From Paramecium tetraurelia (taxonomy: Eukaryota), in the NCBI GenBank assembly GCA_000165425.1, contig CT868038.1, positions 124,001-188,000 on the forward strand: a DNA stretch of 64,000 bases. The letters run 5' to 3'. The number at the start of each line of letters is the position of its first letter. The stretch's first letter is position 1. Shown piece after piece: positions 1 to 64,000 of this stretch. A model generated the notes under the pieces. It was not told the DNA's origin and did no database searches. It worked only from the letters and a program-made list of their open reading frames with translations. Position numbers and translations under genes: made by a program.

Positions 1-1450
1 AATTTTTCTTTTCTTAAATTCTTTTAATAATCGTATTCATCCTTTCTCCTATTGCTCAATTGATCTTAATCTAAGAACTTTTTTTCTAGATTTGTAACTC
101 TTTATAGTTAAAGAGATTAAATTCTATTCAAAGTATCTTAGGCCTTTTTGCGTTTGGTAAGTTCTTCTTTAACTTTGGCTTATTCACTCATTTACTTTTA
201 TTTTTCTAACGCTAAAATATGTAAATGATAGAGTATACCTTATAGATCCTTATCTTTATTAAACATTTTTTCAACAACTTTTTGTATAGTATCTGCTTCC
301 TTTTGTTAAGTTTATAATTTAATTTTTCTCAATTTCTCGTCATAATGAGAACTTCTCATGGTTAATTTCTCTAACTTGCTTTCCCATGTAAACCTCTCTT
401 TATTGGAATTGCATTCATTTTCTAAATAATATAGAGAATAGAATTACATTTAACTTACAAGTTACTTAGAGTTTGTGTCATTTTTTCTTCCATAAATTGA
501 TCATATTTTCTTTTGTTTGCTTTTACAGTTTCAAATTTTTATCTTAATGCTTTATCGTGTTCTTCAATCTCCTTTTTCTTTATTTGATCATCAAATTATA
601 ATTTTCTTCCTAATTCTTCAAATCTTTCTAATTATCTCTTTCTTTCATCAATTTATTTCAGATTAAACTGTTTTTCTTTGTTTTTTATATCATTAAATTT
701 CTTTTAGGCTGCATCTGATTTCTTTTTTTTCTTCAATAATTTTTCTTTTGTAATTCTTTCCTTTAATTCAGCAATCTTTTTTTCTCTTTCTTCCATCTCT
801 TATTACAATAGATGTCTCTTCTTTTCGTTCTCCAACTGATGATGGACTTCCTTAGCTTTAACTCCAAGCGCTCTTTGATATTTTCTGATTTCTTTTTCCA
901 ATTATTCCTCTAAAACCAGAACTGGATCTTCTTCATCAAAGGATTCATAGGAATCAGCATTCTCCTCTTCATTTATCTTCAGGTTAACCATCTTTTTATT
1001 GTAGGTTTCGATCAAATCGTTGACTAAACTAAAAAGTGTATATGTATAATTTGAAGATACCCCTCATCTCGATGGAATGATTTTTCTAATTAAATATTTT
1101 GTAACCCTTTGTTCTTCTTGGTGATTTACTTCCTCTTTAGTGAGATCTCCTTGAATGTAACTGTCGATTAAGATGGAGAATATACTTTCCATTTTTTTTA
1201 CATAATGATCAAATCTCATTTTTTGAACTGCTTCAGTGACATCTGGTCCACCAAACTCCTCCAATTTTCTTAATAAGATGTCACAATACTTGAGTTTGAA
1301 GATCGAGGAATCATAACCCAAGGCGAGACATGCCTCTCTGGTTTTGGGACTGTCAGGTCTTATATTCAACCCCTTTTTGGTGTAACTAAACACAGTGGCT
1401 CTCCTGGGTGCAGCAACTCGACTACTGAGTTAGTGCAAGTGCATTTTCAT
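1..1450 (-). CDS. Coiled-coil hypothetical protein (3' end runs off window)
   Basis: ATG at 1450, MKMHLHQLSSRVAAPRRATVFSYTKKGLNIRPDSPKTREACLALGYD..., long E/K/Q-rich frame in code 6 with tiny GT..AG introns. Confidence 0.75.
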
Positions 1451-1468
1451 TTAAATTCATATTAATTA

Positions 1469-2993
1469 ATGTCTGAATCACCATCATTAATCACACCACT
1501 ATTACAACAATATCAAGTAGAATTGCAGGCAAGGTTGAATGAGTGCTTTGAAAACAATGAAGTCAAGGGAATGCTGCAATTAATAGATTAATTGGGACAG
1601 GATATAAAGGATGAGCCACAACTCTAAGATCTGCTGAATCTGCAATTATTGAGGAAATTGATGAAGCATCTCTCCTCCACCAATCCTCAACAGGTGAGGA
1701 GTTCAGTAATCATACTGGATGCAATAATGCAACGGAAAATCATAGCCAACAGACTTCTCCATCAAAGAGGTGCCGAAAGAACCATGGTGGATCTAGCAAA
1801 TAGTTTATTGAACTTACAATAATAATTGCGACATACTTCTTTAGAATTGCACATCGATGATCTCCTCATTGGTTTATAGGTCAAATATGTCGACAAGAAA
1901 TAGACAGACTTGAGCGTATTGAAATTGGCCTTGAAATAATTCCAAGATAATAACAATCTGTTCATCAAGCAATTGCAAATAATCTTATCCTCTTGTGAAA
2001 GCATCATAGATTAGTATTATTTATTTGGAGGTCCTTTGCAAGAACTCATTTACGAATATCTTTTAATGATTAGGCAGATGGAAGAAAAACAGTAGGTGAA
2101 CTTCTTGACTCAGGTTTTAGGCATATATGAGAGGTACATCCTAGATGTACAATATACCATATAAGAAATGCAACAAAGAACTTACTATATTAAAATAGAG
2201 AAGTAAATGATCCTGCATCAAATATCCAACATGTATAAAAGTTGTGCTCAACTCTTAAACATGATTCTCGTGTTGCCCGAAGAAATTGGACTACAAAAGA
2301 GAACCTACTTGATGATCAAAGTCCTATACAAATACATTCCAGACTTGAGGATAGCTTTGATGGGACCAATACAATTGGTGATGCGCAATCTCTCCTTGTT
2401 TCTCCATAAAGATGCTCAGGAATACAAGGAAATCACGATATTCTTGTATCAACTTATTCACTCATCAGATTACGATGAGAGATTCAAGTAGTCTCTTCTT
2501 GATGACGAAGATCTTGCATACCTAAGAGAAAACAAGTATATACAATTATCATTTTCATAGGTATTTCTCTGTTAAAGCTCTAAGCTATGTGGATGAGTCT
2601 TAAAGTGTTTCATCTTTGAGACACTTGAACATTCAAGCAGCCTTCCCTTGTTATGTCATCATTTAAGCAGCATCCATCTATTGCTATTCATTCATGGTGG
2701 ATAAACCGAATTCACTCATCTTTTGGAGCTTCAGAACACTCGATTATGATGTATCTTTTGGACTCTTTAAATTGTAAACTATTGAAGACTTGGGAATCAT
2801 AGATTATGTAAATGAAAGGAATGGAGTTAAGTCGTTAATCAAATTATAAAGAATTGAATCTCATAAGTAACCTATCATTGGAGTCACAGTTATATCCAAT
2901 CCAGGGCTTTACAGAATTATATTTGATAATAGTTATAGTTACTTGAGGTCCAAATAGTTATTTTACAGTATCCATTTGCTAGAAACTAAATGA
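1469..2993 (+). CDS. Hypothetical protein (helical, possibly ARM-like)
   Basis: ATG 1469 MSESPSLITPLLQQYQVELQARLNECF...; long open frame in code 6, short introns near the 3' end, probable TGA 2991-2993. Confidence 0.7.
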
Positions 2994-3061
2994 ATATTAT
3001 CTGTTTATTTTAGATATTTTTGATATTCCAAATTATAAATTAATAAATACATCTAATTATA

Positions 3062-3520
3062 ATGTACACCTAAAAGCCTTTAGGGGTGGTGAAAAAAGTA
3101 GATTATCTAAAGTATAATTATTGGATTAACAGAACTAAGATTGCATAAGATTTTATGATTATAATCTGTATAACTTATAAGAGAAAAATTATTAAATGAA
3201 GCTCAAAATATTGATTTGAAGGAATAACATCTTCAAAAGGTAAGAATAGAAGCATATCATTAAATTCGTTAGGAAAGAAAATGCTAATAATAAAGGTAAT
3301 TGATATTAATGAATTTATGAATCTAATTTGGTCATTGGTCAAACTTAAAGTATTGAGATAATTTTATCAACTAGAATTATAAATTGAATAACAATTAATA
3401 TAAAATTCAATGAAAAATCTAGATTAAAAACTTAAAGGTGATCTCTTCTTCAATAAGTTCTTATTATTAGATAATTAAACAAAGCATAATAAATTTAGAT
3501 ATCCATTCAAAATAATAATG
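3062..3520 (+). pseudogene. Possible decayed gene remnant
   Basis: ATG TAC ACC TAA AAG CCT TTA GGG..., coding-like composition but interrupted by TGA; no recognisable family. Confidence 0.25.
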
Positions 3521-3531
3521 ATCATAATCCA

Positions 3532-4431
3532 TCAAAAAGTCTTCAAATTCAACAAATTAGAAACTCCATTTCCAGTTGGAACCCATGTAATATTTGGACT
3601 CTTAGCTAATTATTCGGCAATGTGTTTAGCTGTTTCCAATTTCTTAATTTCGATTTAAGCTATTGATCTAAGTAATATTTCTACCTGTTCCGTATTATTT
3701 GACTGCATCATTAATCAATCTGGCTGCCTCTGATTCTCCTTCAGACAATATGACTTTTGCATTCTTTTCTTCTTCATCTCTCAACACAATGAACTTCTGT
3801 CTTTCGGCCAATTATTATGCCACTTGCTTTGCTTCAATAGCCTAAGCATATTCCTTCATAAATCCTAAATGAGTGATTGACACATCATCCAAGACTATCT
3901 TAAATTCCTTGGCTCTTTCAATCAGACCTTCCTTGATTTCTTATGAGATCTTCTCTCTCATTTTGATTAATTGATCTGCATCATATTAAGCAACGACGGC
4001 TTTTAAGACTTCGTTTGCAATTGATGGTAGAATCTTTTCTTCATAATTCAAACCGATAGTTCTAATGGATTAATCAGTCACTTTACTTATAAATCTCAGG
4101 CAAATAGGATTCAATAGGTTTATGAAGCATTCTAATTGCAATATCCACTGTTTACAAATCCTTTGTACCTGTATGAGATGCCACTGTTTTAGGTTACAAC
4201 CTAACCTCTGCAACAATTGGAGACTATCATATATTCTGAGATCTGTACTTAGATAACGGGGATGAAGAAATGCATTCCTTCTCCGTAGACAGTTTCCTTG
4301 ACTCCTTGGAAACGATCAAATATTAATCCTCTTTAGCCTCCATCCACTGTATAAAAGAATGACTTAAACAGAATTCCACCACCAACAAGTAAGGAACCTG
4401 TTGTTAATATTAGATTTGCAGCTCTTTCCAT
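3532..4431 (-). CDS. PHB: Prohibitin (SPFH/band 7)
   Basis: [58 protein letters not shown]...TGTKDLQTV...[20 protein letters not shown]...[25 protein letters not shown]; tiny introns. Confidence 0.95.
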
Positions 4432-4986
4432 TTTTAATTATTATTTATGGACATAAAAACAACAATTAATCAACTAACTTTTACAATGAACAATTTCAAT
4501 CACCAGAAATTGAATAAGTAAACTCAATTTTGAATATAAATGATGCACTTTGAATTACTTTCACTCTATTATTTAGATTGCTAATTGATTCTTTTTTATT
4601 TAGGAGATTATTAACTAGTTACTAAAATAGATTAACTAATTTAATTTTAAACAAATTCATTTATTCAAAAAATTGATCGATAGATCAATTCAAAATGAAT
4701 TAAATTATTATAAATTACTAATTTTATGAAGTTCTTGTTAGTTTCTATTAATTCTTAATATTCATCTTTAATTTGTAGCGGTATTGATTGGGGTTGAATT
4801 TATATTTAAACATTATATAAATCAATGAAAGGAAATGGGTATAGTTAGATTACGATTAATTATAAGGTTAATAATAACTATTTAAAATTTTTATGGCGAT
4901 TCTAAATTAATTTAGTCTTTTAAAAACCAAATATACTTTTATAGGTTGATAATGAAATTTGATATATAGATCTTGTGAAATTTATA

Positions 4987-5430
4987 ATAACTGATTAATA
5001 AAAATATAATATTTTGGAAGGAAAGAGAGTGTTGGTGGCTGATGATGACCCTTCTGCTCAAAATTTATGAAGATGATATACGGTGCTCTGAAAGTAGAGT
5101 GCATAGTAGTGGCTAATGGAAAGGAAGCCTTGGAAGCATACCAAAAATCACCTAATTTTGCTCATATTCTCGTGGATATACATATGCCAGTGAAGGAGGG
5201 ATACGATGTAACTGTTTAATTAAATATTAGTCTACAAAATAAATTAGACTTCATGAAAATCAAAAGGATTACCCAGGTACAAAATTCTTGGCCTTAGAGG
5301 AGGTAAATATCATAGTAATTTCAATTTATAAGACGGTAATCCCAAGACAAAGGCAGCATGTATCAGTGCTTGTATGGATGATTAGCTTGCCAAGCCATTA
5401 AAAAAAGAACTGTTATCATAGTATTTGTGA
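4987..5430 (+). pseudogene. Single-domain response regulator (CheY-like receiver), disrupted
   Basis: ILEGKRVLVADDDPSAQ / FMKMIYGALKVECIVVANGKEALEAYQKSPNFAHILVDIHMPVKEGYD / KILGL..ACISACMDDQLAKPLKKELLSQYL*; single-base frameshifts at about 5062 and 5263; ATA in place of ATG at 4987. Confidence 0.8.
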
Positions 5431-5449
5431 TATTTACACAACTTATAAA

Positions 5450-5685
5450 TAATGAGTTTCTACAGTAATTTTATATTAAAGTTTAAATGATGGAATGATA
5501 AGTCGACATTGCTGTTTGGTAAAAGTAAAACTCCCGATGCACATTTAGAAATTACAAAACTCTCCAATTCTCCATCATATGATTCAATCATAATTTATAA
5601 AGATAAGGTAAATAATTTTTAATTCCTTAAATTATTATTAATTCTTTAGATCTTGTAATTATTTTTAGTAAAAGTCTTTCTACAT
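5450..5685 (-). pseudogene. Possible small gene or relic divergent from the 5718 gene
   Basis: ATG 5685 MQKDFYQKQLQDLKNQQQFKELK... hits TGA; another frame continues IMIESYDGELESFVISKCASGVLLLPNSNVDLSF. Confidence 0.3.
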
Positions 5686-5717
5686 AATTATTTTTATATT
5701 CAATCGGATATCCTAAA

Positions 5718-6115
5718 ATGGAAAATAAAGAACAGCAAAATGTTTTAGTAAAATGTCATATATATTACTCCCATAGTGTGAAACCAAACAATAGGTGTGC
5801 GAAAATTACGAAGCATTCAAAAAATACTTTGAACAATTACCCAATGAAATAACAAGTAAAGGATTCTAAGAAGAATTATAGGTCTTAAAAAGCAATACAT
5901 TTTGGATAAGGCAACAATTAATACAAGATTTGTAGTATTGTGCTTAGGGGCTTTGAGCAGTGCAGCTCTGACAGCTAGAAGTATTAAGAATACAAAAGTT
6001 ATTAGTCTCTCCTTCTTTCATCAAAGTTACACGTAACACTGTGTTGACATATGTTGGAGCAGGTCTATTCATTGTCCCTGAAGTGTTCAACCCATACTTA
6101 ATTTTTAGATAATGA
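5718..6115 (+). CDS. Small two-TM membrane protein (weak resemblance to MICOS Mic26/27-type)
   Basis: Three tiny introns give MENKEQQNVLCETKQQVCENYEAFKKYF...TRFVVLCLGALSSAALTARISPSFIKVTRNTVLTYVGAGLFIVPEVFNPYLIFRQ*. Confidence 0.7.
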
Positions 6116-6671
6116 TTATTGTTGTACACACATACACACAAATATAATTAATTAACATTCTTTTTAAATATTTACTATCATCTCAATCATTCTAGCTTTT
6201 TTCACAAATAGGATTATAGTGATCTCTGCAAACACTATGTTACTCAATCTATATCAAATAAAGATAGTTCTGAATCTCTGTAATAGCTTTATAACTTTTT
6301 GTCTGTCATTATTTTGTAAGCGGGTTTAACTATAATAATAAGTACCATAATCTAAATATCTAAAAATGAGACTTCACATAAATTATAATCTGGATGAGAA
6401 TTACTTTCTAAAAGAAACATTTAAAAATATCAGATATAATAAATACATATTCTATAATTTAATTGTTATTTCTTATTGATTTATGAATAATTAAATTTGA
6501 AATTGAAATATAATGTAATTAAATAAGTATTGTAAAAAACTGCAGTATTTATTTAAATGATTTAAGATATAGATAACATCTTAAATTGAAATTGATAATA
6601 TTCTTAAACAAATTTCTGAAATATTTTTTAAATGATGTTTGTAATAAAACAAATAATAATATAATTTTATC

Positions 6672-7980
6672 TCATCTTAATTTTTTTGGTTTATCAGAAA
6701 TGCCAGAAATGTTGAGTTCGCTTTGCATTTAGGAAAGTTTGTCTTCCATTCTTCCAATTACATTTTAAAACTTATTCAAAAATTCTTCCTAGAATTCTTT
6801 TTCAACTCTTTTACTATCCTCTTAATCATCAAAATGAAAACTGCGTTTTTAGCAATATTCCCTTGAGTTTTATTATTTTTCCCTTGTAATCTATTGTAAC
6901 TGATGATTTATCTTATTATTGGTGAAAAAGGTCTTTGGTGGCCTTTATGATAGAGGCTATGCATAATTAGGTTAAGTGTGGATATAAGTTGGGGATGGCT
7001 GATTGCATTTTTCATAAAGGGATGGCTAATTACATTTTTCATATAGGACAGGCGATGTCAAAGTTTATTGGTAGATATTTTGATTCAAATTAGGTTGTGA
7101 ATATAAGGGTTATTATGGAACTTATTGTATTTAATGCATCTGTTTCATGTGCTAAGATTACTGCACTTATGTTATTTCGTATTATTTATGAGCAGGTGTG
7201 ATGTTCTAGTTTTGTTGCTATTAAACCTGTTTCTTATCTCTCTCAATAATTCTCTCGTATTGATTCAATAATTCCTTTTATTCCTTGATAACACTTTACA
7301 GTTTTTAGACCTCATCTTTATGTTATTCATATAATTATTCATATTTTTATTTCTCCTCATTAATTTTGTTTTATAGAATGATATTTCTATTCTTCAATTC
7401 AATAAGTTAATCTTCAAACAAAATTTAATGTTGTTATTTACAATTATGAGTATCCTGTTTCTCAATTTCATTTAATTTCTCATAAGATTAGATTAAACCA
7501 CTTTGATTATCAATTATTCCTTGTAATTTTTTTATTTCTTCGAATTATTGTTATTGCAATTACTCTATTGATTTAAGACTATCATCTCTTTGCTATTTTA
7601 TATATAATTCCTTTTGTAAATTTTATTATCTGCATTAATCCAACTAACTAATTAATTTGTCATTCTAATCCTTCAAAATAGTGATTTATTCAACTTATTG
7701 CTCAATTAAGTATTTAGATTCTGAACAGTTTCTTTGCAATTGTTCATTTTCTTATTGTAACTCTAGCATATAATTATTACTTACAAGAATTTTCATTTTG
7801 CAATATGTTAATCGTTTCAGAGACTCTTTAGACCTCATCTGCCCATTCTTCTTTTAGCAATTATTTTTCTTACAATTCCTCGCAAGCTTCTTTAAGTTAT
7901 TATTTGAGAGCATTATTCTATTACATGAGAATAGCTAGACTTCCTTTGATTTCTTAGTATTTTATCTGATAATCACTCAT
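6672..7980 (-). CDS. Coiled-coil hypothetical protein
   Basis: ATG 7980 MSDYQIKYQEIKGSLAILMQQNNALKQQLKEACEEL...; ends ...GRMEDKLSQMQSELNISGISDKPKKLR*. Confidence 0.75.
6992..7045. repeat. 27-bp in-frame tandem duplication within CDS
   Basis: gggatggctgattgcatttttcataaa / gggatggctaattacatttttcatata (YMKNVISHP / FMKNAISHP on the minus strand). Confidence 0.8.
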
Positions 7981-8290
7981 TGGTGGGTGTTGTTATATAA
8001 ATATAAAATTTGAAATTAAATATGTTATAATTTAATGAAAATTTATATTATTTCTAATAATTCAAATTTGTAATTATTCATTTTCTATTTTCTCATTCAT
8101 AATTCATACATGGTATATTAAATAAGTTAATTAATTATTCTCTAAAATATTAGTGGATTTTAAAACTATAAAAAACTTAACTCCTTACTATAAATTTTCA
8201 AAGAAATTTATTCATTCATTTAGAATATTTAAATATTGTAGTTAATTTCTATAATACACAAATATTTTGTTTATTGATATTGATATACTA

Positions 8291-9284
8291 TCATAACATT
8301 CCAGTGGTTCTTGGCAGGAATTTGTCCACTAGATCACTGTGAATACTCGCTAAAAGGCCATATGGATTATTATAATTTTTATCTTCATGGTTATAATTAT
8401 AAATTTATCCCTCTAATCCTACAAAACGACCCTATTTCTATATAATTTGATACTCCAAATGCTTGAATTAGAGCATCAGGTGCACAGATATCCCATTTGC
8501 TGGTTTTACTTCCAATATAAAGATACAAATCTCCCTTACCTTCTAAGATTGAAAGACTCTTCTTGCCAGAACCTCCCATTTGTAGGAGAGGACACCCGAG
8601 AGATTAGATTTTTTATAATGTTTCTTCATTTAATCTGTTTTTTGATATGCACAAAGTGAGGTTGGAAGGATCATATTATGGTTTCAAGAGTTCAAAGGGA
8701 ATCAACGATTGAGTGTCATAGGTATAGAACACCCTTCTTTGAGGATGGTGCCCAAAATATATCTTGGGTTTGAATTCATACTGTTTATCAGCAACCTTAA
8801 CAAATGGTTGGGAAATGATGCCCATTAAAGCTTACTTTTTATATGAGAGACCAATCAAGGTGGTAACACAATCAAAGTCACCCTAAACAAAATCAAGAGT
8901 GCCATCCAAAGGATCAACCCAAACACATAGATCTTCTATTTCATATTGAGTTCTAACCTTTAGATTACTGGGTGTTTTGCTGAAAATATCCTCTGTATAG
9001 AGATTGTGAAAAGTATCAGGCATATCAATTTGCTATTCATAGACAGTGGATTCTTCTCCAACAATCTTTAATTATGGCCTTATATATTAAGGTGAGTATT
9101 ACCAATGCTTATGCAATTGCTACACAATATAGGTTTAGGCTTTGACATCAGCAATAGTGACTGGATCATCGATGCCTTTCCATTTCTGGCCAATATCAGC
9201 TGATAATCGGACTTGATTAATAATTATTGCCGCATTGTAAGCTAATTGAGTGGCAATTGAAAAGAATTCGTGTACTTTAAGCAT
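8291..9284 (-). CDS. BPNT1: 3'(2'),5'-bisphosphate nucleotidase / inositol monophosphatase family
   Basis: DPVTIADVKAQ, IVGEES, DLCVWVDPLDGT, KWDICAPDALIQAFG motifs. Confidence 0.9.
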
Positions 9285-9302
9285 ATTATTATTTTAATTT
9301 CA

Positions 9303-10368
9303 ATGAATAGCGATGAAATAATATCTGTCGTTGCTGACATTGGCAATCTCTACACAAGAGCAGGATTTACAGGAGATGACTTCCCCAGATGGAGTACTTT
9401 CACAAAATGCACTGAGACAATGCAATTCGGAGATGAAGCATTAGGGTGTGGGAATGGTCAGGTATTGGACATATTACAACCATTCAATCCTGATTTATAT
9501 GAGAATCTATTGAAGAAGATGTTTGAGAAGGTGGGAGTTCAATCGAAGGATTATAGTTTGTTGTTGGCCAATAATTTTCAGACTAAACATGATTTATAAA
9601 AGGTGGTCGAAATATTATTTGAGAGTGTGGAAATCCCTAATTTCTTCACCATTAGGAATGCAACCTTGTCAACATTTTCAGCAGGGCGTTCAACAGCATT
9701 GATTTTAGATATTGGTGCCTATTCAACAACTGCCTCTGCTGTTCATGATGGCTATACATTATTAAAAACCCAAATTTAAGCGCCAATCGGAGGAGAAATA
9801 CTCAATGAGCCATTTAGATAATTTGTGGTTGGAGAATATAATCAATTCAAAAAAACCTGTTTAGCCAGAGACATTAAATAAGGTCTATTAACATATGAGC
9901 AAATTGATTCGTCATAATAATACGAATTGCCCGATGGAAAGTTTATTACCATGTAGTAAGCATAGCTTTCGGAGATTGCAGACAAATTATTTAATAGTAA
10001 TGACAATTTCAAAGGCATCCAACATATGTTATTAGACATAATTAACAACTCTGCCAATGATATCAAATAATAATTGTGTTCTACTGTGATTTCAACTGGA
10101 GGATCATCGAATATTCCTGGGTTTTTGAATAAATTGCAAACCACCTTGTCTGCTTTGGCACCACCAATGTGTAAAGTTAAATTAGTAATGTATCCTTCTA
10201 ATGTAAGTATTCATTTTGACTTATTTTTAGTAAAATCGCTATCATTCAGTGTTTATTGGAGGGTCCATTTTGGCATCATTAAGTTCTTTTCAGTCTCTTT
10301 GGGTGTCTAAGAATGAATACTAGGAGTCAGGCAGATTCAGCATAATAGAAAGAAAGTGTCCTAATTGA
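9303..10368 (+). CDS. ARP4: Actin-related protein, ARP4/ACTL6-like
   Basis: MNSDEIISVVADIGNLYTRAGFTGDDFPR, FSAGRSTALILDIG, YELPDG, VISTGGSSNIPGF, YWGGSILASLSSFQSLWVSKNEY-type C-terminus, ERKCPN*. Confidence 0.85.
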
Positions 10369-10375
10369 TTAATAA

Positions 10376-11323
10376 TCATTTATATAAAATTTTATTGTCT
10401 TTTACATATGTAAGTAAATTCATAAATGTACCTTTCTGATCTAATTGATTTCGTATTTCTCCTTTGTTCATGTCCATGCTCAAAACACTTGACTCATTGT
10501 GTAATAGTAGGGAGTCATTGCACACTTAAAAATAAGTAATGTTGTGAGAAATTTGGAACACTCTCAATCGAATGTATTCCTGATTCTTCACGTCGATTAA
10601 TAGATATTCGATTTGTTGTTCAACCAAAATTATCATCACATCTCCATACAACTCGAAATCCAGCAATTTCTGACCTGTAACATACAGTCTGCAATTTGGT
10701 TGTGAAATGAGTATATTTTGATGTTATACAAATTTGTTCATCTGTATGTTTTTGTCTCTATTGGCTAGAATCTGTTTCATATTCTCATTGAAAATGAAGT
10801 AAGTCATTTGCCCATCCTGTTTCCCCTGGATTACGGTATCATAGAAATATCTTATGCGAAAATACTTGAGTGGAGTGCTTAGGTACTCATTAAACAAGAA
10901 GATAGTAGTTTGAGTGTAGATGTCATATAAGTTGATTTGTCCACTCTCAGAACTGAGTAATGCTAATGAATCCGATATCAATTCAATCTGATTGATTGCT
11001 ACTGCACTAATACAAATTTCATCGACTTTGTTTTCTCTTATCTAAAAGAGTCTTCCATTGTGAATGCCAATTAGACAGCCAAGGAGACCATTTATAGTGT
11101 AATATCCAACCATGGAGGTTTGGATGAATAAAGCCATTTTGAACTAAATATTGAGTTACTTTTTTTAGAGCACTTCCTTGGTTTTGTAATTGATAACGAA
11201 TTGGTAGAGTTGTACTTGTCCCTTAAAATCAAGAGTGGTTGTGATTATGTATATGTTGTCTTCTAACTCTAAAATGTGTTGTTTATAGTTATTAAATTTA
11301 TCTTCAATTTTTATAAGTTCCAT
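10376..11323 (-). CDS. Hypothetical protein, possible beta-propeller (WD40-like)
   Basis: ATG 11323 MELIKIEDKF...; SLALLSSESGQINLYDIYT strand pattern; TGA 10376. Confidence 0.7.
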
Positions 11324-11582
11324 TTTATATAATAATTAATTTTAAGTGAACGTGAGTATGTTGCAGTATTGTCATCACTGAATTTTCAGGAAGACAAATA
11401 ATTTACAATTTTAATAAGTCTGTTTTGAGTTTCGATAAAACTAAAGGAATTGCTATTTCAATTTTAGTTGATTCTCTGAGTGTTTGGGAATTTATGACAA
11501 CTGTTTTGAATTGAAATTTGGTAATTTTGCTACTATTCAATATATATATATATTTTAATAATAAATAAAGAAAATAACACAC

Positions 11583-12660
<1,078 letters not shown>

Positions 12661-12717
12661 TTTAAATCAGAACATTTATATTCAACCAACTAATAGATTA
12701 TTTAATTTATTTTCCAT

Positions 12718-15700
12718 ATGTTTTAAGACGTAATCTCAGAATTCAGGAATTTCTACAGCAACAGAAACCTCCCCTTTGAAGACTTCATTCTGATCCTCGA
12801 TGAATTTGCCAAGTTGGATGTCAGATGCCAATTGGATGAGCAGACCAAAAAATAATTATATGCTTTCATCTCAGAAAAACAAGAAGGAATCGTCACCTAT
12901 TCCACAGGTACTCATTTCTCTAGTAAACTCTTTCAGTTGAGACTCTGGTCTTTGAATTTCTCTTGCAACAAGAAATTCCACCATACAAAACTAACATTCT
13001 CCCCAAGACTCTTGGAAGGCAAGCCCAGCGTTTACCTAGGGATATGCTGGAAGTTTTGACTAATGACTTCCTAATTCAATTTAAGAATCTCTATAAACTG
13101 ATAGAGAACAGATATGGAATTGATATTGAATATGAGGAGTTAGAAAACCTTTGTAAAGAATTGCAGAGAACCATGAAGATTAACGCTGTTGAAATGTTGA
13201 GATACATACAGCCCCTCGTAGATGAGCATTAGAAGGTGAGTATTAAGGAGCTTCTTGAATTGTGCAATGATTTAGAGAGAATTATTATTAATCAACATAG
13301 CAATTAATCAAACAAAGAAGTCCAGCCACTAATACAAAATTAATAAATTGTACCGTAATATCAGCATGTGTCAACTGACGATGAATTGCAACAAGGAACT
13401 CAGAGGCAGAGCGAAGTTGTTGATAAGAAAGAGTACGCCAACATTGTTTATCAATAAACTGATATCATCATACAGAAAAAATATGTCAATTAACAAGGCA
13501 AGTAGCATTTGAATGAAATCAATCAAGCTGTCAAGAAAATGGAAGCTCAAATATCTATTTTATAGGATGAAGTTAAATAAAAAAATCAAAAATTGGAAAG
13601 TCTAGTGGTTGAAAATGCCAAAAAGATCGAAGAAGCTATGATTGAGAAGGAGTTGGCCAAGACACAACTGCGATAATTTGAGTCTGATATTGTGAATAAG
13701 GATTAGCAAATTGAGATATTCTTGCAGGATATTGATATGTTTTAGGGGGAGAGCAATGTAAATTATTTGTAATTAATAGAGATATCAAGAATAATGTACA
13801 GTGTTGTAATAATAAATCAATGATTATCATGATTAATTGAAAAGTATCACCAAAATTGAAACTGAATTGAAAGAGTCTTATATTGAGAACAAGAAATTAA
13901 ATGAACAACTATCTAAGAGTAAAAGTGAAATCACTCGCCTTACTCAAAATAACAAATCCCTAATGAGCATTATTTAGGAGTATGAGAACAAACAAAATAC
14001 AGAATAAGAATATGTTTAAGTTAATGTCCAAGATTAAAATAAGGATTTAATCAAGGGGTACGAAGAAAAATTGAATGAGTATAATTATTATTATTATCAT
14101 TTAAGCTTGTAATAGTAGTATCATCTATTGGAACAAACAAATACCGATCTTGAAAAATAACTAAATTAAAATGAATCACAGATAATTGATTTGAAGAGAG
14201 AGCTCAATCATTATAAGAAGCTTTATGAAAATCTAAACTGCGAGAATCAACAATTAAGAAGCAGTATCATGCCTAGACCTAGTGCTTTTGGTAAGTAATT
14301 CAACTTAGGAGGGTTGGGAAGAATGAGTAAATTATCTTCTGCAGAAGGTGGTTTCCCATTAAAAAGTTGTATGATAGGTAGGATGTCGAGTGCGAGAATG
14401 TCATCAATTAGAGGATATCCGTAGACTAGGAGTAGTTACTTCAATCCTCTGGATGACTTACAAAGTGGTGGTCTTAAAATAAATGAGATTGACGAGACTG
14501 ATCAACAGGAGCCTGATTAATAACAAACTGATTAATAGAAGAAAATCGTAATACGAATAAATCCAAAATATGAAGAAAGTGTTTTTGAATAAATAAATGA
14601 GGGAGAGGAGGAAAATGATTAAACAGTTCATAAGATAGAGCCAAATAATTAGGAAACACAAAATTAATTGTTATAAAATTTTGATAAATTTTGGATAGGA
14701 TTGAAAAATAAGAATTAATAAGAGTCAATATTTGATCCACAATAGATTCAAATTGATGAAAACTAATTATATGAAAGAGATTTTCTGGGAATACGAAACG
14801 ATTAAAAGGTGAAGGAGTATTTAAGGATAGAAAATAATGTCCACAAATAAATTATCTAGAGATGTTTCTCTGATAGTATTTATAGAGTTGATTCAAAGGG
14901 GAAAAGGGCTCGAAGAATTATATACTTGTCAGAATACACGTTCTTTGTGTTCTTTGGAGAGAAGAAACCTAAAAAGCTGAGTAGAAATTTTGCAATCAAA
15001 GATATCAAAGCCATAATTTTTTCTGAAGTATATATTTAGATTATTATGAAGACTTCTCCTGTAATCTGCTGCATAAAGATAGCAGGTTGCGATGATTTAT
15101 TGATGGAAACATTCAAAAGAACTGAGTTGAATATATATTTGACAGAGATATTCAATTCGCAAAGACTGTTGCCATACAATATAGAATTTTAATCTGATTT
15201 CAGAATCAAATTCTCTGGGTAGAATGATGAAGTCATTTTTTCATAAGTTTCAAAAAGATAAGGGTATTAGGATCAGGGTAAGGCATCTGCGTATAAGGTG
15301 TCAACTAAATAGGGTGATTGAATATTATTAATAAAATAGGTTGGTTGCATTTGCTGAAGATGAATTTCTTGAATTCAGAAAGATGGAAGGAAGTGTTCGT
15401 CATTTTAACCAACGTGGGTCTAATATTGTTCAAGAAGCCAGGGGATTTCGAACCGATTTTATTTGTTTCTCTAGTGGATGCCATTGTAATAAAAGATCCC
15501 ATATTTTAAACTCACTAGCATCATCTATTAAAAGTAATTGATGAATTTTAGGTTAGATTCGTTATGAGAATTCAGAATACGAATACCTTTTTAGTGCAAC
15601 TTCAGCAATTCTGAAGGATGAATGGCATGATGTCATTTAATAAACAATAATGGAATAAGTGAGAAACTAGAAAAAATAATCAATAGATCTAATGGACAGA

Positions 15701-15721
15701 AGTAAGGTGTCAAGTAAATGA
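12718..15721 (+). CDS. Coiled-coil protein with myosin-I tail (TH1)-like and PH domains
   Basis: Long coiled coil, then CFSDSIYRVDSKGKRARRIIYLSEYTFFVF..RNFAIKDIKAIIFSE (TH1-like) and KIGWLHLLK..WKEVFVILTNVGLILFK..YLFSATSAILKDEWHDVI (PH). Confidence 0.75.
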
Positions 15722-15773
15722 TAAATAAAAATGATTGATGAAAATTTAATTTAGTAAAGAAATTGTGTTATCT

Positions 15774-16641
15774 TCATTTTGAATATTCAATTTAATGTGC
15801 AATGCTGTCTTCATTCAAATAGAAATCAATTTTGCCTTCAATAATCTCACCCTTGTTGAATATTGCTTGAAGTTAGAATGGAATTTATACCTTGAATCAT
15901 CTTCCAGTTGAAATGCCAATCATTTGAAGATTCAATCTGATACTGATTGTAGTATTTGCCTCTGCCATGAAAACAATTGTTTTTCCATCTGCCCTCATAC
16001 ACGACATAAAATTTTGAGTTGTCAGTATATAAGGTGCCTGAACCATCTATGGTTAGAACATCTTGAAATTTGACCATCTCTCCTACGTAATACAAACCAT
16101 TCTAAAATGTAATAGAGCCTACCAGTTTATTGGATTTATTAAACATCTGTCCTTATGACATATTGCCAGAGTGTTCAACATATTTTAATATTGGAACTGT
16201 TAAAGTGGGAGTGCTTGGTTACTCGCTGCAAGTGTCTTGAGTCAATTCGGATCGGTGATGTTTATGTTTTGTTGATGATGTCTACAAAGCTGTTATGTTG
16301 CTCAGTTTATTAGTAGTACTGTTTTGGGATCTTAATTTAACAAAAAGGTCAGGACTTTAAGTTATTATTTAAACACTTGAAGTTTTTTGATGCTTTGTCT
16401 TACTTTCACTAATTTGTTTACTAAAACTTATGTTTTAATCTTTGCTAGGCGAATTCGATCTAATTTGCTTGATATTTGATGATAATATGTTCTTCGTAAA
16501 TTTTACTATCTTTATGTTATCTGTGGGTCCCAAGAATATGTAATTTGGGAATTGAAGAGTAATGGGTTAAGTTTTTTCTGGAGATCTCAAAGGAACGTTC
16601 CTAGGCGTATGTGCTTTGGTAGTCAATCTAACTAATTACAT
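15774..16641 (-). CDS. Low-complexity protein with C-terminal MORN-like repeats
   Basis: YYVGEM..DGSGTLY..YEGRWKNNCFHGRGKYY. Confidence 0.7.
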
Positions 16642-16712
16642 TAAATAATATATTTTATGAAAGTCTCATAGTTTATTCTAAATGTACACATTTATATATT
16701 TAATAATAACAA

Positions 16713-17739
16713 TCATAGGATCTTTTTTTCTAATTCCTACTGGTAATCAACCTCCTCATTTCCTTAATCAACTTGTTATTGATTATTGTCTTGCTTTGGC
16801 TGGATGTTGATCACTCTCACTTTCACCTTCCTCAACTCAAATACAATCTAATTGTCTAAATTTTATATCTTACATTTGGAGGACATATAGATGTCACAGA
16901 GGCTTTCAAAAGAGCATCATTAAATTGATTCTAATCCCCTTTCTCATAAGAGTTCAACATCTAATCAACTGCTCTAAATTCTGATGACTTGTGGAAATTG
17001 TATACTCTAAGTAATATATATAAATGCTCTAATCATACTAAATTAGTTATTCCAATTCTTGATTTTCTCTGGCGGTCTCATCTTAAAATATGTGCATAAC
17101 AATAATAACCAGAGCATATTAACTCGAAGGATATTTAATCTGTTCCTCTCTGAACTTCGAGATATCATTCATGTATAGATCACCCACTTTATGATATTGT
17201 TGAGTCTCTATCAAGATCTCCAAAAACGAACAGATTATGTAAGATAGAGTAGAAGGAGCGTGTACTTTCCCAGCCTTAGCCAGTGCTTCCAAGATTATTT
17301 ATTCTGAAAACTCATATTGTTGTCTTTTATTTAAATACCTGCAGTTAATTGATCACTTTTACTTGACCACTTCATTTAAAACTTTGAGTTATTTCATTCC
17401 TGAGTCTGAAATCTTAAAGTTCACATCTGCCTAATGAGTCCATTCCACAAGCTCTTTATAATCCTAGCTTGAATTGTCTATTAGAGGATTCAGAAGGGCT
17501 TCATAGTTTCTTCCCACAGCCCAAGTATAATCCAATTTTTCATTGCATTCAATAGCGAATTTAAGTGCTTCTTTTTCATTCTGAGAATTCTTGCATTCCT
17601 TATACAATTTCGCCGCTTACTCAAAATTCATAGCTCCCAAATTATAATCCTTCTTCCACTACAATACACCAGTTTTTAAGCTAAAAAGTATTAGCTAATA
17701 ACATTAAGCTTCTTTCTTGAATTTTTTATCAGTCTCCAT
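16713..17739 (-). CDS. NAPG: Gamma-SNAP (NSF attachment protein gamma)
   Basis: LKTGVLQWKKDYNLGAMNFEQAAKLYKECKN..EKEALKFAIECNEKL..AVGRNYE resembles the gamma-SNAP N-terminus; start codon uncertain. Confidence 0.75.
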
Positions 17740-18325
17740 CCCCTAACCATTTACTTATTTCTTTAATAATTATTATAAGCATTATTAACTGCCATAATCT
17801 TTTAAAGAACCACTCAAGCTTGTCTAGCATAACCTCTTTTCGCGAATACTAAATATGATTGTCCATGTCTTGGGATCTGTTATAGTAGGCAGTTATAATA
17901 AAATTAGATTTAAAAAGAATTTAATATTCTAAAAAAACAAAATATAATTATTTAAGTATTTTAATTTTCTAAATTACTTTTTTTTAATTGAAATTCATTT
18001 ATTATCTTATATTTATTTATTATTTCATGAGTGCTGGAGTTATTGAAAAATATAGTGAATTAATGTAGAATTTATTTGTTATACTGGTATTATCCAACAG
18101 AAAATTATATAATAATAGAACTATCAACAGGAAATGATAAAATATTTTGTTATTATATCTTATTTGAAAGTATAGTCTTTTCTGATGCCATATTTTAATA
18201 TTTAGCTGGTGATATTATATTATGAGAAAGAGAGTGAAATTATTAATGAAATCTTAATAAATAATAAATATTAAGATTTATTTATTAGCAATTTTGAGCA
18301 AATAGTAATTACTCGTATAAATATA

Positions 18326-18839
18326 ATGAGATCAAGAAGGTTGTCCGATGGAGAGTTTGGATATGAATTGCATGGCTCGTCTAATTAAAAATATAGAAGA
18401 AAAGGCCAAGTAAAAAACGAGGATGAGATTGAGATAGAAGTTCCTAATGGGAACTTGACGAAAGGCAGGATATTCTTTAGTCACAACTGTGCTGGTTGTC
18501 ATGTTCTGGAGAATACTCATTTAATACAGAAATCAATATTTAAATTTATGACCATCCTTGAGAACTGTGTAACTAAGAAGAAATAGGTCGAAGAGATTTC
18601 TAATTACGGGAAAAACTTGACTGACTGCCTATAAGTTCTATTGGATTAGAAAAAAGCCTTGGGAATTTTTAGGGAATCCTGAAAAAATGTTCCCAGACAC
18701 TAATATGCAGTTAGACGGAGTATGATTTTGAATGCAATTGTAGGTTAAGGATCCCTTTTGTTTGGCAAGTGTTATATATTATTTGTAATATTTGAGGGTG
18801 TTTACATTTGTTATTAGAGGGTAAAAATAAATAATTTGA
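18326..18839 (+). pseudogene. Cytochrome c-like pseudogene
   Basis: EVPNGNLTKGRIFFSHNCAGCH (CxxCH 18488-18502); different frame *PSL...FYW...EFLGNPEKMFPDTNMQLDG; in-frame TGA at 18549 and 18618; no valid intron restores the frame. Confidence 0.8.
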
Positions 18840-18846
18840 ATATTAT

Positions 18847-19113
18847 ATGAATAATAATAATAATCATATAATAAAAATACAGGCATTAGTAAGAGGGTTT
18901 TTGGTGAGGTAGAGATTAGTTAGTAAAGTGAGGGACGAGTATGCGTCTATCACCAAGAGTATTGAAGGAATTGAGCCTAGGTATGCAACTAAGAATCATT
19001 TGAATCGCCCTTATTTTTCAAGAGCAAAACTTATTTAGGAAGAAATTAATCGCATTCAGTTGAGACTTAAAGAAATATCCAAATTGAAATAGGAGAGATT
19101 GATGATTTTATGA
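18847..19113 (+). CDS. Small IQ-motif protein (IQCC-like)
   Basis: IIKIQALVRGFLVRQRLVSKVRDEYASITKSIEG...RPYF...; 88 aa, intronless. Confidence 0.75.
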
Positions 19114-19133
19114 TACAAAACCATAATTGATAT

Positions 19134-19481
19134 TCATTGTTTGGGAAACGGTGTTTTTTAAAATTTTCGATGTGCTTTCTTTAACAAAGGTGTTTAGAAC
19201 GAAACTTTTATTAATGGACTTTATTAAACTGAGTGTGACTGTCGTTTTTTGTTAAACCGTGTAGACACATCATTTTTTTTAAGGGATTGACAAAGTCTTT
19301 CGAACTCCTTTCTTTACTTTAATTATTAATCGCGAATGTCTCTATGATAATTGGCTCTTTGTTCGGTGTGCAATTAAATGTAAGATTTAAAGATGCTCTC
19401 TTCTTCGTTTCCCTCCTTTACTCTCGCTAATTTTGATTTAGAAAGGATGTGCATTTATTTTTTTTGAATTTATTAGCTCAT
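19134..19481 (-). CDS. Small basic hypothetical protein
   Basis: ATG 19481 MSQQIQKKQMHILSKSKLARVKEGNEEESIFKSYIQ... open to TGA 19134. Confidence 0.65.
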
Positions 19482-19508
19482 TTTTTATTATTATTAAATT
19501 ATAAATAA

Positions 19509-20123
19509 ATGAGAACCTTTGTTGATTTTATGGAAAAATACAAAGTGGTTTGTGCTAATGTGATTCTTGAAAACAATTTCGCCAATGGAACATTATATTT
19601 GGGAGACTTTTATGCAGCTTTGGATAAGAAGTGGCAACAGAAACATCAGCTCGTTGCAGTATTGACTGTGGCCAAGGACCTGAATATACAGCCAGCACAA
19701 GGAATCGTACACAAAGTAATTGATGCCATCGATGATCCATCTTATGATTTGTCATAACATTTCAATGAGTGTTATGAATTTATGTCGATATGGTTAAAGA
19801 GAGGACCAATATTAGTTCATTGTGCTGCTGGAGTATCACGCTCTGCTGCAATAGTAATATATTTTATAATGAGATCATTTAAATGGAGTTTTGTAAAATC
19901 ATTTCAACATGTTAAAGCAAAACGAAGTGTCATATCTCCAAATGAGGGATTTATAAGATAACTCAAATAGCATGAAAAGTTGTTAGGCCTAGTTGTGTTT
20001 AGAGAAAGCACTTTAGAAGAAGAATAAAAACGCTAGACTTAATCAAAACCAACTAAAGGGGTTATTCGAGGGAGATCAGTTGTCATAAAGACTCAAAAAT
20101 AGCCAGTCACTCGTTTTAAGTGA
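19509..20123 (+). CDS. Dual-specificity protein phosphatase
   Basis: LYLGD, AIDDP, ILVHCAAGVSRSA catalytic loop, KRSVISPNEGF; 204 aa intronless. Confidence 0.95.
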
Positions 20124-20891
20124 ATCATATTTAATTTACTATAAAATTTAACTTAATAAGATTAAAAATCACATCTGATTTTCGTTTTGAAATAAAACTC
20201 AAGAATATTGTAACAAATTCTTAACATAAAAATACTATCTTACTAAAAGGTCATTATCAAGTGTATAATAAAAATGATTTGCAACTTAAGTTAATAGTCG
20301 AAAATGTTTATCTTATTAATTTTGAAACTAATAATTGATAAAATTCTTAATGTTATTTGATATTGTAAAATTGCATTATAGTATTTAAATTCTAGTTGGT
20401 ATAATTTAAGTTGAATTCAATTTTGTATTGATTCTAATCAAATAAAAAATCTCTGTATTATAAAATGATTCTATGAGGATTAATGCCGAAATTAAGATAC
20501 TCAATTCATCATGTATTTTTTTTTAATGTTTATAAATAATAACTAAAGTAAAAAGAAAAACTCAAATGCATAATGATATACATAATGTCTGCTTTTAAAA
20601 TATTATTTAGAAATAACTTGAAAAAGTTCATAATCTACTCAGATTCATTATTAGTTTAATTCTTAAGTCTATTTTAATCTTAATTGACTAGAATTAATTG
20701 AAGTACTAGTATAATTTTCAAAATCAAATGTAAAGGACATAAAGGTGGAAACATGATAGTATTTGAATTAGTTCACCTTGAAGTTCAATTCATTTTAATT
20801 AATAATTACAATCAATTAGTTGAGGAATGAAATTATCTCTATCTATTGAAGTTATTTTAATATTATTTTAATACTATAATTTAAATTAAAT

Positions 20892-22608
20892 ATGATTAAC
20901 GAGAATAGGAGGTAAGAAATTATGTCAAGGTTGAAACAAGAGAGAGAGCAGAGGAAGAAATTGATAGAGGATGGCAATGTTGAAACTATTTATATTGACA
21001 GATCTTTAATAGAAACACCAAGCATTGGGAAAGAAGAATATTCAGAGACCTAATCGTAAATTGCAGATGAGAGCAAAAATAGTCAGTATAGTAGACAAAC
21101 ACCAGAGATACTGAAAGTCTAGTAGGAGAAATTATAGGAGATGAAGTAGAACTTAATGAAAAATAAAGAGAGCAAAAAACAGACATATTTTGATAAATTA
21201 GCAGAACCAAAATCAATTGTGTAGGAAGAGAGAGAGTTTTTAAAATAGGAATAGGAGAAAAAAATGGTATATTCACTAAGTTATTTTAGTTGGCTGAGTT
21301 GCCATTCAGACCTGAATTAAGTGATTAAACTAATTTGCTTGCATAAATTAAATATTGTAAATATGAAGGAATACCTATTTATGAAAGACTTAAAATTTTA
21401 GAGCAAGAAAGATTAGCTCACATTGATGAATTAAAATTGATGATTAATTAACAGGAAGAGGAACAACCTTTAAATAAGGTTCCTAGACCTTATGGAGAAA
21501 AACCTCCTTTGCATGAAAGATATTAATAAGTAATGCAGGATAAATAGGCATTGCTTGAATATTTAAAAGCAAAGCAACTAAGAGAGGAAGAGGACTTATT
21601 CAAGCCTAGGATTAATTTATAATCATAACTTTTGGCTGAAAAAAATAGGGTAGATGGAATGAATGTCGTTGATAGGTTAGTACAGGATGGTATAAGAAAA
21701 CAAAATATTGTTTATTCGGATGATCTCCCTTATGATTTTCAGCCTCAAACTAATCAATAAATTAATGAGCAAATAGTTAAAGGAGATTTTAGTTAGAGAC
21801 AAGAAGAGTTCAACAGGAAATAACTCGAAAAGAATATGGATTTAGAAAGCAAGGCATACAAAGATTATACTTTCAGACCCAAATTAAATAAGCAAAGTGA
21901 ACAGATTGCAAATCGCAAGATCTCTCAAGATTCCTTATTTGATAGACTCTATAGTGAATATTAGACAAGACAATCAAATATTGAAGAAAAGAAGTAAGAA
22001 GATATAAGCAAACTAAATTTTAACCCAGAATTAAATCCTAAGTCAATGGAAATGGCTGTGGATAGAACTCTTTAGGATTTGATTAAGAATGAGTATGGAG
22101 AGTATAGAAAATAGTTATTAAAAGAAGTAAGTTGATTGAATTATGCTATAGAAATATGACGACTCTGATAAAGAATGCTCATTCTATCCAAGTGTGTCTA
22201 CATCGATGAAATATTCATAAATGCATTCGTAATACAGTTTCGATGATTGTCATGAAAAGATCAAGTAATATTAAACTAACAGAGAATAAAGAAGATCTCA
22301 ATTAAAGAAGTAATAATTTTACTAGACTAAGGGAGTAAGAAGATGAACAATTGAAGTAGTGTACATTTAAACCTTAAATTAATAAAAAAACCATAGACAA
22401 CAACAAGCAAATTGAAGTGTATGGCTTAGAATCTTTTCTGCATAAAGTCGATATGACGAATAAGAAGAAAGATCAATAACATTTAGTTGAACAAAAACTA
22501 TTCAAAAAACACGAGCAATACGATTACAATAAACATCAAGAAAAAACAAATTGTCAACCATTTAAACTATCTAGTAATTAAGCCATTAAAAACTCGTATA
22601 AAAAATGA
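20892..22608 (+). CDS. Coiled-coil protein with repeated F.P.(I/L)N motifs
   Basis: PFRPELS, FKPRIN, FQPQTN, TFRPKLN, FNPELN, CSFYP, CTFKPQIN repeats; C-terminal TNCQPFKLS. Confidence 0.75.
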
Positions 22609-23668
22609 ATGACTACATATTTATCAATTTATTATAAATTTTCAAATGGGCTTAAGCAAGTCAAAAATTCCATGTTCTCAATATAAATTATATTCAATTT
22701 GCCTGCTCCGAAAAATGTTAACACTGATTGAAGTGATAACAGAAATGGTTCATATGTTATTTTACTTGAACCAACTATAATTGTAGTTAGATCTTCCAAT
22801 TAAGCATTTAAGGCAGCCAACTAACCCAAATTTATTGCGAACATGAACCATAAACTTTTTACAACATCAAGAACATTTACTGATGTGGGTTCCTTGGTTT
22901 GCAACTTACCCATTGATGCAGCTATGATGTCTTTGGATAAACCCAATGATGTGTAGCTCTTACCATAGATATCTTCTACAGTCATGTCTGCATTCAAATT
23001 ATTGCCTTCTTTGAATGCCAGTGTTAATTATTCATTTATATCTCCATCTAAGCCAATTAATTAAAATATTTTTTCAATTGTAGTGTCCGTAATCAGAGAA
23101 CCATTCAGCTTCACAAATTGATTTACTGCTTGCACCTTATAAAAAGAGACACTCTTGTTCACATTTAAATACAGGTATGGGTATTTTGGGCAAGGACAAA
23201 CAACTTTCCCAATTTCATAGCCTTCTCTCAATAAATGAATTTCTCTTAAATTTATTAAGTTATTAAATTGATAAAATGCTCCTTCCTTATTGCTCATTAA
23301 ATAGTCAATTGCTTTTATTGAATTATGAACACTCCTTTATTTAATTAACTTTAAATCCAATTCTTTTTCAAAAATGTCAGAATAATATGTAAACTCTTCC
23401 TGATCTTACAATCCATATCCACAAATCGAAACCTCGTTTTGTAGAGGATACTCTTAATCGAGTAATTTTTTAATTACTTTCAGTTCATTAACAATGAACT
23501 AATTTACTATTCATAATATACATCTTTGAACTTATTATGCTAAATTTTTATTTGGTAGTTTCTATACTCATTTGTAACTTCGTAATATGGATGTGTTAAT
23601 CCTTCGAGTTTTGTGAGAATGCCCAATTTAATAAATTAGAAATCAACTTAAATTGACAATTTACTCAT
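22554..23668 (-). CDS. Divergent type II pantothenate kinase (fumble) homologue, catalytic motifs degenerate
   Basis: YPYLYLNVNKSVSFYKV, DMTVEDIYGKSYTSLGLSKDIIAASMGK, DVVKSLWFMFAINLGQLAALNA; one 23-nt intron; first in-frame TGA at 22554. Confidence 0.8.
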
Positions 23669-24737
23669 TGTTTATTATTAATAATAATTAAATGCCTTTT
23701 AAAAATTAAGTTAAAAATGTGAACCTTACTTTTCCGCTTATTTAATCTTAGAAAATATGAGTTTTCGATGAATAAATTTAATTTTTTATGAATATTTCAA
23801 TCATATTGTTATTTTATTAAATAATAAATTTATTATAATAGAGAGTCAAGGCATTATTGTTTCTAATTTCTTTTATTTTATTTTGTATTATTATCAATTA
23901 AAAGTACTAAAATTAACTTATAATATAATATAGAACTTCAATTATTAAAATATATATCACAAATTTTATTTTATACGGTTTATTAGATCTAATAAATTTT
24001 GATATTTTTCTAATGCTATTGATTTCTTAGTATATATTAACTATAGTGGATTTATCATATTTATTTCTCCCTTAATTTAATCTAGATTTTATAACTAAAG
24101 GTGAAGATTTACAATTACAAAGGGATAGCTTAAGCGAAAACTTAAGTAATTCATTAATAGTTGATCACAATTTCAAATTGTTTATAATTAATAACGCATC
24201 ACATGTAAAAAATTCACTAATATAATAAGTTCTTACAATAATTAATTTATCTTCAAATATTACAAATAAAATAAACTTATAAATTTTCAGATAAAGATTT
24301 TGGTAATGGTTAGTTGAGTTATGATTCCATTAAATTAAATGAGGTATGCAGTAAGAAATTAATATCAAAGATCAGCAACAGAAACATTTAGGAAGTGCTC
24401 CATTAGTAAATTAAACTCTGCAAAAATTATAATTTATATTTCTTTTTATTATATTAATCTTGTTCAGAAACAACACTGGTTACTTTTGAATTACCAATAC
24501 GTAGACTTAGAGAGGAGTATTATGTAATAAAACTTACTTAATTTTGATAAATAAGAATTGAATGGATCAGTTATTTTTAATTTTCTTGTATTGAAATTCA
24601 GTTCTAGGTTATCCATCATTTAAATATCTTAAAATTCGATTCTTCTCACCTTTTGAGTGGTTTGTATTTTTATATAATAATATTGGATTTCTCAACTTGT
24701 ATTAGAATGTTTTGATCAGTCATTTTTATTATTAATA

Positions 24738-25845
24738 ATGGGTTAAACATGCAATGGATGCTAATGTTAACATCATTCTGTAGAATCCATTTCGGAAGTC
24801 AATGTGAAAAAGAAACCTAAGAAAAAGGTTGAGAAGCAAGAAAAGTCAGAGAAGACCGAAAAATCAGATCATCAATAAGAATAGAAATAAGTGGAGAAGA
24901 CAGACCATAGTATTAAGAAATAAAAAAAAATCTCATAAGGGGAAGCAGCAATAAAAATTTAAAGAAATTGGAAGAAACACAAAAAACAGAAGGAAAAAAA
25001 GTAAGTAAAGGCTGGTGCTAACATGAAATAATAGTATTTTAAAGAAGAAATGGCAAATGCTCAACCCCCTCCAGACCCTAATCGAGTTAAAAATCCACCC
25101 TATCAGTATTCAAAATTAGATAATAGGTTTTAATCAGGTGCTGTATACGATGGAGAGTGGAAGGATAAAAAAAGAGATGGATTTGGAACGTAAAAATGGC
25201 CAGATGGGGCTAAATACGAAGGGTAGTGGGTTGATAATAAAGCATGCGGACATGGGAAGTTTTATCATGCAGATGGTGATGTTTTTGAAGGAGAATGGAA
25301 GGATGACAAAGCTAATGGTTGGGGTATCTACAAACATTAGAATGGAGCCATGTATGAAGGTGAATGGAGAGATGATTTGTAACATGGAAAAGGAACAGAA
25401 ACTTGTAATATTCAAGTTATTTAGTTTAGGGTAGGATAAATCAAAATATTCTGGAGATTATATCGATGGTAAAAAACATGGAAGAGGGAAGTATGATTGG
25501 GCTGACGGATCCTATTATGATGGAGATTGGAAAGACAATAAAATAAATGGATTTGGAACTTATAAATGGGCAGATGGAAGAGGATACACAGGAGAATGGT
25601 TAGATAACAACATGAATGGCAAAGGGGTCTATTAGTGGCAAGATGGTAGAAAGTATGAAGGATCTTATCTTAATGATAAGAAACATGGATTTGGCATATA
25701 TTACTGGGCTGATGGTCGAAGATATGAAGGGGGTTGGAAGAATGGTAAATAACATGGAAATGCTAAATATTACCTTAATGATGGAACCATTAAGGAAGGA
25801 ATTTGGGAAGATGGTAAAAGAATAAAATGGCTAGATGATCCTTGA
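24738..25845 (+). CDS. MORN-repeat protein with N-terminal acylation motif and IQ motif
   Basis: MGQTCNGCQC; AAIKIQRNWKKHK; many YxGxWxxxxxxGxG repeats. Confidence 0.93.
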
Positions 25846-26963
25846 ATATATATTTCATTCTGCTTTTTACTTCATAATAATAAATAATTAACTATTTCCT
25901 ATTAACTTATTCTTAATAAAATTATTATTTTATTATAAATTATTATCATAAGTGAATTAATAAAATTATAAGCATCATCATTTATTTTAATGTCAACTTT
26001 GAGAACTAATAAAAGAAATCAATTAAATTTAGGCATCTGCAAACCAAAGTACAATTTATTCTTTCATAATATTTTAAATTGAATAAGCATATATCATCTA
26101 GGTAACTATGAATCATAAAATAACAAATAAAGTTACTAAGGATTGGTTTATTGATTTAAAGTATATTAATTTAATTTAGGGTGTTCTCTTTTCAAAAGAA
26201 AGCACTTAGCTAATATTTTAACGGTATCAATTTGTTATGTTGTTTATAATATAGAGAAATATTGTTTGAAAGATTTGTCCATATAAATATTGAGACTAAG
26301 TCTTTTTCATTTAAAAGGGTACAATTATATTTTCAAATAAATTATATCAATATGAAATATAGTTTGTTGTAATATTTTCTAATATTTTGGATAGTAATTA
26401 GTATTACTAATAATTTTAGTATAGAATCAAAACTTAAGAAATTGTATTTCTAATTATAGAATTTATGTATATTGTATTGCTAATATGCACTTATTGAAGT
26501 AATAAATTAATAAATATTTATATAGGGTTGTAACTGGGTATCCCTACAATATTAAACATAGCAAGTATCTCTGGAATCAATATAAATTAGGTTATAAGTA
26601 TTGAAGATTAATAATAAGGGGAATAACATAAATATTTAATAAACCAAAACCCCGGTTATAATTCAACTAATAGAAATAATGAGAAATCTATTCTATGTTA
26701 AATGTGTTTATTGCAAATTTCATACTTATATCATTCTTTTAATGATTTTTACTACAAAAATAACAGAGAAATCATTTATCGTATTAGTTGAATAATAGAT
26801 TTAGATCTAATAATTGTTAAGAAATTTATAATGAAATAGCATCTTTGAGTATAAATATAGAAATGATAATTTTCAGTATGAATTGGTTGACAATCTTTGT
26901 CTTAATTTCTACTAATTGTATTTATCTTATAGAGTTAAGAAATATATATATTCATTTTTAATT

Positions 26964-27499
26964 ATGTAACAATATAAAGTTATTAACGAATAACCGGTTC
27001 CTGAACATGTAAACTTGTTATTTCTCATATTTGATAGCTCTTTTTTTGGAAATACTCTGATTATAAGGCGAGATCTCAGACTCCGAGTAGATCTAAGTCT
27101 CCTTTAAGGAAATAAAAATAATAACAAGTCAAATCTACATTGCAAAGGTTGGAGGAGGAAGAGTGGGCTGAGTGCACATTTAAACCATAACTCTTTTCGA
27201 AACGATGTTTTCAATATAATGAAGGTGATTTCTTACAGCGATGTCAATAGTATGAAGAGTAGAAATAAGTAAAATTGCAAAAATTGCGGATGTTTGATGT
27301 GGAAAATGAATTGAAGGAATGCACTTTTCAGCCGAAGATCAGTTAGTATGTTAGGAATGCCAACACTATTAATTTGAATGAGACTAATAAGAAATAGGTT
27401 CTTGACAATTATTTGGGATAACCAAAACAATCTTATGCGAAATAAATGTACAAGTACTCAGATGCTTTGAATTTATTGCATAAAGAACTTCATGGATGA
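26964..27499 (+). CDS. Small protein with two ECTF.P motifs
   Basis: One 29-nt intron; WAECTFKPQL and LKECTFQPKIS; ends LHKELHG*. Confidence 0.75.
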
Positions 27500-27532
27500 T
27501 TATAAAATAATAAATTATAATATAGTTAAATT

Positions 27533-28310
27533 ATGACAGAAATGATTGATAAATTTAGAGTACCTTTTTTAACAGCTTTGGCAAATTACAAATTGAGACA
27601 ACAAAGTGAAATCTGGATAAATTTCAGGAAACTACTGCAATTATTTGAAGGATGCGAACCTTGGATTGCCAATGTCAATGTATTTGTCAATTATATAATG
27701 TTGTTAGAAATGGAATCAATACAAAATATGGGCCTTATTAGAAAAACCTTAAAAGTTAATTAGATTGGTTCAAAATTATAGGGTTAACATTCAAAAGATG
27801 CATCCTAAAAATATTGAAATTGCAATTGACAATTTACGCTCAGGAGATAATCAATACTCATAATATTTGGCAGCTCTTATATAATATATCGTTGATAAAT
27901 ATGAGATCCAAATTAATGAAGAATAAATCGCTAATTATCTTGATGATTCCGACGATATCGAATCCAGGATGAAGACATAAGAAAGTGGACTTGACTTTTA
28001 AGAATAGCCATCCATGGACCTCTCTTGTAGTAATAGTAAACCTAATTCTGCCATGAGAAAAAGCAGCTGCACTTAAAGATCAATTACAACTGAATCTCGG
28101 AGTAATTGGAATTAAACCAAAAGCACCATCGAAAATCTCTAGAAACATAAAATGCATTTATAATAATAAATTGAACATCAAAAAGAAATCCTTAGAGAAC
28201 TCCAATATGAACATAACAAAACCACTTAATAGATATCAAAACTTAGTTCTAATTCGAAGATAGACAAAATTCTAAACCACTTCAATAGATCGAAAAGATT
28301 CATCTAATGA
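27533..28310 (+). CDS. Hypothetical protein
   Basis: MTEMIDKFRVPFLTALANYKLRQQSEIWINF...; C-terminal coiled coil; TGA 28308. Confidence 0.7.
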
Positions 28311-28720
28311 TATGCTATTTTATATAATTTAAGTTATTTAGACTACCAAATCAAATCAAATCAATTATAATTTATTTAAATACTATCAGTAATCCTTTGT
28401 TTCAGCTAAAGAGAGTTATATAAAATATTAATAAAAATACATAATTTGAAAGACATAACTTATGAAAATAATTGACAGCCAACGTTCTATTATGGTCATT
28501 TTAGCTTGCAACTTAATCTATTTGAGAGTCAGATGTAATTAGAATGATGAATATAAATCAAATCCATAAGAGAGTGTCAAAATAAGTTACAAAAATAAGA
28601 AACGGGAAATAATAAAGAAGATGAAAATAAAATACTGATATGAAATATTGATATGATCCTCAAGGTGAATGGAAAGTTAAATTAAAAAGAGGAGAAGAAA
28701 ATAATTCATATATATTAAAA

Positions 28721-30271
28721 TCATAAATCAAATTCTCCAAAAATTGCACCTTGAATAATTTGATCTTCATGGTATTCCCACGATTAATAGAAGGGGTATC
28801 TGTAAATATTCTCAGATTCGATTAATTTGTCTAATAGACTATCATAATAGTAAAAGTTTTTAGTTTGGTTTTCTTAATGTTCTTCTTCTTATATTTCAAT
28901 CACTTCCTCTTTTTCTTGATCTTCGTCTTCGCCTAATTCAGATTAACTGTCATCCTATTCGGAGATAGCAGCTGCGCCTTTTTGTACTCTTCTTCCCTGT
29001 TTATTTTCGAGAACTGTGTTTCTTCTTTTGTTAAGAGATCCTAAATTGCTGGTTTATTTTTTCAATGGAGTCTTTTCTGATATGGGAGTTTCATCCTATT
29101 TATTGTCTATTTCTACTAACTGCTCGCTTTTTGTACTGCGAACTGACTTAAGGGGAATGTCCTCCAAAGGAATTTTAGATCTTGAACTCAATTATTGCTA
29201 TTATGAAGATAAAGGATTAAAATCCAATTAGGAGAGATCTTACACTGATACTTAAAAAATAATTGATTTCTAAGACTTCTAAGGACTACGCTTATTTTTG
29301 GTGCGTTTCTTTTTGGGACTGCTAGGACTGTTATTATTGGTTTCTTCTTTATCCAGATCACTTGGAGGTTGATCTTCATTAAGTTATATGGAGGTGAGAG
29401 GAGTGAATACACTTTCCTCAGGTTCTGCTTGGGAGATGATGGGTGTTTGTTGACGTGGAGGTGGAATGTCTATTATTTCAGACAATTGTGGAGTTTCTTC
29501 AACTTTTTCTGAGATTTCTGGGATCAAGACTTCCTATTTGTCTTGGTCGAAGAGGATGGCAGATTATTTTCTGGTCATGGTGGGTCTCTTGGGCTTGAGC
29601 AATGTCTTGATGATTTCCATGTGGTTTTAGAGTTGAATGACTTGGTTGTCCAGCTTTTTATTTTGCACATAGTAATCATTAAAGTCTTGGTAGAGACAGT
29701 CGTATTCATCTTTAAGTCGTACCATCGTAACTTAGAAAGTCTCCTATTGTTGTGGCTCTTAATAAAACTGTTGAGTGGATAATAGCAATTTCACCTTGCT
29801 CATTAATTGGGTGACCTTGTCCTTCAATTATTGATCACCCCGATCATTAGCCAGTCGATCCAATCGAATGGAGGCAGCAGGTTCTTTAAATGAGTAAATC
29901 CTAGGGTCTCGAGATAGTCCTCCATCTTCCTTTGGAGGTTAGTACATCAATTGTTTTAGTTTGTTTCTATATCTGCGTACAGTATTAACAACTGATGCAC
30001 TTTGGTTGAGAGGTTAAGTTTGAGTGATCAAATCGCTTCCGTAACGAAATTCTGCTGTTTTCAGTTTCTCCTAACTATTATAGATGGCAATGGTCATTCC
30101 TCTCACTCTCTTTTTGACGGGAGATGGATCATAATATCTTTGAGGATTACTCTAATATTTGATCATCGAAGAGCTTGATTGATTATTATCACCATAACTC
30201 AGGCTGAATTGAGGGTCTTTAGGTTGTAATTTAAGAACAGGCAATCTGAACGATGAAGCTTAAACTCTCAT
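28721..30271 (-). CDS. Low-complexity hypothetical protein
   Basis: ATG 30271 MRVQASSFRLPVLKLQPKDPQF...; long S/P/K-rich frame ending IIQGAIFGEFDL*. Confidence 0.7.
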
Positions 30272-30306
30272 TCTGACTTAATAATAATATTTTAATTATT
30301 TGTAAC

Positions 30307-30962
30307 ATGAAACCCTATGTCTAGAAAAACAAGAAGGACTCCCCCTTGGTTCAGTAATCAAAAGCAATGAGTTATTTGTTGAGACATGGAGCCTAGAAGG
30401 AAGGTATTCCAATCAGATAAGATGGTTTTGTGTTGGTTTAAGATCTACTCAATTGGAAGTCGATGGCCAATCTTAAAGCAAATGTTCAAAGTATCAGGAA
30501 TGTAGTGGATAATAATGACAAGAAGAGATTTGAACTGAAAGAAATAGATGGATAATTGTATATTAGATGTGTCTAGGGACACACCATTGAAATAAATGAG
30601 GAAGAACTATTGGGAGAAAATAGTTGATCCAAGCCTAGTTTCCTGTCATTGTACATGGTACATACTTCTAGGCTTGGGAGTTGATTAAGAATACTGGATT
30701 AAATAGGATGGCAAGATAGCATATACACTTTGCAGTAGGATTACCAGGAAATGATGCAGTAATCAGTGGAATGAGAAACACATGCGAAGTCATTATAGAG
30801 GTGGATATGGAAAGAGCAATGAAGGCAGGCATTGAATTTTATGTTTCTAAAAATGGAGTAGTGTTGTCAAGTGGAATTGATGGTGTGATTGCACCGTAAT
30901 TTTTTAAAAGAGTAACCACAAGAAAGGGATAAGACATTCATTTTTAATAATAATAAATATGA
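30307..30962 (+). CDS. TPT1: tRNA 2'-phosphotransferase (Tpt1/KptA), frameshifted as assembled
   Basis: SKAMSYLLRHGA, NDKKRF, IRCVQGHT, VHGT, GLNRMARQHIHF, SGMR, FYVSKNGVVL; apparent extra G (about 30613) and extra C (about 30635) break the frame. Confidence 0.88.
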
Positions 30963-30995
30963 ATAATATATATTTTTAAATAAATAACATCGATA

Positions 30996-32708
30996 ATGAA
31001 AGATTTACGTAACCTTCTGAGTAAGGATAATGAGGATCAATTGTCAGATAAACGAGAATAACTCTATCAATAATAAGCAATAAGTCGAAGAACTGCTGTC
31101 ACTCGTGAATCTGGAAGGCCAGCTGGATCACGGTCTTATTAAAGATTTTTTAAGATCGATTCTCCTACTGGAAACCTTGGAAACTTTTTTCACCATCATA
31201 AATTCTCTTTATAACAGGATGCCTTCCATTATTAGGCAGATTAGTAAGAGAAATTTGTCGTTAAACAATATTGGAGATCTTTGCTTAGATGGCAAGGGTT
31301 CGATGACTATCTGTTCTTGAGAGATCCTATCAACCTAAGACACATAAGGGGAAGGGAGATCCTAACAAAGAATGATGTGGTAGAAGAATTACAAGCATAC
31401 AACATCCATGTTTAAGTGTTGTATCAGGCTGACAATGGGATGTAGGAGTACAAGGACTAGCATCGTAGATCATAGATGCAGCAATTACAGAAGTTGTATT
31501 AGCCTGGAGAGGCAAATTACCAGAAATTTAATCCGGAGAAGTACAAATAATCATTTTTTGGGGGAAAGGATACTGGAAAATTGTAATAAATGGTATTTGA
31601 GAATGCTAAGTTGCATGAGTTAATTGATAAGATACAACAAATACTCTAATTGATCAATGAGAAGATTGTGGGCGAAGAGATTAACCAAATATCCCCACTT
31701 GGAGAGAGGATGATCCGATTATTATGGAAAATCGGATGTTTGAATATGTTTTTGTTGGGCTATTTCATACACAACATTATTTTGGAGATTTATGGTAAGG
31801 AGAAGTTGGCATATCAGAATTGGAAGAAGATCTTGCGTATTTGTAATATGTAAGGCAATCATTGTCACCGCTACAAATTGATAGCCTACAAGCACATATC
31901 CAAGATTTGCATTAAGCTCTAATTATATGACAAGAGTCTCATCTATCTGAAGAAGATGCTCAAACTCTCATGGATTATTAACGATACCAATTACGAGATC
32001 TTTACTTATGATAAAATATCTTTATGTTATTATTACAAGTAGGATATGAACAAGGCAATCTATTATCATGAGAAATTCGCTTAGGGAGAGTATGAAGAGG
32101 CAGGCAAGGGCATGAGGAATGTAGGAGAGGCTGCCTATCTATTGGATGCAAAAATGAAGGAGGGGTTCATCGATTAGAATTCCTATTCTGAGGATGAGTA
32201 CGATCTTGATGTCCTCTTATAGAATGGCAATTTGAACAAGTGGGAATTGGAGAACAAACGCAAGGATCTAAAGGTTATGGCCAAGAAGATACCCACGGAA
32301 TATAAGAAGGGACATAGTTTTGGTAAAATTCATCGACCCACTAATAACATTATTGACTTCAAACACGCCATGTTAATCTTACACAAATTTCAAAACAAAT
32401 AATAGATTCCTTTGGGACCTATTCAATCAAAGGATGTTCCTGATCAAATATAATCTACGAAGAGATGGAAGAAGAAAGATCCTCTCTAATCTTGTCAATA
32501 TCTATTCAATTAAAAGAGCACTAATAGAGTTGCCCAGAACTTTCTATTGTAAGAAGAAATTAAAGAATAACCTATTAGTGATGCTATCTGCTTCAAACCA
32601 TCAGAGAATGTATATTATATAAAAAAGATGATCAGAGTATTTTAATATGATCTTAAGTATTTTTTATAGAAACAATCTCTTTTTAAAAATTCCACTGATT
32701 GTTTATGA
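30996..32708 (+). CDS. TPR-containing protein
   Basis: AYKHISKICIKLQLYDKSLIYLKKMLKLSWIINDTNYEIFTYDKISLCYYYKQDMNKAIYYHEK TPR-like helices. Confidence 0.75.
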
Positions 32709-32722
32709 ATATAATTTAATAT

Positions 32723-34659
32723 ATGAATTAACCAATATCACTAAATTGTCAAAATCCAAAAAAAGGATACCTCATATAGAGAGGAGTAAGTAAAATCAAT
32801 CAGAATCCAAAGGAGAAACAAACATTTGCTGACTATGTGAATTCATTGTCGGAATCATAACATCATCTGCTCACTCATAACAAGTCTCCTAGAAAAGACT
32901 CAGTGCCCAAACGAAATCCCCCGCTCCCTAAATTAGAATTGCCCAATCCTGATATCATGAATAAGAGATTTGTTGTAAATGTAGGTAAATGTCCGATCAC
33001 TAATTTCCAATCGCCTATTTATAGACCTAGTGTACAATCCCATTAAAATTAATTCCATAACCTCTACTCTCCCAGACACTATTCTTTTGAGACTCGGAAG
33101 TCTCTCGTTCCTCAATAAAGATTGTTGCCTATCCATCGAACTTCGGTCAACAATATCACTGGTAGGAGCGTAATGGACGATGACATGAGTCTGTTCTATT
33201 ATAAAATTGGAGGCTCTGAAGTTGTTGATCAACTCAATGAGGAATTCCATAGTTATTCAACTCAACACGAGATGATCTCATGTAAATACTCAAAATATAT
33301 TTAGAGATTGATGATTTAGAAAGATATAAATAACGATTCAGGACGTTCTTGGAATACATTATGGGAAAGCCCATATTCTATAATCTGGAACAGCTAAAAG
33401 AGAAACATAAGGATTTAAGACTCAAAAATAGAGATTTCAATTAATTCAAAAACTATTTAATTGTAAACAATACTCATCTAATATAGACATGCTTCTTAAA
33501 AGTCAATAAAGGACAATTAGATTTTGTGTTTGAATTCAGTTCCATGATTGAGCAATATCGTTATTGTATCATCAATAGCAATACTCCATTCGCAATTATC
33601 TACAACCAGAGGACGGAGAAGTTGAACACAAAAGACGTCCCAGATGCAATCCTGCAATTAGCTCAGAGCAGCTATCAAAAGATTTTCTAGGACAATTCTC
33701 TAGCACCCTACTTCATAGGCATCGAAATCAAACAATAAGCCAGAAAATTGGGCAAGATCCTGTCTCAATTAATGGCATGGGAACAAACCAATGATCAGAT
33801 CTTGGTTGAGATGAGACAGTCCCATAAGGGAATGCATCTCACAAATGTCCATTTCACACTCTTTAAATAGCATTTGATTGAGTCTATGCGTCAATTGAAT
33901 ATACAAGAGAAACAAATAGAGTTGGTGACATCTAGAATGGATGGGTATCGAAGTTACATCATTAATCAAGACTCTTTGCTCGACTACTATGGGGAACAGT
34001 CTTCCCTATTGTAGGTTTAGCAGAAGAAGTATGTGTAATTGTTGAAAAGAGATGTCAGAATGTAAAACTATCCCTTGATAGCCCTGGAGAGACATTCTTA
34101 ATTTATATTGAGATATCTCACTCATCAACACATACCAACCCTCACAAAAAATGATTTGTGGACTATCCATTCGAAGTATAACATAGCCACTGAATGGATC
34201 GATTCCTTTCGGGATAACTTTTTTCAACTTATTAAGAGTCTCAATTTAAATGCCTTGATCATCTAAGATTACGAAGATATCTGGTATAAACTAAGGAAGA
34301 ATATCACCTAATGCCACTCGATTGAAAGCAGCGTTGGTAAGAAGAAGGTGGAAGTTGTAATAGCGAAAGTTTAAATGAAATTGTAAGACAATGAAAACTA
34401 TACAGAATATTTTAAGAATGCCAACTACCAAATGAATTTACATCTGCATCGAATTATTGCTTTTATTCTTAAAGATTAACACATATATAACTCTAATGAT
34501 TTGAAGGTCATTCATCAATCAGTGAAAATTAGAGAAAGCACATTTAATTTGTTTGTTTAATTCTTAAAAAATGCTATGTAAGAAGAAGCCATTTGTTCCA
34601 GTCTAATTGCTTAGGCTGAAGAAATTTGTAATTATTATAAAAAGAGTATATGTACTTGA
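32723..34659 (+). CDS. Multidomain truncated haemoglobin: four tandem 2/2 (group I/trHbN-like) globin domains
   Basis: Introns of 23 and 24 nt give 629 aa; SLFYYKIGG start; four repeats each with proximal His: LKEKHKDL, MRQSHKGM, LWTIHSKY, LKVIHQSV. Confidence 0.85.
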
Positions 34660-34790
34660 TTGCTGTTATCTTACTCCTAATTGATTATTTTCGTTTATTT
34701 CGTAATTAAAAATAAAGTTTTCTGGAATATAATATATCTAATATCATAAACAAATTATTAATGTCAAATTATATTCATTGGTTGGCGTAT

Positions 34791-35309
34791 TCAGCAAAAC
34801 CATTGTTTTCCGTAGAGTTTTTCAACCCAATCTGTGAAAGTTTCAGGATCCTTGTATGTATTTAATTTTGGAGATTATTACGTCATGACCTCCTCGATCT
34901 ACATGGTTGACATCCTGTTGGGTCGATTGATGACGACTCGGTATCCATAATCATTTGCTTTTTTCTTTCCCTATTGAAAGAACACAGGTTCTTGACTTAC
35001 TGATTCTTAATTTTTTTTGCTATTTCTGCTTGAAATAAAAAGTTTTCTGTTTGAGATGATAACATTAGGACTTTTTATTTTTTTACTTGTTTGGAACTTA
35101 GAAATTGATTCTAAACAATCCATAGAATTCCTACCATTAAAGTGGTTACTACTTTTTTGAAGGCTGATTTCCTCTTTAAACGGGTATCTTAAGGAAGTTT
35201 TGCGTTTAATCAACTCATTATGCTCTTTAATTTGTTATTTGTTTAAAACTACCTTACTAATCTAAGAAGAAATCATGTTTCTATTAGATTGTATTGATTT
35301 ATTGATCAT
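34791..35309 (-). CDS. Basic hypothetical protein
   Basis: 172-aa open frame ending FTDWVEKLYGKQWFC*. Confidence 0.7.
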
Positions 35310-35417
35310 TAAAAAACTTTTGAATATAAATTAATAATTAAGCTTCGTACTCTAAATCTTATTTAAAATGACATCACTACTATTAATTTTTAGGTCTCAA
35401 AAACATATTGTGTATAT

Positions 35418-36233
35418 TCAAAAATCAATTGCCTGTTGTTATGTGCCAATAATCATGCTTGGATTAAACAAAGAGTTAGATCTACCAATCCAATCGAAAC
35501 TATTGGTTGGTTCAAGGTGTTTAATAATTTATCTAGTTGTCGACCCACTCAAAATCACAATCAAATGGAAAAAGCAAAAGACTCCTATGATGGCACTTAT
35601 GAAGCAAACTATAATCAATAAAAAATCTGTTAATCCATTGCTTTCCTGAGGATCGATTTTATTTAAACTAACCAGGATCGAAAGACCCTACATGAGGAGA
35701 CTGGCCAAAAACAAGGCAAAATATCTAATATAAATACTGTGCCATTACTTGTAGTTTCGTTTTCCTATGCAGTTATTCACAAAGGGACAATGATGATCAA
35801 ACATCAAAATGCAATTATCGCATTGTTTGCAATGGGATGAGCCTGGGGGTTTTTTGATTAAACAAGTCTCGCACATAGGCCAAGAGCCTTCAGTTTCCCA
35901 TTCTGTGTTCATGATTTCAAATATGTTCTTTCTGGGGATGATTCCAGGATCTGTAAATTAAGTCAGAAAGAGAAAGAATAAGGTTAGGAATCCTAAAAGC
36001 AAAGTGCAAATAAAGAGCAGTCTGTTGGCTTCCCAAATTTGTTACCCATTCGAAATACTAAAGAATAAAGGGAGGAGTATTAATCCACACCAGGTGAAAA
36101 GGTTAGGGCCATTATCAGAGCTAGGTCCAATCATGATTCTGCCACCCAGATAGAATCTATTCTTGCCTGGCCAAATCTCATATAGTTTGTGTTCTCTTTC
36201 ATCTTCGAATTTAATATGTTATTAATTTATCAT
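35418..36233 (-). CDS. DHHC palmitoyltransferase (Erf2/ZDHHC9-like)
   Basis: [62 protein letters not shown]. Confidence 0.93.
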
Positions 36234-36334
36234 CTAATATATTATAAATGCACATGTAGTATAAGTTGTTAATAACAAGAATTGATTATATATAATTTAT
36301 TAAACCTTTCATAAAAATATATATTTTCCAACTA

Positions 36335-38049
36335 ATGTCAGATAGTGAAACTGAACAATAAAAAAAGGTGGTGCTCCCTTAAATAATCATGAATGTCTAT
36401 GACACCCAGTATTAAGTGGTTCGTTATGTGGGATAAGAAATACTCAAGTGGAAATTAATTGCGGAACCCGAATCCTGGGAATGGGATGTCTATTGGACGG
36501 ATTCTGGAGTTCAAGCAGAAATGTTGAGCAGAATGAAATGTACAATTAAAATTAAAATCCTTCTTAGAACATTAAAAAGTTAATCATTTTCCAGGAATGT
36601 ACATATTAGCTCGAAAAAATAATCTAGGTAAATAATTAACTAAGATGCGTCGAAGGTTTCCAAAGGAATTTAAATTCTTTCCTTTTACATGGATGCTGCC
36701 TTCGGATGCTCAAGACTTGAGGGAATATATGAAGGGTAAGGGTAGAGATGAGACTTTGATTGTGAAACCTGAAGCCTCTTGTTAAGGTAGAGGTAAAAAT
36801 ACACTTCTTAAAGTTAAGGTATTTTCTTAACGAAATCTCTTGAGTTTATCAGTCCGACAGAGAGATATGTGGTGTAAAAGTACTTGGGTAATCCCTTTTT
36901 AATTGACGGTTTGAAATTTGATTTTAGAATATACGTCCTCGTTGCAGGATGCGATCCTTTGAGAATATTCGTATACACAGAAGGATTGGCCAGATTTGCA
37001 ACTGAGAAATACCTGCCTCCTCATCCGTCAAATTTTGATGATCTTTGTATGCACTTGACTAATTATGCTATCAACAAAAATAATGAAAACTTTATCTTCA
37101 ATGAGGATGTCTAGAGAATGGATATTGGACATAAGAGAAGTATGTCAAGCGTATTTGAAAAATTGAAATAGGAAGGTAGGGATATCGATCAATTGTGGAT
37201 GGAAATCAAATAAATCATAATAAAAACACTCTGTTCTGCTCAGCCATTTCTTAAACATCAATACACCACAAGTCAACCGAATAATCTAATGAATAATATG
37301 TGTTTTGAAATCTTGGGATTCGATATCATTTTGGATAGTTCCTTCAGGTAAGCAATTGTCTCCTATTTTAGCCCAATCTTGTTGGAAATCAATCACAGTC
37401 CTTCGTTCACTACTGATTCTCCCCTGGATCAATACATCAAGGCTAATTTGATTGAAGATACATTAGTGTTGATGAATGTGAACCGGGAAGAGAAGTACAG
37501 ACTAATGTATTCTTAAATCTGTTATTAAGATAGGAGAAACACCAAGAAATGCAAAAACGTATTCTAACAGGTCGAAACATCCGAATGACACAGGAGGATA
37601 GAAAGGCCATTGTTGAATAATATCAATTGATTCGAGATGCTTATGAGGACGAACACCTTGGGGGATACGAGAAGATCTACCCATGTGATGAGGAGTACGA
37701 GACCGATTATTATACTTAATTTCTGAATTATTCGAGTGATATCTTTGAGGAATCAACAGGTTATCGTTGTTGAACATTCTATATAGGTACGAAAAAGGTG
37801 CAATTGCCTCCTACTAGAAAAATTACAGGTAGTCCACAAAAATCAATTAAACATGATGCTGCTAAAATATATGCTCAACCTTTGAGAGTGGTTGTGTAAT
37901 CATAACAACTCTAATCGAGGAAAACTAAACAACATACTTTATTATACAAATCTATGATCTAGCAATAGATACAATAGGAATAACGAAAAATATAGGTCAT
38001 AATGAAATAGAGGGAGTAGGTTCAATAAAAATAAAAATATATTTAATGA
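36335..38049 (+). CDS. TTLL6: Tubulin polyglutamylase, TTLL6/13-like
   Basis: QKVNHFPGM, FFPFTWMLP, IVKPEASCQGRGIF, KFDFRIYVLV, EGLARFAT, MHLTNYAINK, CFEILGFD, LLEINHSPSF. Confidence 0.93.
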
Positions 38050-38058
38050 ATATTTAAT

Positions 38059-38300
38059 TCACCTTTATTTTTCATTTTCTTCATCTGAAAATCCCAAATC
38101 ATTCATCAATTCTGTAACACTCTTTTCAATGTCATCGATTCTCTTTCCTTTTGTAAATTCATCATTATATAATAATTACCCATGTCATCAATTCTTGAAA
38201 CTATAGTGCCTTGCATTTCCTCAAAGCGTTCTGACATTTATTTCAACAAAGTCTACACGAAAGTATTGAGTTCTTTGGTACTTGGATCCTCACTTGACAT
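38059..38300 (-). CDS. HSBP1: Heat shock factor binding protein 1
   Basis: ELNTFVQTLLKQMSERFEEMQGTIVSRIDDMGKRIDDIEKSVTELM; one intron. Confidence 0.9.
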
Positions 38301-38328
38301 ATTTAAAAATAATTATTTATTAATAATA

Positions 38329-39051
38329 ATGAGTGAAGAATTCATGAGTCAGGATGACAGTCTATCCTCCAGTTCAGATTAGCCAGTCTTTGACATTGAT
38401 CAGATGTCAGTAAATTCAGATAATTAAAAAGCCATTCAATATTTACAAAAGGTCAGAGAAGAAGCAAAATAAGCACCCAAATGCACCTATTTTGAAGAAG
38501 GAGAAGATTTTCAATTCAAACAAACAGATCCAAAATATTTAATACAACCTAAAGGTGTCAAACTAAATGGAAAATGGGCCATGAATTCCTTGTGGCAAAA
38601 GGATGTCGTTGAATAATACTATAGTTTTAAAAAGGTAATAATTTTACTTCTATTTTAGAATATCGAATAATTTAGATAATTAGATTAAAACTCATATTAG
38701 CTGTTAAATTATAATGAAGAAGAAGAAGAGAAAATTAAATCTTGTTTAAAAAAGAAATGCTCATTCAAAGAACTATCGAAAGATATTGCTCCAACCCTCT
38801 TCACCTTCCACATCCTGGATTACCATACGGCATCCAAAATTATCAAGTGGCTCAGTTTGACTCAAAAGTGCAATTACAATCAATGCATGTGGATCTATTG
38901 TGCCCTGACCCAATTGGAGGATCCATTGAGCAGTGACACATTGGCTAATATCAACAAGGTGCTTTAGAATTGCTATTTCGTAGAAAGTGGTATGACAAGT
39001 GTTTTGATAACAATAATATAAATAATTTTCAAGTAAAAATATGCTGACTGA
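38329..39051 (+). CDS. GEMIN2: Gemin2/SIP1 (SMN-complex) homologue
   Basis: QYLQKVREEAKQAP, WQKDVVEQY, WIYCALTQLEDPL, VLITIIQIIFKQ resemble Gemin2 blocks. Confidence 0.7.
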
Positions 39052-39123
39052 TTTTTCTTCCTTCTTTAATAATTTCGAACTTGTTCATAAAATCAAACAC
39101 ATTTGGTCTAAGTTTCAACCTTC

Positions 39124-40780
<1,657 letters not shown>

Positions 40781-40788
40781 TATATATA

Positions 40789-42820
<2,032 letters not shown>

Positions 42821-43097
42821 TTTTGAATTTAAATATATTAATTATTAATTATTGCTGTTATTTTTGCATTCAAATTCTAAATATAAAATTCCAGTGTATA
42901 AGGTAACCTAATTGTAACTACCATAATTCTGATTGTCATCCTAATACCTCCTGATTACTCATTGATTGATCTGACTGTTTTAAGCACTCTAACTTCAAAA
43001 TTTCTGATTTTCTTCGTTTATATATGTAAATTATATAATATGAAGAAATCGAAATTTATGAAGTTCATAACAAATGAAAAATGAATTATTTATACAA

Positions 43098-45449
43098 TCA
43101 AAAAAGCATAGCGTTTTCAAGTTTTACTATGCTATCCTCTCCTATAAAATGTTTTCATCCTATTAACCCTTCTATTTACAACTTTGTACTCTCGATTTGT
43201 AAAGTTCTTCAGCACATTTAACACATTGTCATCTATGTGATAGTGTTATAGATTTGCCTTTTTATCAAAATTGTCCAAACTTTCCTTCTTTATATTTAAG
43301 AAGTCTGAGTACAAGTCATTGATTACTTAAGGTATTCTTTCTAATTTCAAAAGTTTACCTTAATTTATTAATTATTTCACCTTTGAAAGCCTAAACTAAT
43401 CAACTACATTTTATTATTTCCTTTTAGTCAAGGAATCAATAGAAAAGTCATCCATAGCAGTCGGTAATCCAAGATCTAAGATATAATGAGAATTAATCTA
43501 TTCTTGTTAGAGCAAGCCATTTTCTAATTATAAATCGAGAGCTAATTCAATTTTTTCAACCATATTAAAATAACTGTTTTTTGATTTCTTTTTCTTTCTC
43601 TCATGTAAGTTATGTCTAACCTAATTAATATTCTATCCTTTGTCTATTGCGATCTTGCCTCTACTTGGACTGTAAAATACAACAGGACAATCCATGAAAT
43701 TATGACTTCTCAAACACACTTAACATTAAATAGGACACAGATCGAATTGTAAATCATCTCGTAATAAACAATATTGCTCATAATTGCTAGTTTGTCTCTT
43801 TACAACTTCAATAAATTCTTCATGTGTAATATACGCAATTTCAGAAAACTTAGTCGCCTTAGTCGTGTAATGGACAGCATTTCTGAGAAAAAATTCTCTA
43901 ATTCCAAATGACCCTTGCTTTTAGGTTCTAATTGAGACCTTATTGATGAGAGACTCTATTTCTCCTCTAACAAGAAACATTGCTTTGGGTACAAAGTCTC
44001 CCTATTAGAATATTATTTGACCAGGGATGTATTTCTATGTTTTGACTACTCTACTCAGCTGAGCCAAAAGGGAATCATTAAACCTATTGATTAATTAACA
44101 CTGTTTCAATTTTGGAATAAAGATACTAGCTTTTAACTCTTGCTTCAGGTCTTCATTGAGATGATCCATTAATACGTCTTAAGTTTCATCGAGAGTGAAG
44201 AAATATTCAAAATACTTTCTTATCCTCATCTATAGAAGCGGATTAATTTTATTCTTCTTCAAATAGGAATTCACAGTGGCCATATTATTACGATGCTGAT
44301 CAGTTTTCTCTCTCAATTAACCAAATATTTATTAGATTGCAGATATAGTGTATCCAAATATTAGAGATGTTATTAACACTGTTAAAATCACAAACATTTA
44401 TTCAAACTAATTTTGGGGAACAATGTCTCCATATCCTATTGTGAAGGCAGTAATGGTCCCAAAATACAATGAGGCTATGTATCTTACTACCCAATCCTTA
44501 TCAGCATAGCCATACCTTGTCAACCAACAATTGTCTATGTTATTCTGTAATTCTATTTAACCAACAAAGTGCCAGGCACAACCAAGCATATGGGAAACCA
44601 GAATCAAGAAATACAGGAGTTTACATATGTCTATGGGAGCTGCAAATTTCTCTCTAATTAATGATATCTCTTCAATTTATTCGAAGATCTTCTTCACTCT
44701 TGTTATTCTCAACAACAGCATAAAATTGATATAAGGAATCTTGTATTACGATATCAAGAAGGGTATGACCACTATCAAATCATAAGCAAATTCTCCTTGA
44801 ACGTAATGCTTGAATATTTTCTGTCTGCTCTCATGGATCATGCCTTTTGAATAGTATGCTGTATTAAAATTAAGAAGTATTTCTATTAGGAAGATCCTTA
44901 ATATTAATTTATAAATACCCAACTAGGAAGTGTGCTGAATAGAAAATCCACCACTGTGTTATTGTTATTTAATTAGAATGACAATTGCATCGGAATATAA
45001 AAGATATTGATTATGATGAGGACAAGGATGACCAAATCCATAATCAATTTAAACTTACTATCTGGTTTGATTACACTGAAATCCAATGAGGGCATTTTGT
45101 TCACAATCATGGAAGTTATAAAATCCAGAAATGTAAATGGTGCTTTTACCAATCCTTTTCTTTGATAATAAATAAAATCTGAAGCCTTGTCACCTATTAT
45201 GTTGTGGATACGATGCGTTATTAATTTAAATCTGTATTATTCAGCAGCCTATTTCAATTTGATTATAAATTTGGTAATGAGGACAAATATTTATAATGCG
45301 TTCTCCTTCCAAGGTTAAGCAAAACCTAAAATCAAAGACGGCTCAGGTGAATCTCTTGTATTAGATGGATGCATAGGCTTTGTTAAAGAGAAATGCCTTG
45401 TTCGCCTACCAGTGGAGGCACCCGTTAATAAAATATGTTCAATATTCAT
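43098..45449 (-). CDS. Cyclic-nucleotide-binding-domain K+ channel (EAG/HCN/CNG-like)
   Basis: Six TM segments, pore ASLYFGTITAFTIGYGDIVP, C-linker, CNBD GSFG, C-terminal C..C...H....CP. Confidence 0.92.
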
Positions 45450-45499
45450 TTAATATTAATATGGTTTTCAAATGTAAATTATTCATTTAATTAGGAATA

Positions 45500-46900
45500 G
45501 TCTTAGAAGTTATATCGATTACGTGATTCATTTGGATCATCCCCAATCTGATTCTACTCTTAAATGCTTCTTAGCTCTAAGAAACAGTAATTTTAATAAA
45601 TTACTGAGAAATTTACTAACTTTTCTAATTAAATACATTCTTGTTCAAGATTCTCTAATTCAAGTACTTAATCTAAAGATCGAGACTTCTGGTCTTTTTT
45701 TATCAGGCTCTTATACAAAAACTGTTGATACTTGGAGTGTTACCATAATTATTAAAATTATACAATTACAATTTTTGTATGACATTGAGTGAATTTGATT
45801 TATTGTGTTCTAGGGTTTATTATTTATTTTTTGAATCTACCTATCTATATTTTTTCAAAATTGATTTATTTATTCCTTCACTTAACCCCGCATCATTTAG
45901 CATTACATCTATTAAAGAAGTTATAATGTCCAACAAGTTCAAAAAGTTTAACATTTTTTCTTTTATTTTAGTATCGAAGTGACAGAATTGAATCATTTTA
46001 TAGCATGCAATCTTAGATACTGATGATTATATAAGAGCACAAATCTAATATAGTGATGAGAATAAGGAATGGCGTTTAAACAGTTGAATAGAGTAATTTT
46101 TTTATCATTATATCATATCGAATGAATAAATTCCAGTAAAATAGATGTTTTGAGTGGCAAATTGAATGTACTTATACAGAAGAAACTTAAAATTCCAAAT
46201 GATCCTTCTGATTATTATTTAATGGAGACTTTGTTAATTTGTAGATGCACTTATCCTTTAATTAATAAGTTTAATTTATTTATTTGATATTTTTCTCGAA
46301 ATATTATTACCCAGATAAGAATTTCTACATATATACAATAAAATAGAGCGAATTCAAAAATTCTCATAATCTGGATAATAATGCTTGTATTTATCCTTAT
46401 TCAAATAATAATTAAAATTATCGAATAATAATTTTGAACTTTAATCGGAAGCATCTTTAGAAACAGATAATTACAAAAATAATTGAAATAATATTTATTA
46501 TAATAAAATTAATATTGTACGATTTAATTAAAACCCTGACTATTATCTGATTTAATCACCTCAATATTCATATCTACTATATTTAGAGCTATTTAGATTT
46601 CTATTAGATATTACCAAAAGACTTTCTCATTTTTATAATAAACTTTATTGCTGCCATAAAATATAAAGAGAATGTATGTCTCCTCAGACCAAAATCAAAG
46701 TCTTCCACCAAAGAATTCTCTGGAGAATCATTCTTAGCAAAATTATGGTTTTCTAGTTTTTTGAGTTCACTTCCACATGTTTGCAAATTATCAAAATTCA
46801 TAATTATTACTATAAACCATAAACAATTCCTTTTGAAAATCTTGATACTTTATAAATATTTTCAAAGTTTGTGAGACCCAAATTTACAAATATTTTAAAT
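45500..46900 (-). pseudogene. Degenerate relic of a CNBD K+ channel paralogue
   Basis: Channel-like N-terminal segment (..FMAAIKFIIKMRKS) close to CNBD-like GSFGILSFF (about 46190), with TGAs and frameshifts; no TM/pore region found. Confidence 0.5.
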
Positions 46901-47495
46901 ATATTATATTTAATATTGGGATGTAGATTCTAAAAAAAAATACATTCAGACAGAGCGAGCTTTTCATCTAAATTATTTTATTCGGATTCCCAAAATCAGA
47001 TGGTCATTTATTAATAAAAGGAGGATAACTCTCAATACCTAAAGTAAATAATATATAAATTCTTATCCATAAATAATATATATATATATTGACAAAAATA
47101 GAATATCATTGATTCTCATTATATTTCTCATGAATGCATATTCTTCATATTCCGATTATTATTTAGTAATAATATGCTTGCTATTGAGCATATGGATATG
47201 AATTATTCATAATTACTGAATTTGTGTAATTTGATATGGAATAAGATTTAAGTATTTTTACTAAGAAGGATGGGCAATGAACCTTCCAATAATTTCAAAT
47301 ATAATTAATAATTGATGACATTTAATAATAAATTAACAATTAAAGTTTTATTACGTAAAAATTAATAGTAACTGTAACCTTAAAATTGTCACTTCTTAAT
47401 GATGATAATTTGATTTTATCAATCATTTTATCCGTTTTTTAGTATTATTTGCTATTTAACTTAGTAGTAAGGAAGAGCTTAACATAAATATTTTA

Positions 47496-48644
47496 ATGAA
47501 AAACATCATCATATTAGTATTAGTCGCAACAGCCTTTGCTACTAACCTTTCAGCTTTTGAGAAAATCGAAAAGAGCAGATTGGGAAAGACTTTGTTGAAT
47601 ACCATCGCCCTTCATATGCAAACAGGTGAGCCACTTGAGAGAGTGTTCTAAACACTTTATGATTTGGAAGAAAGATACTAAAATGATTAAAGAGAAGACG
47701 ATGCTGAAAACAAAGTCTTTTAATAAGAAGTAGATGGTGATCTTGCCGTTTTGAACTAAGAGCTTGCCAATCTTGAATAAAAGGGAACAGAATTACAAGC
47801 CAGAATAGATGAATTACAACCACAATACGACTAAAAGGTTGGATAAAGAGTTGCCAAATTAGCTGAATTGGCACTCGTTTAAAAGACATTGAATGAAGCC
47901 ACAGAGAAGAGAGAATCAGAAAACAATGACTTCGAAGCCTAAAGAGAAGAATTCACCTTTGTTTCAGGTGTCCTTGCTGAAGCCAGAAGATTATTCACAG
48001 ATAACTTATAAGCTCCAGCTTTCTTATAAAAGGGATAATCAGAAGGTGTCCATGCTACCCCAGCCATCTTCGCTTAAGTCGCTTCTCATTTAAATAGTGC
48101 TGCTCACAAGGCTGCTTAAATGAAACACATCAAGACATACGGAAAAGCTATCAAGCTTTTGGCTTAATTGTCTGTCAAGGCTTAATAATTCGCCAACCAA
48201 GAATTGACTAGCAGAATAGTTCAATTGATCGATGATCTCTAAAATCAACTCCAATAAGCTTTCGATTTGGCCAGAAAATAAGAAGATGCTAAAAGATAAC
48301 AATTCTAAGCCTACAGCACCTTATTACAAAGAGACATCAACAAGTTGAACAGCGCTATTGCTAATTTGGATGCTGAAATCCAATCATTGGCTGACTAATT
48401 GGCTGCCACTCACTCCTCATTAAACGATAACAATGATAGATATGCTGCCAAACTCTAATAAAGAGATGACAGAAGAGCTGAAGGATAATAAGCAGCTTAA
48501 GAATACTAATAAAGAAGATCCGCTAGAGATGCAGACAGATAAACCGTATCTGATTTGATTGGTCACTTGAACACTAATTTGAGAGACTTGAAAGAATACA
48601 TTGCTCAAAGAGTTGCTGCCGGAGATACTGACTTAGGATAATGA
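47496..48644 (+). CDS. Trichocyst matrix protein precursor (TMP2/T2-like)
   Basis: Signal peptide MKNIIILVLVATAFA; KIEKSRLGKTLLNTIALHMQTGEPLERVFQTLYDLEERY; helical repeats; 382 aa intronless, strong codon bias. Confidence 0.9.
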
Positions 48645-48905
48645 AAATTTAAATACATATCTACAAAATTAACATATTTTGTGCTTTAACTTTCAATATT
48701 ATTATTAAATACTAAAGATGATTTTTTACAACATCTCTTATATCAAATTCAAACTCAGTAATATCTATTTTTGAATATAATTTCTGTTTAATTAGATTAT
48801 TTTTTTAAGTGGGACAATTAAATTAAAATAATATACAATAAGAAATCGTTACAACCAAAAATAATATAATAATATTCTGATTAGCTTAATATTAATATAT
48901 ATATC

Positions 48906-49551
48906 TCATCTTGAAACATATTTTAAGGATCTTGTGATGGTTTATTATAATTGGACGAGCTCATTAACATATCCTCTCGATAATTATTATATCTCTTCTG
49001 GAGAGGCCTAATCTAATTATCTTGATAATTCGAGTAAATCTCTAAGAGGAACAGACTAATCCAACTTTCTAGTTAACATGGGTTATGGTTTCGAAGTTGT
49101 TGAAGCTTTGCTCTACGTATTTTAGGATTGATTAGCCACGGGAGTGCTATTGAATTACCAATTTCCCAAATTGCTTAAAGATTAATTTTTTCTTCTGAAA
49201 GCTGAGAGCAAATCGTCATTTTGTGTGTTCAATCGTCGACTATTGAAATAGAATGTAAAATGAACCTTTCTGTCAATCCAAATATTTTACTAGGAGATGC
49301 CAAATTAGGATTGTGCTCAGCCTTACTCTAATTGAGGATCACGTGATGAAACCTGTTGTCTGTTTTATTGTCAACCTATTCAGCCCATTCAGTAGGATAT
49401 CTAATAATAATTCAATATACCTTCTAAGTTCCTTCTTTTCTAATGTGCTAACGTAGGATGATTAAGGTCTGGCTGTAATGGGTAAAGAACCTGATTCAGT
49501 CAAATATGAAGTTCTTTTGTAAACTTGGGATTTTTGTGAGCTTGATAACAT
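48906..49551 (-). CDS. Hypothetical protein
   Basis: MLSSSQKSQVYKRTSYL...; two tiny introns; ends GYVNELVQLQQTITRSLKYVSR*. Confidence 0.7.
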
Positions 49552-49728
49552 TAAAATAAATTTTTATTTATTTGCTTTTATTTGATATTGATGTCAAATC
49601 CACCTTTGACAATCAAAATTATTGTAAATATGAAGGAATTCATATTGATTGCTTTGGTGGACATCTAGAATTGGGCATAATAATATCTCTAAGAAATTTG
49701 TAAAGTAAAATTGTCATATAACTATATA

Positions 49729-50504
49729 TCATTTTTCTGAAAAATCTATAGGTTCTTCCATAATTACATTGTGCATCTTAACAGCAGCAGGATCACTGCT
49801 TTTTTGTACGCATTAATCAATTTTCGTTAGCAATCCATACAATACATCTCTCTAATATTACAGATCATCTAGAGCATAGATCAATTTCCAATTGTAATCC
49901 ATTTTATTTTTGATATCGATTTCCAATTCTTTGATAGCATCTTCAGCCTATTAAGCTTTGGTTGATTCAACTTTTAAGAAGGTTCTGCCATCTATATCTG
50001 TCTATTTGAATTTTAAAAATTCAGTATTTGGAATTAGATGTGCACTCATTTATGTATAACGACCATGATGTTATTTTTCAAAAGCCTCCAATCTTCTTGA
50101 ATACCCTCTGTAATTCTTAACAAATGGATTAACTTTGGATGCATAATTGTACATCCATTACAAGAAAGCCATGTTATCTTAAAATTTGCATTTGCTTAAT
50201 TTGTCAATTGGAACAACTTTGTCAATTTTCAATTTAGAAAATGCATCATCAAGAACCTGTGTTAAATATTATCAGGTACTTTAAGATTCTTGGTGTATTC
50301 ATCTGGGAATCTGGCCATGAAGTTCAATTTTGAAAGATAGATGGCTCCTGGATGCAATGCATCTATTATTTAACAATAGCCAATTCCATCTGACAATAAC
50401 TAAATTAAAAATTAGAATAGAACCTCGACTTTGGGATAATCGCATTCAGTTAGTTCGTTTATCCATTGAAGGAAATCTTATCTGCCTTGATTGTGAGATT
50501 TCAT
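49729..50504 (-). CDS. EB1/MAPRE-like microtubule plus-end protein
   Basis: GRQDFLQWINEL..KVE LLSDGIGYCQIIDALHPG..KCKFQDNMAFLQW (EB-type CH domain); C-terminal QRDVLYGLLTKID (EBH-like). Confidence 0.85.
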
Positions 50505-50549
50505 ATAATAAAATATTGTTAATTATTTTTATAATTATTCTCATTTTAT

Positions 50550-50783
50550 TCACTAATCCTCATTTATTTTGATAATGGTCTCTTTTTTTGAGAATGCTTG
50601 GTGGTATATGAAGGCTGATGACAAGAGAATTAGGGTCGGGATCAGGAACTTGGGCATTTTAAAAATTCTTATTTGTTGACCCTTAGGATCCTTGTATGTA
50701 TCTTTCTTCTGAAAGAAATGGTAAATGGAATATTTGGGTATTGATACTAAATTTCGTGTTGGTTGTTGAAATTTAGACTTCAT
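50550..50783 (-). CDS. Small single-TM protein (possibly mitochondrial)
   Basis: 77 aa, basic N-terminus, FLIPTLILLSSAFIY hydrophobic segment. Confidence 0.55.
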
Positions 50784-51026
50784 CTTAATTCACTATTAAA
50801 TATTAAAATTAATAATATATAAAAGTTATTTATGGAGTCATTATTTTGATTTTTGGGAACATACCACAAGCTTTGATTCGAAATTAGTAATCGCGAAAGA
50901 TCGATGTTGTAATTCCGCAAAAATTGTGACATATATCATCCTTCTAGAGTGCTGATTTGCAATTTATCAGTAAAATTTTGACTTGAATTAATCAATTTTA
51001 AAAAATAAAAAAAGATTCCCTTAATT

Positions 51027-51825
51027 ATGAATTTCTAAAATTTCTTCGAAGAGCCCATTAAATTATCCTCTTACCAGTAATTACAACAACAGGGTAATAT
51101 ATACTTCACTATTCAAGCAGTTAACGAATAAAAGGAACAGAAAGTTAAATCAGATATTCAGAGCTTAGAGCACATTTGGGTTTAGTGGTTAAGCCAACAA
51201 CAAATGTCTCAAATCCAAAATGAAGACATCCAGAAGAAAAATGAGTCAATCGATGTAGAATGCACTCAAGAGACAAATGTATTTCTTTTAATTATAAGAT
51301 AGGCAGTTGAAAAGAGTGCTTAACTCAAAACCTTCTTTGAAATCCTGAAATCGAGAATAATAAATGAGAAATTGTATTCTACCATGACTCAAACATAAAT
51401 CACCCAATTTTTCGAAGAAGCCACAACCTAAATTTAAAACAAAATCAAACTCTATGAAGACATCTAGAAATTGAAATTGCTCTAAAATTATCCAAGTAAG
51501 TTATAATTTTGATATTCCCTCTAGCAAACACTAAGAGGACTTATTCAAAATCTGCTAATATGATACTCAAAAAATGGCTGATTGAGAATTACAACAATCC
51601 TTATCCAAAACCTTAATAGGTCGAGTAATTAGTCTAACAAACAAATTTAACTAACAAATAAGTATGAAAATTATCGATTTCCAATAGGTCTTAAATTGGT
51701 TTATAAATGCTAGAAACAGTCTTAAAAATAAAGCAAATTAAGAAAAAAAGTTTAAATAGATAGTTGAATGTAAATTCAAAGAACTTGCAATTATGAAAAA
51801 AAAAAAAATAGAACAAAGTATTTGA
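51027..51825 (+). CDS. TALE-class homeodomain protein
   Basis: KRTYSKSANMILKKWLIENYNNPYPKPQQVEQLVQQTNLTNKQ|VLNWFINARN. Confidence 0.88.
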
Positions 51826-52355
51826 TTATTTAGATAAAATCACTGAATATAAATTTGTTATTTATTATCATTATTTATATAAATTTAATTTTATATTATT
51901 AATTCATAATATATGGACATTACTAATGTATCAATGAGAAATTTAGAATAATAAAACATCATATTATTGTTCCTTCCAATTAAAACTAAAAATATAACTC
52001 CTTTAAAACCTAATTTTGTTTAAGACATATTCATACTTTCAACTCTTATTAAAACAATCCTATTCTAATTCATATTAATAATCCCTTTAATTTGAGAACA
52101 AAAACTAAATCTATCAAACAATTACAATTTTTAATTAAACATAACATTCATCCTCAGAATTTCAAATTACAGTATTTTATTTACCCTAAGATCAAATCTA
52201 AAATGGGGGCTATTATGCATTAAATTCTTCGCCCAAAACTAACAGCATGTTTCTCAGTTAAATTCACAAATTTATACCTTCTTATTTATCAATTTACTTT
52301 GAAAGAAATAAATAAAATTAATAAAATTCAAGTTTTAAACATAAATTATTAGTTA

Positions 52356-53063
52356 TCATTTGTACAATGTTAATTTAATATGGCTAACTCCATTTTTTAA
52401 TTCCCTTTTTAACGAATGTCTTTATTGTTAAGATGGTTAGAGTTCCTGTTTTACTTTACTTTGCGCTTGGGATTACCTAGAAGGAGTCTTGCTGAATTTT
52501 GTGTTTTGAAAAGGCAAATAACCTTTTTTTGGAGTTTCGATATTCTCATTAATTTATGAAAACTATTTCCTATGTATGGTAGGCATCTAATTCTCTTTAT
52601 TTTAATTCGATTCCTATTTTTAAGGAGTTGTTCCTGTCTTCAACAAAATAGGACTTTTTGACCGAATTTTGAAAGGAGAATTTGAAACTTCAGGAACATG
52701 TGATTGTCTTTGTTTATTTTGCAATCTTTCATTTATCTATTCTCTTAAAGTTTTGGTTGATTATTTTGTTTATTAATTCAAATTTTTTTCATTTTAACTT
52801 GTCTGTGGAGATTCTGAAATATAAAAACTTAATTTGTTCTCCTCTATAACGTATGATTCGCTAACTACTTATTATATACTGAAATTACTTTGTGGATGCA
52901 ATATAAAAGATTATTATGTTAATGGAGGATTCAAATTTACTATAGATTATATGCTTTAATTTTCGATGTTTGTCAAATGCTTGATATTGGTTAAGAGATT
53001 AGTAGGGAAAATGGGTGTTGGTGATAATGAAAACTCTAAGCATCTATTAATATATTCTAGCAT
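52356..53063 (-). CDS. Basic S/P-rich hypothetical protein
   Basis: ATG 53063 MLEYINRCLEFSLSPTPIFP...; ends RELKNGVSHIKLTLYK*. Confidence 0.6.
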
Positions 53064-53084
53064 AAAAATTATTTATTAAATAAA

Positions 53085-54437
53085 ATGAAATCGATGTTAC
53101 ATATTATGCAGAAACGAGGTTCAGTTGTATTGATGGAACCGTATGATATTGATAGTATCTTTTAGCATTAATGATGGAATGGACAAGGTACAAGATAAAC
53201 ATCAGGTTGTGCAAACTTATGTGGAGTAAGTGAATCCCAAAACTGCAATTGCAATTGAAAAAGAGGTAATAAGATAAAGCGATTAAAATAGGAAGAAAGA
53301 TTAAACTAAAGATACTTTCATTTAATGAATCAACTGGAGAGATTAAAGTATTAAATACTCAAGTTAGAGGAGAAAAAGAAATCACAAGAAGAGTAATTAA
53401 ATAGAGTAATTCAATTAGTCTTGAGAATCATCCTTCAGTTAAAGAAGTGGTTGGAGAATTGCATAAGATTTCGACGTATGAAAAGGCTCTGAGTGAGAAC
53501 CATAGCAAAATGGTTGATGAGATCAAATTAAATAAAATGACTATCAACCAATTGAAATAGACTGTGTACTAAAAAAGAATAGAAATAAGAGATGTGGTAA
53601 GAGACTCATTCAGAATCCAAGAGGATATGATTAAAATAAGACAAGAAAAGAGAACGGTTTCCAGTATGCATATAGTTATTAATAAGTTGACAGAAATAGT
53701 GTTGATATGTTCTTAACAATCCCAGAAACCTCCATTCCAAAACCATAAATCCTACCCTCCCTTCCATTGAAGCAGAAATCAAAAAGCACTTTGCTTCATA
53801 TCATGAAAAATGTGCAATCGGAAAATCAATAAGAAGTATATATGAATAATATATTCCTTGAATAGAAAATTAATGATATAGTATACATTTATCGTCAAGT
53901 GTAAGAATTAAGGTCTAAAACATAATAATCTACTCGATTCATTTAGAAAATGACGAATAGATATTGTTAGATCAGAGGTTTATTATCTGAATGTGCTAGC
54001 ATATCTATTTAAAGTTTTAAAAACAAGCAAAAGATCACTAATAAAAATGGTTATGCCAATTCTATTTATTTTGATGTGAGTACTCTCAATAACAGTAAAA
54101 ATGAGAGCAGCATCATTAAAGAAAGGAAGATACAAAACATTTTGTATGATACTTTATAACAAATAATGATTGATTTGATAGATTCATAATAGAAGACTGA
54201 TTTGAATGGGTCATCTATTGCAGATTCGATGTATTTTAAATCTTATATTTTAGAATTCGTAATTCAGTAAGTTAGGAGTAGTTCATGCAATTCACATCAG
54301 TTCAAATTCTAGGATTGATGGCCTTACAACCTAGATTAATAACAGAACTGTTAGGGATATTTGAATTAAAGCAAAAGCAAGTTGGACTCTTATGCAATAA
54401 AACCAGATAATTGTCGAAATAATTAGAAGTTGTATGA
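53085..54437 (+). CDS. Coiled-coil hypothetical protein
   Basis: ATG 53085 MKSMLHIMQKRGSVVLMEPYDID...; heptad-rich frame with tiny introns. Confidence 0.65.
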
Positions 54438-54480
54438 TTCCTCGAAATTTATTAATATTATTAAGTATCTATATATATAA

Positions 54481-55144
54481 TCATTTAACAAGTGACAATG
54501 TTTAAAGAACTGATGGAATATGCATTAAATAAGTTTGTCTATTAATTAATTCTTTCAAAATTCTATTTTCATTTTCATTGTTCCTATTTGCTTATAATAA
54601 TAACTAAATATCGCAACTTTTGTTTTCTTGTTTAACTACCATTTCTTTTTTTCTAGCTGACTAACATTTTATCTATAATAATGAATTCTTACTATTTAAA
54701 GAAGTATTTTACTTTTTATTCCAATTCTTGAATCTTCATTAACAATGTTGTGTTCTCGTTAAGCAATCTATCAAATTGGGTACAGCTAGTCTAGGATTGT
54801 TCTGTGCTTTTTCTAATGTAAGAGAATGACGATGAAACGATAGTTGGTTTATTTTATATATTTGGAGATCTGAGTATAAATATTGAATACGTTTCCAGAG
54901 GAGAGCTTTTTAAAGGCCTTTCTATGCTAAACTATCTCGCCGATTAAATTGCTTATTATTATTGGGATAGGAGCATATTGAACAAGGAGTCACCCTTTTT
55001 ATTATCAGTTGAATCTCGCATTTGTTTGCTGTAGTTTCTAATTATTTTTATGAGGTCTTACTGTGAAAGTTAGGTTGTGTTGTTTTAGTTATTCTTCACA
55101 GGTGTTAAACTACTGTTTAGTTTATGGTAATAACTTTGATTCAT
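54481..55144 (-). CDS. Hypothetical protein with C-terminal coiled coil
   Basis: MNQSYYHKLNSSLTPVKNN...; ends LMHIPSVLQTLSLVK*. Confidence 0.65.
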
Positions 55145-55290
55145 TGTTTTACTAACAGAAATATTTTATTAATAATTGAACAATTTGCTTACTAAAGGTT
55201 GTCTAAATGATGGCGATAAGATTGTGCTTATTATTCTTTTATTATTAATAAATACCAAAATTCTTGACTTTTTATTATTTTATTAAATAT

Positions 55291-55921
55291 ATGGACTAGT
55301 AAGATTTAAATTCATTAGGATTACTTGGGATTCTTGATGTCCGTTTGATCTATTAGTTATCAAAATATTTATTGGTACGGGAAGTGTTATAATTGGGGTT
55401 AACAAATTCATTTTTTAAAGAATATCTCTTAAATTTCAAGAAAAGGGAAATACATTTAGAGTAACTAGAGTAAGTGACGGATGATGGAATTAAGTTATAC
55501 TTGGAATTAGATATTTCAGATATATACGATAAAATTACAGCTATTATGGCGACAGTGGAAACCAAAGATCAAGGATGGGCAAGTGTAAATATTTAATGTT
55601 CTAAGAGTCTAGGCCTCTTACTCGACGTCGTGGGTAACCTTGACTCTTTTCAACAACCCATAGGATTATCTAACACATGGGGTTTAACCATTCGAACACA
55701 TAATACATTCAAATTACAGGGAGGCCAAATACGCTTAAAGGAAGGCAACAATTACGGAAATTATGACCATTAATGATAAGAATAAATAGAAGTAAGAGAC
55801 TCTCCTTGGAATTGTTGCTAAGGGGGAATTTCAAAAGTTGGGGATAGTGCAGAAATGTCAATATCCAGGGTGGTAATGCTTTATGAAAAGTGGGAAGATT
55901 GAAGTTTGGTATAGAGATTGA
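55291..55921 (+). CDS. F-box-like N-terminus plus DQGW-motif domain
   Basis: LDVRLIYQLSKYLLVREVLQLGLTNSFF (F-box-like); VETKDQGWAS..SWV; CQYPGWQCFMKSGKIEV. Confidence 0.65.
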
Positions 55922-56019
55922 TAGTATATTGATTGGTTTTCATAATTGTCAAATCACAATTATAAAGTATAAATTATAATATCAATTAACCACTTTATAA
56001 ATCATATATATATAAGAAA

Positions 56020-57553
56020 ATGAAGAAGAAAATGTAGAAGATGCACAGACACAAATTATTATATGAGGATGTTTTGAAATAAGTGGAGAAGGAGGATGTA
56101 TTCATAATTATAAGTATTAAAGGTGGCGTTTTTTAGCAAGTGCACGAAATTCAGAGATTAAGCACCACATCCAATCACCTTGGATAGGGCTCTGCAATTC
56201 CTGTGGTTAAAAGAGCAGGTAAAAGATGCTTAATTAAAAGGGTTTCAGAAGATTGATAGAAAGATAGCATTGCAATTTGGATAGAGGAGGGTGTGTAAAA
56301 TAGACTCTACTATGAAACATGATGGACCGTCGAGTGCCCGTATTATAAAGACATCCAAGATTGATTAGGGGATGATCAACGGTTGGCACAATGGTGCTGG
56401 AGATTCTAAATTCGACTTGGGTCCACAGTATAACATAAAGAAACTGGAGAAAAACGAAGAGGAAATTGAGTATGAAGAATTAATAAAGTAAGAACAACAG
56501 AGTCCAAGCGAATACAAGATCAAGCTCAATCATCAGGATCTATACAATAATGATATAAGTGAGAAATATGCATTCAGTAACATGGACACCAAATAATTGT
56601 TATAAAAATTAAATGAACTAAAATAAATCAATAAGTAAAAGAATGAGTAGCCTTAAGACTATGTGGAAGTGGAAGGCTAACGGTTTTACCATGTCCTAAG
56701 TGATATAGAGGATTACCTGGATAAGAAGGTGGACAATAAAACATTGATACAAGAAATGAGAGCATTCTAAACATTTTACCCAATCAAAAGAAAATTGCAA
56801 ATCAAATAATTAAATCCTGGAGATCCTCTGTGTTTAGGAACTGAATCCTAAACTGATGGTGCTTAGAAATCCACTTCCTCTCGATTATTTGATAGAAAGA
56901 GAACTTTTACAAATATGAAATGCGAACTATTCAATACGAATAATTACGTGTTCCATGTTAGAGAAGTGCCTAATATTGGTTAATAATTGAGGAGAAATCA
57001 CTTCTCCCAATTGATAGAAGAGTTGAGAGAAAATGGAATGAGAACGCCTAGGGAAATCCATGAGGTGTCTCCTGAAAATTCAATTAAGGCATCTCAGATA
57101 GAATCAAGTGAGAATGATACTAAATAGATAAGGAAATTTTATTTGAAGTTCCCGAAATAAAAAGGAGAATCAAGTCAAACGACTTCTAGGACAAAAAGTC
57201 AAAGATTCGGAACTTTGTAGTCTTAATTATCCCATTAGTATCCTCAATAACCTTAGAAGGCATCTATGAGCAATTTATATGGCAGTAGCACAGAAATACG
57301 ATTGGAGAGTCCTGGGAAGAGTAAGAATAGATTAGATTCCAGAATCGATAGGTATGTAAAATAGTATTTAAAGAACTAAAATACTATTTAATAAAATTAA
57401 AATGTTGATATGACAGTATTAAGGGAGAAATATAAAGTAATGTTTCGATTTATTATTAAGTCTTTGAAAACTGAAAGGGAGAAGGAGATTACTAGGATGT
57501 ATAAAAGTTAGTAAATTGAAGGGATTAATAATAAAACTGTTCATTTATAGTGA
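56020..57553 (+). CDS. Hypothetical protein
   Basis: ATG 56020 MKKKMQKMHRHKLLYEDVLKQVEKED...; long open frame to TGA 57551. Confidence 0.65.
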
Positions 57554-57587
57554 ATTGATATTACTCTACTTTTATAAATATATATTC

Positions 57588-58438
57588 ATGAAATTTTTGG
57601 TCGTTCTATTAGCCTTGGCTGCAGCATTTGACTACGATGAGAGTTTGGCCAGTCAATTGACAGCGTTCTCTTTTGGAGCCTATTGTGAAATTGAGGACAT
57701 AAATAATTGGAATACAGGTGCAATTAGTGAATAGTATCCTCACTTGACCAAAGTCTAGGTTTTCGAAAACGTTGATATGGTAGTTTCGAGATTTTATGTT
57801 AGAAAACAAGAGGATACATAGCATACAACTCATAAACATAGGCCATCACCGTAGTATTCAGAGGATCGGACAACATAAAGAATTTCATCGCCGATATTGA
57901 TACCAAGAAAACCAATTTCAATACAGCTTGCAGATGCCAAGTACATGAGGGCTTTTTGGCAGCATACTCATCACTCAAAATACATTTGGATGGATTACTT
58001 GGTGAATATAGGGTTAAATATCCATATGCTAAATTCCATGTGACAGGTCATTCACTAGGAGGTGCCATGGCTACCTTATTTGCCAGTGAATTGGCTATGA
58101 CTGGAGTCAAGGTGACTCTGGTTACTGTTGGTGCTCCAAGGGTAGGTGATACTGATTTTTATGATTGGTTTACTAAGCTATAAGTGACCCATACAAGATT
58201 AACGAACAAGAAGGACATTGCTCCTCATCTACCCCCATTCAGATTTGGTTTCGAACACGTGAACACTGAGGTTTGGTATTATGACGGAGTTTCTTATGTA
58301 ATTTGTGCAGAAGTCAAAGGAGAAGATCAAACCTGTTCAGTTTCTGCCACAAGAACAAACTTGAATGACCATCATTCCTATTTGGGTTGGTCGCAAAGTT
58401 CTTGCAATCCTGAACCTGTGAAGCAAATTTCAGAATGA
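57588..58438 (+). CDS. Secreted class 3 lipase
   Basis: Signal peptide, VVFRGS, VHEGF, VTGHSLGGA, GAPRVG, KDIAPHLP, DHHSY; one 23-nt intron. Confidence 0.95.
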
Positions 58439-58619
58439 TTTTATAATGACATCATTTATCAATGTTCAAGATCTCAATAATATTCAAATCAAATTTCTTT
58501 ATTTGAGATTATTAGACATATTATTAATTAAAAGATCTTTTTCTCGAGTTTTCTAATTAAATGTAATACATAAGTATAGGATTTGAAATAATTTTGCAAT
58601 AATAAAATAATAAAATCTA

Positions 58620-59478
58620 ATGAGATCATCAGCTTTGATTTTAGTTGTTTTGGCAGCAACTGTCAGTGCAACATTCATCTATAATGAAGATTTGGCTAAA
58701 GAAGAGGCTGCTCTCTCATTCGCTGCTTATTGCCCTAATTCAGCTATCAATAATTGGAAGTTGGGCTACGTGAGTGGAAATTACCCAAATATTTAAAATC
58801 CTCAAGTGTTTGAAGATATCATTTAAGTAAGAAAGTACACATTATTCTTAGGGAACAAAAGGATACATCGCCTTCAATCCCACCTACAATGCCATCACAG
58901 TTGTCTTCAGAGGTTCAAGCAACATCTAAAACTGGTTGGACAACATCCAATTCGATAAGGTTGATTATAATGATGCCTGCAAATGCTAAGTTCACAAGGG
59001 ATTCCTTGAGGCCTTCAACTCCGTTAAGCCATAACTTGACACTCTCTTCGCCAAATATAGAAACATGTACCCAAATGCCGTCATTCATGTAACCGGTCAT
59101 TCTTTGGGAGCTGCTATGGCTACTCTTTATGCTACCCAATTGGCAATCGCTGGAAACTCACTCCAATTGACTACTTTCGGATTACCAAGAGTTGGTGACA
59201 AGGCCTATTATGATTACTTCTCCTCATTCACCAAAGTGACCCATTTCAGAGTTGTTCATGAGAAGGATGCTGTGCCACACGTAACCTCATTCATTTAAAC
59301 TTAGGTTCCCCCATAAAGCTTTGGATTCAACCACGTTGACAGAGAAATCTGGTACCACAGAGCTTCATACACCGTATGCTAATTGGACGAAGATCCCAAC
59401 TGCTCAGACTCAGTTCTTATTCCATCAGTCGCTGATCACAGCTTTTACATGGGATGGAGTTCATCAGTTGATTGTTGA
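58620..59478 (+). CDS. Secreted class 3 lipase (tandem paralogue)
   Basis: Signal peptide, VVFRGS, VHKGF, VTGHSLGAA, FGLPRVG, KDAVPHVP, DHSFY; two introns. Confidence 0.95.
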
Positions 59479-59571
59479 TTTTTAACATCAGAATACAATT
59501 AATAAAGATATCATTCTATATAAACTTCTCATTTCGAACTAGAATTAAGGACACATTATTTTAATTTGTTC

Positions 59572-60399
59572 ATGGATTTGAATGAAGAAAACATAGTCCA
59601 AATATTGGGGGAGTTCTTGGCTTCAGATGGTCTTCAATACTATACTTAGCTCTAAGAAATATTCTCGTGTTTATCGGATGAAGATTGTGATCATTTATTT
59701 TTTGATTTCATTCTGGGATTTCTAAAGAGTGAACCACCTTACAAATCATTACAATTGGTACATGCCTTCTTAACAGCAATTTCCTCACCTCAAACCTACA
59801 TTTGTGAATTGATTGAACAATAACATTATGAAATTTTGGCACTTCACTTGTAAATCAATAAATTCAATGACATTCAAATCAAATAGATTGTCTATGATAA
59901 ACTTAAAGAACAATCGACTGATTATAAACTAATATTTTTGCTTCAAAGGTTGTATTTTCTTCTTGATCCAAACAAACAAGATAGCGCAGAATAAATATTT
60001 GCTAATAATTTAAAAATTATCCCTTAAATCTTCTCAACCATTCAGGAAGATACCTTGGTTCAGTATCTCAAAGTTCAATCTCTTTTGGTTCCCTTTTGTA
60101 AGGAGGTTTAGCAATAGAAGTTAATGAAATTGTTGATGCTCATAAAGCAATAGAACAATGGAGTTGGAATTTAATTGCAATGGGCAATATATGAAGTATA
60201 TGAATAGATGGGATGCGATATAGATCCCCCTGAATTGGAAGAAGTTGAAAATAACCAAGCCAAGATCTCATTTAGATTGTACTATGTGAAGTAGAAGTTC
60301 ATGTAAAACGTTAAGCAAATATCTACTTTAATAAGAAGTGTTGAAGATGAACAAAAAGACAATTTTAAACTGTATACTCAGTGGCAATTATAAATATGA
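59572..60399 (+). CDS. Helical hypothetical protein
   Basis: MDLNEENIVQILGEFLASDGLQYY... open to TGA 60397. Confidence 0.7.
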
Positions 60400-60736
60400 T
60401 TAATTACAATTAAATTTACTAATACATATTTTTAAATAATAACCTTGTTAGTTCTATGATATTTAATAGAATAACAAGTAGAATTTATCTTAAGAGAAAT
60501 AGGATAGGATGATTCAAATGACATAATTACAACATCTATTCTTATTATTTGAACAATATATAAGTCTGTTCATAATTATAGTCAAAAAATTATACATCTA
60601 TATTCTCCCTCTCATAATTAGACTGACTCCCTGCTTACAGAAACATATTATATTTTACATATATTTTACTAATCCATACATGTTTATCAATAGTAAAAAT
60701 TAAATTTAATAAATTTATATACCATTAATTTACATA

Positions 60737-61437
60737 ATGAGCAAAAAAATACTAGTGATTACAGATATATCTCGAACTCTTCTATTAGCAGAACGATTAG
60801 GTAAATAGTTGTACTTGGATCGGAGAAGAGAATTAGATAACATAAAACCAAATGACAAATATGAAAATTATAGTATAATCTGGAGACCAGGAAGAGAATT
60901 CTTTCTTGATTCGCTTATGATTAAATATAGAGACAGATTTGATGTTGCAGTATGGTCAAGTTTAGACAGAGACAAGACTGCCGCCTTTGCCAAGTCCTTT
61001 TTTGGAAAACATTTTAGGAATTTACTTTTTGTCAGCACCTGCAATCGTGAATAATATGAAGGTACATAAAAAGAGTATAGCACTGAGCCAATCAGAATTG
61101 ATAGAGATTTATCTTTGATCAACTAGAAATTTTCAAATTATGATCTTCCTAATATAGTGATGGTGAATGTATTCCCCAATCTGATGGAATAACACTCTTG
61201 TATTAATTTTGTAATTATGAAGTTAACGATATCATTCTACCCAAATTTGATCCTCAATATGTTGATGTATAAACAGATGGGTCTCTAGATTTATTGGTGA
61301 AATATTTGAATGGACTCTCAATGTTAATAAATAAACAGAGAGTATAAGATATTAGAACAGCTATAAGGGCAAAACCTATATAGAATATGGACAAGAGAAT
61401 GGAAAATCTACGTAATAAAATGCACGAGTATTTATGA
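60737..61437 (+). CDS. FCP1/NIF (HAD-like) domain protein, degenerate catalytic motif
   Basis: ILVITDISRTLL, WRPGREFFL, FDVAVWSS, RDLSLI..NIVMVN. Confidence 0.75.
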
Positions 61438-61490
61438 TTTATGTATATAAACCTTATTAAATGGGTCTTACATCATTAATAATTAATTAA

Positions 61491-62961
61491 ATGATAATTT
61501 TTGCATTAATCACACTGGTGTTGGCCCAAAATGAAACATTAGTCATAAAGTACCCCTAAGACTTAGCTCAGAGACCTGAGTTGGATAAGATAAAATTTAA
61601 TATTGCAAATTTTGGTTTTGTGCCATATGGATAAAGAATTGCAGGTGTGCTTGAAGTAGCATAACCTTTTAATTTTTGTTAACCAAATTTCAATACTACT
61701 AGTACTTATAATAGTGACTATTCAAATGTTAAGGTACTTCTAGTGTAAAGAGGGAATTGCACATTTTACACCAAGGTATATAATAATGATAATTAGACTA
61801 TCAATGCACAATCGTTTGGCTATTAAATGTTGGTGATTGTGGATGATATGGATGAGGAAATAACAGGATTGAATTTGGTCAGCTTGAATGAAACAAAGGA
61901 AATTGATATTCCAGCAATAATGATTTCCAAAAAGTAGGGTGATATAATAAAATAATATATGGATGCAATTACGAGTGATAGAGTGTATATAGTGGTGAAA
62001 TTTCCAGAGATGATCAAAACTGACAAAGTGAACTACCATTATTGGTTTAGTGCAATGGATAAATCGAGCTATTAGTTCTTGGAATAGTTTTATCCATTCC
62101 ATATGGAAATGAAAGATCAATTACAATTCACTCCACATTATGCTATAGACAGATGTGGGATTTGCAAAAAGAACAATTACAACACTCGCAATTAACAATG
62201 CTTATCTGGAGGTAGATATTGTGCAAGTGACCCTGATGCAGACGGTCCTTTGACTGGTCAAGATGCAGTAAGAGAAATTGTCAGACAATTGTGCATCTTC
62301 AAATAAGACTAGTCCAAATGGTGGAGGTATGTTGTAAGGTACAGCGACATCTGTCTAACTTAAATGTAAGCAAAATAATGCTCAATCGAAGTCATGAAGA
62401 AATTGAACATTAATCCTGAAACTATTCAGTCTTGCTATGACAAAAGCTTTAGTGCTGGCGATGATGAACTCGATGACAACACTTTACTTAGCGAATAGCA
62501 TCAAATCAACCTCAACTACTCTGCCACATCTTGGCCCATCTTATACATCAATGACTTAAAATACAAAGGATCCTTGACTGTCTCTACTTATTCCTATAAT
62601 TATGAAACCGGTGCCTAACAACTGATTGACACATCTCATTTCGGACCTTTATAAACCATCTGCAGAAGTTTCAAAGAGGAATCCCTTCCAAGTGTTTGTA
62701 AATAAAGAATGATCGGATACATAGATGACGGAGTCTGGGTATTGTCTTCTCTCATCTTAGGTTGAACACTCTTAGAGTTCCAGCACATGGGTTATCTGGG
62801 TAGTGGTACTCACTACAATGTTACTCCTGATGATTTGTACTACTTTCCTATACAAGAGAATGTTTAGAAAAGAAGCTAATGAACAAATTAATTAATAAGT
62901 CAACATCCATCTGGCTCAATATTATGCATTGAATGAATAGGAGAAAAGTATGAGAAAGTGA
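61491..62961 (+). CDS. Vacuolar sorting receptor (BP-80/VSR)-like type I membrane protein
   Basis: Signal peptide, IANFGFVPYG, PA domain LVQRGNCTF, QCLSGGRYCASDPD, VREIVRQLCIF..WWRYV, TM helix, tail QYYAL. Confidence 0.88.
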
Positions 62962-62973
62962 TTTCTTATATTA

Positions 62974-64000
62974 TCAATACAATTCAACCATTAATTCATT
63001 GACCAAATCTTCAAAGATGCAATCTGTTATCTCCACCAGTGTCTCTGTCTTATCGTGATATCTCCATTCATATTGATACTCCTCTAACTACACTCTTACT
63101 ATATTTCATACTTCGTTCTTTATGCACAATTAAAGTCTCTCGTTCCTTAATTGCTATAAATAGTCAGAATTCATCAAACTCTGCAGTACTTCCTCATAAT
63201 TTAAACTCGATTATATATTCTCATCATCATCATTTATCAATCCACACAATGTCGATGCATATTGGATCACTTTCTCCTTTGCCTTCTCCAATAACACACT
63301 CGCGTTCTCCTCATTGTACAAAGTAACTATTAAATTGCGATTGAATTCCCAAGGATATGGTTGACCATCACAATAATAGAACGGTCTATATTAATTTAGA
63401 ATCTCATTAAAAGTGTCAAAAATAGCTTTATTATGAATTTACTCATACGGATTACTACTTTGCTTAATCTATGATATTATCATACCTATATTTCTTAGAA
63501 TACACAATCTTAAATTGGAAATTCATATTTTTTGTCTTAGACTATATTATATCCATGAATCTTCCTTATTTTATCATATGGCTATAAACCATATGGGTAA
63601 TTCATCCTCTCTATAAATTGATTTAAATCTTCATCTAATTATAATAGACACCAATCATACTTATGATGCTAACACACAGTAATTCTACAAATAAATTAAC
63701 AGTTCCAACATTTGTCTAGATTTCTAAATTATATGGAGTGGCTTGAAATTCAAAATCCATATCCTTCCTTTTGAAATCCTACTACTAATTTTGTATTGGA
63801 TTATGTAAGTGTAAATCCTAAGACTCTAAATAACTTGAATCGGCAGACATTTATTCTAACTTTATTTGATAGTTTACATAACTATTAAATTACAATTGAA
63901 TTGTTTGATTCTAATTCTTAAATGAGTTTCATATCCTAAATAGTCTTTTGCTGAATTTTATTTGTTACACTTTGCATCTGTTGCAATATTTCTTGACACT
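62974..64000 (-). CDS. DUF4378-domain protein (CEP350/TRM-like C-terminus); 5' end outside window
   Basis: IHNKAIFDTFNE..RPFYY..PYPW...WRYHDKTETLVEITDCIFEDLVNE. Confidence 0.75.

Follow-up and report, generated by a model that had tools for sequence, protein, structure and literature searches.

A candidate multi-unit truncated haemoglobin of Paramecium tetraurelia with four linked globin-like domains and a basic N-terminal tail

Introduction

The ciliate truncated haemoglobins (trHbs) of Paramecium caudatum (1dlw/1uvy) and Tetrahymena pyriformis (3aq5) are single-domain proteins of 116-121 aa that carry one haem. TrHbs typically carry Gly-Gly hinges at both the AB and the EF corner, and in Synechocystis GlbN a His at E10 reportedly acts as a ligand. 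Multi-unit truncated haemoglobins are said to have been identified in silico by Hade et al. in 2017 (IUBMB Life 69:479). According to the account in PMC7475203, multi-unit T globins came to light in silico, and chimeric as well as multi-unit T1 sequences are found in ciliated protozoan parasites. One algal example, THB5 of Chlamydomonas reinhardtii, is described as having four consecutive 2/2Hb domains (PMC7082302). The same source attributes ligand stabilisation in class I 2/2Hbs to a network of polar B10, E7 and E11 residues, and names LysE10 as the sixth ligand in THB1, THB2 and THB4. Globin domains are also described as being in wide use as sensors (PMC3820574).

A search of the main text of available papers returned no experimental work on multi-unit trHbs and no mention of the P. 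tetraurelia gene or protein identifiers of the family described here. The original prediction for this locus knew of no characterisation of such a protein in ciliates. This holds for experiments within that search, with the qualification that multi-unit T1 sequences are among those reported in silico (PMC7475203).

Gene model, introns and transcription

The window is the whole 64-kb stretch of DNA that was analysed. Its G+C content (25-36%), taken with the tiny introns and the proteins that match best, places it in the Paramecium aurelia complex. Under the ciliate code (NCBI table 6), two overlapping open frames on the forward strand (32705..33547 and 33280..34659) are fused once 33282-33304 is taken out. 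With both introns removed, a single 629-aa ORF runs from the ATG at 32723 to the TGA at 34657-34659 (Table 1), as originally predicted; retention of the second intron would yield a 637-aa product. The gene is not hidden: removal of intron 1 alone gives a product (637 aa) that agrees residue for residue with an uncharacterised P. tetraurelia protein in public databases (P0203 / GSPATT00034857001), and the orthologs are already annotated with PF01152. The sequence itself is not new.

Table 1. Features of the globin gene; positions are counted from the first nucleotide of the window
Feature	Coordinates	Strand	Description	Basis
Candidate multi-unit group-I truncated haemoglobin	32723..34659	+	ATG to TGA	Table 6 translation
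N-terminal tail	32723..33181	+	aa 1-153, basic, predicted disordered	Composition; AF2 model of ortholog
Conserved tail motif	32822..32839	+	TFADYV, consensus [ST]F.[DQ][YF][VI]	13-sequence alignment
Domain 1 (D1)	33182..33579	+	aa 154-270 of the 629-aa model, split by both introns	
Intron 1	33282..33304	+	23 nt, GTA..TAG, frame-shifting when removed	One X4 contig; ortholog proteins
Putative intron 2	33463..33486	+	24 nt, GTA..TAG, multiple of three, no TGA	
Domain 2 (D2)	33580..33969	+	aa 271-400, canonical pocket	
Domain 3 (D3)	33970..34323	+	aa 401-518, most diverged	
Domain 4 (D4)	34324..34656	+	aa 519-629	
D1 pocket			B10 His176 (Tyr or Phe in some paralogs), E7 Tyr194, E11 Phe198, F8 His221 (codon 33406), G8 Phe234	
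D2 pocket			B10 Tyr302, CD1 Phe315, E7 Gln323 (TAA codon), E11 Leu327, F8 His352 (codon 33823), G8 Phe365	
D3 pocket			B10 Tyr421, CD1 Tyr434, E7 His442, F8 His467 (codon 34168), G8 Phe480	
D4 pocket			B10 Gln535 (TAA codon), CD1 Phe548, E7 Met555, E10 His558, E11 Leu559, F8 His582 (codon 34513), G8 Phe595	

Transcript data bear out one of the two predicted introns and leave the other retained. The junction of intron 1 agrees with the ortholog proteins, and one contig from X4, a label presumed rather than certain to denote an RNA run, lacks exactly 23 nt at 33282 (contig 32741-34447), as expected of a spliced transcript. Intron 2 is present in that same contig and in the sole contig from RNA run X3 (33460-34747). 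At a raw-read depth of 0.55 or less at the site, no splice junction could be listed for intron 2, and no read shows it spliced. When retained, the segment inserts VNNTHLIQ in frame into the G helix of D1. These eight residues are absent from all 13 aligned orthologs and paralogs, P. bursaria among them, and also from the P. tetraurelia sister copy P0206. Intron 2 is read as real and possibly inefficiently spliced; with the segment retained in both spanning contigs and in the public model, either 629 or 637 aa may be the length of the protein.

The gene is transcribed from the predicted strand. Stranded oligo-dT (poly-A) RNA gave 110 and 105 reads on it in two runs, all with the first mate on the reverse strand, as expected for forward-strand RNA, and coverage extends over roughly 32748-34671. 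In RNA run X20, 3/3 reads differ from the window within D4, with C for T at position 34617 and G for A at 34623; these mismatches probably reflect a strain difference.

On the opposite strand, a DHHC palmitoyltransferase lies at 35421-36233 (Pfam PF01529, E 5.3e-28). Upstream, a 570-aa open frame without a Pfam match occupies 30996-32708 on the forward strand, and its TGA stands 15 nt ahead of the globin ATG. This frame probably ends earlier in reality, since the AT-rich interval 32560-32720 appears intergenic.

Domain layout and globin identity

Downstream of the tail, the chain divides into repeats of 117, 130, 118 and 111 aa (D1-D4). The globin identity of the first two is recognised by Pfam. 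PF01152 (Bac_globin; cut-off 21) matches P0002, a piece of the window, at 34.5 bits and 13/13 orthologs at 35.9-51.2 bits; in the orthologs the strongest stretch falls within D1 or D2. Both D1 and D2 pass, with D2 in isolation at 20.5 bits, slightly below the cut-off. Searched singly, D3 and D4 have no Pfam match. Against PDB sequences, D3 gives chance-level matches only; the best five for D4 are ciliate trHbs, yet at E 0.2-0.3. In hhalign comparisons of ortholog sub-alignments, D1 pairs with D2 at a probability of 92.7% (E 4e-7) and D2 with D4 at 70% (E 4e-5); D3 relates weakly to D4 (E 0.027) and gives no signal against D1 and D2 (E 0.3-0.8).

More sensitive evidence comes from the family's own relatives. 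In a profile search of 1.84 billion representatives, 195 proteins came in at E ≤ 0.001, many of them with several matched stretches, and 31 single-domain proteins from these matches, all 31 of them Pfam Bac_globin members, were used to build a local trHb HMM. With this model, which is partly tuned to the family in that its single-domain sequences came from the family's own profile, the window domains are matched over nearly the full model length (D2 iE 7.8e-25, D3 2.4e-5, D4 7.7e-17); D1 of an ortholog scores iE 2.7e-16. Taken singly, D3 scores 18.4 bits and D4 57.7 bits, and 0/2000 shuffled sequences reach either score (shuffle maxima 11.4 and 12.6, respectively). At least two domains are thus recognised by globin HMMs, D1 and D2 by Pfam and D3 and D4 by the local model in addition. 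With four tandem 2/2 units in one polypeptide, collinear with those of the four-unit relatives P0027 and P0033, the protein falls within the multi-unit class.

A six-frame scan of the whole 64-kb window (1003 ORF pieces) with the trHb HMM matches this gene alone (E 6e-50), a signal well clear of chance. Another globin gene in the window is ruled out by the same scan, the runner-up standing at E 0.16.

Predicted structures agree with the sequence assignment. An AlphaFold model of the window's own D3, built from 24 aligned sequences, has six helices, pLDDT 81.4 and pTM 0.78, values to be read with the caution that the alignment contains relatives with canonical third domains, which pull the model towards a globin fold. 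The 50 matches listed for this model all have globin or globin-like folds. Foldseek gave no match at E ≤ 0.001 for either domain model, and the E-values for D3 are 0.5 or worse; the top rows are trHbs all the same. A 2-on-2 alpha-helical sandwich is present in the predicted models. In the AF2 full-length model of the ortholog P0004 (577/629 residues identical, 92%), the domains have pLDDT 75-95, and residues 1-155 and 275-290 fall below 50. The low-confidence part of D2 is the segment ahead of its B helix.

The N-terminal tail

The disordered leader of the original prediction is supported by these models, with two corrections: it is 153 rather than 155 aa long, and it is Pro/Ser/Asn-rich and basic rather than S/P/R-rich. 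Its composition is 10.5% P, 10.5% N, 9.8% S, 7.8% K and 6.5% R (K+R 14.3%), with a net charge of +13. No Pfam family matches the tail, and nothing in the protein atlas resembles it convincingly, the best feature score there (0.80) being at chance level. Its mean pairwise identity is 0.47, against 0.64, 0.68, 0.62 and 0.59 for D1 to D4.

A short conserved motif stands out within this tail. Residues Q33, S34, F35, A36, Y38 and V39 are invariant in 13 aligned relatives (QSFA.YV), and the window protein has Thr at position 34. The deep paralogs P0021 and P0030 carry the variants TFRDFI and SFKDFV. The motif lies within the sole helix predicted in the tail (residues 35-49, pLDDT ~40).

Proximal histidines and differentiated distal pockets

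Each of the four domains retains a His at the proximal position. The four codons lie where they were predicted (Table 1), the last three spaced 345 nt apart, and in the alignment to the trHb HMM the F8 His is matched by His221, His352, His467 and His582. This residue is invariant in D2, D3 and D4 of 28/28 sequences, distant four-domain relatives included, and in D1 of the 26/26 sequences that possess this domain. HMM alignment, conservation and the structural models together uphold the predicted array: four group-I truncated globins in tandem, all of them with His at F8.

The distal pockets differ from domain to domain, as had been proposed, and their residues are conserved position by position across Paramecium paralogs. 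The sequence shows both the motif quoted for D2, SYQKIFQDNSLAPYF..KQQ, and the FH quoted for D1. Helix positions are taken from the HMM alignment and not from a solved structure, and the alignment of D3 is low-scoring. Read in this way, the residues expected of a Tyr B10 and polar E7/E11 network would be in place in D2 (Tyr B10, Gln E7) and partly in D3 (Tyr B10, His E7), and missing from D1 (His B10, Tyr E7, Phe E11) and D4 (Gln B10, Met E7, Leu E11). The pocket of D1 is crowded and aromatic (His/Tyr/Phe B10, Tyr E7, Phe E11), and its CD1 Phe has been lost through a three-residue deletion. D3 has a conserved His at E7, and the His at E10 of D4 is specific to the family.

By its residues, D2 looks like a normal ligand-binding trHb, with the classical TyrB10/PheCD1/GlnE7 pocket of O2-/NO-reactive trHbs. 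By analogy with LysE10 of THB1, THB2 and THB4, the distal His that D3 and D4 each conserve suggests hexacoordinate (bis-His) haems in these two domains. Gly-Gly hinges are mostly missing from the four domains: the AB motif occurs only in D1 (KIGG), and at the EF corner D1 has GKP and D2-D4 have none. Canonical single-domain trHbs do carry GGP, and the Gly-Gly feature is typical, not universal.

Relatives and age of the layout

Thirteen relatives of 587-635 aa come from five Paramecium species and share 94-42% identity with the query piece P0002; cluster members from P. tetraurelia add a sixth species. P. tetraurelia has at least six members of the orthogroup and three deeper four-domain paralogs. 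In a quick tree with SH-aLRT support, the domains group by their position in the chain and not by protein: the labels change 9 times, where shuffling gives a mean of 41. In the deep paralogs P0020 and P0030, each of the four domains scores best with the HMM of the corresponding domain.

Judged from these sequences, the four-domain layout is the product of old internal duplications that preceded both the Paramecium whole-genome duplications and the P. bursaria split. A recent duplication of the four domains is ruled out by the position-wise clustering across paralogs. The four-unit relatives P0027, P0033, P0056, P0049 and P0067 are collinear with this protein, and in P0027 and P0033 each of the four units is matched by the trHb HMM at iE 1e-20 to 1e-29. 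D3 is weak or undetected with the same HMM in the paralogs P0021 and P0030.

Arrays of this kind extend beyond ciliates. In the alga Astrephomene (P0017, a volvocine relative), five units cluster together with support of 100, apart from the Paramecium positions, which suggests that algal arrays arose by independent duplication. Larger globin arrays occur in Perkinsus and in a diplonemid.

Several relatives differ in the parts that surround the globin units. P0027, P0033 and P0056 lack the long tail; their residues 1-30 are short, basic, hydroxyl-rich and acid-free, like organelle-targeting presequences. Two relatives are chimeric, the 654-aa P0231 of Ichthyophthirius and the 701-aa P0082 from a metagenome: in one, a truncated globin is joined to a peroxiredoxin-type AhpC-TSA domain, and in the other, five globin units are joined to ankyrin repeats. 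The P. tetraurelia paralogs P0021, P0030, P0209 and P0221 bear the public names 'HECT', 'FHA' or 'RGS domain-containing'. Pfam matches in P0021 and P0030 are to Bac_globin alone, and the above-cut-off matches of P0010 and P0014, the cluster representatives for P0209 and P0221, are to globin families only; the automatic names look unsupported.

Proposed function and alternative explanations

With a probability of roughly 0.75, the locus is an expressed, conserved nuclear gene of the Paramecium aurelia complex for a multi-unit group-I (T1/N) trHb, made of a disordered basic tail and four linked 2/2 domains. All four domains would bind haem b. D2 would be the main site for exogenous ligands and could support O2/NO chemistry such as NO dioxygenation, and D3 and D4, as likely hexacoordinate bis-His haems, would lend themselves more to redox or electron transfer. 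The tail, through its [ST]F.D[YF][VI] motif and basic Ser sites, could dock a partner such as a reductase, or be regulated by phosphorylation. A role as NO dioxygenase or sensor would need such partners, because no reductase or output domain is recognised in the protein. Counting against this interpretation are the failure of D3 and D4 in Pfam, the loss of the CD1 Phe in D1, the few Gly-Gly hinges and, if intron 2 is retained, the 8-residue insertion in the D1 G helix. The same weaknesses of the C-terminal half would be explained if the array were partly degenerate, with D2 and perhaps D1 working and D3 and D4 kept as globin-fold relics without haem that serve as structural or interaction modules. 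This is unlikely. It draws on the absence of single-domain Pfam matches for D3 and D4, the mere 15-18 bits of D3 against the trHb HMM and its faintness in P0021 and P0030, and the atypical pockets of both domains, D4 lacking TyrB10 (replaced by Gln) as well as a polar E7/E11. Against it stand, for D3 and D4, an invariant F8 His in all 28 sequences, deep paralogs and distant relatives among them, aromatic or hydrophobic residues at CD1, G5 and G8, identities (0.62/0.59) near those of D1/D2 (0.64/0.68), and a full 2/2 fold in the predicted models.

The mature product could also retain intron 2 (637 aa), with D1 impaired or altered and the 629-aa form minor or absent in this species. This outcome is possible, if somewhat doubtful: the segment is present in both spanning contigs, including the X4 contig from which intron 1 has been removed, and is kept in the public annotation; being a multiple of three without TGA, it preserves the frame, and a transcript with such an in-frame, stop-free intron could escape nonsense-mediated decay. 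Yet the segment has the canonical GTA..TAG ends and typical length of an intron, its residues are missing from 13/13 aligned relatives and from the P. tetraurelia sister copy, and contigs reveal the presence and not the absence of variants, here at a read depth of 0.55 or less. Another view of the tail would make the protein a haem-based gas or redox sensor, neither enzyme nor store, in which ligand binding alters the conformation or accessibility of the tail and signals to a partner. The short conserved motif, the basic Ser sites, the differentiated pockets and the wide use of globin domains as sensors described in PMC3820574 are in keeping with this. Such a sensor is nonetheless very improbable, as no output domain is recognised (the tail has no Pfam match and a best atlas feature score of 0.80) and nothing in these data links the tail to the globins functionally. 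A bolder extension of the multi-unit trHb reading, and a speculative one with rather long odds, would combine four chemically distinct haems in an NO dioxygenase or redox relay wired largely within itself, in which an O2/NO-reactive D2 is wired to electron-passing bis-His haems in D3 and D4, a reductase is recruited by the motif, and intron retention could switch D1 on or off. If true, the assignment of these roles to positions in the chain would be older than the Paramecium genome duplications and would have stayed fixed ever since.

Comparison with known multi-unit and single-domain truncated globins

What is new here are two domains that Pfam misses, together with position-specific distal pockets conserved across Paramecium paralogs. 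With D3 and D4 invisible to Pfam, database counts understate globin arrays of this kind; a survey of domain databases would probably credit this protein with two units and not four, because Pfam detects D1 and D2 alone. The family offers a clean study case for multi-unit truncated globins, which are otherwise known from sequence surveys. Paramecium is amenable to RNAi by feeding and to GFP tagging, and function can be tested in the organism itself.

The protein fits the class of multi-unit T1 globins that PMC7475203 reports from ciliates, likewise tandem 2/2 units in one chain. Its closest counterpart in number of units is Chlamydomonas THB5, also from a microbial eukaryote and with the same count of four tandem class-I 2/2Hb domains, a likeness taken from its description and not from an alignment. 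In Chlamydomonas THB1 and THB4, hexacoordination is achieved through LysE10; the corresponding residue here is a His, which is the predicted ligand. Compared with the single-domain ciliate trHbs 1dlw/1uvy and 3aq5, the Paramecium protein has four linked units and a 153-aa tail, three of its four pockets depart from the Tyr/Gln pattern, and the Gly-Gly hinges are mostly gone. It adds to a class already known and amends the view that ciliate haemoglobins are solely small, single-domain proteins, and it overturns nothing.
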